Source: Halomonas sp. (GTDB taxonomy: Bacteria; Pseudomonadota; Gammaproteobacteria; Pseudomonadales; Halomonadaceae). Taken from it: a DNA stretch of 64,000 bases. A program made the position numbers and the translations under genes. The stretch is from NCBI GenBank assembly GCA_024636705.1, contig JAGXGN010000061.1:2264-66263 (forward strand), given 5' to 3'. Below, piece by piece: positions 1 through 64,000 of the stretch. The notes under the pieces were generated by a model. That model saw nothing but the letters and a program-made list of their open reading frames with translations, was not told the DNA's origin and made no database searches. How positions within the stretch are numbered: the first letter of the stretch is position 1; every line of letters begins with the position of its first letter.

Positions 1-532
1 GTCCATCGACACCAGCGTCGCGGAAGACCAGATCGAGGTCCTCGAGGTCTTCTGGTACGGCTGCCCGCATTGCTACAACCTGGAAGATCCCCTCAATGCC
101 TGGGTTGCCGAACAGCCGGAAGATGTCGCCTTCCTGCGCATGCCGGCCACCATGGGCGGTGACTGGGACAAGCATGCGATCGCCTTCTATGCCGCCCAGG
201 AACTCGGCATACTCGACGCCGTGCACGACGATTTCTTCGATGCCATCCACGAGGACGGCCGAAGCCTGACAGAGGTCGATGATGTCGCCGACTTCTTCAG
301 CGGCTATGGCGTCAGCGAGGAGGAGGCTCGCCAGGCCTTGAACTCCTTCGGCGTCAAGAACCTGGTCAATCAGGCAAACAATCGCTTGCGCACCATGCAG
401 ATCAGGGGCGTCCCCGCCCTGGTGGTCGATGGTCGCTATCTGATAAGCCCGAGAACCGCCGGAAGCCTGGAGAACATGCCACAGATTGCCGGCGCCCTGG
501 TCGAGAAGGTCCGCGAGGAGCATGCAGACTGA
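1..532 (+). CDS. dsbA: Thiol:disulfide interchange protein DsbA (5'-truncated by window edge)
   Basis: Frame open from nt 2 reads ...IEVLEVFWYGCPHCY...; cis-Pro motif IRGVPALVVDG near C-terminus. Confidence 0.95.
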   Translation, partial: SIDTSVAEDQIEVLEVFWYGCPHCYNLEDPLNAWVAEQPEDVAFLRMPATMGGDWDKHAIAFYAAQELGILDAVHDDFFDAIHEDGRSLTEVDDVADFFSGYGVSEEEARQALNSFGVKNLVNQANNRLRTMQIRGVPALVVDGRYLISPRTAGSLENMPQIAGALVEKVREEHAD

Positions 533-533
533 G

Positions 534-1370
534 ATGTCGCATCTGGGCGATGCCAGGACCTTGCCACTGGAAGGCGACCATCTCAAGCTGCTCACCTTCA
601 ACCTCCAGGTGGGTATCCAGACGTCTGCCTACCACCACTACCTGACCCGGAGTTGGCAACATCTCCTGCCCCATCCCAAGCGCCAGCGACGCCTGGACAT
701 GATGGGGGAGGTCATGGGGCGATTCGACATCGTCGGCCTTCAGGAAGTCGATGGCGGCAGCTTCCGATCCGGCCAGGTCAACCAGGTCGAGTACCTGGCC
801 ACCAAGGCGGGGTTTCCGCATCACTTCCAGCAGCTCAATCGCAACCTGGGTCGCATCGCCCAGCACAGCAATGGCCTGCTCTCGCGCCTGACCCCGAGCC
901 GGATTGAGGAGCATCGCCTGCCCGGGACCCTGCCCGGCCGTGGTGCCATCCATGCCCGCTTCGGGGAAGGGCCCGATGCCCTGCATCTCTTCGTCGCCCA
1001 TCTGGCGCTCAGCCATCGCGGCCGAGTCCGCCAGCTCGACTACCTGAGCGAGATCATCCAGCCACTTCGTCATGTCGTGGTGATGGGCGACCTCAACTGC
1101 ACCCCGGAACAGCTCCATGGACATCGACGCTTCGTCGCCTCCCTGCCTCTCCACCCCGTGCGCCCCCTGCTCAGCTATCCCTCCTGGCAGCCCCGGCGGG
1201 CGCTGGACCATATCCTGTTGTCCGAGTCCTTGCAGGCCGACGATGTGCGGGTACTCGATCATCTCTTCTCCGATCACTTGCCCATCGCCGTCGATGTGAG
1301 AATGCCACCCGCCTGCCTGGAGGCCCTCAAGGGAAGGCAGAAGGACGCGGTGAATCGAGAGGTCAAATGA
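534..1370 (+). CDS. Endonuclease/exonuclease/phosphatase (EEP) family protein
   Basis: LLTFN, GLQEVD, GDLN and SDHLP motifs; follows dsbA; start could also be 522. Confidence 0.88.
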   Translation: MSHLGDARTLPLEGDHLKLLTFNLQVGIQTSAYHHYLTRSWQHLLPHPKRQRRLDMMGEVMGRFDIVGLQEVDGGSFRSGQVNQVEYLATKAGFPHHFQQLNRNLGRIAQHSNGLLSRLTPSRIEEHRLPGTLPGRGAIHARFGEGPDALHLFVAHLALSHRGRVRQLDYLSEIIQPLRHVVVMGDLNCTPEQLHGHRRFVASLPLHPVRPLLSYPSWQPRRALDHILLSESLQADDVRVLDHLFSDHLPIAVDVRMPPACLEALKGRQKDAVNREVK

Positions 1371-1903
1371 CAGCCGCGACACCTGACCCCCCCCTGCTCG
1401 CGAGGCTCGATGCCTTTACCGACCTGGTCGGGCGTGGCATCGCCTGGTGCGTGATCATCATGATGGTGGTGCAGTTTGCCATCGTCATCCTGCGCTACCT
1501 GTTCAGCATCCACAGCACCGTGATGCAGGAATCGGTGATATACCTGCATGCCATGGTCTTCATGCTGGGTGCCGCCTGGACCCTTCGCCACGATGGCCAT
1601 GTCAGGGTGGACATCTTCTATCGCCGACTGTCCGCCCGGGGACGCGCCTGGATCGACCTCGGCGGCACCCTCTTCCTGCTGATCCCGGTGGTGGTCTTCA
1701 TCAGCCTTTCCAGCCTGGGCTATGTGCGCAGCAGCTGGGCGATCCTCGAGCGCTCCCCTGACGGCGGCATTCCCGCCGTCTTCCTGCTCAAGACCCTGAT
1801 CCTGGTGATGATGGCACTCCTGATGCTCCAGGCCATCGCCCAGGTCATCCGTCAGGTGGCGATACTGCGCGGTCGGCTGCCGAGCCGTGAGGAGCAGCGC
1901 TAG
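1367..1903 (+). CDS. TRAP transporter small permease (DctQ family)
   Basis: Four TM helices, GHVRVD motif; ATGA overlap with upstream gene. Confidence 0.92.
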   Translation: MTAATPDPPLLARLDAFTDLVGRGIAWCVIIMMVVQFAIVILRYLFSIHSTVMQESVIYLHAMVFMLGAAWTLRHDGHVRVDIFYRRLSARGRAWIDLGGTLFLLIPVVVFISLSSLGYVRSSWAILERSPDGGIPAVFLLKTLILVMMALLMLQAIAQVIRQVAILRGRLPSREEQR

Positions 1904-3318
1904 TGCTGGTGAACCTCCTCGATTTCATCCCCCTGGTGCTCTTCGCAGCTGTCTGCGGTGTCCTGATGCTGGGCTATCCGGTGGCCCTTTCCCTGGCCGG
2001 TACCGCCCTGATATTTGCCGGAATCGGCTACGTGCTGCTCGAACTGGGTGTCCCGATATCCTTCGAGAGCGGCTACCTGGGTGCCATGCCCAGCCGCCTC
2101 TACGGAATCATGACCAACCAGACGCTGCTGGCCGTACCACTGTTCATCCTGATGGGCGTGCTGCTCGAGAAGTCGAGGGTTGCTGCCACCCTGCTCGATA
2201 CCATGGCCCTGGCCTTCGGCACCCTGCGCGGTGGCCTGGGGATCGCGGTGATCCTGGTGGGCATGCTGCTGGCGGCCTCCACCGGCATCGTCGGCGCCAC
2301 CGTGGTCACCATGGGCCTGCTGTCCCTGCCGACCATGCTCAAGCGCGGCTATTCCCCGGCACTCGCCACCGGCAGCATCTGCGCCACCGGCACCCTGGGC
2401 CAGATCATCCCGCCCTCCATCGCCCTGGTGCTGCTCGGCGACGTCCTCTCGAACGCCTACCAGCAGGCCCAACTCGACATGGGCATATGGAGCCCGAAGA
2501 CGGTCTCGGTAGGGGACCTCTTCGTCGGGGCCCTGATTCCGGGCCTCTTGCTGGTGGCGGCCTATATCGGCCTGATGCTGGCCATCGCCTGGTGGAAACC
2601 CTCGATGGCACCCACTGCCGACCGGGAAGAACTGATGCAGGACCTGGGGCATAGTGGCAGCCTCTGGCCGCTGCTGCTCAGGAGCCTGGTTCCCCCTATC
2701 CTGTTGATCGTCATCGTCCTGGGCTCCATCCTCGGCGGCTTCGCCACCCCTACCGAGGCCTCGGCGGTGGGCGCCTTCGGTGCCTTCCTGCTGGCCCTGG
2801 CCAATCGGCGGCTGAGCCTGCCGATCCTGCGTGACGTGGTACAGACCACCACCCAGGTCACCAGCATGGTGTTTCTGATCCTGGTCGGCGCCACCCTCTT
2901 CTCGCTGGTCTTCCGTGCCTTCGGTGGAGAGGCGCTGGTCACCGAGATGTTCTCCACCATGCCTGGCGGCGTGGTCGGCGCCACCCTGGTGGTCATGGTG
3001 GTGATCTTCCTGCTGGGCTTCATCCTCGATTTCATCGAGATCACCTTCGTGGTGGTCCCCATCGTCGGGCCGGTGCTGCTGGCCATGGGCATCGATCCCA
3101 TCTGGCTGGGCATCATGATCGCGGTGAACCTGCAGACATCCTTCCTGACACCGCCCTTCGGTTTCGCCCTCTTCTACCTGCGTGGCGTCACACCTGCCTC
3201 GGTACCGACCTCCGCCATCTACCGCGGGGTGGTGCCCTTCATCGGGCTGCAGCTCACCATGCTGCTGGCCCTGGCCCTCTTCCCGGGGCTGGCGACCTGG
3301 CTACCCTCACTGCTATAG
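1903..3318 (+). CDS. TRAP transporter large permease (DctM family)
   Basis: LLAVPLF, GTLGQIIPPS, ATPTEAS, FLTPPFG motifs; highly hydrophobic. Confidence 0.95.
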   Translation: MLVNLLDFIPLVLFAAVCGVLMLGYPVALSLAGTALIFAGIGYVLLELGVPISFESGYLGAMPSRLYGIMTNQTLLAVPLFILMGVLLEKSRVAATLLDTMALAFGTLRGGLGIAVILVGMLLAASTGIVGATVVTMGLLSLPTMLKRGYSPALATGSICATGTLGQIIPPSIALVLLGDVLSNAYQQAQLDMGIWSPKTVSVGDLFVGALIPGLLLVAAYIGLMLAIAWWKPSMAPTADREELMQDLGHSGSLWPLLLRSLVPPILLIVIVLGSILGGFATPTEASAVGAFGAFLLALANRRLSLPILRDVVQTTTQVTSMVFLILVGATLFSLVFRAFGGEALVTEMFSTMPGGVVGATLVVMVVIFLLGFILDFIEITFVVVPIVGPVLLAMGIDPIWLGIMIAVNLQTSFLTPPFGFALFYLRGVTPASVPTSAIYRGVVPFIGLQLTMLLALALFPGLATWLPSLL

Positions 3319-3319
3319 G

Positions 3320-4138
3320 ATGACCATGACGCCTTCACGCATCCCGCCCAATGTACTGACCATCGCCGGTTCCGACCCCAGCGGAGGCGCCGGCATCCAG
3401 GCCGACCTCAAGACCTTCTCAGCGCTGGGCGCCTATGGCACCAGTGTGATCACCGCCCTGACGGCGCAGAACACCCGTGGCGTCAGGGGGGTACACCCGG
3501 TACCGCCCGATTTCATCGAGGCCCAGCTCGACGCCCTGCTGGATGACGTCCATATCGATGCCATCAAGATCGGCATGGTGGCCAGTCGCGAGGTGGCCGA
3601 GACCTTGCGCCGGGTGCTGGAACGCCAGCGTCCTCGCTGGATCGTGCTCGATCCGGTCATGGTGGCCAAGAGCGGTGACATCCTGGTCGACAATGCCGGT
3701 ATCGCAGCCGTGCGCGAGATCCTGGTTCCCATGGCCGACCTGATCACGCCCAACCTGCCGGAAGCCGCCGTCCTGCTGGCGGGTGCAGTACCGGAGACAC
3801 GCGCCGGCATGGAGATCCTGGCAACCGGACTTCGCGACCTGGGCGCCGGGGCGGTGCTGCTCAAGGGGGGCCATCTACGGGAGGACAGCTCCCCCGACCT
3901 GCTGATCACACCCGAGGCCCTGCTCTGGCTCGAGGGGCCGCGTGTCGATACCCGCAACCTGCACGGCACCGGATGCAGCCTGTCCTCGGCGATCACCGCT
4001 CGGCTGGCACTGGGCGACAGCCTTCCGGATGCCGTGGCCGCCGCCAAGTCATGGCTCGTCGATGCCCTGGCCGACAGCCATCGACTTGACGTGGGTCAGG
4101 GACAGGGTCCGGTGCACCACTTCCATGCCTGGTGGTGA
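3320..4138 (+). CDS. thiD: Hydroxymethylpyrimidine/phosphomethylpyrimidine kinase
   Basis: IAGSDPSGGAGIQADLKTF, LDPVM, HGTGC motifs; ATG 3320 or 3326. Confidence 0.95.
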   Translation: MTMTPSRIPPNVLTIAGSDPSGGAGIQADLKTFSALGAYGTSVITALTAQNTRGVRGVHPVPPDFIEAQLDALLDDVHIDAIKIGMVASREVAETLRRVLERQRPRWIVLDPVMVAKSGDILVDNAGIAAVREILVPMADLITPNLPEAAVLLAGAVPETRAGMEILATGLRDLGAGAVLLKGGHLREDSSPDLLITPEALLWLEGPRVDTRNLHGTGCSLSSAITARLALGDSLPDAVAAAKSWLVDALADSHRLDVGQGQGPVHHFHAWW

Positions 4139-4233
4139 CCGATTCGGCTTGCAGCCCGGCGTAGCGCCGCCCATTCTTAAGTAGCGATGACGTTGGGGCT
4201 GACCGACGACTCGCTGTCACGGAGGGATGCGCC

Positions 4234-5079
4234 ATGACCCAGACTCTGCTGTTCGCTTGCGACCTTTCCGCGGAAAACCGTTCTGCCTTCGCTCGTGCCG
4301 TCCGACTGGCCATCGAGCAGGGCGCGCGCCTCGATGTGCTGCATGTCCTCGACCCCTACCTGCCCAAACGCGTCCTGCAGGACCTGGAAGCGGCAGTGGT
4401 GGCTGACATCAAGACCATCCTCACCGATATACGAGAGGATTACGCCCTCCCCGAACCCCGGACCCTGATCCAGACGGTCACCGGTTCTCCCTACGCGGAA
4501 ATCATCCGTGAGGCGCATGAACGTGATGTCGACATGATCATCCTCGGTGCCCATCGCAAGCGTGGCCAACCGGACCTGGTCGCCGGTACCACCCTGGCCC
4601 GGGTACTCCGCAGCGCACCCTGTCCGGTGCTCTCGGTAAGCCACCTGGCCACCCAGGAGTGGCAGGACATCCTGGTCCCCATCGACTTCTCGTTGACCTC
4701 CCGCCATACCCTGCGCGAGACCCTCAAGCGCTTTCCCGCGGCACGCCTGACCCTGCTGCATGCCTGGGATATCCCCGGTGAGCGGGAGCTGGGTTCCGAC
4801 AGCGACTTCGCCCGCTGGCGAGACCGCGAAGTGGCTCGCCTGCGTACCCAGCTGGAACGCGAGACCGAGCAACTGATGAGCGAACTGGAGGATGTTCCCG
4901 AGCTCGAACTCGTCCTGGCCCAGGGCGACCCCCTCGACGTGCTGTTGACTCGCCTGCGCCGCCAGCCACCCGACCTCCTGGCGCTGGGCAGCCGCGGCCA
5001 GCTGGGCCGGCACAGCCAGATCACCGAGCGCCTGCTGGCCGAGCCGCACTGCGACATCATGCTCTGCCGCGCCTGGTAG
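4234..5079 (+). CDS. Tandem-domain universal stress protein
   Basis: Two Usp domains (ACDLS..., ILVPIDFS..., PCPVL); GGAGG RBS. Confidence 0.88.
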   Translation: MTQTLLFACDLSAENRSAFARAVRLAIEQGARLDVLHVLDPYLPKRVLQDLEAAVVADIKTILTDIREDYALPEPRTLIQTVTGSPYAEIIREAHERDVDMIILGAHRKRGQPDLVAGTTLARVLRSAPCPVLSVSHLATQEWQDILVPIDFSLTSRHTLRETLKRFPAARLTLLHAWDIPGERELGSDSDFARWRDREVARLRTQLERETEQLMSELEDVPELELVLAQGDPLDVLLTRLRRQPPDLLALGSRGQLGRHSQITERLLAEPHCDIMLCRAW

Positions 5080-5154
5080 CATTTCTATACACAACCCTTA
5101 CAGGTAGACAGAACCTTTGCCGGCGGATCCAGAGAGCAGGAGGCGCTTCCGACC

Positions 5155-5592
5155 ATGAAGGCCCTGATCCAGCGCGTCAGGCGCGCCAGCGTGGAAGTGA
5201 ACGGCCAGGAAAGCGGCGCCATCGATCGGGGACTGCTGGCCTTGGTGGGCGTGGAAAAGGGCGACGACGAGGCGAGGGCCGAGCGGCTACTCCACCGGCT
5301 GCTGCACTACCGCGTGTTCAGCGATGGCGAGGGCAAGATGAACCTCGACCTGCAACAGGTCGAGGGCGGCCTGTTGCTGGTTCCCCAGTTCACCCTGGCG
5401 GCCGATACCCGCAAGGGAATGCGACCGAGTTTCTCGAGCGCGGCCCCGCCCGCCGAGGGTGAGCGCCTCTTCCACTACCTGCTCGAGAAGGCCCGGGCCG
5501 CTTGGCCCCGGGTGGCCAGCGGCGCCTTCGGCGCCGATATGCAGGTCGCGCTGGTCAACGACGGGCCGGTGACTTTCCTGTTGGAGAGCTGA
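5155..5592 (+). CDS. dtd: D-aminoacyl-tRNA deacylase
   Basis: [23 protein letters not shown] motifs. Confidence 0.97.
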
Positions 5593-5699
5593 TAGCGCCG
5601 AGCGCCGCAGGGATGATGCCTTCAGCGCTTGCGATAACATTCAAGTGTCGGCGAGGTTCATCTCGGCACCAGCCGCCCGTCATTGAGCAGATGGGCGCT

Positions 5700-7640
5700 T
5701 CAAGCTTGGTGCTCGGCGCTTTCCATCGCCTCCTGGGCGGCCAACCAGGCCTCCTCCCTCTCGTCGAGCCGCGCCTTGAGTTCGGCCTGACGTGCCAGGA
5801 GCCGGGTCAGCTCGGCCTTGCGAGCCCCATCGGTATAGAGGTCGGCCTCGCCAAGCGTTTCCTCCAACCTGGCGATCGCCGCCTGGGCCTCTTCCACTTC
5901 CTTCTCGGCACGATCGCAGTCACACTTGAGCGGCTGAAGCTTCTTCCGCCGCTCAGCCGATGCCTTGCGGGTGGCCTTGCGATCCTCTCTGGGCGCGGCA
6001 GTCGTCGTCGCCTGGCGTTCGGCCTTGTCGACCCGCGCCTCCCGACGCTCGCCCTCCAGCCGTGCCTTGAGCCAGGCACGATAATCGTCCAGATCACCGT
6101 CGAAGGGCTCGACCCGATGGTCCGCCACCCGCCAGAACTCATCCACGGTGGCCCGCAACAGGTGTCGATCGTGAGAGACGATGATCACCGTGCCCTCGAA
6201 GCTCGCCAGGGCCTCGGTGAGGGCCTCTCGCATCTCCAGGTCCAGGTGGTTGGTAGGCTCGTCGAGCAGCAGCAGGTTGGGCTTCTGCCAGGCGACCAGG
6301 GACAGCGCCAGACGCGCCTTCTCGCCACCGGAAAAACGGCCAACCTGGGCGAAAACATCGTCGCCGTGAAAACCGAAGCCCCCCAGGAACTTGCGGATAT
6401 CCAGATCGGCAGCGGTGGGCGACAGTCGCTGAACGTGCTGGAAAGGGGTGGACGCCAGGTCCAGGCTCTCGAGCTGATGCTGGGCAAAATAACCGATGGC
6501 CAGGTGCTCGCCCGGCACCCGCTTGCCGGCCAGGAGGGGCAGGTCGCCGGTCAACGACTTGATCAGGGTGGACTTGCCGGCACCGTTGGGGCCAAGCAGG
6601 CCGATCCGCTGCCCCGGCAGGAGGGTCACCTTGACCTTCTCCAGCTGGGCGATCTCGCCACCCGTCTCGTCGCGATACCCCAATCGTGCCTCATCCAGGA
6701 CCAGCAAGGGGTGTGAGGTCTTGTCCGACGACGGAAGGGTGAAATGGAAGGGCGAGTCGGCATGGGCCACGGCGATATCGCCCATGCGTTCGAGCATCTT
6801 GAGCCGACTCTGGGCCTGGCGGGCCTTGTTGGCCTGGTAGCGGAAGCGCGCCACGAAGCGCTCGATCTCTTCGCGCCGTGCCTGCTGCTTTACCGCCTCG
6901 GCCTGCTGCAGGGCCAGCTTTTCGGCCCGAGTCCGCTCGAAGGTGGAATAGTTGCCCCGATAGAGCGCCAACGTCCGGCGGTCGAAATGCACGATGTGAT
7001 CGCAGACGGCATCGAGGAAGTCACGGTCGTGGGAGATCAGCAGCAGGGTGCCGGAGTAACGCATCAGCCACTGCTCCAGCCACAACAGGGCATCCAGGTC
7101 CAGATGGTTGGTCGGTTCATCGAGGAGCAGGAGATCCGAGGGCATGAAGAGGGTACGAGCCAGGTTGATCCGCATCCGCCAGCCCCCAGAAAAGTCGGCG
7201 AGAGGGCGCTCCAGGTCGGCCTGGACGAAGCCGAGCCCTACCAGCAACTGCGCCGCCCGGGCCGGGGCCGAGTAGCCGTCCAGGGCCTCGATGGTGCCGT
7301 GAAGCTCGGCCTCGCGGTGGGCGTCGTCGTGCTCCCGAGCCTCCGTCAGGGCCCTTTCCGTCTCGCGCAGCTCCTGGTCACCATCGAGGACATAGTCGAG
7401 AATGGCGCGATCCAGGGCCTCGACCTCCTGGGCCATATGCGCGATGCGCTGGCCACCGCTCATCTCGACCTCACCCTTGTCGGGGATCAGTTCGTTCAAC
7501 AGCAGCTTGAAGAGACTCGACTTGCCTGCCCCATTGGGCCCGACGATCCCCGCCTTGTGACCGGCATGCAGGGTCAGGTCGGCGCCCTCGAGCAGGGATT
7601 GGGTACCGCGTTGCAGGGAAACTTGGCGCAGTGCGATCAT
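5700..7640 (-). CDS. yheS: ABC-F family ATPase (YheS-like)
   Basis: Two ABC domains (GPNGAGKS, LLLDEPTNHLD twice), no TM segments; start MIALRQ at 7640. Confidence 0.88.
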   Translation of the reverse strand: MIALRQVSLQRGTQSLLEGADLTLHAGHKAGIVGPNGAGKSSLFKLLLNELIPDKGEVEMSGGQRIAHMAQEVEALDRAILDYVLDGDQELRETERALTEAREHDDAHREAELHGTIEALDGYSAPARAAQLLVGLGFVQADLERPLADFSGGWRMRINLARTLFMPSDLLLLDEPTNHLDLDALLWLEQWLMRYSGTLLLISHDRDFLDAVCDHIVHFDRRTLALYRGNYSTFERTRAEKLALQQAEAVKQQARREEIERFVARFRYQANKARQAQSRLKMLERMGDIAVAHADSPFHFTLPSSDKTSHPLLVLDEARLGYRDETGGEIAQLEKVKVTLLPGQRIGLLGPNGAGKSTLIKSLTGDLPLLAGKRVPGEHLAIGYFAQHQLESLDLASTPFQHVQRLSPTAADLDIRKFLGGFGFHGDDVFAQVGRFSGGEKARLALSLVAWQKPNLLLLDEPTNHLDLEMREALTEALASFEGTVIIVSHDRHLLRATVDEFWRVADHRVEPFDGDLDDYRAWLKARLEGERREARVDKAERQATTTAAPREDRKATRKASAERRKKLQPLKCDCDRAEKEVEEAQAAIARLEETLGEADLYTDGARKAELTRLLARQAELKARLDEREEAWLAAQEAMESAEHQA

Positions 7641-7698
7641 GCTGGCTCCACTCGGCGATGCACAGGGCTGCCGACAACACTGCGACGGCAACCGAAAG

Positions 7699-8232
7699 AT
7701 GAGTGATGATTCTACCGAATTGGCGGCCAGTCTGCGGCGCCGACTGGCCGAGTTCCCCCTGCGTGATTTCGCCTTCCAGTTCTATGCTCGTCCCGGGGTC
7801 GAGTCCAGCTGCCTTAAACTCCAGGATGAGGCCGGGGTGGATGTCTGCGAACTCCTGTGGCGCTGCTGGCTCTTTCACCACGGCCTAAGCCTGGCCGATG
7901 ATCCCGAGGGACTGGACGGGATACGCCGCTGGCAACAGGAGATCACCGCCCCCCTGCGACGGCTTCGCCGTGAACTCAAGGTTGAAGCTGCCCACGGAAC
8001 CCAGGTGGCGGCGCTGCGCCAGACCCTGAAAGACGCCGAACTCCAGGCGGAAAAGGAAAGCCTGCGACGCCTGCAGTCCCTGACCCTGGAGGCCCGACCC
8101 CAGGCCCTGCCCAGCCTTCGGCCAGGATTGACGGAATACCTTTCCGAGGCCTTCCAGCTTCAGGAAATGGTTCACCTTTGCCTCCTGCAAAGGCTGCAAG
8201 CCTCTATTGACCCCTTCTCGGGCACGCGCTAG
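7699..8232 (+). CDS. TIGR02444/DUF2390 family protein
   Basis: FAFQFYARPGVESSCLKLQDEAGVDV pattern; divergent from yheS as in related taxa. Confidence 0.8.
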   Translation: MSDDSTELAASLRRRLAEFPLRDFAFQFYARPGVESSCLKLQDEAGVDVCELLWRCWLFHHGLSLADDPEGLDGIRRWQQEITAPLRRLRRELKVEAAHGTQVAALRQTLKDAELQAEKESLRRLQSLTLEARPQALPSLRPGLTEYLSEAFQLQEMVHLCLLQRLQASIDPFSGTR

Positions 8233-8235
8233 CCT
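8207..8235 (+). promoter_or_regulatory. Putative sigma70-type promoter of teaABCD
   Basis: TTGACC-17 bp-TAGCCT upstream of teaA. Confidence 0.55.
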
Positions 8236-8245
8236 CAAGGAGTCA

Positions 8246-8269
8246 TGCAGGTTTACAAACCTGCAGGTT
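8246..8269. promoter_or_regulatory. Overlapping palindromes, candidate operator
   Basis: TGCAGGTTT-AC-AAACCTGCA (8246-8265) overlapping AACCTGCAGGTT (8258-8269). Confidence 0.45.
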
Positions 8270-8321
8270 GTTGACGACGCCTGGCGTTTTCCACAATCCC
8301 AACCAAGAGGGTATGAGACGA

Positions 8322-9344
8322 ATGAAAGCTACCAAGTTAATCACCACCGCCAGCATTGGCGCTCTGCTGTTCGGCATGTCGGCAGCCGCACAATCCGCCA
8401 ACTGGCGCTATGCTCATGAAGAATATGAGGGTGACGTTCAGGATGTGTTCGCCTATGCCTTCAAGGACTACATTGAGGAAAATTCCGACAATTCAGTCCA
8501 GGTCTTCCGATTCGGCGAACTCGGCGAATCCGACGACGTCATGGAACAGACCCAGAACGGCATCCTGCAGTTCGTCAACCAGTCCCCCGGCTTCACCGGT
8601 GCATTGATCCCGGCGGCGCAGATCTTCTTCATCCCCTACCTGCTGCCGACGGACATGGAGACCGTTCTCGAGTTCTTCGACGAAAGCGTCGCCATCAACG
8701 AAATGTTCCCGGAACTCTACGCCGAGCACGGGCTCGAATTGCTGCAGATGTACCCCGAAGGCGAGATGGTGGTCACCGCCGACGAACCCATCACCTCACC
8801 GGAAGATTTCGACAACAAGAAGATCCGGGTGATGACCAACCCGCTGCTCTCCGCGACCTACGATGCCTTCGGTGCCACCCCGACACCATTGCCCTGGGGC
8901 GAGGTCTATGGTGCCCTACAGACCGGCATCCTCGATGGCCAGGAAAACCCGATCTTCTGGATCGAGTCCGGTGGCCTCTACGAGGTATCCCCGAACCTGA
9001 CCTTCACCAGCCATGGCTGGTTCACCACCGCCATGATGGCCAACAAGGACTTCTTCGATGGCCTCTCAGAGGAAGACCAGCAGCTGGTTCGTGACGCCTC
9101 AGACGCCGCCTATGACCAAACCATCGATCACATCCAGGGCCTCGCACAGGAGTCACTGGACAAGATCATGGCGGCCTGTGACGAGTGCACGGTGACTCGC
9201 CTCAACGACGAACAGATTGCGGCCTTCAAGGAACGCGCCCCGCAAGTCGAGGAAAAATTCCTCGAGATTACCGATGAGAAGGGTGAGAAGTTGCTGAACC
9301 AGTTCAAGGCCGACCTCGAGGCTGTGACCGAAGACGCGGAATAA
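8322..9344 (+). CDS. teaA: Ectoine TRAP transporter substrate-binding protein TeaA
   Basis: Signal peptide then WRYAHEEYEGDVQD...GQENPIFW; closely resembles H. elongata TeaA as recalled; very acidic. Confidence 0.95.
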   Translation: MKATKLITTASIGALLFGMSAAAQSANWRYAHEEYEGDVQDVFAYAFKDYIEENSDNSVQVFRFGELGESDDVMEQTQNGILQFVNQSPGFTGALIPAAQIFFIPYLLPTDMETVLEFFDESVAINEMFPELYAEHGLELLQMYPEGEMVVTADEPITSPEDFDNKKIRVMTNPLLSATYDAFGATPTPLPWGEVYGALQTGILDGQENPIFWIESGGLYEVSPNLTFTSHGWFTTAMMANKDFFDGLSEEDQQLVRDASDAAYDQTIDHIQGLAQESLDKIMAACDECTVTRLNDEQIAAFKERAPQVEEKFLEITDEKGEKLLNQFKADLEAVTEDAE

Positions 9345-9367
9345 TTACCGCCAGCCTCAACCTTGAA

Positions 9368-9403
9368 GGGGGTGGCCTGTCCGGGCCACCCCCCTGTTGT
9401 TTC
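9368..9403 (+). terminator. Stem-loop after teaA (terminator or mRNA stabiliser)
   Basis: GGGGGTGGCC-TGTCCG-GGCCACCCCC followed by CTGTTGTTTC. Confidence 0.65.
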
Positions 9404-9533
9404 TGGACAAGCGATTTCCGTACACCAGCAGCGTGCACCCAGCGTTGATGCCGCTTTCACATGACGACCGACAAGACAGTATGCTGTTGAAAAGAATGAC
9501 TGGCCTGGCGTCCGAATCAAAGGGAGCAGGATC

Positions 9534-10115
9534 ATGACCGATGCCGAAGAAACCGAAAAGAACTATAAATCCGGCCTGCCGGGATTCCTGGGTGTAATCG
9601 ACACCTTCATCAGCAAGCTCGAGGCGGTGATATTGGCCATGGGTGTTCTGCTCATGGCAACCAATACCATCGCCAACGTGATCGGGCGCTTCGTCTTCGG
9701 GGAAAGCATCATGGTCTCGGGCGAGATCAACCGCATCCTGATCATCATGATCACCTTCGCCGGTATCGGTTACGCGGCCCGGCACGGCCGCCATATCCGC
9801 ATGTCGGCCATCTATGATGCCCTGCCGGCAGGCGGTCGAAAGGCGCTGATGATCGTCATATCGCTATTTACCGCCCTGATCATGTTTTTCCTGCTCTACT
9901 ACTCGATCATCTATATCCTCGACCTCTATTCCAAGGGCAGGGTGCTGCCCGCCACGAGCCTTCCCGTATGGATCATCTATGTCTGGGTGCCGCTGGGCTT
10001 CCTGATCACCGGGATCCAGTACCTGCTAACGGCCATCAAGAACCTGACATCGCGGGACGTCTACCTGTCAACCGGCGTAGTCGACGGTTACAAGGATACC
10101 GAAACGGAAGTCTGA
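9534..10115 (+). CDS. teaB: Ectoine TRAP small permease TeaB
   Basis: DctQ-type, RHIRMS motif; operon position. Confidence 0.93.
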
Positions 10116-10143
10116 CGCAGGGCTGAGCCCGGGGGAACGCACG

Positions 10144-11427
10144 ATGACGACAATAATGGTTACCACCATGATCGCCCTGCTGCTGCTGGGCTTTCCGATG
10201 ATGATTCCGCTGACGGCCGCCGCGATCATCGGTTTCTTCATGATGTTCGATGGGTTCGGCCAGATGGGCACCCTGATCCAGCAAATGATGGCCGGCATCC
10301 GTCCTGCCTCGCTGATCGCCGTCCCCATGTTCATCCTCGCCGCGGATATCATGACGCGCGGCCAGTCGGCGGACCGCCTGATCGCCATGGTCATGTCCTT
10401 CATCGGTCATGTGAAGGGCGGTCTGGCGGTCAGCACCGCCGCCTCCTGTACCCTCTTCGGTGCGGTCTCTGGCTCCACCCAGGCCACGGTGGTCGCCGTC
10501 GGCTCCCCCCTGCGTCCCAAGATGCTCAAGGCCGGTTATTCCGATTCCTTCACCCTGGCGCTGATCATCAACGCCAGTGACATCGCCTTTTTGATCCCGC
10601 CGAGCATCGGCATGATCATCTATGGGGTCATCTCGGGCACCTCCATTGGCGAGCTGTTCATCGCCGGTATCGGCCCGGGCATCATGATCCTGATAATGTT
10701 CTCGGCCTATTCCGTGCTCTACGCCGTCATCCGTGACGTGCCCACGGAGCCGAGAGCCGATTGGAGCGAGCGTCTGACGGCCGTGCGCATGGCCCTCTGG
10801 CCGCTTGGCTTCCCGGTAATCATCGTGGGGGGTATCTACGGCGGCATCTTCAGCCCCACCGAGGCGGCGGCGGCCTGCGTGCTCTACGCCATCTTCCTCG
10901 AATTCATCGTCTTCCGTTCCCTCAAGATCAGCAACATCTACGCCATCGCCAAGTCCACCGGCCTGATCACCGCCGTCGTCTTCATTCTGGTGGCCGTCGG
11001 CAATAGTTTCTCGTGGATCATCTCCTTCGCCCAGATCCCCCAGGCACTCCTCGCGGCGGTGGGCATCAACGAGGCCGGCCCGACAGGGGTTCTGATCGCG
11101 ATCTGTATCTCCTTCTTCGTCGCCTGCATGTTCGTCGATCCCATCGTGGTGATCCTGGTACTGACGCCGATCTTCGCCCCGGCCATTGCGGCAACGGGCC
11201 TCGATCCGGTCCTGGTGGGGATCCTGATTACCCTGCAGGTGGCCATCGGCTCCGCGACACCTCCCTTCGGCTGCGACATTTTCACCGCCATCGCCATCTT
11301 CAAGCGCCCCTACTGGGACGTCATCAAGGGCACACCGCCCTTCGTGTTCATGCTGATCCTCGCCGCGGCACTGCTGATCATGTTCCCGCAGATCGCTCTC
11401 TTCCTGCGCGACCTGGCATTCCGTTGA
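10144..11427 (+). CDS. teaC: Ectoine TRAP large permease TeaC
   Basis: DctM motifs LIAVPMF, IPPSI, SPTEAAA, TPPFG. Confidence 0.94.
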   Translation: MTTIMVTTMIALLLLGFPMMIPLTAAAIIGFFMMFDGFGQMGTLIQQMMAGIRPASLIAVPMFILAADIMTRGQSADRLIAMVMSFIGHVKGGLAVSTAASCTLFGAVSGSTQATVVAVGSPLRPKMLKAGYSDSFTLALIINASDIAFLIPPSIGMIIYGVISGTSIGELFIAGIGPGIMILIMFSAYSVLYAVIRDVPTEPRADWSERLTAVRMALWPLGFPVIIVGGIYGGIFSPTEAAAACVLYAIFLEFIVFRSLKISNIYAIAKSTGLITAVVFILVAVGNSFSWIISFAQIPQALLAAVGINEAGPTGVLIAICISFFVACMFVDPIVVILVLTPIFAPAIAATGLDPVLVGILITLQVAIGSATPPFGCDIFTAIAIFKRPYWDVIKGTPPFVFMLILAAALLIMFPQIALFLRDLAFR

Positions 11428-11453
11428 TCCGCTGACACAAGGAGAAAATCACG

Positions 11454-11891
11454 ATGTTCAATCGGATACTGATACCGGTGGACGGCTCGAAGGGCGCCTT
11501 GAAGGCGCTGGAAAAGGCCGTGGGTCTCCAGCTGTTGACCGGTGCCGAACTCTATATCCTCTGTGTATTCAAGCATCACAGCCTGCTTGAGGCCTCGCTC
11601 TCCATGGTGCGGCCAGAGAAGCTTGAGATCCCAGATGATGCCCTCAAGGAATACGCAACCGACATCGCCGTGCATGCCAAGCAGCACGCCATCGAGATGG
11701 GTGTGGAACCTACCAGGATACGCGCCTTCGTGAAGGGGGGGCGCCCGTCTCGCATCATCGTGCGCTTCGCACGGAAGCGGGAATGTGACCTGATCGTGAT
11801 CGGCTCCCAAGGGACCAACGGCGATAATCTGCTGGGCAGTGTCTCCCAGCGAGTGGCCGGTTCGGCACACTGCCCCGTTCTGGTCGTCTGA
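11454..11891 (+). CDS. teaD: Universal stress protein TeaD
   Basis: [15 protein letters not shown]...[18 protein letters not shown]; last gene of tea operon. Confidence 0.93.
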
Positions 11892-11910
11892 CGTCAGCCG
11901 TGCCCCTTGA

Positions 11911-11957
11911 CCGGGCCGGTTCCCGAGCTGCCTCCTGCAGATGCGGAACCGGCCCGG
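11911..11957. terminator. Long inverted repeat after teaD
   Basis: CCGGGCCGGTTCC (11911-11923) pairs with GGAACCGGCCCGG (11945-11957); no clear U-tract. Confidence 0.5.
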
Positions 11958-12038
11958 CCCTGTTAGGGTCACAGAGACTCGCTACACCCTTTCCTCAAGA
12001 ACCCAGGCGCCAACGCGCCCAACCAAAAGGTTTTTTTC

Positions 12039-12725
12039 ATGAAGACACTGCTGACTTCCGCTTCCCTGGTCGCCCTGCTGGGCGCCGCCCCCATGGTCCT
12101 GGCCGCCCCGGAAACCGATGATGAGCGCCTGGGCTACAGCCTCGGGGTGACACTCGGACAGAGCATCCAGCAGGATGTCACAGACCTCGATGTCGATGCC
12201 TTCACCCAGGCCATCAATGATGTCTTCGCTGGCGAAGAACTGGCGATGAGCGATGAGGAAATGGCCGAATCGCTGATGGCTTTCCAGCAGGAGGCCATGG
12301 CCGCCCGCGAGGCCGAGACCGCTCAGCAAGCAGAGGCCAATCGTGCCGAGGGCGAGGCCTACCTGGCGGAAAACGCCGAGCAGGATGGCGTGACCATCAC
12401 CGACTCGGGCCTGCAGTATCGAGCGCTAGAGAGCGGTGACGGCGAGACTCCGGCGACCGATGATACCGTCGAGGTGCATTACGAGGGCAAGTTGATCGAT
12501 GGCACCGTGTTCGACAGTTCCTACGAGCGTGGAGAGCCGGTGAGTTTCCAGGTCGGCCAGGTGATCCCGGGCTGGCAGGAAGCCCTTCAGTTGATGAACG
12601 TGGGCGATGTTTGGGAGATCGTGATTCCCTCCGACCTGGCCTATGGCGACCAGGGCCAGGGACCCATCGGGCCTAACGAGACACTGATCTTCAAGGTCGA
12701 ACTGCTCGGTATCGACGGCGAGTGA
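12039..12725 (+). CDS. FKBP-type peptidyl-prolyl isomerase (FkpA/FklB/Mip family), exported
   Basis: Signal peptide; SGLQY, VHYEG, FDSSY, VIPGW, LAYG, LIFKVEL motifs. Confidence 0.95.
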   Translation: MKTLLTSASLVALLGAAPMVLAAPETDDERLGYSLGVTLGQSIQQDVTDLDVDAFTQAINDVFAGEELAMSDEEMAESLMAFQQEAMAAREAETAQQAEANRAEGEAYLAENAEQDGVTITDSGLQYRALESGDGETPATDDTVEVHYEGKLIDGTVFDSSYERGEPVSFQVGQVIPGWQEALQLMNVGDVWEIVIPSDLAYGDQGQGPIGPNETLIFKVELLGIDGE

Positions 12726-12735
12726 TCCGCTGCGC

Positions 12736-13791
12736 ATGAAGATCACCGCCTTGTCATTGACGGTCGGCCTTCTCCTGGCATTGACGACTAGCCCTGTTGC
12801 CGCTGAGGAGCCACCCGCCGAGCTTCCGCGTCTTGGCCTGAATCCCGAGTCGACCAGCGTGATCGGGGTCTCGTCAGGGGGCTACATGGCGACCCAACTG
12901 GCCGTTGCCTGGCCGAGCCGCTTTGCGGGCCTCGGCGTGCTCGCTGCCGGCCCCTGGGGCTGCGCTCGCGGCACCCTGAGCCTGGCACTGGGCCAGTGCA
13001 TGTATACCCGGCTGGGGCCTCCCGACATGGCCGCTCTGGAAACACGCCATCGGGACTATCTGGAACGGGACCTGGTGGGTAGCCTCGAGGCACTGGCATC
13101 ATTGAAGGCCTTCGTCTGGCAAGGCGGCGAAGACGACGTCATTGCCCCCTCGCTGGGCAGGGCCCTGGCGGAGCAGCTCTCGGGGTGGCTGGCAGACCCC
13201 GAGACACAGTTGCGCTATCTGGAGACCGATGGTGCCGGCCATGGATGGCCTATCGACGCCACGCCACGCCTGGCCCCGAGCGAACAGGACGACTGTCGAT
13301 CGGGAAGCGCGGCTTACCTGCTGGCCTGCGACCTGGATATCGCCGGCGAGGCCTTGACCTGGCTGCATGGCGACCTCAGCCCCCCGGCGCCCGACGCGAC
13401 GCCCGCGGGTATCCTGACGCGATTCGACCAGTCGGCATTCGATACCAAGGGATTCGCCGACAGCGGCTACCTGTTCGTGCCGGAGGGATGTGAAATGGGG
13501 GGCTGCGACCTGACCATCGCCCTGCACGGCTGTGGCATGGCCAGCGAGACACTCGGCGATACCTTCGTACGCCGCAACGGGCTGAATGCCTGGGCAGGCG
13601 CCAACCAGCGCGTGGTGCTCTACCCCCAGGCGGAAACCAGCCTGGCCAATCCCCAGGGTTGCTGGGACTGGTGGGGCTTCACCGAGAGTACCTGGCAGCT
13701 CGACCCTATGCATGACTCCCGCCAGGGTAGTCAGGTTTCGGCGCTGATGGCCATGATCGACAGGCTCGAGGCGCCTGTCGAGCGAAACTGA
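12736..13791 (+). CDS. Secreted PHB depolymerase family esterase (catalytic domain type 2-like)
   Basis: Signal peptide, lipase box GVSSG, LHGC, VLYPQ, NPQGCWDWWG. Confidence 0.82.
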   Translation: MKITALSLTVGLLLALTTSPVAAEEPPAELPRLGLNPESTSVIGVSSGGYMATQLAVAWPSRFAGLGVLAAGPWGCARGTLSLALGQCMYTRLGPPDMAALETRHRDYLERDLVGSLEALASLKAFVWQGGEDDVIAPSLGRALAEQLSGWLADPETQLRYLETDGAGHGWPIDATPRLAPSEQDDCRSGSAAYLLACDLDIAGEALTWLHGDLSPPAPDATPAGILTRFDQSAFDTKGFADSGYLFVPEGCEMGGCDLTIALHGCGMASETLGDTFVRRNGLNAWAGANQRVVLYPQAETSLANPQGCWDWWGFTESTWQLDPMHDSRQGSQVSALMAMIDRLEAPVERN

Positions 13792-13975
13792 TAAGCGGAC
13801 ATCTTGGCCGCTCAACTGCGCCTGGGTGCCGGTGGCAGCGATGAAGGCATCGCCGAAGAAACCGGAGTATTCGTCAAGGTGCTCCAAGGTGCCCCGCTCG
13901 GGATCCACGGAGATCAGCACGAAGACGACTCGCCGGCGCTGCCCCCGGTCCCATCCGGATACCCTTGCGTTTCAT
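13792..13975 (-). pseudogene. SCO1/SenC copper-chaperone gene remnant
   Basis: Internal frame reads RVVFVLISVDPERGTLEHLDEYSGFFGDAFIAATGTQAQL; ATG 13975 is in another frame; CxxxC region and C-terminus missing. Confidence 0.75.
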
Positions 13976-14481
13976 CGCCCGGGTCGCTCCACATCAAAGT
14001 CGAAACGGCTCCCCAGTCGGCCATCGGCGGTTTCCACCACCACGATGGCCTGCCAGGGCATGACAGCGTCGGTACAGAAGGATAGCTGGCCTTCGCCGCG
14101 AAAAACCCCATCCTCGCCGGGGGAAAGCGCGAAGTGATGAAACCCCATGTCCATGTCACGCCCCACGAATTCCACTTCGACGGACCGGGCCTCGACCCCC
14201 GAGAGGCTGACGGCCAAGGGCAGGATTTCCTGAGCCCGGATGGGGCCTTCACCACCCATCTCGAAGGCCAGTACCGAGTCCCCCAGTCTTGCAGTACAAG
14301 CCCCGCCATGAAGGTTACAGGGCGTGGTCGAGGCGATCCAGTGGACCTCCCTGCCGAGGCGAAGACTATGGCTGGCCAGGTACCAGAGCGCCACGACCAC
14401 CGCGATCAAGGTCACCAGGATCAGGAAACGCAGCGAGGCCGGGCGTGATGCGTCGGGGCCAATCGGGAAATCTTCGGGCAT
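13972..14481 (-). CDS. Membrane-anchored hypothetical protein (Cys-containing periplasmic domain)
   Basis: One N-terminal TM; PCNLHGGAC, GRDMDMG, FCTDAVMPW; stop overlaps ATG of SCO remnant. Confidence 0.75.
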   Translation of the reverse strand: MPEDFPIGPDASRPASLRFLILVTLIAVVVALWYLASHSLRLGREVHWIASTTPCNLHGGACTARLGDSVLAFEMGGEGPIRAQEILPLAVSLSGVEARSVEVEFVGRDMDMGFHHFALSPGEDGVFRGEGQLSFCTDAVMPWQAIVVVETADGRLGSRFDFDVERPGR

Positions 14482-14591
14482 GGGAGTGAAACACGGCCTT
14501 TCATCGAGGCAAATTGACGGTAAGCTTACCAGCATTTGTCCTGGCTCGGTTGCGCAAGGATGTCGCAGGGGCCATGCAGGAGGAAGACGGA

Positions 14592-15506
14592 ATGGAAGGG
14601 GTGGCAAGCGCACTGGGACCCTTGTTCCTGTTGATACTACTCGGTGCCTTGCTGGGGTGGCAGCGCCAGCCTGGAGGCGATTTCTGGCCACGACTCGAAC
14701 GGCTGGTCTATTTCCTGCTGTTCCCCGCCATGCTGGTCTCGACGCTGGCCACCGCCGACATGGCCCGGGTACCCGTGATCCGCCTGGCCCTGGTCTTGCT
14801 CGGTGCCATCGGCCTGTTCGCCATCCTGCTGTGGTGCCTTCGCGAGAGGCTTCGCCTCGACGGTCCGGCCTTCACCTCGGCCTTCCAGGGTTCGCTGCGC
14901 TTCAATACCTATGTCGGCGTGGCCGGAGCGGCCGCCCTGCATGGAAGTGCGGGGACCACGGTAGGCGCCGTGGCTGTGGCCTTGATGATACCGGTGGTCA
15001 ATGTCCTCTGTGTGGCCAGCTTCATCGCTGCCGGCACCCTGGGAGCCTCCAGCCTCGGCAAGAGCCTGGGAGCCCTGGTCCGCAATCCGCTGATACTGGC
15101 TTGCCTGACCGGCATCGGGCTGAACCTGAGCGGTATCGGCCTGCCCGGCTGGAGCGGTCCCAGCGTCGAGCTGCTGGGCCGCGCCGCCCTGCCACTGGGC
15201 CTGGTCGCCGTGGGAGTGGCACTGCGACCCGCCGCCCTGATCCGCCTCGAACGAGGGGTCTGGATCACCCACCTGATCAAGCTGGTACTGATGCCCGCCC
15301 TGGTAATGGCCCTGGCCATGGTGCTGGGGCTGGATCCGGTCACCCGGGATGTCGCGCTGCTGTTCGCCGCCCTGCCCACGGCCACCTCGGCCTATATCCT
15401 CTCCCGCCAGCTGGGTGGCGATGCGGAACTGATGGCCGCCCTGATCACCGGCCAGACGCTGCTGGCCATGGTGACGCTGCCGCTCTGGCTGCAGCTAGCC
15501 GGGTGA
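14592..15506 (+). CDS. AEC (auxin efflux carrier) family transporter
   Basis: LVYFLLFPA, RFNTYVG, LVRNPLI, LPTA motifs; GGAGG RBS. Confidence 0.9.
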   Translation: MEGVASALGPLFLLILLGALLGWQRQPGGDFWPRLERLVYFLLFPAMLVSTLATADMARVPVIRLALVLLGAIGLFAILLWCLRERLRLDGPAFTSAFQGSLRFNTYVGVAGAAALHGSAGTTVGAVAVALMIPVVNVLCVASFIAAGTLGASSLGKSLGALVRNPLILACLTGIGLNLSGIGLPGWSGPSVELLGRAALPLGLVAVGVALRPAALIRLERGVWITHLIKLVLMPALVMALAMVLGLDPVTRDVALLFAALPTATSAYILSRQLGGDAELMAALITGQTLLAMVTLPLWLQLAG

Positions 15507-15512
15507 TCCGTC

Positions 15513-16259
15513 TCAACCGATTCGGCGGTAGATCAGGTCCCAGACGCCGTGGCCCAACTTCTCGCCACGGGCCTCGAACTTGGTCAGCGGACGGAAGTCC
15601 GGCCGCGGCACATAGGGAGCCGTCCCGGCGGTGGCCGTGTTGCAAAAACCCGGTGCGGCATCCATTACCTCGGCCATCCACTCGGCATAGGCCGCCCAGT
15701 CGGTGGCCATGTGAAGCGTCCCGCCGATCCTCAGGCGCGTGCGGATCAGCTCGACGAATGCGGGCTGAACGATGCGCCGCTTGTGGTGCTTCTTCTTGGG
15801 CCAGGGATCGGGGAAGAACAGCTGCAGGGTATCGAGACTCGCCTCGGGCAGGCACTGATCGAGGACCGCCAGGGCATCCTCACGGTAGACGCGCAGGTTG
15901 GTCAGGCCGCGCTTGTCGGCCTCGTCCAGTAGCTTGCCGACGCCGGGGGCATGCACCTCGATACCGATGAAGTCGGTCTCCGGATGGGTCTCGGCCTGCT
16001 CGATCAGTGACCCCCCCATACCGAAGCCGATCTCCACCACCCGAGGGGCCGCGCGGCCGAACAGGCTATCGAGGTCCTGGTGGCCGTCGGCGAGGGTCAG
16101 GCCCAGCCGCGGCCAGACCGCTTCCAGCCCCCGTGCCTGGGCCTGGGTGGCACGCCCGGCGCGAAGCACATAACTCTTGATGCCGCGGCGATGCAGGGGC
16201 GCCCCGGTGGCGTCGGGTCCCTGGGTGGAAGCGGGATTCTCGTGTCGCGATAGCGTCAT
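15513..16259 (-). CDS. trmB: tRNA (guanine-N7)-methyltransferase
   Basis: [30 protein letters not shown] motifs. Confidence 0.96.
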
Positions 16260-16302
16260 GGGGTCGTTGGATGCTCGTGAGGGGAAACAGGAGTCGACGG
16301 AT

Positions 16303-17100
16303 TCAGCCATTGATCCGGCCGGCAAAGGGCGAGGACGCCTCCGCGCTCTGGCGGCGCGGCATGCGACCGGCAAGAAAGGCCTCCCGGCCGGCCTCCACCG
16401 CCTTCTTCATCGCCCCGGCCATGAGCACCGGCTGGCGAGCATGGGCGATGGCGGAGTTCATGAGCACGGCGTCACAGCCCAGCTCCATGGCCTGGGCGGC
16501 CTCGGAGGCGGTACCGATCCCGGCATCCACCAGCACGGGAACACTGGCCTGTTCGATGATCAGGCGGATGTTGTAGGGATTCTGGATGCCGTGGCCGGAG
16601 CCGATTAGCGAGCCCAGGGGCATGATGGCACAGCAGCCGAGGCGCTCGAGCTCCCGCGCGACGATGGGGTCGTCACTGGTGTAGACCATGACGTCGAAGC
16701 CGTCCTCGACCAGTTCTCGAGCCGCCTCGAGCGTCTCCACCACATTGGGATAGAGGGTCGCGTCGTCGCCGAGCACCTCGAGCTTGACCAGGTTGTGGCC
16801 ATCGAGCAGTTCGCGGGCCAGCTTGCAGGTGCGTACCGCATCCCTGGCCGTATAGCAGCCGGCGGTATTGGGCAGAAGGGTGAAACGCTCCGGAGGCACG
16901 GCATCCAGGAGGTTGGGCTCTCCGGCGTCCTGCCCCAGATTGGTGCGACGGACGGCGAAGGTCACGATCTCGGTGCCGCTGGCGCTGATGGCCTCGGCGG
17001 TCTCGTCGAAATCCTTGTACTTACCGGTACCGACCAAGAGGCGTGAGGCGAACTCGCGCCCGGCGATGCGCAATAGCTGGTCCTGGACAAGATCACTCAT
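16303..17100 (-). CDS. thiG: Thiazole synthase
   Basis: [28 protein letters not shown] motifs. Confidence 0.97.
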
Positions 17101-17124
17101 CGTTGACTCCTGTATTCCTGGCGA

Positions 17125-17328
17125 TTAGCCACCGCCGATGGCATGGACGACTTCCACCCGATCCCCCTCGCCGAGGCGGGTCGAGCCGTGCTCGCTGCGC
17201 GGCACGATCTCTTCGTTGACCTCCACGGCGATACGCCGTCCGGTCAACCTCAGGGATTCAACCAGTTCGGCAACCGAGCGGGTCTCGGGTTCCAGGGTCA
17301 GGGCTTCGCCATTGAGCTGGATCTGCAT
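17125..17328 (-). CDS. thiS: Sulfur carrier protein ThiS
   Basis: 67 aa, IAVEVNEEIVPRS, C-terminal GG. Confidence 0.96.
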   Translation of the reverse strand: MQIQLNGEALTLEPETRSVAELVESLRLTGRRIAVEVNEEIVPRSEHGSTRLGEGDRVEVVHAIGGG

Positions 17329-17428
17329 GGCATCCTCTCCCTCTTGACGGGTGTTGCAGGGTGCATATTGTAGCCGGTCAGGGCCTGCAGGGGTATGTTA
17401 GGTCGCATTCGACGACAAGGAGACGGCC

Positions 17429-17833
17429 ATGCGGGACAGAGGCTGGTGGCTGGGTGCCGCCCTTTCGGGCGCCCTGGTGGTGATGGCCGGCGCCTTCGGC
17501 GCCCACGCCCTGGCGGGACAACTGGAGCCGCGGCTGGCGGCCGCCTTCGAGACCGGCGTGCGTTATCAGGCCTGGCATACCCTGGGCCTGCTGGGCGTAC
17601 TGGCCTGGCGCGCCGCCAACCCCCTGGCGGGCCAGCAGCTCGCCCTCGGGCTCTGGGCCGCGGGCACGCTGCTCTTCTCGGGTTCCTTGTATGCCATGGC
17701 GTTGAGCGGAGTGCGCGGCCTGGGCATGGTCACCCCAGTCGGTGGCCTTCTGCTGATCGCGGGCTGGCTGGCCCTGGCCGTCTGCGTGATACGCGCACGG
17801 CCGCTCGATCAATCGGGGTCGGGAAGCACATAG
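17429..17833 (+). CDS. DUF423 (YgdD-like) membrane protein
   Basis: GAFGAH, YQAWH, LFSGSLY, TPVGG motifs. Confidence 0.9.
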   Translation: MRDRGWWLGAALSGALVVMAGAFGAHALAGQLEPRLAAAFETGVRYQAWHTLGLLGVLAWRAANPLAGQQLALGLWAAGTLLFSGSLYAMALSGVRGLGMVTPVGGLLLIAGWLALAVCVIRARPLDQSGSGST

Positions 17834-18222
17834 GTCGCGGTGACCAGGGCCACGGGCTCCTCATCACCGGCGGAGAACACCTGAACCTCGCCGACGGCGA
17901 GGCGGCGACCCAGCTTGACCAGGCGCGCGTTGGCGATCAGATCGCGATCCCCCCGGGCGCGCCGCAGGAAACGACAGTGCAGGTCACTGGTCACCGCCAT
18001 GGGCTCGGGACCGATCTCCGCCAGGATCGCCACATAGAGGCAGACGTCGGCCAGGCCCATCAGGGTCGGACCCGAAACGCTGGCACCGGGTCGCAGGTGC
18101 TCATCCTCGATGGCCAGGCTCATCGTCGCCCGCCGGTGATCGACGCCCTCAATGGTTCCTACCCGCTGGGGAAAGACGTCATCGAGGAAGTCCTCGATGG
18201 CGGCGGCGGTCATCACGGTCAT
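17809..18222 (-). CDS. PaaI family hotdog-fold thioesterase
   Basis: LRPGASVSGPTLMGLAD, AVTSDL, KLGRRL; AGGAG RBS. Confidence 0.88.
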   Translation of the reverse strand: MTVMTAAAIEDFLDDVFPQRVGTIEGVDHRRATMSLAIEDEHLRPGASVSGPTLMGLADVCLYVAILAEIGPEPMAVTSDLHCRFLRRARGDRDLIANARLVKLGRRLAVGEVQVFSAGDEEPVALVTATYVLPDPD

Positions 18223-18277
18223 CGCTGGACTCCTGGCGGCTTGGGTGGCACCCCGATGGCGTTGACACGACCATAAC

Positions 18278-18308
18278 CCAAAGCGCCCCGGAGGAGTATC
18301 CGGGGCGC
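18278..18308 (-). terminator. Intrinsic terminator after glcB
   Basis: Minus strand GCGCCCCGG-loop-CCGGGGCGC followed by TTTGGGTT. Confidence 0.65.
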
Positions 18309-18352
18309 CTGGCCAGCAAGTGTCGATACTAGTGCAACTCGCGTGTCCTTGG

Positions 18353-20542
18353 TTACTTGGCCTTGTGCACCGCACGCCAATGGTGCAGCAGGGGTTCGGT
18401 ATAACCGGACGGCTGCTCACGACCCTTGAAGATGAGGTCGCTGGCGGCCTTGAAGGCCGTGGAGGCCGCGAAGTCGGCACTCATGGGCGTATAGTCCGGG
18501 TCATCGGCATTCTGCTTGTCGACCACCCTGGCCATGCGCTCCAGGGTCTGGTTGATGCGTTCGGCATCGACCACGCCGTGATGCAGCCAGTTGGCGAGCA
18601 GCTGGCTGGCGATACGCAGGGTCGCACGGTCTTCCATCAGGCCCACGTCATGGATGTCCGGCACCTTGGAACAGCCCACGCCATGCTCGACCCACCGCAC
18701 TACATAGCCGAGGATCCCCTGGCAGTTGTTATCGAGCTCCTGCTGGATTTCCTCGTCCTTCCAGTCGGGATTCTCGGCGACCGGCACGGTCAGGAGATCA
18801 TCGAGCAATTCCTCCATCAAGGGGGCGGCGTCACCCTGGCCTTCCAGTTCACGCTGGACCGCGGCCACATCCACCTGATGGTAATGCAGCGCATGCAGGA
18901 CGGCAGCGGTGGGTGAGGGTACCCAGGCGGTGTTGGCGCCGGCCTTCGGGTGGCCGATCTTCTGTTCCAGCATGTCGGCCATCAGGTCCGGCATGGCCCA
19001 CATGCCCTTGCCGATCTGGGCACGCCCGCGCAAGCCGCAGGCCAGGCCGGTCAGGACGTTACTGCGCTCGTAGGCCTTGATCCAGGCGGAACTCTTCATG
19101 TCGCCCTTACGAATCATCGGACCGGCTTCCATGGCGGTATGCATCTCGTCACCGGTACGATCCAGGAAGCCGGTGTTGATGAACACCACCCGACCGGTGG
19201 CCTCGGCGATACACGCCTTGAGATTGACAGAGGTGCGACGTTCCTCGTCCATGATACCCATCTTCAGGGTGTTGCGGCGCATCCCGAGGACGTCCTCGAC
19301 GCGACCGAAGAGCGCATTGGAGAAGGCCACTTCCTTGGGGCCGTGCATCTTCGGCTTGACGATGTACATGGAGCCGGTGCGGGAATTTCGCGGCTCGCCC
19401 TCACCCTTGTTCAGGTCATGCAGGGCGATCAGCCCGGTCATGACGGCATCCAGGATGCCTTCGGGCACTTCGTTTCCGTTGGCGTCCAACACCGCGGGGG
19501 TGGTCATCAGGTGGCCGACGTTGCGCACGAACATCAGCGAACGGCCCGGCAGCACGACCTCATGGCCCTCGGGATTGGTCCAGCGACGGTCGGCGTTCAG
19601 TCGACGGGTGATGGTCTTGTCGCCCTTGGCGACCTGCTCTTCCAGGTCGCCTTTCATCAGGCCAAGCCAGTTGCGGTAGACGCCGACCTTGTCCTCGGCA
19701 TCGACCGCCGCCACGGAGTCCTCGCAGTCCATGATGGTGGTCACGGCAGCCTCGACGACCAGATCCTTGACGCCCGCCGGATCGGTCTTGCCGATCGGGT
19801 GGTTCGGGTCGATCTGGATCTCCAGGTGCAGGCCGTGATTGACCAGCAGCACGGCATCCGGACTGGCGGCGTCACCGCTGAAGCCGACCAGCTTGCCCGG
19901 ATCCTTGAGGCCGGTCTCGCGCCCCCCTTCCAGGCTGACCACCAGGTGGCCATCGCGCAGGACGTACTTGACGGCATCGCGGTGGGAGCCGGTGGCCAGG
20001 GGAGCCGCACGGTCCAGCACGCCGCGGGCGTAGGCAATGACCTTTTCGCCGCGCTTGGGATTGAAGCTTGTGCCCTTCTCGGCGCCGTTCTCCTCGGAGA
20101 TGGCATCGGTTCCGTAGAGGGCATCGTAGAGGCTACCCCAGCGCGCATTGGCGGCATTCAGCGCATAGCGGGCATTGTTGACCGGCACCACCAGTTGGGG
20201 ACCGGCCTGGACGGCGATCTCGGGATCCACATCAGAGGTGGTGACGCTGACCTTGGCCGGGGCATCGACCAGATAACCGGTCTTCTTGAGGTAGGCGCGG
20301 TAGGTGGCCATGTCACGCACCGGGCCGGGATTGTCGCGATGCCAGGTCTCGAGCGCGTCCTGCAGCCGATCACGTTCAGCGAGCAGTTCTCGATTCCTGG
20401 GTGTCAGATCATGGAAGAGGGCATCCACGCCTGACCAGAAGGCCTCGATGTCGACGCCGGTGCCAGGGAGCGCCTGTTCGGAAATGAAGCGGTCCAGCTC
20501 GGCAGCCACCTTGAGGCCGTGGTGAGTGACGCGTTCGGTCAT
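18353..20542 (-). CDS. glcB: Malate synthase G
   Basis: [45 protein letters not shown]; AGGAG RBS before 20542. Confidence 0.97.
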
Positions 20543-20628
20543 GGGTGGATCTCCTAATGCTTGGTGCCGAACGCGTGTGGCATCGCTCGGCGGGAATCGG
20601 GGTCGCTGATCACTAACACTCAATTTTG

Positions 20629-20643
20629 TGAAAAATAATTCCA
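20629..20643. promoter_or_regulatory. Putative IclR-family operator upstream of glcB
   Basis: TGGAATTATTTTTCA (minus strand) resembles IclR box TGGAAATNATTTCCA. Confidence 0.6.
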
Positions 20644-20790
20644 TATGTAAAGCCTAAGGGTCACTTTGCCTTGCGGACCTTTCCTTACTGACAAGGGGAC
20701 CGGAAAGCCGAGAGACCCTGCGAACTGCAGGGAATTGGTGGCTCCCCCGCCGGCTTAAGGCTAGCATGACCAGGCGTTGCGGAGGATGCG

Positions 20791-21774
20791 ATGAGCGACT
20801 TTACCCCACTGCAGGCCCTGGGCCCCGTCAGCCTGGTCGACCTGACCAACCTGGTATCCTCCAGTGACGACCTGGAGCGCTATCTGGGCCACTATGGCCT
20901 GGCCCCGCTGCTCGTCGAGCATGTGGGGCTGCATGTCGGTTATGTCGATACCGGCCGTTTCCGCCTCTGGACCCAGGTCTGGAGCCCTGCCCGACCCCAG
21001 GGTACCGCCTTCGTGGTGCATGGCTACTTCGATCACCTGGGCCTCTATCGGCACCTGCTGGAACGCCTCCTGGATCGCGGCTGGCGGGTGGTGCTCTGGG
21101 ATCTCCCGGGTCACGGCCTCTCCAGCGGGCCGCGGGCCTCCATCGATGACTTCGATGATTATGGTCGTTGCCTGCAGACCCTGCAGCAGCATCTACACGG
21201 GCAGGGCCTCGCCCCACGCCCCTGGCTCGGCGTCGGGCAGAGCACGGGTGCGGCGATACTGGCCACCGATGCCCTGTCCCGTGGCGACGACGGGCACTGG
21301 GCCGGTCTGGCCCTGCTCGCCCCCCTAGTTCGCCCCTGGGGCTGGAACCAGTCCAGCTGGATCCATCTGCTGATGGGCCCCTTCGTGAGCTCGATTCCGC
21401 GCAAGTTCCGCAACAATTCCACCGACGATGACTTCTCCACCTTCCTGCGCGAGCAGGACCCCCTCCAGTCCGACCGCCTGACCATGGAGTGGGTCAGCGC
21501 CATGCGCCGCTGGATGCCTCGCCTGCTGGCGATGCCCCCCAGCGAGGTACCCACGCTGATCCTGCAGGGCGAACAGGACCTGACCGTGGACTGGGAATGG
21601 AATCTGTCCGTACTGGAACGCAAGTTCCCCCGCGCCGAGATCCTCCGCCATCCCGACGCCCGCCATCATCTGGTCAACGAGGCCGAACCCATCCGCCAGA
21701 CCCTTTTCGATGCCTTGGATCGATTCGTCCTGTCCCTGGAGCCCGCTTCCCCATCCGAGACCCCTGACCCATGA
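20791..21774 (+). CDS. Alpha/beta hydrolase (lysophospholipase-like)
   Basis: HGYFDH, DLPGHG, nucleophile GQSTG, C-terminal HHLVNE. Confidence 0.88.
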   Translation: MSDFTPLQALGPVSLVDLTNLVSSSDDLERYLGHYGLAPLLVEHVGLHVGYVDTGRFRLWTQVWSPARPQGTAFVVHGYFDHLGLYRHLLERLLDRGWRVVLWDLPGHGLSSGPRASIDDFDDYGRCLQTLQQHLHGQGLAPRPWLGVGQSTGAAILATDALSRGDDGHWAGLALLAPLVRPWGWNQSSWIHLLMGPFVSSIPRKFRNNSTDDDFSTFLREQDPLQSDRLTMEWVSAMRRWMPRLLAMPPSEVPTLILQGEQDLTVDWEWNLSVLERKFPRAEILRHPDARHHLVNEAEPIRQTLFDALDRFVLSLEPASPSETPDP

Positions 21775-22265
21775 CTGCCTACCTCAAGGCCATCCTGACC
21801 TCAGTGTCGATCGCATTGCTGACCGTCGGCTGTGCGGGCAGCCCCGAGCGTCCCGAGACCGTTCGACAGGCGCTGTTCGCGCTCAGCGAGCGAGCCGCCG
21901 GTCGCCTCATCGAGGCATCTCCCCTGCCCGATCCGCCAGCCGACCAGGTCCTGCTGCTGTCGATTTCTGAGGTCGATCCCAGCTTCGGGTTGGGTACCCA
22001 GCGAGTACAAGAAAGCCTGATGCGGGCACTGCTGGGCCTCTCCAACGGCCCCCAGGTCCTCGACTGGGCCGGCATCATCGGCGAAGTCGCGGGGGACAAC
22101 CAATGGCGGCTGGACAGTCGCCTGGAGGCGGACGGCCCCCGCTTGACGCTCTCCGACAGGACACTCCTGCCCTATCGACTGCGCCTCACCCTGCGTCGAC
22201 CGGGTAGCGATGCGGCCCTTTGGGCGCATGAGATCCAGGGGGCCTTCGACGCCACCGCGCTTTGA
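21771..22265 (+). CDS. Hypothetical lipoprotein
   Basis: Lipobox-like LTVGC; ATGA coupling to upstream hydrolase. Confidence 0.7.
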   Translation: MTAYLKAILTSVSIALLTVGCAGSPERPETVRQALFALSERAAGRLIEASPLPDPPADQVLLLSISEVDPSFGLGTQRVQESLMRALLGLSNGPQVLDWAGIIGEVAGDNQWRLDSRLEADGPRLTLSDRTLLPYRLRLTLRRPGSDAALWAHEIQGAFDATAL

Positions 22266-22277
22266 ACCCGCGGGTGT

Positions 22278-23783
22278 TCACCCCTTCAAGAGGCGGTCCA
22301 GCTGGCGGTAACCGATGGCCTCGATCAGCTGGTCTCGCTCGGGCCGCGGCGCCCCGGCAAGATCGGCCAGGGTCAGCGCCACCCGCAATACCCGGTGATA
22401 GGCCCGAGCCGAGAGCCTGAGGCGTTCCAGCACCTGGGCCAGCCAGGCACGGTCACCGGACTGCAGGGCACAGGCTACCTCCAGCTCACGGCCGGCGAGC
22501 TGAGCATTGAGACAGCCGCGTGCCAATTGCCGCTGTCTCGCCGCCACTACCCGCGCACGGACCACCGAGGACGGCTCCCCGGCCTCGCGGGACGTCAGCT
22601 GTTCGGGCGGCAGCGCCGGCACCTCCACCTGCAGATCGATTCGGTCAAGCAAGGGGCCGGAAACACGGGCCTGATAGCGCTGAATCTGCGCCGCCGTGCA
22701 CTGGCAGCGCTGGCGCGGGTCACCCAGGTGCCCGCAAGGACAGGGATTCATTGCCGCGACGAGCTGGAATCGGGCAGGGTAGCGCCGCTCGTGGCTGGCC
22801 CGGGCGATGTGGATCCGCCCGGATTCCATGGGTTCACGCATCACCTCCAGCACATGGCGGCTGAATTCAGGCAACTCGTCCAGGAAGAGCACGCCATGGT
22901 GAGCCAGGGAAATTTCGCCGGGCCGGGGCTTGGAGCCGCCACCCACCAGGGCCACGGCGCTGGCCGTATGGTGTGGCGCCCGGAAGGGCCGCCGCCCCCA
23001 CTCGGTGCGCAGCGGCAAACCACAGACGGAACGCACCGCCGCCACCTCCAGGGCCTCTTCATCCGACAGGGGCGGGAGGATCCCCGGCAGGCGACTGGCC
23101 AGCATGGTCTTGCCGGTACCCGGCGGACCCGCGAACAGCAGGTTGTGCCCCCCGGCCGCGGCCACCTCCAGGGCCCGCCGCGCCTGATGCTGGCCGCGCA
23201 CATCGTGCAGGTCGGCCCCATGATCGCCGACCGATGGCCGATCGGGAAGTCGATGGGGGGCAATGGGAGCCTGGTCGAGCAGGTGGGCGACCACCTCGAG
23301 CAGATGGTCGGCCGGCAATACCTCCAGCCCCCCGGCCAGCGCCGCTTCGTCGGCATTGGCACCCGGCACGATCAGGCGCCTTCCGGCATCCCGAGCGGCA
23401 AGCGCCAGGGGCAGGATGCCGGATACCGGACGTAGTCGACCGTCCAGGGCCAGCTCTCCCACGCACTCCACTCCCTCGAGCGCCTGCAGGGGAATCTGCT
23501 CCGAGGCCACCAGGAGCCCAAGCGCGATGGGCAGGTCGAAGCGCCCACCTTCCTTGGGCAGATCGGCGGGCGCCAGGTTGAGGGTAATGCGACGGGTAGT
23601 GGGGAAGTCGAAGCCGGCATTGACCAGGGCGCTGCGCACCCGTTCACGGCTCTCCTTCACAGCGGCTTCGGGCAGGCCCACCAGGGTCATGCCGGGCAGG
23701 CCATTGGCCAGGTGTACCTCGACCTGGACTTCAGGGGCTTCCAGGCCCAGGCCGGCCCGGGTATGGATGATGGCAAGCGTCAT
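22278..23783 (-). CDS. comM: YifB/ComM Mg-chelatase-like AAA+ ATPase
   Basis: NLAPADLPKEG, GPPGTGKT, GVLFLDELPEF, NPCPCG, GPLLDRID. Confidence 0.93.
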   Translation of the reverse strand: MTLAIIHTRAGLGLEAPEVQVEVHLANGLPGMTLVGLPEAAVKESRERVRSALVNAGFDFPTTRRITLNLAPADLPKEGGRFDLPIALGLLVASEQIPLQALEGVECVGELALDGRLRPVSGILPLALAARDAGRRLIVPGANADEAALAGGLEVLPADHLLEVVAHLLDQAPIAPHRLPDRPSVGDHGADLHDVRGQHQARRALEVAAAGGHNLLFAGPPGTGKTMLASRLPGILPPLSDEEALEVAAVRSVCGLPLRTEWGRRPFRAPHHTASAVALVGGGSKPRPGEISLAHHGVLFLDELPEFSRHVLEVMREPMESGRIHIARASHERRYPARFQLVAAMNPCPCGHLGDPRQRCQCTAAQIQRYQARVSGPLLDRIDLQVEVPALPPEQLTSREAGEPSSVVRARVVAARQRQLARGCLNAQLAGRELEVACALQSGDRAWLAQVLERLRLSARAYHRVLRVALTLADLAGAPRPERDQLIEAIGYRQLDRLLKG

Positions 23784-23850
23784 CGGCGGTCCCTCGCTGA
23801 TCCTCTGCCTTCAGGCTAGCGCAGAACGCGCCGTACCGCCCGACCGGGGC

Positions 23851-24177
23851 TCAGCGATCCGGCTCGCCGCCGGCATCCTCCTCCGGTTCGGGGTCCTTGT
23901 CGACTCGGGGCATCGCGGCGCTCGACGGCCGTTGTGCCTCCAGGGCCTTCTCCAGGGCGGCAACCCTCGTCTCCAGTGCCTCGACTCGACTGCGGGTACG
24001 CTGGAGGACATCCATCAGGATGTCGAAATCTTCTCGGGACACCAGTTCGAGACGATCGAAGGCGCCTCGGACCACCTGGTGGATGCCTTTCTGGATGTCC
24101 TCGGGCGCCTGGGAGGCGCCCTGCAGTCGATCGCCGATCTGCTGGGCCAAGCGGCTGAGGGGATCTTGTCTTGCCAT
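23851..24177 (-). CDS. ubiK: Ubiquinone biosynthesis accessory factor UbiK
   Basis: LELVSREDFD...RTRSRVEALE coiled coil; between comM and glnK. Confidence 0.88.
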   Translation of the reverse strand: MARQDPLSRLAQQIGDRLQGASQAPEDIQKGIHQVVRGAFDRLELVSREDFDILMDVLQRTRSRVEALETRVAALEKALEAQRPSSAAMPRVDKDPEPEEDAGGEPDR

Positions 24178-24248
24178 GAGTCTCTCCTGGGGAATGGGGC
24201 CTTGGATCAAGGATACGCAAGGCGGCGGGAAGACGCATTCCCGTCTTT

Positions 24249-24297
24249 TGCACTCTTCTGGTGCGCATGAATTTTCCGTTGTGTCTATTGTGGTGCA
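24249..24297. promoter_or_regulatory. Tandem NtrC-like enhancer sites
   Basis: TGCACTCTTCTGGTGCG (24249-24265) and a site ending TGGTGCA (24281-24297), 32 bp apart, about 100-135 bp upstream of a sigma54 motif. Confidence 0.65.
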
Positions 24298-24383
24298 ATG
24301 CCCGAGCCTGGGGGTTCGCCGGCGTCGAACATCATGGCGAAATATAGGTTCATCTCGTTGTTATAAAGGGGTTTTTCATATAG

Positions 24384-24400
24384 TTGGCATGGTTTACGCA
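24384..24400 (+). promoter_or_regulatory. Sigma54 (-24/-12) promoter of glnK-amtB
   Basis: TTGGCATGGTTTACGCA with GG-N10-GC spacing. Confidence 0.8.
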
Positions 24401-24450
24401 TCGAGAGTACAGACATGTCCTGACGGCAAGCGGCCGTCGCCAACCAGTAA

Positions 24451-24801
<351 letters not shown>

Positions 24802-24836
24802 CGACGCCTACGACTTCCCTGAACGGAGACTGACGC

Positions 24837-26096
24837 ATGAATGATATTTCTCAACTGACCGAGCTGATGTATGCGGTCGACACCTTCTACTTCCTCATCT
24901 GTGGCGTGCTGGTGATGTGGATGGCCGCTGGCTTTTCCATGCTCGAAGCTGGCCTGGTACGTTCCAAGAACACCGCCGAGATCCTGACCAAGAACATTGC
25001 CCTGTTCGCCATCGCCTGCACCATGTACCTGATTCTCGGGTACTATCTGATGTATTCCAGCAACGCGGGTGGCTTCCTGCCGAACCTGGGCTTCCTGATC
25101 GGCGGCGAGAACACCGTGGACGCCATCACCGCAGGTGGTGAAGACGCGCCCTATTACTCCATGCGTTCCGATTTCTTCTTCCAGGTGGTGTTCGTGGCAA
25201 CCGCCATGTCCATCGTCTCGGGGGCGGTCGCCGAGCGCATGAAGCTGTGGGCCTTCCTGGCCTTCGCGGTGGTGATGACCGGTGTGATTTATCCCGTGTC
25301 CGGCTACTGGACCTGGGGCGGCGGCTGGCTCGCCGAAGCGGGTTATTCCGACTATGCCGGCTCGGGTATCGTGCACCTGGCAGGCGCCGCTGCGGCCCTG
25401 GCCGGGGTGCTGGTGCTCGGTCCCCGCAGGGGCAAGTACGGCAAGGACGGCAGTATCTACGCCATCCCCGGTGCCAATATGCCCCTGGCCACCCTGGGTA
25501 CTTTCATCCTCTGGATGGGCTGGTTCGGCTTCAACGGAGGCTCCGAACTCAAGCTCTCCGACGCCGCTTCCGCCAACAACGTCGCCCAGGTCTTCGTCAA
25601 CACCAATGCCGCCGCCGCCGGTGGCGTGATCGCCGCCCTGATCCTGGCCAAGCTGTGGTTCCGCAAGGCCGACCTGACCATGGCCCTGAACGGCTCCCTG
25701 GCCGGCCTGGTGGCCATCACCGCCGATCCACTGTCCCCCGGTGCCGTGGGCGCCTCCCTCATCGGCGCCGCGGGTGGCCTGATCGTGGTAGCCGCCATCG
25801 TCACCCTGGACAAGCTCAAGATCGATGACCCGGTAGGCGCCATCTCCGTCCACGGGGTGGTGGGTATCTGGGGGGTGCTCGCCGTGCCGCTCTCGAATGG
25901 CGACGCCAGCTTCGGTGCCCAGATCCTCGGTATCGTCGGGATCTTCGCCTGGGTCTTCGCTGCCAGCCTGGTCGTCTGGCTGATCCTCAAGGCCATCATG
26001 GGCATCCGAGTCAGCGAAGAGGAAGAATACGAGGGCGTCGACCTCGCCGAATGCGGCCTGGAAGCCTATCCCGAGTTCAGCGCCTCCAAGAAGTAA
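24837..26096 (+). CDS. amtB: Ammonium transporter
   Basis: DYAGSGIVH, GWFGFNGGS, IDDPVGAISVHG twin-His motifs. Confidence 0.95.
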   Translation: MNDISQLTELMYAVDTFYFLICGVLVMWMAAGFSMLEAGLVRSKNTAEILTKNIALFAIACTMYLILGYYLMYSSNAGGFLPNLGFLIGGENTVDAITAGGEDAPYYSMRSDFFFQVVFVATAMSIVSGAVAERMKLWAFLAFAVVMTGVIYPVSGYWTWGGGWLAEAGYSDYAGSGIVHLAGAAAALAGVLVLGPRRGKYGKDGSIYAIPGANMPLATLGTFILWMGWFGFNGGSELKLSDAASANNVAQVFVNTNAAAAGGVIAALILAKLWFRKADLTMALNGSLAGLVAITADPLSPGAVGASLIGAAGGLIVVAAIVTLDKLKIDDPVGAISVHGVVGIWGVLAVPLSNGDASFGAQILGIVGIFAWVFAASLVVWLILKAIMGIRVSEEEEYEGVDLAECGLEAYPEFSASKK

Positions 26097-26118
26097 ACCC
26101 GGCACTCGGGCGAACTGA

Positions 26119-26589
<471 letters not shown>

Positions 26590-26607
26590 GCGCCCAGGGC
26601 CAGGCGC

Positions 26608-27384
26608 TTATTTTTCGACGAACGCCCGCTCGATAACGTAGTCGCCGGGCTCGCCCATGCGCGGCGAGATGTTGAAGCCCATCTCATCGAGCAGCCCGCT
26701 GGTATCATCCAGCATGGCCGGGCTGCCGCAAATCATGGCGCGATCCTGGCGGGGATCCAGGTCTGGCAGGCCGGTATCCTCGGCGAGCTTGCCGTTGCGA
26801 ATGTGGTCCGTCAGGCGACCCATGGTATGGAAACTCTCCCGCGTCACCGTGGGGTAGTAGACGAGTTTCTCGCTGATCTCCTCGCCCAGGTATTCGTGGG
26901 CCGGGAGGTCCTTCTGAATGAAGTCTGCATAGGCGAGTTCGCTGACCGTCCTGACGCCGTGGACCAATACGATTTTCTCGAAACGCTCGTAGGCTTCCGG
27001 ATCCTGAATCGTGCTCATGAAGGGCGCCAGGCCAGTGCCGGTGGAAAGCAGGTAGAGGTTGCGCCCCGGCAACAGGTCATCGGTCACCAGGGTACCGGTG
27101 GGCTTGCGGCTGACCATGATCTGGTCACCCACCTCGAGGTGCTGGAGGCGTGAGGTCAGGGGACCATCCGGCACCTTGATGCTGAAGAATTCCAGGTGAT
27201 CCTCGTAGTTGGGACTGGCGATGGAGTAGGCGCGCATCAGCGGCTTTCCGTCGACCTCGAGGCCGATCATCACGAATTGGCCGTTCTTGAACCGCAGGGT
27301 GCGTTCCCGCGTGGTGCGAAAGCTGAACAGGGTATCGTTCCAGTGGTGGACACTGAGCACGTCTTCCAGGGCGAACTTGCTCAT
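26608..27384 (-). CDS. fpr: Ferredoxin--NADP reductase
   Basis: RAYSIAS, GPLTSRL, STGTGLAPF, ICGSPAM, C-terminal AFVEK. Confidence 0.95.
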   Translation of the reverse strand: MSKFALEDVLSVHHWNDTLFSFRTTRERTLRFKNGQFVMIGLEVDGKPLMRAYSIASPNYEDHLEFFSIKVPDGPLTSRLQHLEVGDQIMVSRKPTGTLVTDDLLPGRNLYLLSTGTGLAPFMSTIQDPEAYERFEKIVLVHGVRTVSELAYADFIQKDLPAHEYLGEEISEKLVYYPTVTRESFHTMGRLTDHIRNGKLAEDTGLPDLDPRQDRAMICGSPAMLDDTSGLLDEMGFNISPRMGEPGDYVIERAFVEK

Positions 27385-27399
27385 GCCGGCTCCCTTATA

Positions 27400-27520
27400 T
27401 TCCATATTTATATAGCAATTTTAAAAGTATGATAGATGGATTATAAGCGATCGATAAATATCTGTTAAATGGATTGTATGGATATCGATTATCTATAGTA
27501 TCAATATAGGTCAGAGAACG
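27400..27520. promoter_or_regulatory. AT-rich divergent fpr/finR control region
   Basis: Sharp AT-rich stretch with repeated ATCGAT and T-N11-A LysR-type motifs. Confidence 0.6.
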
Positions 27521-27548
27521 TTCGCTACAGCCCCGGGAGAGGCATGCC

Positions 27549-28475
27549 ATGCGCTATACCTTGCGCCAGCTGGAGGTCTTCGTCGCCGTCGCCCAGCACG
27601 AGAGTGTGTCGCGGGCGGCACGCACACTGGCCCTCTCCCAGTCGGCCACCAGCACCGCCCTGGCCGAACTGGAACGCCAGTTCGATTGCCAGCTGCTCGA
27701 CCGCCTCGGCAAGCGACTCAAGCTCAACGCCCTGGGCTTCCAATTGCTCCCCAAGGCCGTGGCGCTGCTGGACCGGGCGGAGGAAGTCGAGGAATTACTG
27801 CGCGGTCAACAGGGCGTCGGCTCGCTGGATGTGGGTGCCACCCTGACCATCGGCAACTACCTGGCCACTCTGTTGATCAGTGACTTCATGCAGCGCCATC
27901 CCGGTAGCCGGGTACGCCTTTCGGTACGCAATACCCGCGCCATTATCGACAGTGTTCGACAGCATCAACTCGACCTCGGATTGATCGAGGGCCAGTGCGA
28001 GGACGATGACGTCATCACCCAACCCTGGGTGGAAGACGAATTGGCGGTGTTCTGTTCTCCCCGACATCCACTGGCCCATGCCGGGCCCGTGGAACTCGAA
28101 CGGCTGTTACGCGAGGACTGGATCATGCGCGAGCAGGGTTCCGGTACCCGCTTGACCCTGGAACAAGCCGCCCGCCATCGACGCGGACGCTTCAATATCC
28201 TGCTGGAGCTGGAACACACCGAGGGCATCAAGCGGGCGGTGGAATCGGGGCTGGGGATCGGCTGCGTGTCGAAACTGGCGTTACGCGATGCCTTCAGGCG
28301 GGGCAGCCTGGTGGCGATCCCCACCCCGGATCTGGAGCTGAGCCGCCAGTTCAGCTTCATCTGGCATCGCCACAAGCACCTTAACACCGGCATTCGCGAA
28401 TTCCTCAGGCTCTGCCGCCAGATGACCGAGGGGGTCCGTCGCAGCGACGAGATCGACCTCCCACAGGTGCCGTGA
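27549..28475 (+). CDS. finR: LysR-type regulator FinR
   Basis: LysR HTH (TLRQLEVF...SQSATS); divergent from fpr as in Pseudomonas. Confidence 0.85.
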   Translation: MRYTLRQLEVFVAVAQHESVSRAARTLALSQSATSTALAELERQFDCQLLDRLGKRLKLNALGFQLLPKAVALLDRAEEVEELLRGQQGVGSLDVGATLTIGNYLATLLISDFMQRHPGSRVRLSVRNTRAIIDSVRQHQLDLGLIEGQCEDDDVITQPWVEDELAVFCSPRHPLAHAGPVELERLLREDWIMREQGSGTRLTLEQAARHRRGRFNILLELEHTEGIKRAVESGLGIGCVSKLALRDAFRRGSLVAIPTPDLELSRQFSFIWHRHKHLNTGIREFLRLCRQMTEGVRRSDEIDLPQVP

Positions 28476-28492
28476 CGCGAGACGCGAAGGTG

Positions 28493-28921
28493 TCAGCGCA
28501 GGTCGCTGACGGCGTTCTGGATATCCTCCAGGCTGGCCTTGGACAAGTCCTTGGACAGGGTGTGGATAACGTGTTTGGCGGTGGGTCTATCGAGTTTCTC
28601 GCGCAAGCGTCCCAGAAACTTGGATGGCGCCACCAGGATCAACTTGTCCATGCTGTTGTCGACACGGACCTGGTAGAGCCGCTCGGACACCTCCTTGGCG
28701 AAGATATCCGCTTCGTGGTTGGAGGCCGAATTCTCCCCACCCGAGGAGCGCGACGTCATCGACATCGATTCATGCACATCGGCACCGCGATCGGTCACCA
28801 GGTCGCCCTCGTGCAGCCGACCCGCGGCATGCACCAGGCTCTCCTGCTCACTCAACCTGATGCCATCGCGCGTAAAAATCCGGGCCCTTGCGGCATCCGC
28901 CACCACGATATAGGTCGTCAT
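28493..28921 (-). CDS. Host attachment protein (AtsE / baeRF12-like)
   Basis: YIVVADAARARIF, LILVAPSKFLGRLR, KDLSK motifs; GAGGAG RBS. Confidence 0.85.
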   Translation of the reverse strand: MTTYIVVADAARARIFTRDGIRLSEQESLVHAAGRLHEGDLVTDRGADVHESMSMTSRSSGGENSASNHEADIFAKEVSERLYQVRVDNSMDKLILVAPSKFLGRLREKLDRPTAKHVIHTLSKDLSKASLEDIQNAVSDLR

Positions 28922-29143
28922 AGCCACTCCTCGATGCTGATTGACTGACGCGGCCTGGGCGGGTGAGCCGGACGGCCTGCGTCTCTATTCAACATTGGCA
29001 AGCTCACCCGAAGCGGTCAACAGATTCCGCGAAAATGCCGGTAGACGCTGCGCTGCCGCATGAACTGGGGTAGCATTCCGTCGTGACGGCACGGAGGCCG
29101 GCAAATTTCATCATCATGATGCGTATCTTGAGGGAGGACCCCG

Positions 29144-29641
29144 ATGCGAAAGTTCCTGTTCCCCCGCCAGCCGCTGGCACGTTCCACCCTGGTCGCCTGC
29201 CACCTGCTGCTTCAGCTCGGTCTCCTTGCCGCGGCGCTGCTGTGGCTGGCGCCCCGCGCCCCTTGGCTCGCTCCACTGGGCTGGAGCCAGGCCTGGCCGG
29301 CACTGGCGCTGGGCACAGGCATCTGGCTGCTGGCCGCCATCGGGCTGCGCATGCTGGCCGAGCTGTGGCTGCTACCCCACCATCTGGCGGCTCTGCGTCC
29401 GGGCTTCACCCCCGGCTCGGTGGTCACCCGCTCCTTCGAGCGTCGCCCGGCCGTCCACTCCGAGGAGGCCGCCTGGACCAGCGAGTCGGGTCCCCTGGAG
29501 GAGGAGGACGACGCGGTGGGCAAGGCTCGGGTGACGCGTCCCGCACAACGCCTGCGGCCCCGTGGTGCCAGCAATGAACCGACCCTCGATCTCGCCGGTG
29601 ACCGGGGGGAGATGCCTGCCCATCGGGAACCGCGCCTATAA
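29144..29641 (+). CDS. Hypothetical membrane protein (possibly DUF4282-like N-terminus, disordered tail)
   Basis: GGAGG RBS; two TM helices ending LRMLAELW. Confidence 0.65.
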   Translation: MRKFLFPRQPLARSTLVACHLLLQLGLLAAALLWLAPRAPWLAPLGWSQAWPALALGTGIWLLAAIGLRMLAELWLLPHHLAALRPGFTPGSVVTRSFERRPAVHSEEAAWTSESGPLEEEDDAVGKARVTRPAQRLRPRGASNEPTLDLAGDRGEMPAHREPRL

Positions 29642-29664
29642 ACGCTACGGCGACAGCGGCTCCC

Positions 29665-30033
29665 TCATGAAAAACTCAGGGTCCGGCGCAGGCCATGCAG
29701 TCCGCACACCGCCGTGGCCGCCCCCAGGCTGTTGGCGAGGATGTCGGCCCAATCACCGCCGCTACGGCCGGGAACCGGGATCTGCAGGACTTCAATGACA
29801 ATACCGAAGAGCGCCGCGACGACAAACGCCAGTGGCAGCCGCACACCGGCCAGGCCGATCAAGCCCGCCAGTCCGCCATAACCGACGAAGTGGTTGGCCT
29901 TGTCCCAGGGCAGGTTGCTGGGCATCTCGCTGCCGGGGGTCAGGCTGCCCAGGGCGACGACCAGGGCAGCGATCACGGCCATCACCGCCCAGAAGCGCTG
30001 ACGGTCATGCCATCGCTGAAGCCATTCAGTCAT
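29665..30033 (-). CDS. VanZ family membrane protein
   Basis: [27 protein letters not shown]. Confidence 0.88.
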
Positions 30034-31114
30034 GCGGGATCCGCTGGTGGTAGGCGGGACTCAGCTCATGCAGCGCCTCCATGAAGGCAGTGACGCGATC
30101 CGGGTCGGTGAACTGGCTGATGCCATGGCCCAGGTTGAAGATATGCCCCGGGCCCTGGCCGTAGCTGTCCAGCACTCTGGCGACCTCGGCCCGGATGGCT
30201 TCGGGGCGAGCGAAGAGGACGTTGGGATCCAGGTTGCCCTGGAGGGCGACCCGGTGGCCGACCCGGTGGCGGGCATCGGAGAGCTCGGTGCTCCAGTCCA
30301 GACCCAGGGCGTCGGCGCCTGAAGCGGCCAGGTCCTCCAGCCACTGGCCACCGTTCTTGGTGAACAGGATCACCGGCACCCTGCGACCCTCGTGCTCGCG
30401 GATCAGCCCGGCGACGATCTGCTCCATGTAGCGCAGCGAGAACTCCAGGTAGGCCGGCGTGGACAGGACACCCCCCCAGGTATCGAAGATCTGCACCACC
30501 TGGGCGCCGGCACGGATCTGGGCATTGAGGTAGTCGGTCACGGCATGGGCCAGGGTATCCAGCAGGGTATGCATGGTATCCGGCATGTCGTAGAGCATCG
30601 TCTTCACATGCCGGAAGTCCTTGCTGGAGGCGCCTTCCACCATGTAGGTGGCCAGGGTCCAGGGGCTACCGGAGAACCCAATCAGCGGCACCCGCCCGTT
30701 AAGCTCCCGGCGGATAGTGGTCACGGCGCGCATGACATAGTCCAGGTCGCGCTCCGCATCCGGCACCGAGAGGGCGGCGACCGCCTCCGGCGTGCGCACC
30801 GGGTGACGGAATTTCGGCCCCTCGCCGGTCTCGAAATAGAGCCCCAGCCCCATCGCATCGGGGATGGTCAGGATGTCCGAGAAGAGGATGGCTCCATCCA
30901 GGGGGTAGCGCTCCAGCGGCTGAAGGGTGACCTCGCAGGCCAGGTCATGGTTTCGGCAAAGATCCATGAAATTGCCGGCCTCGGCGCGGGTGGCGCGGTA
31001 CTCGGGCAGGTAGCGTCCGGCCTGGCGCATCATCCACACCGGCGTGCGATCCACCGGCTGACGCGCCAGGGCGCGAAGAAGACGATCATTCTTGAGTTCC
31101 ATGCAGGCGGTCAT
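30026..31114 (-). CDS. hemE: Uroporphyrinogen decarboxylase
   Basis: [27 protein letters not shown]; start 31114 or 31102. Confidence 0.96.
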
Positions 31115-31296
31115 CCACGGGAAATGTGGTCGCCATTGTAGCCGAACATCCCTGTCGGACATACGCCAGCGGACCGGAGCCCTCGGCCACCATCGTGAGC
31201 CCGCGACGGCTTCCTGCTAGACTGTATCTCCCATCCATGGCGCCGACCCATGGTGCCACCCGCCTGCACCGGCGTGGTTCAACACCGAGGTACCTC

Positions 31297-31932
31297 GTGA
31301 CGATCCGATTCATCGCTGCCTCCCGGCTCCCCACGCCCTGGGCCACCTTCCAGATGCATGGCTTCGAGGACGACGCCACCGGCAAGGACCATATCGCCCT
31401 GTCGCTGGGCGAGGTGGACGACGGCGAGACGGTGCTGGGGCGGGTGCACTCCGAGTGCCTGACCGGCGATGCGCTCTTCTCGATGCGCTGCGACTGCGGC
31501 TACCAGCTCCAGGAAGCCTTGAAGCGGATTGCCGAGGAGGGGCGCGGGGTGCTGCTCTACCTGCGCCAGGAGGGCCGCGGCATCGGCCTGCTCAACAAGA
31601 TCCGCGCCTACCACCTCCAGGACCAGGGCGCCGACACCGTGGAGGCCAACGAGCGGCTGGGCTTCGGTGCCGACCTGCGCCGCTACGACCTCTGCGTACC
31701 CATGCTGGATCACCTGGGCATCCAGGCCCTGCGGCTGATGACCAACAACCCGCGCAAGGTGGAGGCCCTGACCCGGGCCGGGGTGATCGTGACCGAACGA
31801 ATGGCGCTGACTACCGGTCTAAATCCCCATAACGAGCAGTATCTCACCACCAAGGCCGGCAAGCTGGGGCACATGATGGTGCTGGGCGACTTCACCCAGG
31901 CCAGCGACGTGGATATCGAACGCAAGCCCTGA
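31297..31932 (+). CDS. ribA: GTP cyclohydrolase II
   Basis: [26 protein letters not shown]; GTG start after GAGGT. Confidence 0.96.
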
Positions 31933-31979
31933 GCCACCGGGTCCCGGAATCGTTGTGGCTAACCGGCAGGAGGCCCCCG

Positions 31980-32651
31980 ATGACGCACCCCACCGCCGAC
32001 GGCGAGAGGCCCTTCAGTGGCGTAGAGGAGCTTCTGCACAGCATCAGCCATGGCATCGGTGCGGCCCTCAGCCTCGCCGGGGTGGTGGTGCTGCTCGTGC
32101 TGGCCAGCCTGGCCGCCCAGGTCGACCCCTGGAAGATCGTCGGCATCAGCTGCTACGGCATCAGCCTGGTCCTGCTCTACACCGCTTCCACGCTCTATCA
32201 CGGTGTCCGCCACCCGCGCCTGAAGGGAGTCTTCCAGTCGCTCGACCACTGCGCCATCTACCTGCTGATCGCCGGCACCTACACACCCTTCCTGCTGGTC
32301 AATCTGCGCGGCCCGACGGGCTGGACGCTGTTTGCCATCGTCTGGTCTCTGGCGCTGGCCGGCATCGCCTGCAAGCTGGTATGGCCCCACCGCTTCGCCA
32401 CCCTGCGAGTCGCCATCTACCTGCTGATGGGTTGGCTGGTCGTCTTCGCCGGCGACGAACTGGCCGCCAGCCTCTCCCCCACCGGCCTCATCCTGCTGAT
32501 CGCCGGCGGAGTCACCTACACCCTGGGCGTGGCCTTCTATGCCATCAACGCCATCCCCTTCAACCACGCGATCTGGCACCTGTTCGTCATGGGCGGAAGT
32601 ACCTGCCACTACTTCGCGGTCTACACCGCCGTACTGCCCTTCGCGGCCTGA
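31980..32651 (+). CDS. Hemolysin III / PAQR family membrane protein (TrhA/YqfA-like)
   Basis: EELLHSISH, STLYH, DHCAIYLLIAGTYTP, HAIWHLFV. Confidence 0.92.
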   Translation: MTHPTADGERPFSGVEELLHSISHGIGAALSLAGVVVLLVLASLAAQVDPWKIVGISCYGISLVLLYTASTLYHGVRHPRLKGVFQSLDHCAIYLLIAGTYTPFLLVNLRGPTGWTLFAIVWSLALAGIACKLVWPHRFATLRVAIYLLMGWLVVFAGDELAASLSPTGLILLIAGGVTYTLGVAFYAINAIPFNHAIWHLFVMGGSTCHYFAVYTAVLPFAA

Positions 32652-32658
32652 GGGCGGC

Positions 32659-33420
32659 TCACGCCGCGCGGGCCTCGCGGATGCGTTCGTAGGCGTTGCC
32701 GATCTCGCTGGTACGCTGCTGGGCGACCTCGCGCATGCTCTCGGGTAGACCCTTGCCGGCGAGCTTATCGGGGTGGTTCTGGCTCATCAGGCGGCGATAG
32801 GCCTTCTTGATCTCGGCGTCGCTGGCATCCGGTTCCACACCGAGCACCCGGTAGGCGTCGGCCAGCGCCTCTTCGCTGGCACCCGCCGAGTTGGCGGCGG
32901 CGCCATGAAGCATGGCTTCGATCTGCTGCACCTCAGCCTCGCTGCAGCCCAGCCCGCGGGCGACACGAACGACGAGGTCATGCTCGGCGTCGTGAAGCAC
33001 GCCGTCGGCAGCGATAGCGGAAAGCTGCAACTGAAGGAAGACCTGGCGAAGCCCCGGCTGACCGCTGGTGAAGCGCCGCACCTCGGCGAGTTCAGCCTCG
33101 AGGTCGAAATCCGCCTCTCGCCCGCGGGCGAAGGCCGCACGCGCCTGGCCACGCTGCTCCTCGTTCAGGCGCAGCTTGTCGAGCAGCTTTTCCTTGATGT
33201 CCAGTTCGCTGTCGGAGACCTTGCCGTCGGCCTGGCAGAGGCAGCCCATCACGGCGAAGGCCGAATTGAAGAAGCGGGACTGGGACTGAAACCGAACCCG
33301 CGAGACGGAGCCGCGGATTCGCCGCCCCAACCACCAGCCAAGGCCGGCGCCGACCAGCAATCCCAGGGGGCCGCCGGTGGCGAGCCCTATCCAGCCCCCG
33401 ATCAGAATCAGAAACAGCAT
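32659..33420 (-). CDS. djlA: Co-chaperone DjlA
   Basis: N-terminal TM, TerB-like middle domain, C-terminal J domain with HPD. Confidence 0.92.
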   Translation of the reverse strand: MLFLILIGGWIGLATGGPLGLLVGAGLGWWLGRRIRGSVSRVRFQSQSRFFNSAFAVMGCLCQADGKVSDSELDIKEKLLDKLRLNEEQRGQARAAFARGREADFDLEAELAEVRRFTSGQPGLRQVFLQLQLSAIAADGVLHDAEHDLVVRVARGLGCSEAEVQQIEAMLHGAAANSAGASEEALADAYRVLGVEPDASDAEIKKAYRRLMSQNHPDKLAGKGLPESMREVAQQRTSEIGNAYERIREARAA

Positions 33421-33455
33421 GACACCCTCGACACGTAATCCATGGATGAAGGCCC

Positions 33456-35384
33456 TCAGGGCAAGCGTGCGCGAATGGCGGCCTCGATGGCCTCGGCATC
33501 CAGCGCGCATTCGGTGATCAGTTCGGCCGGCTTGCCGTGTTCGACGAAGGCGTCGGGCAGGCCCAGATTGAGCACTGCCACCTGGACATCCTCCCTCGCG
33601 AGCAGTTCATTGACGGCACTGCCCGCCCCGCCGGCCACCACGTTCTCTTCCAGGGTCACCAGCAGGTCGTGGTCATCGGCGATGTCCAGCACCGCCTGAT
33701 GGTCCAGCGGCTTGATGGAGCGCATGTTGAGATGCGTCGCATCCAGGGCGTCCGCGACCGCCGCCGCCGCACTGTTGAGACTGCCGAAGGCCAGCAGGGC
33801 GACTCGGCCGGTCTCGGCCCCGCTGGTGCGACGCCGTTCGGCGCGACCGATCTCGATCGGTTCTAGATGATCGGGGATCTCGACACCCGGGCCGGTGCCA
33901 CGGGGATAACGCACCGCCGCCGGACCGGGATGCTGGTAGGCGGCACTCAGCATGGCCCGGCACTCGGCCTCGTCGGCCGGCGCCATCACTACCATCCCCG
34001 GGATGCAGCGCAGATAGGAGAGGTCCAGGGCGCCGTGGTGAGTCGGGCCGTCCTCGCCGACCAGGCCGGCCCGGTCGATGGCGAAGGTCACGTCGAGCCC
34101 CTGCACCGCCACATCGTGGATCAACTGATCGTAGCCGCGCTGCAGGAAGGTCGAGTAGATGGCCAGCACCGGCTTCATGCCCTCGCACGCCAGGCCGGCG
34201 GAGAGGGTCACCGAGTGCTGCTCGGCGATGGCCACATCATAATAGCGGCCGGGGTATTCCCGGGAGAAGCGGATCAGGTCCGAGCCCTCGCGCATGGCGG
34301 GGGTGATGCCCACCAGCCGCTCGTCCACCGCCGCCATGTCGCACAACCAGTCGCCGAAGACGTTGCAATACTTGCGCTTTTTCTTCTTGACAGCGTTGCT
34401 CGCCGGCTTGAGCGGTGGTGGCGTATCGCCGCTTTTTTCCGGCTCGGCCTTTTCCAGCTTGGTGATGGCGTGGTAGCCGATAGGGTCGGCCTCGGCAGGC
34501 ATGAAGCCCTTGCCCTTGCGGGTCTTCACATGCAGAAACTGCGGCCCCTCCAGGTCACGCATCGTATGCAGGGTCTCCACCAGCAACGGCAGGTCGTGGC
34601 CGTCGATGGGGCCGATGTAGTTGAAGCCCATTTCCTCGAAGAGCGTGGCCGGGCTGATCATGCCCTTCATGTGTTCCTCGGTGCGCCGTGCCAGCTCCAG
34701 GGCACCGGGCAGATGCGAGAGCACCTTCTTGCCGCTCTCGCGCATGTTGAGGTAGGGCTTGCTGACCAGGATGCGTGCCAGGTAGCTGGCCATGCCGCCG
34801 ACGTTCTCGGAGATCGACATCTCGTTGTCGTTGAGGATCACCAGCAGGTTGGCATCCACATGACCGGCATGGGCCAGGCCCTCGAAGGCCATGCCGGCAG
34901 AGAGGGCACCATCGCCGATCACCGCGCAGACCCGGCGTTTCTCGCCACGCGTACGGGCGGCCAGGGCCATCCCCAGGGCCGCGGAGATCGAGGTACTGGA
35001 GTGGCCCACGCCGAAGGTGTCGTACTCGGACTCGGCGCGGCGCGGGAAGGCGGCGAGGCCGCCGTAGCGACGAATGCCCAGCATCGCCTCGCGGCGGCCG
35101 GTGAGGATCTTGTGGGGATAGGCCTGGTGGCCAACGTCCCAGACCAGGCGATCATGGGGCGTCTCCAACGCCTGGTGGAGGGCCAGGGTGAGCTCCACGA
35201 CGCCCAGGCCGGCACCGAAGTGGCCGCCACTGACGCCCACGCTGTAAAGCAGATAGGCACGCAATTCATCGGCCACCTGCCCGAGCTGGTCCATGGACAT
35301 GGCGCGCAGCCCGGCCGGGGTGTTCAGGGTGTCGAGCAGCGGCGTGGCCGGACGCTCGACGGGAATGTCATCAAACAGCTTCAT
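33456..35384 (-). CDS. dxs: 1-deoxy-D-xylulose-5-phosphate synthase
   Basis: [20 protein letters not shown]...[18 protein letters not shown]. Confidence 0.98.
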
Positions 35385-35401
35385 GGCGTCATCAGTCGTC
35401 G

Positions 35402-36285
35402 TCAGTGGTCACGCTCGATCATGTAACGGGCAAGCTCGGCCAGGGGCTCTCCGGCGCCACCCAGCGGTGCGAGGGCGTCGACGGCCAGATCGACCAGCTC
35501 GACGGCGCGTCGCCGGGCACCATCGAGCCCCAGCAGGGCGGGATAGGTCGGCTTGTGGCGGGCGGCGTCCGCCCCCGAGGTCTTGCCCAGGGTGGTGGTG
35601 TCGCCAGTCACATCGAGTACGTCGTCGTGGATCTGGAACGCCAGGCCGATGGCCTCGGCATAGGCCTGCAGCGCCGCGAGGCGCGGATCGGAATCATCCA
35701 CCGCCACCAGTCCGCCGAGGCGCACGGCGGCGCGGATCAGGGCACCGGTCTTGTGGCCATGCAGGCTGGCCAGGGCCTCGATGTCCGGCCGTCCTCCCAC
35801 GGCGGCGAGATCCAGCGCCTGGCCACCCACCATGCCATCGCGGCCCGCGGCCTCGGCCAGGGTCGCCACCAGGGCCGGCAGCCGGGGAGGACGGCCCTGG
35901 CCAGCACCTCGAAGGCCAGCGACTGGAGGGCATCACCAGCGAGAATGGCCGTGGCCTCGTCGAAGGCCCGATGCACCGTGGGCTGGCCGCGGCGCAGGTC
36001 ATCGTCGTCCATGGCCGGCAGATCATCGTGGACCAGTGAATAGGCATGAACCAGTTCCAGGGCCATGGCCGGGGCATCGAGATCGTCGTCCGCGGCGCCC
36101 AGGGCACGACCGGCGGCATAGACCAGCACCGGGCGCAAGCGCTTGCCACCCACCAGCACACCGTGGCGCATGGCGGCATCGAGCCTCGGCGACGTGGCCA
36201 TGTGGCCTGTGAAGAGGGCGTCCAGCCGTACATCGACCCGGGCGCGATCACCGATCAGGCGATCATCCAGGCGCTCAACGCTCAC
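35402..36285 (-). pseudogene. ispA: Farnesyl diphosphate synthase, frameshifted near 35890 (real lesion or sequence error)
   Basis: GGKRLRP and HDDLPAMDDDDLRRG in one frame; GMVGGQALD, HKTGAL, FQIHDDVLD, KPTYP in another. Confidence 0.85.
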
Positions 36286-36568
36286 CGTCACCCTCCGCGG
36301 CAGGCGAATCGAAGAGGGCAAGATCGAGACTTCCCTCGGACCCTTCCGTGAGTGACCGCACCTGGAGCTCGGCCGCATCGAGACGACGCTGGGCATCACG
36401 GGTGAGGCGCACGCCCTGCTCGAAGGCGGACAGCGACCCCTCCAGCGACAACTCGCCGGATTCCAGCCGTTCCACCAGGCGTTCCAGTTGCTCAAGGGTG
36501 GCGGCGAAATCCATCGGCGCCGCCTCACCCGTCGGCACATCGGCCAACCGCTCGTCACGCTCTGCCAT
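36275..36568 (-). CDS. xseB: Exodeoxyribonuclease VII small subunit
   Basis: LEQLERLVERLESGELSLEGSLSAFEQGV; xseB-ispA-dxs order. Confidence 0.93.
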   Translation of the reverse strand: MAERDERLADVPTGEAAPMDFAATLEQLERLVERLESGELSLEGSLSAFEQGVRLTRDAQRRLDAAELQVRSLTEGSEGSLDLALFDSPAAEGDGER

Positions 36569-36813
36569 GCAACCTCGACTCGTCATGGATCCTCAGGAGA
36601 CACAGTATACACGCTCCCCCCCGGGGGTCGTCTGCCCGGCACAAGATGCAGCACACTCATGAGGACGGCGCGGCATTTTCATCTCCGCTCATGCCCATTG
36701 TGCTAACCTATGCGCTCGTTTTCGAGCCTGCTTCGCCACCGGGATTCCTCGGCCGGCCAGGGCTCTCTATCCTTTACAGCATGCGGCTCGCGCCGGAAGA
36801 GGTTGATTCGATC

Positions 36814-38064
36814 ATGGCCAAAACGTCTCTGGACAAGAGCAAGATCAAGATTCTGCTGCTCGAGGGCGTCCACCAGACCGCGGTGGACAACTTCCTGAAC
36901 GCCGGTTACACCAACATCGAGCATCGGCCGACCTCGCTTGACGAAGCCACCCTGATCGAGAAGATCCGTGACGCCCACTTCATCGGCATCCGCTCGCGGA
37001 CCCAGCTCACCGAAGCGGTCTTCGCCGCCGCCGAGAAGCTGGTAGCCGTTGGCTGCTTCTGCATCGGCACCAACCAGGTCGATCTCGACGCGGCGCTCAG
37101 GCGCGGTATCCCGGTCTTCAATGCCCCCTACTCCAACACCCGCTCCGTGGCCGAACTGGTGCTTGCCGAGGCCATCATGCTGCTGCGCGGCATTCCCGAG
37201 AAGAGTGCCAGCGCCCACCAGGGCGGCTGGCTGAAGTCGGCGAAGAACTCCCATGAGGCCCGCGGCAAGACCCTGGGCATCATCGGCTATGGCAACATCG
37301 GCTCGCAGCTCTCGGTTCTGGCCGAATCCCTGGGCTTCGACGTCATCTACTACGACGTGGTCACCAAGCTCGGCATGGGCAACGCCCGCCAGGTGGCCAG
37401 CCTCGAGGAACTGCTGGCCCGCGCCGACGTGGTCAGCCTGCACGTGCCGGACCTGCCCTCCACCCGCTGGATGATCGGCACCGAGCAGATCGCCCTGATG
37501 AAACCGGGCAGCATCCTGATCAATGCCTCGCGAGGCAGCGTGGTGGTCATCGATGCCCTGGCCCAGGCCCTGGATGTCGGCAAGCTCAACGGTGCCGCCA
37601 TCGATGTCTTCCCGGTGGAACCCAAGGGCAACGAGGAGGAATTCCTCAGCCCGCTGCGCGGCATGCACAACGTGATCCTCACGCCTCACGTGGGCGGCTC
37701 CACCCTCGAGGCCCAGGAAAACATCGGCATCGAAGTCTCCGAGAAGCTGATCACCTACTCCGACAACGGCACCACCGTGACCTCGGTCAACTTCCCGGAA
37801 GTCGCCCTGCCGGCTCACCCGGACAAGCATCGCCTGCTGCACATCCACGAGAACGTGCCGGGGGTACTCTCCGAGATCAACCGGGTGCTGTCCCAGGAAG
37901 GCATCAATATCTCCGGCCAGTACCTGCAGACCAATGACAAGGTCGGCTATGTGGTGATCGATGTCGACAAGGCCTACGGCCCCCGGGCACTGCAGGCACT
38001 GAAACAGGTCGACCACACCCTCAAGGTCCGCGCCCTGTATTCCGAGATCAACTACACGGATTGA
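36814..38064 (+). CDS. serA: D-3-phosphoglycerate dehydrogenase
   Basis: GCFCIGTNQVD, GIIGYGNIG, TPHVGGST, C-terminal ACT domain. Confidence 0.97.
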   Translation: MAKTSLDKSKIKILLLEGVHQTAVDNFLNAGYTNIEHRPTSLDEATLIEKIRDAHFIGIRSRTQLTEAVFAAAEKLVAVGCFCIGTNQVDLDAALRRGIPVFNAPYSNTRSVAELVLAEAIMLLRGIPEKSASAHQGGWLKSAKNSHEARGKTLGIIGYGNIGSQLSVLAESLGFDVIYYDVVTKLGMGNARQVASLEELLARADVVSLHVPDLPSTRWMIGTEQIALMKPGSILINASRGSVVVIDALAQALDVGKLNGAAIDVFPVEPKGNEEEFLSPLRGMHNVILTPHVGGSTLEAQENIGIEVSEKLITYSDNGTTVTSVNFPEVALPAHPDKHRLLHIHENVPGVLSEINRVLSQEGINISGQYLQTNDKVGYVVIDVDKAYGPRALQALKQVDHTLKVRALYSEINYTD

Positions 38065-38098
38065 CCCCGGCATCGCCGGTCATTCCTATCCATGCCTG

Positions 38099-38113
38099 TG
38101 GAATTCATTTCCG
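38099..38113. promoter_or_regulatory. Putative IclR autoregulatory operator
   Basis: TGGAATTCATTTCCG; 11/15 identical to the glcB upstream site. Confidence 0.6.
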
Positions 38114-38180
38114 CCACCGAGACAGCCCGCCATCGAGTCGGTATCCTCAGGAAATCGAAGGGACCACAAGGAGTGATGGG

Positions 38181-39020
38181 GTGAGTGAAGGCAAACGCAG
38201 GACGGCCGGACGCCCCGCCGGATCAGGCAAGAGCCCCGGCGGTCACAGCCAATCGCTGGTGCGCGGACTCAACCTCCTCGAACGCCTGGCGGCCAGCCCC
38301 GGGGGACTGGCCCTCTCGGATATTGCCGAGCAGTCCGACCTGGCGCCCTCCACCACCCATCGCCTGCTGCAGGCCCTGCAGAGCCAGGGATTCATCACCC
38401 AGGACAGCGAGCTGGGCGTGTGGAAGGTTGACGTCAAGACCTTCCGTATCGGCAACAGCTTCCTGGAGGCCCGCGATTTCGTGGCGACCAGCCGCCCCTT
38501 CCTGCGCCGCTTGACCGCCCTGACCGGCGAATCCGCCAACCTGGGCGTGCGCCATGGCGGCTCCGTGGTATTCCTCACCCAGAGCGAGTCGCCGCAGATG
38601 ATGCGCATGATCACCCGCCTCGGCTCCCGGGCGCCCCTGCACGCCTCCGGCGTGGGCAAGGCGCTGATGGCCTGGCTGCCGGACGACATCCTCGCTCGGA
38701 TCCTCGACGAATGCGGCCTGGAGAGCGTCACCGAGAATACCCTGGCGACACCCGAGGCCCTCAATGAAAACCTCGCCGAGGTACGACGCCAGGGCTTCGC
38801 CTGTGATCGCGAGGAGCATGCCATCGGCCTGCACTGCGCCGCCGCCTGCCTGCACGATGAGCAGGGCAATCCGCTCGCCGCCATCTCGGTGTCCGGGCCT
38901 GTCGCCCGCATCCCCGAGTCCCGGCTGCCGGAACTGGGCGAGCTGGTCAGGGACACCGCCGCCGAGATCACCGCACGGCTGGGCGGGCGGGTGCCCTCTG
39001 CCGACGCGACCCGCACCTGA
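38181..39020 (+). CDS. IclR-family regulator (IclR/AllR/BhcR-like)
   Basis: QSLVRGL HTH, STTHRLL, PLHASGVGKA, AISVSGP; AAGGAG RBS before GTG. Confidence 0.92.
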   Translation: MSEGKRRTAGRPAGSGKSPGGHSQSLVRGLNLLERLAASPGGLALSDIAEQSDLAPSTTHRLLQALQSQGFITQDSELGVWKVDVKTFRIGNSFLEARDFVATSRPFLRRLTALTGESANLGVRHGGSVVFLTQSESPQMMRMITRLGSRAPLHASGVGKALMAWLPDDILARILDECGLESVTENTLATPEALNENLAEVRRQGFACDREEHAIGLHCAAACLHDEQGNPLAAISVSGPVARIPESRLPELGELVRDTAAEITARLGGRVPSADATRT

Positions 39021-39092
39021 CCCGATTCGTATCGCCCACCGTCGGTGGGCGATACACTATTCCCCGCCACCACGCCGCCAGAGAGGCCCACG

Positions 39093-40124
39093 ATGCGTTC
39101 CCACCTGCTTTCCATCGACTCGCTGTCACGGGCGCATGTCGACCACCTGATGAGGGTAGCGGCCCGCATGGAACCCATCGCCCAGCGCCGCCAGGTCACC
39201 CGGGTGCTGGAAGGCGCCGTGCTCGGCAACCTCTTCTTCGAGGCCAGCACACGAACACGCGTGAGCTTCAACGCGGCCTTCTGTCGACTGGGCGGCAGTG
39301 TCTGCGATACCACCGGCTTCACCTTCTCCTCCATGGCCAAGGGGGAATCGCTGTACGACACCAGCCGCGTGTTGAGCGGCTATTGTGATGCCATCGTCAT
39401 GCGCCACCCGGACCAGGGCTCGGTGGCGGAATTCGCCGAGGCGACCCATGTGCCGGTCATCAATGGCGGCGATGGTCCCGGCGAGCATCCCAGCCAGGCA
39501 CTGCTCGACTTCTATACCATCGACAAGGAATTCACCCGACTGGGCAAGCGGCTTGCCGGGGCCCATGTGCTGCTCACTGGCGACCTCAAGTACGGGCGTA
39601 CCGTCCACTCCCTGATCAAGCTGCTCTCGCTCTATGACCCCATGCGCTTCACCCTGGTCTCGCCACCGGGACTGGAGATGCCGAGCCGGGTGATCGACAG
39701 GGTGGAATCGCTCGGACACCGGGTCGAGCAGCGCGAGAGCCTCGCCGGCGACTTCTCTGATGTCGACGTGGTCTACACCACCCGCATCCAGAGGGAGCGC
39801 TTCACGGAGGAAATGAACGAGAACTTCGGCGCCCTGTCCCGGGACTTCAGCGTGGATCGGTCCTTCATCGACGATCACTGCTCCGACAGCACCATCGTCA
39901 TGCACCCCCTGCCCAGGGACAGCCGACCCGGTGCCAATGACCTCGACGTGGACCTCAACGGCGATCCCCGGCTGGCCATCTTCCGCCAGACCGACAATGG
40001 TATTCCCGTGCGCATGGCGATCTTCGCCACCCTGCTCGAGGTCGATGATCTGGTCGAGAAGGACCTGCGCCCGGTTCGCTGGTTCGTGCCGGCTCGACTG
40101 GGGGTGGATGACCCTGCCTTCTAG
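39093..40124 (+). CDS. pyrB: Aspartate carbamoyltransferase catalytic subunit
   Basis: FFEASTRT, KGESLYDT, HPSQALLD, GDLKYGRTVHS, TRIQRER, MHPLPR. Confidence 0.93.
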   Translation: MRSHLLSIDSLSRAHVDHLMRVAARMEPIAQRRQVTRVLEGAVLGNLFFEASTRTRVSFNAAFCRLGGSVCDTTGFTFSSMAKGESLYDTSRVLSGYCDAIVMRHPDQGSVAEFAEATHVPVINGGDGPGEHPSQALLDFYTIDKEFTRLGKRLAGAHVLLTGDLKYGRTVHSLIKLLSLYDPMRFTLVSPPGLEMPSRVIDRVESLGHRVEQRESLAGDFSDVDVVYTTRIQRERFTEEMNENFGALSRDFSVDRSFIDDHCSDSTIVMHPLPRDSRPGANDLDVDLNGDPRLAIFRQTDNGIPVRMAIFATLLEVDDLVEKDLRPVRWFVPARLGVDDPAF

Positions 40125-40294
40125 CACAATCTCTGCGACCATGGCCTAGGCGGATGGCGATGTCGTATGATGAAGGCCTAAACAACGGATGAACGACGAC
40201 ATAGCGTCTTCTCGCATGGCGTCGCGACCGGACGAGCGGAAAGACACAACAACGACACCTTGCCGACGATGGCGATACTTGAGGAACCCTACCC

Positions 40295-40936
40295 ATGAAC
40301 CTGCAACGATCCTATATCCTGCTGGCCCTCTTATACAGCGCCTTGATCCTGATCGGCATTCTGGCCCTGATACTCGGCGGCGGGTCCTTTATCGCCCTGA
40401 TACAGGTCGCTGTCGGCATTGTGGCGGTCATCGGACTCTGGGGTTACATCCTCGGCAAGGGCTTCCTGAATCCGCGCATCTGGCAACCCCTGGCAGGCGC
40501 CCTCGCCGCCGGTGTATTGCTCCAGCTGCTGGTCATCTTCGCCGGTTCTCCCTCCGGTGAGGAGTTGACCTGGCTGCTCAGCAGCACGATCTTCTCCGCC
40601 TTACTGGTGGCCATCCTCTACCGCTATGGTGACCGTGACCAGGAGCTCTGGGCCACGCCCGAAGAGATCGAGGGCGGCAGGAAGCTCGGCGAGCTGCTCA
40701 ATCGGGAGGACGAGCTCGTCGTCGAGAAGCAGGAAGCCGACCGACAGGCCAGCGTACGGGTGGTCAAGTCGGGCGATACCTATCGTGCCAGTGTCACACG
40801 GCGCCATGGCGAGCAGGAGGAGCGCTTCGAGGAGGCCTTCAATCAACCCTCGACCCTGGCCTTCTTCCTCGAGAAGTTCACCTGCATCACGGTGGATGAC
40901 ATCACCCGCCAGTATGAGCGTCCCGCCGCCGGCTGA
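40295..40936 (+). CDS. Hypothetical membrane protein (4 TM plus acidic C-terminal domain)
   Basis: GAGG RBS; four hydrophobic segments then a soluble domain. Confidence 0.7.
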   Translation: MNLQRSYILLALLYSALILIGILALILGGGSFIALIQVAVGIVAVIGLWGYILGKGFLNPRIWQPLAGALAAGVLLQLLVIFAGSPSGEELTWLLSSTIFSALLVAILYRYGDRDQELWATPEEIEGGRKLGELLNREDELVVEKQEADRQASVRVVKSGDTYRASVTRRHGEQEERFEEAFNQPSTLAFFLEKFTCITVDDITRQYERPAAG

Positions 40937-40993
40937 GGCGGGAACCCTCGAGAGGCGCCGCCTGGCGGCAGGCGCCGGGAGGTGCCATGAGCG

Positions 40994-41443
40994 TCAGGCC
41001 TTCTTCACCGCTCCGGCGAAGAAGGCCTCGAGGATCAGCACCGCGGCGAGGCCGTCGACGCCATCGTCGCGATAACTCTTGCGTGAATCTCGCCACACTC
41101 CCGATTCGCGGGCGATGGCCTTGGCCTCCCGCGTGGTTCCGCGCTCGTCGACCATCTCGCAGTGAATACCGAAACGGCCGAACAGCCGCTTGCCGAACTT
41201 GCGTGCCCTGGCGCAGATCTCTTGCTCCGTCCCGTCGAGTTCCAAGGGAAGACCCACCACGAAAAGATCCGGGTGCCATTCTTCCACCAGGCGGGCGACC
41301 TGCCGCCAATCGGGGATGCCATCGCGAGCGGCCAGGGGGTCGAGCCGACGAGCGCTGGCGAGCATCTCATTGCCTATCGCCACACCGATGCGCCGCGTAC
41401 CGAAATCGAAGGCCATAACCAGGCGCTGACCCACCTCGGCCAT
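40994..41443 (-). CDS. ruvX: YqgF/RuvX RNase H-like nuclease
   Basis: AFDFGTRRIGVA, VVGLP, VDER, VDGLAAVLILE. Confidence 0.94.
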   Translation of the reverse strand: MAEVGQRLVMAFDFGTRRIGVAIGNEMLASARRLDPLAARDGIPDWRQVARLVEEWHPDLFVVGLPLELDGTEQEICARARKFGKRLFGRFGIHCEMVDERGTTREAKAIARESGVWRDSRKSYRDDGVDGLAAVLILEAFFAGAVKKA

Positions 41444-42015
41444 CAGGAATGCCCGGCCTCGCGGGTCATCAGATTCAGATCCACGCCCAGGATGCCGGCG
41501 GCGGCACCCAGACGCTGTTCCGGCGGGGTATCGAAGAGGATATCGGCCTGCCCCTCCACGGTGAGCCAGGCATTCTCCACCAGCTCCACCTCGAGCAGAC
41601 CGGATTCCCACCCGGCGCAGCCCAGGCAGACGAGGAACTTCTCGGGCCCTTCGCCGACGGCGAGGGCCTGGAGCATGTCCATGGAGGTGGTCAGGGCGAT
41701 GTCCTCGGTCACCTGGATGCTCGAATCCCAGGCGTCACTGTCGCCACGGTGCAGGATGAAGCCACGATCCTTGTGGACCGGGCCGCCGAAATAGACCGGG
41801 GCATTGCGGTGAGGGCTCTCGTTACCGTCCAGATCCAGCTGCTCGAAGAGGGCATCCAGGGTCAGCTCCATCGGGCGATTGACGATCACGCCCATGGTGC
41901 CCTTCTCGTCATGGTCGCAGAGGTAACTCAGGGTGCCGGCGAAGTTGGGATCTTCCAGGTGCGGCATCGCCATGAGGAACTGATTTTTCAAGCCGAAGCT
42001 TTGCATGGATTGCAT
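41443..42015 (-). CDS. algH: YqgE/AlgH family protein
   Basis: LMAMPHLEDPNF, FGGPV, RGFILH, GCAGW, EAGHS. Confidence 0.93.
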   Translation of the reverse strand: MQSMQSFGLKNQFLMAMPHLEDPNFAGTLSYLCDHDEKGTMGVIVNRPMELTLDALFEQLDLDGNESPHRNAPVYFGGPVHKDRGFILHRGDSDAWDSSIQVTEDIALTTSMDMLQALAVGEGPEKFLVCLGCAGWESGLLEVELVENAWLTVEGQADILFDTPPEQRLGAAAGILGVDLNLMTREAGHS

Positions 42016-42032
42016 GAGACTCCTCGGCGGTC

Positions 42033-42956
42033 CTAACGCACGCCGTAATTATTGCCTTGGCCGAATCGCCAGATGCGGGTGATGGAAAGGCTGTCGAGCT
42101 GGCCCATGCCCGAGTCGAAGGGACGATAGGGCGCCGCACCGCGCACGGTTTCCAGTGCCGCCTGGTCGAGTTCGGCGTGTCCCGACGATTGTACCACCTC
42201 CACCTGGCGAAGCTCGCCGTCTCGACCGATCACTACCCGGATCCGCAACTGGCCTTGAAGGTCAGGGGGAGCCGGGTGAACCCGGTTGCCATAGTCCTCG
42301 ACCCGGCGGGTCCAGTCATCGATGTAACGGGCCTCGGCGGCACGCTGGGCCGCCTGCTGGCTGGCATCGCCCTGGGGACCCAGGGTTCCTGGCGTCAGCC
42401 CCTGCTCGCGGATGCTGGTGGTGGCCTGGGCCAGCAAGTCCCGTCCCGAGGCCGAAGGGGCCGCTGCCGCCGGTTCCGCCGGTGTCTGTGCCGCCTGGGG
42501 GGCGCTGGTACGTGGCTCGGGCTGGGTATCGATATCGCTGGGAACGTCTGCGGCGGGCGGAGCGGTCTCGTCGGGCACGGCGTCGGGTTCGCGTCGTGCC
42601 GCCGTCTCGGGCTCGGCCGATGTGGCTGGATCCACCGCACTCTCGGTCTCCTGGAGGACGGGCAGGTCGTCCATGGGAGCGGCCAGGGCCTCGGCCGGGG
42701 CCTCTTCCTGCTGCTCGCCCATGGCCTGCTGGTCTGCCTCGGCGATCGCCTGGGCGTCAACAGACGCCTCGGCCGGGCGACTGACCAGGACCACGCCGAG
42801 GCTGGTACGCTCGACAGGGGAGGAGGCGAACTGCCAGCTGCCCACCACGCCGATCACCGCCAGGTGCAGGAGCAGGGCCAGTGACCAGGCCAGCCAACGA
42901 CGGTAGGGACGGGTGACCGGCGCATACTGGATGGGATCGTGGAAGGTGCTGGACAT
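42033..42956 (-). CDS. Energy transducer TonB family protein
   Basis: N-terminal TM with LHL, Pro/Ala/Glu linker, TonB_C (SSGHAELDQAA); gshB-tonB-algH synteny. Confidence 0.85.
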   Translation of the reverse strand: MSSTFHDPIQYAPVTRPYRRWLAWSLALLLHLAVIGVVGSWQFASSPVERTSLGVVLVSRPAEASVDAQAIAEADQQAMGEQQEEAPAEALAAPMDDLPVLQETESAVDPATSAEPETAARREPDAVPDETAPPAADVPSDIDTQPEPRTSAPQAAQTPAEPAAAAPSASGRDLLAQATTSIREQGLTPGTLGPQGDASQQAAQRAAEARYIDDWTRRVEDYGNRVHPAPPDLQGQLRIRVVIGRDGELRQVEVVQSSGHAELDQAALETVRGAAPYRPFDSGMGQLDSLSITRIWRFGQGNNYGVR

Positions 42957-43008
42957 GGCGGACCCCGGCCGGTCAGGCAGCGCGTGCATCGATACGGTGG
43001 CGGATCGC

Positions 43009-43941
43009 CTACATCAACAGGCCGCCGATGTCGGTGCCGCGCTGGTCATCGATCTCACGCACGCAGGTCGGGCTAGTGACATTGATCTCGGTGATAAAGT
43101 CACCGATGACATCCAGCCCCACGAACATCAAGCCCTTGTCACGGATCATGGGCTGCACCTGGCCGATCAACCAGCGATCCCGGTCGGTGAGTTCGCGGCT
43201 GACCCCGGTACCGCCGGCGGCCAGGTTGCCACGGGTCTCGCCGGCCATGGGCACCCGGGCGAGGCCGAAGGGCACCGGCTCCCCCTCCACCAGCAGGATA
43301 CGGGTATCGCCGGCGCTGATCTCGGGAATGTACCGCTGGGTCATGATCTGGCGGGCGCCGCGCTCGGTGAGCATCTCGATGATCGCGCCCAGGTTGCGAC
43401 CATCGGGCTGCACATGAAAGATGCCAGTGCCCCCCATGCCGTCGAGCGGCTTGAAGATGACGTCGCCATGCTCGGCGTGGAAGGCGCGCAGCACCGGCTC
43501 GCTGCAGGAGACCACCGTCGGCGTACAACACTGCGGGAACTGCTGGGCGAAGAGCTTCTCGTTGCACTCGAGCAGCGCCTGTGTGGGGTTGACCACCAGC
43601 ACACCCTCGCGCTCGGCGAAGCCCAGCAGGTAGACGGCATTGAGGAAGTGGGCATCCACCGGCGGGTCCTTGCGCATGAGGATCACGTCCAGCTCCGCCA
43701 GGGGGCGGGCGGTGGGGTCGCCCAGGTCGAACCAGTGGGTCGAGTCGCGATGCACCTCAAGCTCGCGCATCCGGCCGAAGGCCCTGCCATCGCGCAGGAA
43801 GAGGTCTCCCTGCTCCAGGTAATGCAGTGCCCACCCGCGATCCCGGGCGGCCCAGAGCATGGCCATGGAGGTGTCCTTCTTGTAGGCGATGTCGGCGATG
43901 GAATCCATCACCACACCGACCTTCAGCATGCGTTCGCTCAT
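43009..43941 (-). CDS. gshB: Glutathione synthetase (C-terminus apparently shortened by premature TAG)
   Basis: KKDTS, MRKDPP, KPLDGMGG, RGNLAAGG, EINVTSPT. Confidence 0.95.
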   Translation of the reverse strand: MSERMLKVGVVMDSIADIAYKKDTSMAMLWAARDRGWALHYLEQGDLFLRDGRAFGRMRELEVHRDSTHWFDLGDPTARPLAELDVILMRKDPPVDAHFLNAVYLLGFAEREGVLVVNPTQALLECNEKLFAQQFPQCCTPTVVSCSEPVLRAFHAEHGDVIFKPLDGMGGTGIFHVQPDGRNLGAIIEMLTERGARQIMTQRYIPEISAGDTRILLVEGEPVPFGLARVPMAGETRGNLAAGGTGVSRELTDRDRWLIGQVQPMIRDKGLMFVGLDVIGDFITEINVTSPTCVREIDDQRGTDIGGLLM

Positions 43942-44051
43942 CGATTCGTGTTCCGGCCGGGACATGGGGGAAAGAACCGCAGTATGCCGCAGGGGCCGCG
44001 ACAACACCAAGGCACCGGACCAGAACCCATCCCGGGGTCAGCGCCTCGAGC

Positions 44052-44762
44052 TCAGGTCGCCAGACGGATGCCGGTCGGTTCCAGGGTGATGTGTCCCTGC
44101 TTGTAGAGTCGGCCGATGGCCTGCTTGAAGGCGCTCTTGCTGATCCTCAGCCGCGCCTTGATCTCGGCGGGCGAACTCTTGTCCGACAACGGCAGGTAAC
44201 CGCCGCTCTCGCGCAGCGTCCTGAGGATCTCCTCGCCGACGACATCCAGGCGTGCAGGCCCCGGCGGCAGGAGGGCAATATCCAGGCGCCGGTCGTCGCG
44301 CAGACGCTTCACATGGCCGCCGAGGCGCTGACCACGGCGCAGCGGCCGGGTCACGTCATCCTGATAGAGCAGCCCCCAGAAACGATGATTCACCACCACC
44401 TTGAAGCCAAGATCCGTGGGGTCGGCGACCACTAGGGCGACCTCCTCCCCCGCCGAGAGGCCCACGGCTTCATCTTCCAGGAAGCGGTCGAGTCGCTGTG
44501 AGGCCACCGGCCGACCCTGCTGGTCCTCGTAGACCTTCACCAGCACCCGCTTGCCGACACTGGGGCGAAAATGCTGTTCCCCGTAGGGCAGCAGCAGATC
44601 CCTGGGGTGGCCCCAGTCGAGGAAGGCGCCGGTGTCGTTGACGGTCACGACCTCGAGGTAGGCCACCTCGCCCACCTCGACCCTCAGGGCAGGAAAATTC
44701 CGTGTAACGGAAGCACGAGGCGCAGCGGGGCGCGGGGTACGGCGGTCGGGCGAGTCAGACAT
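44052..44762 (-). CDS. CvfB/YitL family S1 plus winged-helix RNA-binding protein
   Basis: GAFLDWG..DLLLP, TDLGFKV, DKSSP, SKSAFKQAIGRLYK. Confidence 0.87.
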   Translation of the reverse strand: MSDSPDRRTPRPAAPRASVTRNFPALRVEVGEVAYLEVVTVNDTGAFLDWGHPRDLLLPYGEQHFRPSVGKRVLVKVYEDQQGRPVASQRLDRFLEDEAVGLSAGEEVALVVADPTDLGFKVVVNHRFWGLLYQDDVTRPLRRGQRLGGHVKRLRDDRRLDIALLPPGPARLDVVGEEILRTLRESGGYLPLSDKSSPAEIKARLRISKSAFKQAIGRLYKQGHITLEPTGIRLAT

Positions 44763-44842
44763 GGGAGCTCCCAGCACAGGCAAGGGAATGGTGAGATCGA
44801 TGATGACAGTATGCGGGGGCACCGCCGGCAGGTGAAGCCGGC

Positions 44843-45568
44843 TCAGAGATCCCCGAAACGGTACTGCAACAACGACAGCGCCACCACCGGGGCCGTCTCG
44901 GTGCGCAGGATGCGCGGGCCCAGGCTCAGCGCGACGAAACCCGATGCCCGGGCCGCCTCGACTTCGGCATCGGACAGGCCACCCTCGGGGCCGATCAGCA
45001 GGGCCACCGATGGGGGAAGCTCGAAACCTTCCAGGCTACCGGGCGTGGCGGGATGCAATACCAGCCGCAGGGGCTCATGGCGCTCGGTCAACCAGTCGGA
45101 AAGCCGACGCGCAGGATGGACGGGCGGCAGGGTGGCGCGACCGCACTGCTCGCAGGCGCTCGCGGCCACCGCCTGCCAGTGGGCGAGCTTCTTCGCCTCG
45201 CGCTCGCCCTTGAGGCGCACGTCACCCTGCTCGGTGTAGAGCGGAGTGATCGCCGCCACGCCCAGTTCCACGGCCTTCTGGATGGCGTAGTCCATGCGAT
45301 CTCCCTTGGAGATCGCCTGGCCCAGATGCACGGCCAGGGGAGACTCGCCCCGGCCCGCCTCGACGGCCTCGATGCGTGCCACCACCCGCTTGCGCCCGAT
45401 GGCGACCAATACCGCGGCCGCCTCATGCCCGTCGCCATCGAACAGGCGGAGGCGGTCTCCCTCGCCGAGGCGCAGGACACGCGAAAGGTGATGAGCGGGA
45501 CCCTCCGGCAGAACGAGGTCGCCGCCGACGATGAAGTCGGCGGCGACATGGACCCGCGGCAGTTTCAT
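44843..45568 (-). CDS. rsmE: 16S rRNA m3U1498 methyltransferase
   Basis: HLSRVLR, QKAVELG, ACEQCGR, IGPEGG, LGPRILRTETA. Confidence 0.96.
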   Translation of the reverse strand: MKLPRVHVAADFIVGGDLVLPEGPAHHLSRVLRLGEGDRLRLFDGDGHEAAAVLVAIGRKRVVARIEAVEAGRGESPLAVHLGQAISKGDRMDYAIQKAVELGVAAITPLYTEQGDVRLKGEREAKKLAHWQAVAASACEQCGRATLPPVHPARRLSDWLTERHEPLRLVLHPATPGSLEGFELPPSVALLIGPEGGLSDAEVEAARASGFVALSLGPRILRTETAPVVALSLLQYRFGDL

Positions 45569-45584
45569 GGCCACGACGGCAGCC

Positions 45585-46106
45585 TCACTGGGTCGTCTGG
45601 GCGCCCTGCTGCTCGGCCTGGCGCTTCTTCCTCTGGGCATAGATCGCCTCGAAGTTGACCGGCGCCAGCATCAGGGGCGGGAAGCCACCACGATTGACCA
45701 GGTTGTCGATGCACTCACGGGCATAGGGGAAGAGCACATTGGGGCAGAAGGCGCCCAGGGTATGATCGAGCTGCTCGCCTTCGATGCCGCTGATCTTGAA
45801 CAGGCCGGCCTGCTGGATCTCGGCCAGGGAGGAGGTCGTGCCTTCCTCGCTGTGGTTGACCTGAGCGGTGACCTTGACCACCACCTCGAAGAGGCCTTCC
45901 TGCACCTGCTGGCTGCTGGTGTTCAGATCGAGATTGACCTTGGGCTTGAAGGGTTGCTGGAACACCGCCGGCGAGTTGGGGGCCTCGAAGGAGATGTCCT
46001 TGACATAGATGCGCTGTACGGCGAACTGGAGCTTGGGTTTTTCCTGCTCGCCAGCGGGCTGGTTGCCGGCGCCAGCGCCGGCGTTCTGATTGTTGTCTTC
46101 CGCCAT
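45585..46106 (-). CDS. secB: Protein-export chaperone SecB
   Basis: IYVKDISFEAP, QQAGLF, CPNVLFPYARE, PVNFEA. Confidence 0.96.
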   Translation of the reverse strand: MAEDNNQNAGAGAGNQPAGEQEKPKLQFAVQRIYVKDISFEAPNSPAVFQQPFKPKVNLDLNTSSQQVQEGLFEVVVKVTAQVNHSEEGTTSSLAEIQQAGLFKISGIEGEQLDHTLGAFCPNVLFPYARECIDNLVNRGGFPPLMLAPVNFEAIYAQRKKRQAEQQGAQTTQ

Positions 46107-46151
46107 GGGAAAGATCCTTTGAAACGATGAACGAAATGGGAATTGGCGTGG

Positions 46152-46574
46152 TTACTTCTTGACCACGGGCATGCCATCGGTCTGCCACTGGGTGATGCCA
46201 CCCTTGAGTTTGACCACCCGCTCGAAACCGCCCTTGGTCAGCTTGCCCATGGCCGCACCGGAGCTCTGGCCATGCTTGCAGACCACGATGATCGGCTTGT
46301 CCTTGACCTTGTTGAGCTCGGTCATGCGGACATCGAGCTTGCTCTGAGGGATGTTGCGCGCCCCCGCGATATGCCCGGCCTTGAAATCATTGGCCTCGCG
46401 AATGTCGACCACCACGGCATCCTCGCGATTGATCAGTTGGGTCGCTTCGCTGGCGTTCACACCGCTGGCCCCGCTGTTGCGAAGCTCGTAGAAGATCCAG
46501 GCGAACAACACCATCAGGAAGGCGGCCACCAGCAAGGGGTGATTCTGCACGAATTCAAACAGCTGATCGATCAT
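46152..46574 (-). CDS. Rhodanese-like membrane protein (YibN-like)
   Basis: N-terminal TM, VVDIRE, GHIAGA, LKGGITQW. Confidence 0.9.
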   Translation of the reverse strand: MIDQLFEFVQNHPLLVAAFLMVLFAWIFYELRNSGASGVNASEATQLINREDAVVVDIREANDFKAGHIAGARNIPQSKLDVRMTELNKVKDKPIIVVCKHGQSSGAAMGKLTKGGFERVVKLKGGITQWQTDGMPVVKK

Positions 46575-46804
46575 GGGTCTGGAACACTTATGTCGCGGTG
46601 CAGGATTTCTCGGTGCACGATGGATGAAGGACGACGCTCATCAGGCCACCACGCCGTTGAGCGGCGCCCAGTATACACCAAGACGGCGGCGGAACAGACC
46701 GGCCACCATGACGCTCGCCACCACCCTGCGTTATGATGCCGCAACATGCGACGAGTCGCGACCCTGAAGAGCCTCGGGTCGCCAACGAACGAGGAAGCCC
46801 ACCC

Positions 46805-48373
46805 ATGAGCGATGTTTCGACGCCCCGTCCCGTGGCCCTGATCATCCTGGATGGCTATGGCCACAACCCGGATGCCGCCCACAATGCCGTCGAGGCGGCC
46901 CGCACACCGGTGATGGATCGCCTCAAGCAGGAACACCCCAGCACCCTGATCCACACCGACGGTCGCCATGTGGGCCTGCCGGACGGGCAGATGGGCAACT
47001 CGGAGGTCGGACACATGAACCTCGGGGCCGGTCGTATCGTCTACCAGGACTTCACCCGGATCACCAAGGCCATCGAGGACGGCGACCTGGACGCCATCAC
47101 CGAGCTCACCACCCCCATCGACGCCGCCGTGGCCCAGGGCAAGGCGGTGCATCTGCTCGGCTTGCTCTCGCCGGGCGGCGTTCACAGCCACGAAGGCCAC
47201 TTCATGGCCATGGCCGAGCTGGCGGCCCGTCGCGGCGCGACACGTCTCTACCTGCATGCCTTCCTCGACGGCCGCGACATGCCGCCGCGCAGTGCCAAGG
47301 CCTCCATCGAGCGTGCCAATGCTTGTCTGGCAGGGCTGTTCGGCGCCGAGAACGGCTTCGTGGCCTCGATCATCGGCCGCTACTTCGCCATGGACCGCGA
47401 CAATCGCTGGGACCGCGTCGAGAAGGCCTATCACCTGGTCACCGAGGGCGAAGGCGAGTTCGAGGTCGCCAGCGCCGAGGACGGGCTGCGCGACGCCTAC
47501 GAACGCGGCGAGAACGACGAGTTCGTCAGCGCCACCAGCATTCGCCCCGCTGGCACTGCGGTTCGCATGGAGGATGGCGATGCCGCCATCTTCATGAACT
47601 TCCGTGCGGACCGCGCCCGAGAGCTGACCCGCGCCTTCACCGAGGACGGTTTCAGCGGCTTCACGCGCCGAGCGAGACCGCGACTCGCCGCCGACGGCCT
47701 GGTGATGCTGACCCGGTATGCCGCCGACATCCCCGCCACGGCCGCCTTCCCCCCAGCGAAGCTGCACAACACCCTGGGCGAGGTGATGGAGACCCGAGGC
47801 CTGACCCAGCTGCGCATCGCCGAGACGGAGAAATATGCCCATGTCACCTTCTTCTTCTCCGGCGGCCGTGAGGCCGAGTACCAGGGCGAGACCCGTATCC
47901 TGGTGCCCTCGCCCCAGGAGGTGAAGACCTACGACGAGAAGCCAGAGATGAGCGCCGAGGAAGTCACCGACCGACTGGTGGAGGCCATCGATTCCGGCCG
48001 GTTCGACCTGGTCGTCTGCAACTACGCCAACGGCGACATGGTCGGCCATAGCGGCGACTTCGATGCCGCCGTCAAGGCCATCGAGACCGTCGACCACAGC
48101 CTAGGCCGGGTAATCGAGGCCATCGAACGTGCCAGGGGCGCCTGCCTGGTCACCGCCGATCACGGCAACGCCGAGCAGATGGTCAATCCGCAGACCGGTG
48201 AGCCGCAGACGGCCCACACCACCTTCAGCGTGCCACTGGTCTATGTCGGTGAGCGTCAGGCCAGGCTAGTCGATGATGGCCGCCTCTGTGACATCGCCCC
48301 GACGCTGCTGACCATGATGAATCAGCCGATTCCCGAGGAGATGAGTGGCCGGGCGCTGATCGATTTCACCTGA
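46805..48373 (+). CDS. gpmI: 2,3-bisphosphoglycerate-independent phosphoglycerate mutase
   Basis: [40 protein letters not shown]. Confidence 0.97.
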
Positions 48374-48423
48374 GCACGTTGCCGAGCCTGAGCACATTGC
48401 CGAGCCTGAGCATGTCGCCAAGA
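48370..48423. repeat. 18-bp tandem repeat, about 3 copies
   Basis: CTGAGCACGTTGCCGAGC / CTGAGCACATTGCCGAGC / CTGAGCATGTCGCCAAGA. Confidence 0.85.
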
Positions 48424-48435
48424 GAGGGGCGGGGA

Positions 48436-49581
48436 ATGGCAAGAAGCCCCATCGCACTAGCCATCCTGCTGGCCCTCTCGCTCTCCCCGCCGCTGCAGGC
48501 CCAGCTCGGGGAAAGTGAAGAGGCCGCCCGGGAACGGCTCGATGCCATCGGCGAGGACATCCAGGCGTTGTCCAGCCGCCTCTCCACCACTCGCGAGGCC
48601 CGTGACGAGGCAGACACGGCGCTGCGGGAAGTGGAAACTTCGCTTGCCGAGACCCACCGTCGCCTCGACACCCTCCAGGCCGAGCGGCGGGCGCTCGGTG
48701 ACGAGGTCGCCACCCTCGAAGCCGCCGGCGAACGCCTCGAGACGGAACGCGATGACCAGCTCGATGCCCTCGGCGCCCAGCTCGACGCCCTCTATCGCCT
48801 GGGCCTCACGCCCCAACTGAAGCTGCTGCTCAATCAGGACGACCCCGCCCGCCTCGACCGGCTCCAGCAGTATCTCAACCACCTGGCCCGGGCCCGCAAC
48901 GCCCGGCTGGACGAGATCGCCCGACTCGACCGTGCCCTGGCCGACAACCGCCGGGAACTCGAGGCACGCGGCGACCGCCTGGACGCCCTGGCCAACGAGC
49001 TGGCCGCTCGAAGTACCGAGCTCTCCCGGCAGATGGCCGAGCGGGCCGCCATCGTCGGCGAGCTCGACAGTCGCTATGCTAGCGAGCAGGCCAGGATGGG
49101 GGCCCTAGCCCAGGACCGCGCCAACGCCGAGGCGCTACTGAGTCGAATCCAGGAAGAAGTCGCCCGGCTGCAGCGTCCGCCCCCTTCCACGGCCATCGAA
49201 CGGACCCAGGGCGAGCTGCCCTGGCCGGTGCAGGGTGCCATCGTCTCGGGTTATGGGCGAGGTGATGGGGTCCACCGCAATGGCATCCTCATCGATGCCG
49301 CCGAGGGCAGTCCCGTCCAGGCGGTCCATGCCGGGCGAGTGGTCTTCGCCGACTGGATGCGTGGCTTCGGCAACCTGCTGATCGTCGACCACGGGGACCA
49401 GGTCATGACCCTGTATGCCCACTTACAGCAATTCGAGGCCCGGGTGGGGCAGGCCGTGTCCCGCGGGGACCCCCTGGGAGCGGTGGGGGCGAGCGGTGGG
49501 CAGCCGCGCGCGGCCCTCTACTTCGAGGTGCGCCGCGGGGGAGATCCCATCGATCCTCAGTCCTGGATGGCCGCGCGATGA
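48436..49581 (+). CDS. envC: Murein hydrolase activator EnvC
   Basis: Signal peptide, long coiled coil, M23-like domain (LPWPV, GFGNLLIVDHG, LYFEVR). Confidence 0.9.
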   Translation: MARSPIALAILLALSLSPPLQAQLGESEEAARERLDAIGEDIQALSSRLSTTREARDEADTALREVETSLAETHRRLDTLQAERRALGDEVATLEAAGERLETERDDQLDALGAQLDALYRLGLTPQLKLLLNQDDPARLDRLQQYLNHLARARNARLDEIARLDRALADNRRELEARGDRLDALANELAARSTELSRQMAERAAIVGELDSRYASEQARMGALAQDRANAEALLSRIQEEVARLQRPPPSTAIERTQGELPWPVQGAIVSGYGRGDGVHRNGILIDAAEGSPVQAVHAGRVVFADWMRGFGNLLIVDHGDQVMTLYAHLQQFEARVGQAVSRGDPLGAVGASGGQPRAALYFEVRRGGDPIDPQSWMAAR

Positions 49582-49649
49582 GCGCCCCCTTCCCCGGGGC
49601 CGTGCCACGGGCTATGCTGGCTTCCCCGTCCCGGAACAGCGGAGATCGC

Positions 49650-50939
49650 ATGCTTCCAAGTCCCATCGACCCTGCGATGATGCCACGGCGGCTGATCGCG
49701 ACCCTCTCGACTCTCGTCCTGCTGGCCTTGCCGCTGTCCTCGGTGGCCAGCAACGGGGATAACGACCTGCCGGTGGAAGACATCCAGATCTTCGCCGAGG
49801 TCTTCGAGCGCATCAAGCGCGCCTACGTCGAGGAAGTCGAGGACGGCACCCTGCTGCGCAACGCCATGCGTGGCATGCTCAGAGAGCTCGACCCCCATTC
49901 GGCCTACCTCGACCAGGAGGAATTCCAGAGCCTGCGCGAATCCACCGAGGGCGAGTTCGGCGGAGTGGGCATCGAAGTCGGCCTGCAGGACGGGCAAATC
50001 ACGGTGATCACCCCCATCGATGACACCCCGGCCTCCCGCGCCGGCCTGCAGGCCAGGGACGTGATCCTGCGCATCGACGACACCCCCACCGAGCGGCTTT
50101 CACTCCAGGATGCGGTCAACTTGATGCGCGGTGAGCCGGGGTCGGACATCCGGCTCACCATCATGCGCCAGGGAGAGGAAACCCCACGTTCCTTCACCCT
50201 GACCCGGGAGGTCATCCGTACCCGGAGCGTGCGAAGTGAGCTGCTCGAACCCGGCTACGGCTACCTCAGGATCAGCCAGTTCCAGAGCCGCACTGGCGAC
50301 CAGGTCCGCAGTGCCATTACCAACCTGGAGCGTGATGGGGCCCTCAACGGCCTGGTGCTAGACCTGCGCAACAACCCCGGCGGGGTGCTGCAGGCCGCCG
50401 TGGCCGTGGCCGACGCCTTCCTCGACGAGGGACTCATCGTCTACACCGAGGGGCGTCTGCCGGATTCCGCGATGCGCTTCTCGGCCAGTCGGGAAACTGC
50501 CGCGCCCGAGACTCCGCTGGTGGTGCTTATCAACGGCGGTAGCGCCTCGGCAGCGGAGATCGTCGCCGGGGCCCTGCAGGACCAGCGCCGCGGCGTGGTG
50601 ATGGGTACCGAGAGCTTCGGCAAGGGCTCCGTGCAGCAGATTATGCCGCTGGGCAATGGCGAGGGCCTCAAGCTGACCACCGCGCTCTACTTCACCCCGG
50701 GAGGGCGGTCGATCCAGGCCCAGGGCATCGAGCCCGATGTCCAGGTGGTGAGGGGGCGCCTGGAGGTCGCCGAGTCCAGCCGGCAGGTGCGCGAGGCCGA
50801 CCTCGAGGGCCATCTGCTCTCCTCCGAGGATCCTCGGGAAGACAGCGAGACCAGCGAGCGACTGCGTGAGGACTACCAGCTCGGAGAGGCGCTCAATCTG
50901 CTCAAGGCATTGAATGTATTGAGCCGACGGGACGGCTGA
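49650..50939 (+). CDS. ctpA: S41 carboxyl-terminal processing protease
   Basis: LDPHS, PDZ FGGVGI, DLRNNPGG, SASAAEI, GKGSVQ. Confidence 0.93.
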   Translation: MLPSPIDPAMMPRRLIATLSTLVLLALPLSSVASNGDNDLPVEDIQIFAEVFERIKRAYVEEVEDGTLLRNAMRGMLRELDPHSAYLDQEEFQSLRESTEGEFGGVGIEVGLQDGQITVITPIDDTPASRAGLQARDVILRIDDTPTERLSLQDAVNLMRGEPGSDIRLTIMRQGEETPRSFTLTREVIRTRSVRSELLEPGYGYLRISQFQSRTGDQVRSAITNLERDGALNGLVLDLRNNPGGVLQAAVAVADAFLDEGLIVYTEGRLPDSAMRFSASRETAAPETPLVVLINGGSASAAEIVAGALQDQRRGVVMGTESFGKGSVQQIMPLGNGEGLKLTTALYFTPGGRSIQAQGIEPDVQVVRGRLEVAESSRQVREADLEGHLLSSEDPREDSETSERLREDYQLGEALNLLKALNVLSRRDG

Positions 50940-50959
50940 TCGCCATGGGCCTTGCTCGG

Positions 50960-52171
50960 CTACCGCTCAAGGCCCATGGCACGCCGGGCCAGGGTCCGCC
51001 GCAGTGGCCCTGCCAGGTTGAGTCCCACGAGCCCGGCGGCCCGGGCGCGAGAGAGCAGGACATTGTCGATCCCGAAGAGACGGATCAGGCCGTCGCTGAA
51101 ACGGATCACGTTGCGACGATCCGGCCGACGGCGGGCCTCGAAATCCTCCAGCACAGTCATCTCCCCCGGGCTGTCGCCATGTGCTTGGCCGGCCTCGATG
51201 GCCGCGACCAGATCCATGACACCGCGCAGGGCCAGATTGAAGCCCTGGCCGGCCACTGGATGCAGGGAATGAGCGGCATTGCCCAGCACGGCAAGCCCCG
51301 GGCGGACGAATTCCCGCGCCGTGATCAGCGACAGCGGATAGGCATGGCGGGTACCGACCCGCCTGAAGCGTCCGGCCCGGTCGCCGAAGGCCGCCTGGAG
51401 CTCGGCCAGGAAGTCGCCATCGGAAAGTGCCATCCGTCGGGTCTCCTGTCCGGCGACATGGGTCCAGATCAGCTCCATGGCCTGCCCTTTCAATGGCAGC
51501 AGCGCCATGGGGCCTTGCGAGGTGAAGCGTTCCCAGGCCAGGCCATCATGGGGCAGGCTCGTCGCCACGCTGGCGATCACCGCCACCTGCCCATAGGGGG
51601 ACTCCCGGCTCTCGATACCCAGGCGCTCCTTGAGACCGGAGCGCCCCCCATCGGCCAGCACCGTCAATCCGGCCTCGAGATGGCTGCCATCGGAGAGGCC
51701 CAGTCGATGGCCGCCCGCCATGGGCTCGATGGTCTCGACCCGCGACGGGCAATGCCATTCCAGGGGCAGCTCGGCCAGCCGGCGATGAAGCACACGGCCC
51801 ATCCAGGCATTGGGGATGACATGCCCCAGGGCCTCCACCCCGAGGTCATCGTGGCGCAGGCGTGTCGCGCCGAAACGCCCCTGTTCACTGATGTGGATCT
51901 GCCGGATCGGCGTTGCCTCTTCGGCCATGGCCTCCCAGAGCCCCATGGCCGCGAAGTGCCGTGCCGAGCCTTCGGCGATGGCGCTGGCCCGGGCATCGAA
52001 ACTGGGCTGCCAGGTCGTGGCCGCCTGGTCCAGCAGGGGGGCGGCCTCGATCACCGCCACCGAGAGTCCCTGCTGTTCGATCAAGGGCGCCAGGGCAGCA
52101 CCCAGGCTGGCACCTACCAGACCACCGCCGATGATGGCGATATCCACAGGATGTCCGTCTTTCGCGATCAT
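50960..52171 (-). CDS. ubiH: 2-octaprenyl-6-methoxyphenol hydroxylase
   Basis: GGGLVG, SFDAR, GNAAHSLHPVAGQGFNL; downstream of pepP. Confidence 0.92.
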   Translation of the reverse strand: MIAKDGHPVDIAIIGGGLVGASLGAALAPLIEQQGLSVAVIEAAPLLDQAATTWQPSFDARASAIAEGSARHFAAMGLWEAMAEEATPIRQIHISEQGRFGATRLRHDDLGVEALGHVIPNAWMGRVLHRRLAELPLEWHCPSRVETIEPMAGGHRLGLSDGSHLEAGLTVLADGGRSGLKERLGIESRESPYGQVAVIASVATSLPHDGLAWERFTSQGPMALLPLKGQAMELIWTHVAGQETRRMALSDGDFLAELQAAFGDRAGRFRRVGTRHAYPLSLITAREFVRPGLAVLGNAAHSLHPVAGQGFNLALRGVMDLVAAIEAGQAHGDSPGEMTVLEDFEARRRPDRRNVIRFSDGLIRLFGIDNVLLSRARAAGLVGLNLAGPLRRTLARRAMGLER

Positions 52172-52229
52172 CGACGCCTCCGGCACTCTGGTGCATGGGA
52201 TAACGGCATGAAGCCGTCACTTTTACGGA

Positions 52230-53567
52230 TCATTGTCCGGCCATCAACGCCTCGATATCCACCACCCGCTTGGGCACCGAGGCCGTGAGAACCTCGTGCC
52301 CCTCCGGGGTGACCACCACGTCATCCTCGATACGGATGCCGATACCGCGGAAGGCCTCGGGAATATCCTCGTCGCGGGGAATGTAGAGTCCCGGCTCGAC
52401 GGTCAGCACCATGCCCGGTTCCAGGCGCCGCGGCTGGCCGTCGTAGCGATAGCTGCCCACGTCATGCACATCGAGTCCCAGCCAGTGGGAGGTGGAGTGC
52501 AGATAGAAGCGACGATACCCCTCGTCGTCGATGCGGGCCTGGGCCTCGCCTTCCAGCAGGCCCAGGCCGATCAGGCCCTCGGTGAGACCTCGTACCACCC
52601 CTTCGTGGATCTCGACCAGCGTCGCCCCGGGTCGGATCGCGGCGACGGCACGCTCCTGGACCGCCAGCACCACCTCGTAGAGGGCACGCTGGGGCTCGCT
52701 GAACCGGCCGTTGACCGGGAAGGTGCGGGTGATATCGCCGGCATAGAGATCGAACTCGGCCCCGGCATCGATCAGCACCAGGTCGCCGTCACGCAGGACA
52801 TCCCGATTCTCGATGTAGTGCAGCACACAGGCATTGGCACCACCCCCGACGATGCTGGCATAGGCAGGCCCGCTGCCGCCCTGCCACTGGAACTCGTGCT
52901 CCAGCTCGGCCTGTAGGTGATACTCGGCGAGCCCCGGCCGCGCCGCCCGCATGGCACGGACATGGGCGCGTGCCGAGATCTCGGCGGCATGGCGCAGCAA
53001 CACCCGTTCCGCCTCGCTCTTGATCTGGCGCTGTGCGTGGAGCAGCGGGGCCAAATCGGCGAACACCCCGGGAGATGGCGCCCCGCGTCTCGCTCGGCCC
53101 GCAAGACGTGCCCGACAGTCGTCGGCCAGGGCCAGGGCCTCGGCGTTCGCCAGGGGCAGATAAAGATGACACCGGCCGTCGAGCAGGTCGAGAAGGCGCT
53201 GGTCGCGTTCATGATTCTCGAAGGCCTGGTCGACACCATGCTCTCGCACCGCCCCCTCGGCACCTAGGCGAATACCGGTCCAGGCCTCCATGTCGGGGTC
53301 GCGATCCTGGCAGAAGAGCACGCTTTCCCCCTCATCCCGCCCCGGCAACAACACCAGGAGGGCATCGGGCTCGGAAAAGCCGGTCAGGTAATGGAAATCG
53401 CTGTCCTGGCGAAAGGCAAAGTCACTGTCCCGAGAGCGGGGAATCAGGCCGGCGCCCGGCAACAGCACGGCGCTGTCTTCCGGCAGGGACGCCATCAACG
53501 CCCTGCGGCGACTGTGGTAGTCGGCGTTGGTGATCGGCTCGGGACGGGGAAGAATCTCGGGAAGCAT
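52230..53567 (-). CDS. pepP: Xaa-Pro aminopeptidase
   Basis: FRQDSDF, LIDAG, DITRT, HWLGLDVHD, EPGLY, GIRIEDD. Confidence 0.96.
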   Translation of the reverse strand: MLPEILPRPEPITNADYHSRRRALMASLPEDSAVLLPGAGLIPRSRDSDFAFRQDSDFHYLTGFSEPDALLVLLPGRDEGESVLFCQDRDPDMEAWTGIRLGAEGAVREHGVDQAFENHERDQRLLDLLDGRCHLYLPLANAEALALADDCRARLAGRARRGAPSPGVFADLAPLLHAQRQIKSEAERVLLRHAAEISARAHVRAMRAARPGLAEYHLQAELEHEFQWQGGSGPAYASIVGGGANACVLHYIENRDVLRDGDLVLIDAGAEFDLYAGDITRTFPVNGRFSEPQRALYEVVLAVQERAVAAIRPGATLVEIHEGVVRGLTEGLIGLGLLEGEAQARIDDEGYRRFYLHSTSHWLGLDVHDVGSYRYDGQPRRLEPGMVLTVEPGLYIPRDEDIPEAFRGIGIRIEDDVVVTPEGHEVLTASVPKRVVDIEALMAGQ

Positions 53568-53602
53568 CGCGACTCCTGGGAAAGGGAAGCTATCGACCGG
53601 CA

Positions 53603-54181
53603 TCAGTGGCGGATATCGTCCTCGTCTTTCTCGACCCGGGGCATGCCGGGATGCTGTTCGGTATAGAGCAGCATGGCGGCCAGACGCGCATGCTCGGTCA
53701 GAGCGAAGAGGTCGTTCTCGTTCTCGGAGCTGTCATCGAGATCGGCCTCCATCCCGGCGAGCCCCTCAAGGTCCTCCAGCGCCTCGCGCAACGCAGACGA
53801 CCACCCCCGTCGCGGGGCGTCACCGGCATCCTCGACGACCTCGAGAAACCCCTGGGTCCACTCCTTGAGGCCCTGAGCGCGCTCGGCGAGAGAGAAGAGC
53901 TCATCCGGCAGCAGGGGCTCGAAGTCGAGTTCCGCGGCCGCCAGGGCGTCCAGGGTCTGGCGCCGCCAGGCCAGGAAACGCTCGGCGCTGTCCTCATCCC
54001 GGGGCACATCGACTCCCAGGGAGAGGCAAACCTGCTCCAGCCAGGCGTCGGCCGGCAGATCCTGCAAGGCCAGGCCGGCGCAGAGTCGACCATCGAGAAA
54101 GGCGGGCGACTGCATGCTACCGTGCAGCAGGAAGAGGTCGGCGATGGATGAAAAATCCTGGCGTTCGTTGATCAATGACAT
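53603..54181 (-). CDS. UPF0149 (YgfB) family protein
   Basis: FEPLLPD, ERAQGLKEWTQGFL, EHARLA; synteny with pepP and zapA. Confidence 0.87.
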   Translation of the reverse strand: MSLINERQDFSSIADLFLLHGSMQSPAFLDGRLCAGLALQDLPADAWLEQVCLSLGVDVPRDEDSAERFLAWRRQTLDALAAAELDFEPLLPDELFSLAERAQGLKEWTQGFLEVVEDAGDAPRRGWSSALREALEDLEGLAGMEADLDDSSENENDLFALTEHARLAAMLLYTEQHPGMPRVEKDEDDIRH

Positions 54182-54360
54182 GACAACACCTTGGGGGAAC
54201 CGAGCCTGCCGGGCGTTCCGGTCTAGCGGACAGATTGACCGCCCGAGAAAAGCTCTCTTATAGTGAGGATCGAATGGTATTCTGCACGGATGTTAACGCA
54301 TCGGACCCCCCGAAGGCGCGTCCATCGCCGCCGACCGTGTGCACCGAACCGGAGCCCATC

Positions 54361-54660
54361 ATGACCGATGCCCCACGCCAAACCAAGGAAATCACCCTAC
54401 TGGGTGGCAGCTATGTGGTTGCCTGTCCTCCACAGGAGGAAGCCAAGCTCGAACGCGCCGCACGCTACCTAGACCGGGCGATGCATGGCATCCACGCCCA
54501 GGGAAAGGTACTAGGCGCCGAGAAGATCGCCATCATGGCGGCACTGAACATAACCCATGAGCTGCTCGAGGCCCTCGACGCCCAGCGTGACGGCGAGGAG
54601 ACTCTCAGCCAGCTCAGTACTCGCCTAGATCAGGCATTGGTCGACATGTCGGGTCGCTGA
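54361..54660 (+). CDS. zapA: Cell division protein ZapA
   Basis: YVVACP, AARYLD, IAIMAALNI. Confidence 0.92.
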   Translation: MTDAPRQTKEITLLGGSYVVACPPQEEAKLERAARYLDRAMHGIHAQGKVLGAEKIAIMAALNITHELLEALDAQRDGEETLSQLSTRLDQALVDMSGR

Positions 54661-54675
54661 CTCGCCATCTCCTCT

Positions 54676-54703
54676 TTGGCCTCACCCATTGCTCTGTTAG
54701 GAT
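54676..54703 (+). promoter_or_regulatory. Putative sigma70 promoter of 6S RNA
   Basis: TTGGCC-16 bp-TAGGAT with TGn extension, placed for a start near 54710. Confidence 0.55.
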
Positions 54704-54709
54704 GAAGGT

Positions 54710-54890
54710 GTTCCCTGGGGTGTTTGCCAGTCGTTATCGTCCCTCGAGCCTATGCGCATTACCCAGGGGGCCATATGCTAGCCGAGCCTGTGTGCATGTC
54801 CGTGCGACGGAAAGCCTGACGGTTCGGCTGCGGCCACCCACCTTGAACCACTGGGTTCAGGGCCAGAACGACAGCGGCACTCTGGGGAAC
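54710..54890 (+). ncRNA. ssrS: 6S RNA
   Basis: Ends pair (GTTCCC...GGGAAC); CCTTGAACC...GGTTCAGGG element; lies between zapA and ygfA. Confidence 0.93.
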
Positions 54891-54900
54891 CTCATCCGAC

Positions 54901-55539
54901 ATGACGACCATGCAGGATACTGCCGCTCCCACTTCACACGATGACTCGCGTCGCGCCCTTCGCCGTGCGCTGCGTAATCGTCGCCGTGCCCTGACGCCGA
55001 GCGAGCGTCAAGAGGCCGCACGCCGCCTGTGCCGACACCTCAGGCAACTGCCGGAGCTTCAGCGCGCCCGCCGTGTCGCCCTCTACCTGCCCAACGACGG
55101 TGAAATCGACCCCACACCTCTGCTGCCCTGGTTGCGCCGGCGTAATGTCCGCATCCATCTGCCGGTGCTGCGCCCGCTGTCACGCAATTCGCTCTGGTTC
55201 GTCCATTACCATGCCGACACACCCATGGTGGTCAACCGCTTCGGCATTCCTGAACCCGACACCTGCCATGGCGCTCATCGGGCTCACCGCTGCCCGGCCT
55301 GGGCGCTGGACCTGATCCTGTTGCCTCTGGTGGGCTTCGATGGCGCCGGCCGGCGCATCGGTATGGGCGGCGGCTTCTATGATCGCACCCTGGCATTCAG
55401 CCGGCAGCACAGACCCAGGCCACGCTTGATCGGCCTCGCTCACGATTGCCAGGGTGTCGAGCGACTGCCGGCGCAACCCTGGGACGTGCCGCTGGACACC
55501 ATCGTCACCGACCGGGCAGTGATCCGTCCCCGAGGCTGA
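54901..55539 (+). CDS. ygfA: 5-formyltetrahydrofolate cyclo-ligase
   Basis: NRFGIPEP, PLVGFD, RIGMGGGFYDR, WDVPLD. Confidence 0.94.
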   Translation: MTTMQDTAAPTSHDDSRRALRRALRNRRRALTPSERQEAARRLCRHLRQLPELQRARRVALYLPNDGEIDPTPLLPWLRRRNVRIHLPVLRPLSRNSLWFVHYHADTPMVVNRFGIPEPDTCHGAHRAHRCPAWALDLILLPLVGFDGAGRRIGMGGGFYDRTLAFSRQHRPRPRLIGLAHDCQGVERLPAQPWDVPLDTIVTDRAVIRPRG

Positions 55540-55544
55540 ACGCC

Positions 55545-55585
55545 GGAAACAGGAACGGGCCGATGCGGTGGGCATCGACCCGTTC
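55545..55585 (-). terminator. Hairpin terminator for the minus-strand micro-gene (possibly bidirectional)
   Basis: 14-bp stem GAACGGGTCGATGC-CCACC-GCATCGGCCCGTTC then CTGTTTCC; U.G wobble only on the minus strand. Confidence 0.65.
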
Positions 55586-55638
55586 GGAAAACGGTCGGAT
55601 CATGATCCTGCCTCGACGGCTGAATCACCGCTTTCGGG

Positions 55639-55734
55639 CTAGCCTCCTGCCAGCGCCTGGGCATAGCCGGTTGCCACCACACCAATGCCGAAGATCAACA
55701 CCAATGCCATGACCAGATCGGGCTTGCGCTTCAT
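55639..55734 (-). CDS. 31-aa single-TM small protein MKRKPDLVMALVLIFGIGVVATGYAQALAGG
   Basis: GGAG RBS 7 nt before ATG; basic N-terminus plus hydrophobic helix; flanked by promoter and terminator motifs. Confidence 0.72.
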   Translation of the reverse strand: MKRKPDLVMALVLIFGIGVVATGYAQALAGG

Positions 55735-55832
55735 TGTCGACTCCATGGGAGACTCGACCACGAGGGTCGGGAGAAAACTCGTCGAAAACGTCTTGTCGTG
55801 TCGCCTCCACTGCCAGCGGGCATCGGCAACGA

Positions 55833-55849
55833 CGCAACTATAGGGCCAG
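55833..55849 (-). promoter_or_regulatory. Sigma54-like (-24/-12) promoter of the micro-gene
   Basis: CTGGCCCTATAGTTGCG = TGGC-N7-TTGC. Confidence 0.62.
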
Positions 55850-55957
55850 TACCGGCATCAGGACAACCTAATACCCAGGCGAGTTACATTTTTAAACACT
55901 CGACGGCGCTAGGCCCGACGGTAAGTCCGCGTTCACCTCGAACAATGCGGCAGGGGA

Positions 55958-57472
55958 TCAGGCCATGAAGAGGCGATAGGCCGGATTGTCGGTTTCCTTC
56001 CAGTAGCGATAGCCGATCTCGTCGAAATACTCCTCGACATGGGCGCGGTCGCCGTTGGGTACCTGCATGCCCACGAGCACTCGGCCGTAGGCCGCCCCAT
56101 GATTGCGATAATGGAACAGCGAGATGTTCCAGTCCTGGGGCAGGTGGGTCAGGAAGTTCATCAGCGCGCCCGGGCGTTCCGGAAACTCGAAGCGATAGAC
56201 TTCCTCGTCGAAGTGTTCCCTGGCGCGGCCGCCGCCCAGGTGACGAATATGCAACTTGGCAAGTTCATTGTCGGTCAGATCCTCCACCGGGTAGCCCCCA
56301 TCCGTCAACTTGCCGATCACCGCCTGACGATCCTCGCCGCCGGGCTTGACCTGGACGCCGACGAAGATATGGGCGTTATCGGGATCGGCATAACGGTAGT
56401 TGAACTCGGTGACCATCCGCTTGCCGATGGTCTTGCAGAACCTTTTGAAACTACCGGGTTTTTCCGGAATCGTCACCGCCAGGATTGCCTCGCGCTGTTC
56501 ACCCAGTTCGGTGCGCTCGGCGATGTGCTGGAGGCGGTCGAAGTTGGTGTTCGCCCCGGAATTGATACAGAGCAGGGTCTGGCCCTCGGCCCCGGTCTGC
56601 TGAATATATTTCTTCAGACCGGCCAGCGACAAGGCACCCGAGGTCTCGGAAACGGCGCGGGTATCCTCGAAGATATCCTTCACCGCGGCACACATCTCGT
56701 CGGTATTGACGGTAATGACGTCGTCGACGAGGTCCTGGATGATCGAGAAGGGCACCTCGCCGATCTGCGCCACGGCCACCCCCTCGGCGAAGACGCCGAC
56801 TTGGTCGAGCACCACCCGTTCACCCGCCTCGAGCGCGGCCTTGAGACAAGCGCTATCCTCGGATTCCACCCCAATCACCTTGATCTCCGGGCGCAAATAC
56901 TTGATGTAGGCCAGCATGCCGGCCAGCAGACCACCGCCGCCCACGGGCACGAAGATGGCATCGATGGGACCACTGTGCTGATGCAGTATCTCCATGGCGA
57001 TGGTGCCTTGCCCGGCGATGACGTCGATGTCGTCGAAGGGCGGGATATAGGTATAGCCGTGTTCCTTGATCAATTCCTGGGCATGGACGGCCGCCTCGGC
57101 GAAGGCATCCCCCTTGAGCACTACCCGGGCGCCGCGGGCACGGACCGCCTGGACCTTGATCTCCGGCGTGATCCGCGGCATCACGATTACCGCCTTGACG
57201 CCCATCTGCCTTGCCGCCATGGCCAACCCCTGGGCATGGTTACCCGCCGACGCCGCGATCACGCCCTTGGCCTTCTGCGCCTCGCTGAGCTGCGCCATCT
57301 TGTTGTAGGCGCCGCGAATCTTGAAGGAAAAGACCGGTTGCAGGTCCTCGCGCTTGATCAGGATCTGGTTGTTGAATCGCCGGGAGAGGAAGGGCGCAGG
57401 CGAGATGGGGGTTTCCACGGCCGCTTCATAGACGCGGGCCTGGAGTATCTTCTTGACGGTTGATTCGAGCAT
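55958..57472 (-). CDS. ilvA: Biosynthetic threonine ammonia-lyase
   Basis: [32 protein letters not shown], two regulatory ACT repeats. Confidence 0.97.
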
Positions 57473-57632
57473 CCTGATGTCCCGAGGGAGTAACGCGAGC
57501 AGCGCAGCGATCTATGTTGCACCGCAGAGAACCCCTATTGGTAGCATTGTGGTGGCCCCGAGTCCAGCCGGCATCGGCAGGGATCCATCACTGCTCTATA
57601 ATGGCGTCCGTCCATCAACCAGCGAGCACCCC

Positions 57633-58307
57633 ATGACCCAGGACGAACTCAAGGACGCCGTGGCGGCAGCCGCCATCGTCGAAATCATGCCGCGGCTGGA
57701 ACGCGATACCATCCTCGGCATCGGCACAGGCTCCACGGCCAATCGGTTCATCGACCGGCTGGCGGCCCTGCGTGACGACTTTCAGGGCGCCGTAGCCAGC
57801 TCCGAGGCCAGTGCCGAGCGTCTGCGCGGACACGGCATCGAGGTCTTCGAGCTCAACAGCGTCGGTCGCCTACCCTTCTATATCGACGGGGCCGACGAAG
57901 TGAATGCTCACTTACAGATGATCAAGGGCGGCGGTGCGGCCCTGACCCGGGAGAAGATCGTTGCCGCCTGCAGCACGCGTTTCATCTGTATCGCTGATGC
58001 CTCGAAACGGGTCGAGCGGCTGGGGCGGTTTCCGCTGCCGATCGAGGTGATCCCCATGGCGCGCTCCTATGTCGCACGAGAGCTGGTCAAGCTCGGTGCC
58101 GATCCCGTCTATCGTCAAGGCCTGGTCACCGACAACGGCAACCAGATCATCGACTGCTTCGACTTCATGATCGATGACCCGGTCGACATGGAAGCACGCC
58201 TGAACGGCATCGTCGGGGTGGTCACCAACGGCCTCTTCGCCACTCGAGGGGCAGACGTGCTGCTGCTCGGCTCGGTTAGTGGCGTGGAACGACTCACCCT
58301 GGACTGA
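57633..58307 (+). CDS. rpiA: Ribose-5-phosphate isomerase A
   Basis: [29 protein letters not shown]. Confidence 0.97.
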
Positions 58308-58450
58308 TGGACAACCGCCATCGTTGCAGGCTTCCCGCTATGTCCGCCAACGCACGGATGACAACGGGCCCATGCCATATATACTCAAAAATGGATATGA
58401 CGAACAGATATCAGCCCGATACCGCGTCACATCCGCCAAAGGAGAAACCT

Positions 58451-58525
58451 ATGAACAATATCGTCTGGATCGTGGGGGCGGTGGTCATCGTTCTCTTCGT
58501 GCTATCGGTGCTTGGGCTGCGTTGA
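58451..58525 (+). CDS. 24-aa hydrophobic small protein MNNIVWIVGAVVIVLFVLSVLGLR
   Basis: Strong AAGGAG RBS; one TM helix. Confidence 0.7.
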   Translation: MNNIVWIVGAVVIVLFVLSVLGLR

Positions 58526-58672
58526 AACAGACGCTTCAAGCCATTGTGTGCGATATCAGACGGAAAGCGCCCCTTGCGGGTGCTATCCTGATGTTATTGG
58601 TGACCGGCAGCAGCACCGCGCCATGGGTTCCTTCCGCTGCAAGCACTACCTCTCACTCCGAGTGACACCCTC

Positions 58673-58891
58673 ATGAAACCCCTCAAGTTCCTTGTTACGA
58701 GTCTTGCCATTTCAGCCGTGCTGCTGAGCCTGACGGCATGTTCCGGCATGTCGCGCCAGGACAGGAACACCGCCATTGGTGCAGGCGCCGGCGCCGTGGG
58801 TGGCTCCGTACTCACTGGCGGCAGCGCCATCGGCACCGTGGGCGGGGCCGCCGTCGGCGGCGTGATCGGCCACGAAACCAGCAAGCCCTGA
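58673..58891 (+). CDS. osmB: Osmotically inducible glycine-zipper lipoprotein OsmB
   Basis: Lipobox LTAC; DRNTAIGAGAGAVGGSVLT...GGAAVGGVIGH. Confidence 0.9.
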   Translation: MKPLKFLVTSLAISAVLLSLTACSGMSRQDRNTAIGAGAGAVGGSVLTGGSAIGTVGGAAVGGVIGHETSKP

Positions 58892-58908
58892 ATCCTGGTA
58901 TGCCAACC

Positions 58909-58936
58909 CGGCAGCGCCTTCAGAGAGGCGCTGCCG
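58909..58936. terminator. Hairpin after osmB
   Basis: CGGCAGCGCCT-TCAGAG-AGGCGCTGCCG. Confidence 0.65.
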
Positions 58937-59009
58937 TCCGGTCGCTCTGGTCCGAGGGTAGCGCCTGGTCCGAATTTCGGGGGCCATTTCACACCCGAGG
59001 CTTAGGCCG

Positions 59010-60287
59010 TCAGCTCTGCGGGAAAAAGCGCTGGATGGCCGCCAGCGTCCGCTCAAGCGCCCCCCGGTTGGCCGTCACTACGGCGCGGCCCACATCAACA
59101 AGCCGGCACCGCTCGTCCTCGTCCTCGAACAGTCGAACCAGGGCCTCGGCGAGGACGGCACCGTCGGCCACCTCCACCAGGGCATCGGCCTGGCGAAGGA
59201 CATCGGCCACATCCTCGAAGTTGGCAAGGGCGGGCCCGGTGATGACCGGGACGCCGAGGCTAAGGGGCTCCAGCAGGTTATGCCCGCCGACGGGTACCAG
59301 GCTGCCGCCAACGAAAGCGATGTCGCCGGCGCCGTATAACGTCGAGAGTTCACCCATGGTATCGCCCAGATAGACGCCGTGATGAGCATCGGGCCACTCA
59401 CCCAGGGAGCGGCGTGCCAGTCGGAACCCTTGCTGCTCGCACAGCGCCGCCACGGCATCGAAGCGGCGCGGATGACGCGGCACCAGGATCAGCAGGACAC
59501 CAGGATGGTGTTCGAGAAGCCGCCGATGGGCGGCCAGAAGCTGCTCCTCCTCGCCTTCGTGGGTCGAGCCGGCCACCCAGACCGGCCGCGAACCGAATCC
59601 GGTACGCAAGCGCTCACTCACCTCGTAAGCGCCGTCATCGATGGAGAAATCGAATTTCAGCGACCCCACCACCGTGGTATTTGCCGGGTCCATCCCCAGC
59701 GCCTTGAAGCGTTCGGCATCGGCCTCGGACTTGGCGGTGAGCCAGTCGACACAGCCCAGGGCCTCGCGCATCAGGGGACGCAAGCGTCGATAGCCCCGGT
59801 AAGCTCGGGGGGAGAGCCGACCATTGACCACCAGAACCGGCACGCCGCGGCGTCGGCAGGCATGCAGCAGGTTGGGCCAGAGTTCGGTCTCGAAGAACAG
59901 CGCCAGCTCTGGCCGCAGCCGCTCGACGAAGCGCGCCGCGGCGCGGGGGAAATCCAGCGGCACGAAGTGGTGAACCAGGCGCCTGTCGGGTCGCGCCTCG
60001 GCCAGCGCCCGGACCCGCTCGGCCCCGGTGACGGTCATGGTGGTGACGGTCAGTCGATGCCCGGGGTAGCGCTCGAGCAGCGCCTCGATCAGCGGGCGGG
60101 CCGCCTGGACCTCGCCCACCGAGGCGCAGTGCAGCCACAGCATCCGCTCCCCGAGAGGCGTAGCGGGAATGTGGCCCAGACGCAGCGCCCGGTGGTGAGT
60201 GAGCGCATGCTCACGGTGAAGACGTCGCCAGACAAGAGGAGAAAGTCCGACAAGGGCCACCGAGTAGAGCCAGCGCGGCCAGCCCAT
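59010..60287 (-). CDS. waaA: Kdo transferase
   Basis: HCASVGE, ETELWPN, GSTHEGE, VPRHP, DTMGEL, GGHNLLEP. Confidence 0.95.
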   Translation of the reverse strand: MGWPRWLYSVALVGLSPLVWRRLHREHALTHHRALRLGHIPATPLGERMLWLHCASVGEVQAARPLIEALLERYPGHRLTVTTMTVTGAERVRALAEARPDRRLVHHFVPLDFPRAAARFVERLRPELALFFETELWPNLLHACRRRGVPVLVVNGRLSPRAYRGYRRLRPLMREALGCVDWLTAKSEADAERFKALGMDPANTTVVGSLKFDFSIDDGAYEVSERLRTGFGSRPVWVAGSTHEGEEEQLLAAHRRLLEHHPGVLLILVPRHPRRFDAVAALCEQQGFRLARRSLGEWPDAHHGVYLGDTMGELSTLYGAGDIAFVGGSLVPVGGHNLLEPLSLGVPVITGPALANFEDVADVLRQADALVEVADGAVLAEALVRLFEDEDERCRLVDVGRAVVTANRGALERTLAAIQRFFPQS

Positions 60288-61717
60288 CAGGCCTCGCGGT
60301 CGAGGATGGTGGAGATCATGGCCGTGGTGGAGACCCCATCCTCGAAGCCTAGCACCCGGACCTCGCCGCCGGCCTCGCGAACCGCCTCACCACCGGCGAT
60401 CTGCTCGGGACGGTAGTCCCCGCCCTTGACCAGCACATCGGGCAGCACCGCCTCGATCAACCGCTGGGGGGTGTCCTCGGCGAAGGGCACCACCCAGTCC
60501 ACGGCGCCCAAGCCGGCAAGCACCTGCATGCGCCGCACCAGGGGGTTGATAGGCCGTTTGGGCCCCTTGAGGCGGGCGATGGAGGCATCGTCGTTGACCG
60601 CCACGATCAGGCGGTCTCCCAGCTTGTGGGCCTGCTCCAGGTAGGCGACGTGGCCGGCGTGGAGAATGTCGAAGCAGCCGTTGGTCATCACCACCTTCTC
60701 TCCCCGCGCCTGGGCGGCACGCACCGCCTCGATCAGGGGCGCTTCCTCGATGGCGCCGAACTCCGCCAGCTTGTCGCCATGCAGGGCCGTGTAGAGCTCG
60801 GCGATGGAGACGGTCGCGGTCCCCGGCTTGGCCACCACCAGTCCGGCGGCCAGGTTGGCCAGGGTCATGGCCTCGGGGAAGCCATGACCGGCCGCCAGGG
60901 CCAGCCCCAGGACGCCGATCACGGTATCCCCGGCACCGGTGACGTCGAAGACCTCGCGGGCCCGCGCCGACAAATGTAGCGGCTCATGGCCGGTACGAAT
61001 CAGGGTCATGCCCTTCTCGCTGCGGGTGATCAGCAGGGCCTCGAGGTCGAGGTCGACGCGCAGGGCCTCGCCACGGGCGGCCAGTTCCCCGTCGTCACGG
61101 CAATGTCCGACCACCGCCTCGAACTCCCCCAGGTTGGGGGTGATCAGGGTAGCGCCCCGGTAACGACGAAAGTCGCTCCCCTTGGGGTCGACCAGTACGG
61201 GCTTGCCTGCCGCGCGAGCCAGGGCAATGACGTCCTCGACCCGGTTAAGGGTGCCTTTGCCGTAGTCGGAGAGAATCACCAGGTCGCAATCGGGCAGGGC
61301 CGCCTCGACCCGTGTCAGCAGGCCCGCGGTGTCGACCTCCCCCAGACCCTGCTCGAAGTCCAGGCGGATGAGCTGCTGGTTGCGGCTCATCACCCGCAGC
61401 TTGGTGATGGTGGGAATTCCCGGGCTGCGCTCGAAGTGAGTAACGACACCGGCGGTATCCAGCCGGGACGCCAGCCGATCGGCATTGTCGTCGTTTCCCA
61501 CCAGCCCGGCCAGGGCGGCCCGGGCCCCCAGGGAGGCGATATTCAGCGCCACGTTGGCCGCACCACCGGGCCGGTCCTCGGCCTCCTCGACTCTTACCAC
61601 GGGAACCGGCGCCTCGGGTGAGATACGCGAGGTACCACCATGCCAGTAGCGGTCGAGCATCACATCCCCCACCACCAGCAGTCGGGCGTGTTCCAGGGCG
61701 GTCAGATCAAGCTTCAT
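60287..61717 (-). CDS. hldE: Bifunctional heptose 7-phosphate kinase/adenylyltransferase
   Basis: [39 protein letters not shown]. Confidence 0.97.
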
Positions 61718-62807
61718 CGACGGGAGACTCCGTTTTCGGGTGGCGGGCGGCGAACTCGAGCGCTGCCCCGAGCCGCTCGATCACGTCCTCGGCATGGATC
61801 AACGACATGGCATCGGGGTGACGAACGCGCTGGCCCCAGGTGACCTCGTTGCGTGTCTTGTGGAGATAGGTGCGAACGGCATCGGCATAGCAGTCGACCG
61901 TGAATTCTCGCCACAGGTAGGGGCCGGTACGATCGACATTGGAAGTGGCATATAGCCCCACGACCGGGGTTCCCAGGGCGTTGGCCATGTGCACCGGACC
62001 GGTATCCGGCGCCACCAGTGCCCGTGCTCCACGGATCATGGCCATCAGCCCCTTCAGTGAGGTTCCGCCGATGGCATCGACCACCTCCTCGGGACCCAGC
62101 AGACGCCGAATCTGTTCCCCGAGTTCGCGCTCCTGGGTGCTGCCGCCACCGGTTAGGACCGTCGTGAGTCCATGATGACGCCAGGCATACTCGATCACGG
62201 CCGCATAGCCCTCGGCCGACCAGTTACGGAAATTGTGCAGCCTGGCACTGCTGCAGGGGCTGATCAGGAGATAGGGGGCGTTACCGGTGATGTGCCGTGC
62301 CTCCTCGACGGCCAGCGCCGGAATCGGCAGGTCCCACTCCAGGGAAAGGTCCTCGACACCGAGGAGGCGCGCGAAATCCAGGAAGGAGTCCAGCACATGG
62401 GCGCGGGGATGGGGGGCCAGATGGCGATGGGTGAACCAGTGCTGGGCATCCTTGGCACGGGCCTTGTCGAAACCGACACGCACATCGGCCTTGAGCCCCA
62501 ACGACAGTACGCTGGCGCGCAGTGCCTGTTGCATGTGCAGCAGGACGTCGAAGCGTGTATCCGCCAGTTCGCGCCACAGACGACGCATCCCGGCAAGCCC
62601 CGTGGCCTTGTCGTAGACCACGAACTCGACCCCGGAGAGGCCGGCCAGTAGACTGTGCTCGCTCTTGCCGATGATCCAGGTGATACGTGCCGCGGGCCAC
62701 TGGCGCTGGAGGGCGCGAACCGTCGGCACCAGATTGCAGACATCACCCAGGGCGGAGAGTCGCAATACGCCGATATGCCGGGGTTGGGCAGGCAGAGGAT
62801 GCTTCAT
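61707..62807 (-). CDS. Glycosyltransferase family 9 (LPS heptosyltransferase)
   Basis: [21 protein letters not shown] motifs. Confidence 0.9.
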
Positions 62808-63519
62808 GCGCTTGGCAACATGTCAGACGGGTAAGACCTTCATTCTATATGATCCCGACAGTTTAAGTGACGCCGGCGAGGCGCCACAAATCGGCCCGTC
62901 GCTTTTCGACCCCGGCCACTGGCAAGGGACGGGCGCCATCATCGGCCAGGCACCCGGTCGCGGCGCCAGCCTGTTCCTGGAAGTGGCAGGCGAGCACTGG
63001 GTGCTGCGTCCCTACCGCCGGGGCGGCCTGATCGCCCGTCTCAGCACTCATCGCTATCTCTGGACCGGCCTGGAGCGCACCCGGGCCTTTCGTGAAATGC
63101 GCCTCACCGCCGAGCTCTTCGACCAAGGCCTGCCCGTGCCGCGTCCTGTGGCCACGGGCGTGATTCGACATGGCGCGACCTATGAGGCCACCCTGATCAC
63201 CCAGCGTATCCCCGGGGCTCGAGCCCTGGCCGACCGGCTGCAACAGGGCAGTGCCAACAAGGTGATGCTTGAACGGATCGGCGCCACCATCCGCTGCTTC
63301 CACGACGCAGGCCTCGATCATGTGGACCTCAATGCCCGCAATCTGCTGGTCGCTGCCCGGGACAGGGTATGGCTGATCGATCTGGACCGCTGCCGACGGC
63401 GTTCCCCCGGCCGCTGGCAACGCGCCAATCTCGAGCGCCTGTCACGCTCACTGGAGAAATTCGGCGCAGCGGTTGCCATGCAGGCCATCCGGGAGGGCTA
63501 CGACGCGGCCAGGGACTGA
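62806..63519 (+). CDS. kdkA: Kdo kinase
   Basis: GRG, LRPYRRGG, HVDLNARN, LIDLDR, NLERLSRSLEK; GAGGA RBS. Confidence 0.92.
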   Translation: MRLATCQTGKTFILYDPDSLSDAGEAPQIGPSLFDPGHWQGTGAIIGQAPGRGASLFLEVAGEHWVLRPYRRGGLIARLSTHRYLWTGLERTRAFREMRLTAELFDQGLPVPRPVATGVIRHGATYEATLITQRIPGARALADRLQQGSANKVMLERIGATIRCFHDAGLDHVDLNARNLLVAARDRVWLIDLDRCRRRSPGRWQRANLERLSRSLEKFGAAVAMQAIREGYDAARD

Positions 63520-64000
63520 CCGTCGTACTCGGCGACCAGTTCGGCCACATGGGCTTGCAGGGTAAAACCATCAAGGACGTGTTGCCGAGCCGCCCTGCCC
63601 AGTCGCTCGCGCAGTTCGCCATCCCCGGCGAGTTTCGCCATCGCCTCGGTCCAGGCCCGCGGCGAGTCGGGGGAAGCCAGTCGTCCGGTGCTGGAATCGA
63701 TCAGCTCGGGAATGGCACCGCTATCGGCACCGATCACCGCCTTGCCAGCGGCCATGGCCTCGATCACGGTCAGCCCGAAGGCTTCATTGAGCGAAGGCAC
63801 ACAGACGATATCCAGCGCCTCGAAGAGTCGCGGCAGGTCGGGGCGGAAGCCGGTAAAGGTGATCGAGTCCTCGAGACCACGCGCGCTGACCAGTGCCCGA
63901 AGACGAGCCACATAGGCCTCGTCGCTGCCCTCGCTGGCCAGGACCCCGCCGATCAGCACACCCTGCCAGGCCAGGTCAGGTGCCTGCTCGGCCAGCCCTG
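63498..64000 (-). CDS. Glycosyltransferase family 4 (5'-truncated by window edge)
   Basis: PSLNEAFGLTVIEAMAAG, GAIPEL; frame open to window end. Confidence 0.9.
   Translation of the reverse strand, partial: GLAEQAPDLAWQGVLIGGVLASEGSDEAYVARLRALVSARGLEDSITFTGFRPDLPRLFEALDIVCVPSLNEAFGLTVIEAMAAGKAVIGADSGAIPELIDSSTGRLASPDSPRAWTEAMAKLAGDGELRERLGRAARQHVLDGFTLQAHVAELVAEYDGQSLAAS

Follow-up and report, generated by a model that had tools for sequence, protein, structure and literature searches.

A conserved 31-codon gene convergent on ygfA in Halomonas: a predicted cleavable signal peptide with a six-residue tail and a predicted sigma70-family promoter

Judged by its conservation in relatives, the open reading frame at 55734-55639 on the minus strand of the Halomonas sp. 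window (the whole stretch of 64,000 nucleotides analysed here) is a real gene, and the encoded 31-residue micro-protein is likely to be a cleavable Sec/SPase I signal peptide plus six residues. A preliminary description of this DNA had proposed a hidden stand-alone unit on the minus strand, which encodes a membrane micro-protein and is transcribed from a sigma54 promoter. Altogether, the gene is real, the promoter call was wrong and the product is more unusual than had been proposed. Neither the signal-peptide nature of the product nor a sigma70-type -35/-10 pair overlapping the sigma54-like motif was part of that description, and all the elements which it listed were found at their positions when the sequence was inspected again.

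The gene is located in the 418 nt between the stop codons of a ygfA-like gene (54901..55539, plus strand), which is the last gene of zapA-6S-ygfA and the conserved convergent neighbour, and an ilvA-like gene (55958..57472, minus strand), which lies upstream on the same strand. The names ygfA, ilvA, zapA and S41 protease were taken from the preliminary description and from the translations, with no family scan. An Rfam scan of positions 54000-58000 showed a 6S RNA at 54709-54892 (E 1.5e-20), upstream of ygfA, and no further match; the position of this RNA between the zapA-like and ygfA-like genes corresponds to the usual arrangement. Elsewhere in the window an rpiA-like gene is followed by two small genes spanning 58307-58891. 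One is a short membrane-peptide ORF within 58307-58525; the other, at 58673-58891, encodes 72 aa, is lipoprotein-like and contains a glycine-zipper-like repeat.

When 60 relatives were searched at the DNA level, 35 of 36 same-genus genomes matched, and 29 of the 30 same-genus loci returned carried the ORF with 77-100% identity. For 28 distinct 31-codon copies a pooled pairwise dN/dS of 0.18 was determined with zero stops, and the variable columns were distributed as 15, 7 and 23 over codon positions 1, 2 and 3. The five other frames showed dN/dS values of 0.39-3.7, and all of them contained stops in some sequences. The supposed hidden unit with its conserved membrane micro-protein is thus supported by conservation, and the frame is conserved in same-genus as well as in Pseudomonadales relatives. 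In a further set of named Halomonadaceae loci, comprising the best 80 of 152, partially overlapping with the first set and biased to close matches, the ATG start and 31 codons were found in 80 of 80, the ilvA-like neighbour also in 80 and the convergent ygfA in 79. The Shine-Dalgarno sequence GGAG (55741..55744, minus strand), 6 nt before the ATG, is kept in 79/80 of these relatives. Two longer in-frame starts, GTG at 55761 and ATG at 55746, were considered and rejected: the Shine-Dalgarno sequence precedes 55734, and the upstream ATG often reads ACG or GGG in relatives. In one same-genus genome (G031, locus L023 on G031:C10) the gap between ilvA and ygfA is nearly gone, and a genome-wide search of it revealed no copy of the gene. 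Since this genome is 99% complete, the gene is not essential, and the case represents a natural loss which is useful for phylogenetic profiling.

The named matches belong to Halomonas, Litchfieldella, Chromohalobacter, Salinicola and their kin, and nearly all of those carrying a name are called "hypothetical protein". In a profile search, 103 of 301 genomes of the order proved to contain relatives (E<=0.01, the source genome G000 counted, weak matches not all inspected), and a wider profile detected them in 31 of 300 genomes of the class. The matches passing an E value of 0.001 comprised 90 representatives at 50% identity, among them Pseudomonas, Stutzerimonas and Azotobacter; the Pseudomonas relatives with a K-P-D-L...G-Y-A-Q pattern, which the preliminary description had mentioned, were indeed found. 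All 21 inspected order-level loci outside the Halomonadaceae were convergent on ygfA, as were 14 of 28 class-level loci; together this makes 35 of the 49 more distant loci. As the genomes are related to each other, such counts do not represent independent trials. Furthermore, the members were gathered by N-terminal profiles, which introduces a bias to a conserved N-terminus that is offset by ygfA synteny for the syntenic copies only. The source genome, which is 80% complete, contains a single copy of the short gene, and the plasmid collection searched gave no match. The peptide, together with 18 homologues, 7-10 non-syntenic forms and an alignment of the long forms described below (A3), was scanned against Pfam and NCBIfam, and no family over cut-off was obtained except in P0064. 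This lone record of 103 aa, which carries a hydrolase fragment in its C-terminal part and probably represents an assembly chimera, was set aside.

The layout of the peptide comprises a basic n-region (K2-R3-K4), P5-D6, a hydrophobic core with a 19-residue hydropathy maximum of 2.32, and G23-Y24-A25. Residues 1-25 are predicted to form the Sec/SPase I signal peptide and residues 26-31 the tail. Small residues at -3 and -1 of the predicted site (positions 23 and 25) were found in 45 of 47 diverse members, and the peptide contains no Cys and consequently no lipobox Cys. No residues except P5-D6, on the presumed cytoplasmic side, are invariant. L11, F15, G18 and T22 are conserved as well, and their spacing suggests a single helical face. 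Thus, the peptide shares the n-, h- and c-regions and the (-3,-1) rule with Sec/SPase I signal peptides, as well as the cut position in an orthologue. It differs from ordinary ones in being conserved twice as strongly, in its invariant P-D and in a cargo of 2-7 residues in some lineages.

The cut position comes from Pseudomonas stutzeri. The orthologue there is SEP6 (Pstu14405_RS01495, WP_003282866.1), which belongs to the same family by sequence and whose translation was seen by digest-free mass spectrometry (PMC10433244); its row in the supplement was located by the family motifs. With 50 aa and a 25-residue tail it is longer than the Halomonas peptide with 31 aa and a six-residue tail. SEP6 was detected only in undigested extracts, by a single peptide (3 spectra, 50% coverage), and the annotated spectrum covers residues 26-50, starting directly after G-Y-T (PMC10433244, supplement files 1 and 3). 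This start corresponds to the cut expected from signal peptidase I, from which we infer the enzyme. The fragment could instead originate from turnover or from proteolysis at lysis, and the cleavage position is based on one peptide (3 spectra) of one species other than Halomonas. The Halomonas form with its six-residue tail may be a poor substrate of the peptidase. In the table of PMC10433244, SignalP made no call for SEP6, LipoP returned "TMH" and TMHMM called a TM helix. The name SEP6 has 0 occurrences in the main text of that paper, it is listed as a hypothetical protein, and the sections covered here deal neither with its function nor with a cleavage or a promoter.

Ordinary signal peptides drift and are then discarded. 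Compared to this, the comparison of conservation within the same 11 genomes gave an unusual picture: residues 1-25 of the peptide were 85% identical, whereas the S41 protease encoded in the window showed 44% in its signal region (32 residues before the core) and 80% in its mature core. In conservation, the signal of the short gene consequently exceeds even the mature core of this housekeeping protease, and its cargo goes down to a few residues. Among diverse members the tails range from 4 to 43 residues with no motif shared across families. Within the Halomonadaceae, all 80 tails are hexapeptides similar to Q-[AT]-L-x-G-x with Q26 and G30 fixed, and the tail is 73% identical with Q26, L28 and G30 conserved; this would also be compatible with a helix that stays uncut or with a hexapeptide that is itself active. 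Four genomes, from two families, contain an additional tandem short paralogue of about 29-35 aa located between the main copy and ygfA (L173:1249-1371, L174:1555-1752, L175:1291-1521 and L176:1368-1472), with 2-7 residues after the predicted site. As far as these sequence comparisons can tell, it is the signal and not the cargo that evolution preserved.

The same signal was also found at the head of longer proteins. Of 14 non-syntenic class-level loci, 7 encode proteins of 114-152 residues which share this N-terminus and end in Trp; one of the others ends at 98 residues and six comprise 49-64 residues. In the long form the signal precedes a beta-rich domain of about 110-130 residues ending in Trp, and this terminal-Trp strand we take to be similar to an outer-membrane beta-signal. 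A short ygfA-linked copy and a long one occur together in two genomes. Starting from the long copy of Sulfuriflexus mobilis, 38 homologues were obtained, and in the alignment of 34 of them with the 7 long loci (A3) only the Pro of the signal and the last Trp were invariant. The signal profile of the short family gave a median of 24.6 bits for the 34 long signals, which had been gathered by whole-protein search, compared to at most 7.6 bits for any other of the 53,286 frames of the source genome. In the reverse direction the profile of the long-form signal ranked the peptide of the window first in this genome, though weakly, with 10.0 vs 7.8 bits. A weak match in genome G537 (E 8.5e-4) was discarded as a different protein. 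As a further observation, translations show a family of 114-170 aa with K-P-D signal, beta-sheet domain and terminal Trp, several members of which lie near rsmA/pdxA/apaH-like genes (L171:2651-3124, L172:2030-2566, L079, L080, L082, L084, L085, L086 and L090), and for which no Pfam or NCBIfam match was obtained.

The structure model of a long paralogue shows a helix followed by a beta-sheet (pLDDT 74, pTM 0.55). A Foldseek search with this model gave no match at E<=0.001, and VIA returned outer-membrane barrel fragments with a best Z of 6.8, which is below the level that would mean more than a common sheet. By Atlas features the long paralogue was placed near outer-membrane barrel-like clusters and, at 0.90, the NtrZ cluster. 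The Caulobacter protein NtrZ (PF20841) is proposed as a periplasmic regulator of a sensor kinase (bioRxiv 10.1101/2021.04.17.440287). Both NtrZ and the long paralogues are small, signal-bearing and beta-rich; unlike NtrZ, 0 of 41 long forms matched PF20841 at E<=1, and the peptide of the window contains no such domain.

The promoter scan of the window revealed TTGTCC-18-TATAGT at 55866-55837 on the minus strand, i.e. a predicted -35 hexamer TTGTCC (55861..55866; family consensus TTGTCA) and a predicted -10 element C-TATAGT (55837..55843), from whose spacing a start site near 55830 is predicted. A -35/-10 pattern with 17-18 nt spacing was found in 74 of the 80 Halomonadaceae loci compared to 1.6 in shuffles, and in all 36 ORF-bearing Halomonadaceae loci; TATAGT itself was present in 73/80 vs 2.4 in shuffles. 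The conserved promoter is accordingly predicted to be an ordinary one of the sigma70 family and not a sigma54 promoter. A C at -13, found in 72 of the 74 loci with a called promoter, is a trait of sigmaS, and the good conservation of the -35 is in line with sigma70, so that either factor may be used. With TGTAA and GTTGTC as its elements, an ECF-sigma promoter may overlap this one. A search of RNA runs yielded one run with 5% of the words, mostly on contigs from other strains, and no transcript or start site for this organism. The Pseudomonadaceae orthologues possess a different promoter, which by eye is also sigma70-like with a -35/17-nt/-10 layout. In these loci (L039-L047) a palindrome of the CCGAC-N1-3-TCGG type was noticed by eye about 90-140 nt before the ATG, just upstream of the sigma70-like promoter.

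The sigma54-like match TGGC-N7-TTGC (55834..55848, minus strand), from which the preliminary description had derived its promoter, is judged to overlap the -10 element by chance. A GG-N10-GC at -24/-12 is indeed present in the window with correct spacing (55848-55834, minus strand). The strict motif was found in 0 of the 80 named Halomonadaceae loci (shuffles 0.3) and, in the first same-genus set, in 1 of 29, namely the window itself; the loose GG-N10-GC occurred in 15/80 compared to 20.8 in shuffles, and the source genome holds 218 copies of a -24/-12-type motif. The "TGGC" and "TTGC" of the window are the flanks of the conserved GGCCC-TATAGT. The -12 TTGC results from a T-G-C after the conserved TATAGT, which was seen in 0 of the 74 relatives with a called promoter.

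Upstream of the promoter a box GTTT-N5-TGTAA is located at 55884..55897 (minus strand), about -67 to -54, which is a class I activator position. In the form GTTT-N4/5-TGTAA it was found in 44/80 loci, compared to 0.18 for shuffles, with its end located 16-17 nt ahead of the -35. The palindrome GAGT-N13-ACTC (55881-55901), which surrounds it and had been regarded as a sigma54 enhancer, occurs in 1 of 80 loci; its outer part is not conserved, and what is conserved is the inner box phased to the -35. PWM scans of the 80% complete source genome ranked the box as a unique top site and gave no comparable further one. By eye, the plus strand at 55884-55898 agrees at 14 of 15 nt with the OmpR C1 site of E. 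coli as printed in PMC2586830, and the box matches 7 of 8 positions of the RstA box TACA-N6-TACA (PMC4117788 and PMC8562477). An OmpR over the family cut-off was found neither in the source genome nor in 5 of 5 relatives, and an RstA-like regulator below the cut-off was present in the source genome and the five relatives (6/6). The difference of the Pseudomonadaceae promoter indicates that the families do not share the regulator. A 12-bp palindrome, GTRAGYRCTVAC, was observed in the stretch from the ilvA stop to the promoter in 37 of the 80 Halomonadaceae loci (L091-L170; raw count); it is absent from the window and occurs once elsewhere in the source genome. It resembles a SlmA-binding site and is a candidate for one.

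At the other end of the unit a 14-bp hairpin (55553..55585, minus strand) follows the stop codon. With -26.4 kcal/mol it showed a z of -6.0 on the minus strand, on which alone it is fully paired, vs a z of -2.7 on the plus strand. A hairpin after the stop was found in 74 of 80 Halomonadaceae loci, with a T-rich end on the strand of the gene in 47/74 vs 14/74 on the ygfA strand. The hairpin of the window has only a weak U tail, and a strict terminator scan of the window did not call it. From its conservation, the hairpin likely terminates the 31-codon unit and forms a barrier to the convergent ygfA transcript. Its core, YCGATGC-loop-GCATCGR, recurs at five other places in the source genome (contigs C56, C72, C118, C136 and C143) and is possibly a small repeated terminator or REP-like element.

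The explanation which we prefer, and to which we assign about even chances, is that a short-lived cleavable inner-membrane helix would be the functional unit and bind a specific partner, and that the tail would be a by-product. Conservation suggests that a sigma70 or sigmaS polymerase would start near 55830, that a factor at -67 to -54 would tune transcription, and that transcription would stop at the hairpin facing ygfA. Translation of the ORF is shown by the selection described above and, for one orthologue, by mass spectrometry. The peptide would then insert into the inner membrane N-in/C-out through Sec or YidC, and signal peptidase I would presumably cut after G-Y-[A/T], also in Halomonas, freeing the unconserved tail; the position of this cut is the one seen in the P. 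stutzeri orthologue. The face L11-F15-G18-T22 together with the P5-D6 cap might pack on a transmembrane helix of the partner, for which sensor kinases, transporters and export components are candidate classes. A complex prediction of the peptide with an RstB-like kinase dimer (N-terminal 320 residues) gave a score of 0.00, which speaks neither for nor against this. With G at -3 and in many cases T at -1, the cleavage site is not ideal; this would determine the lifetime of the helix, and the peptide could therefore report export or signal-peptidase capacity.

The foremost alternative, which we regard as rather unlikely, is an ordinary uncleaved single-pass accessory subunit or regulator, for which the cut in P. 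stutzeri would be a shaving of the dispensable periplasmic tail. It differs from the preferred explanation only in whether cleavage matters. A single hydrophobic helix with a conserved small-residue face would be expected for such a protein, the named Atlas clusters closest to the peptide, at 0.76-0.77 and so under the lead threshold, are YncL and YoaK, both of them small membrane proteins, and TMHMM and LipoP indicate a TM helix in SEP6 (PMC10433244, table). However, the cut sits exactly at the conserved (-3,-1) site, and the same signal unit heads the longer beta-rich proteins, where it stands before a V-x-A-type site. MgrB, AcrZ, KdpF and CcoM are small single-pass membrane regulators or subunits. 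The peptide resembles them in a size of about 30-50 aa, one helix, an own unit or conserved position and a presumed helix-helix contact; unlike them, it has a conserved peptidase site and is kin to the signals of longer exported proteins. CcoM is named in the abstract of PMC10433244.

A more far-reaching reading, improbable in our view, is that an exported beta-signal protein of other gammaproteobacteria lost its cargo and that the signal became a stand-alone gene throughout the Pseudomonadales. It would act as a reporter substrate, whose cleavage rate would signal export capacity, or would free a short diffusible peptide. That the gene encodes a precursor of a diffusible peptide in the first place, either the released tail or the C-terminal part of the signal peptide after a second intramembrane cut, is less probable still. 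The released-tail variant would be Phr/AimP-like and the intramembrane-cut variant enterococcal-pheromone-like. A small precursor with signal peptide and cut site, the Halomonadaceae hexapeptides with fixed Q26 and G30, the good conservation of residues 18-25 across the family, and tails differing among families as in pherotypes would all be in line with this. On the other hand, tails of 2 to 43 residues have no common motif, the sole invariant residues P5-D6 are on the cytoplasmic side, and no receptor or regulator gene was adjacent in the loci inspected, the neighbours being ygfA and ilvA in 79-80 of 80. The likeness to Phr/AimP precursors and enterococcal pheromones thus consists in a very small precursor that is exported, or in a signal peptide serving a second purpose; the differences are the Gram-negative host, the lack of an adjacent receptor and the lack of a mature peptide conserved between families.

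A type I toxin or dual-function sRNA, the latter also raised in the preliminary description, appears very improbable. In E. coli an Ibs/Sib pair is located after ygfA, the short hydrophobic peptide with a leader is likewise encoded downstream of ygfA, and the convergent ygfA transcript could serve as antisense. Against this stand the one copy in the source genome, the strict synteny and the purifying selection. The leader length varies from about 26 to 198 nt among the 80 Halomonadaceae loci, leader folding was no better than in shuffles (z +1.35) and the Rfam scan gave 6S only; moreover, the SEP6 orthologue was seen in normally growing cells (PMC10433244). A sigma54-dependent unit activated from GAGT-N13-ACTC is hardly tenable: apart from the correctly spaced motif in the window itself, the strict motif and the palindrome are practically absent from relatives, the loose motif is at chance level and motif copies abound in the genome.

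The databases already contain the ORF under the name hypothetical protein, and mass spectrometry has detected one orthologue. No description or function of the family was found in the literature covered; subscription papers and bioRxiv supplements were outside this coverage and may list it in Ribo-seq or small-protein tables. The family motifs are absent from the supplements of PMC8545117 and PMC10903887, and for PAO1 the 366-nt gap that follows PA5228 is free of CDS entries in the feature table of PMC8545117.

Without functional tests, the gene would be one more hypothetical small membrane protein. It belongs, though, to a family which lacks a Pfam or NCBIfam model and yet is found in about one third of the Pseudomonadales genomes sampled, with one member confirmed by mass spectrometry in a laboratory Pseudomonas relative (P. 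stutzeri). If the loss-of-cargo reading were true, it would mean a Phr- or pheromone-like signal in Gram-negative bacteria including Pseudomonas. In any case, the gene bears on the question whether a Gram-negative signal peptide can itself be a regulator.
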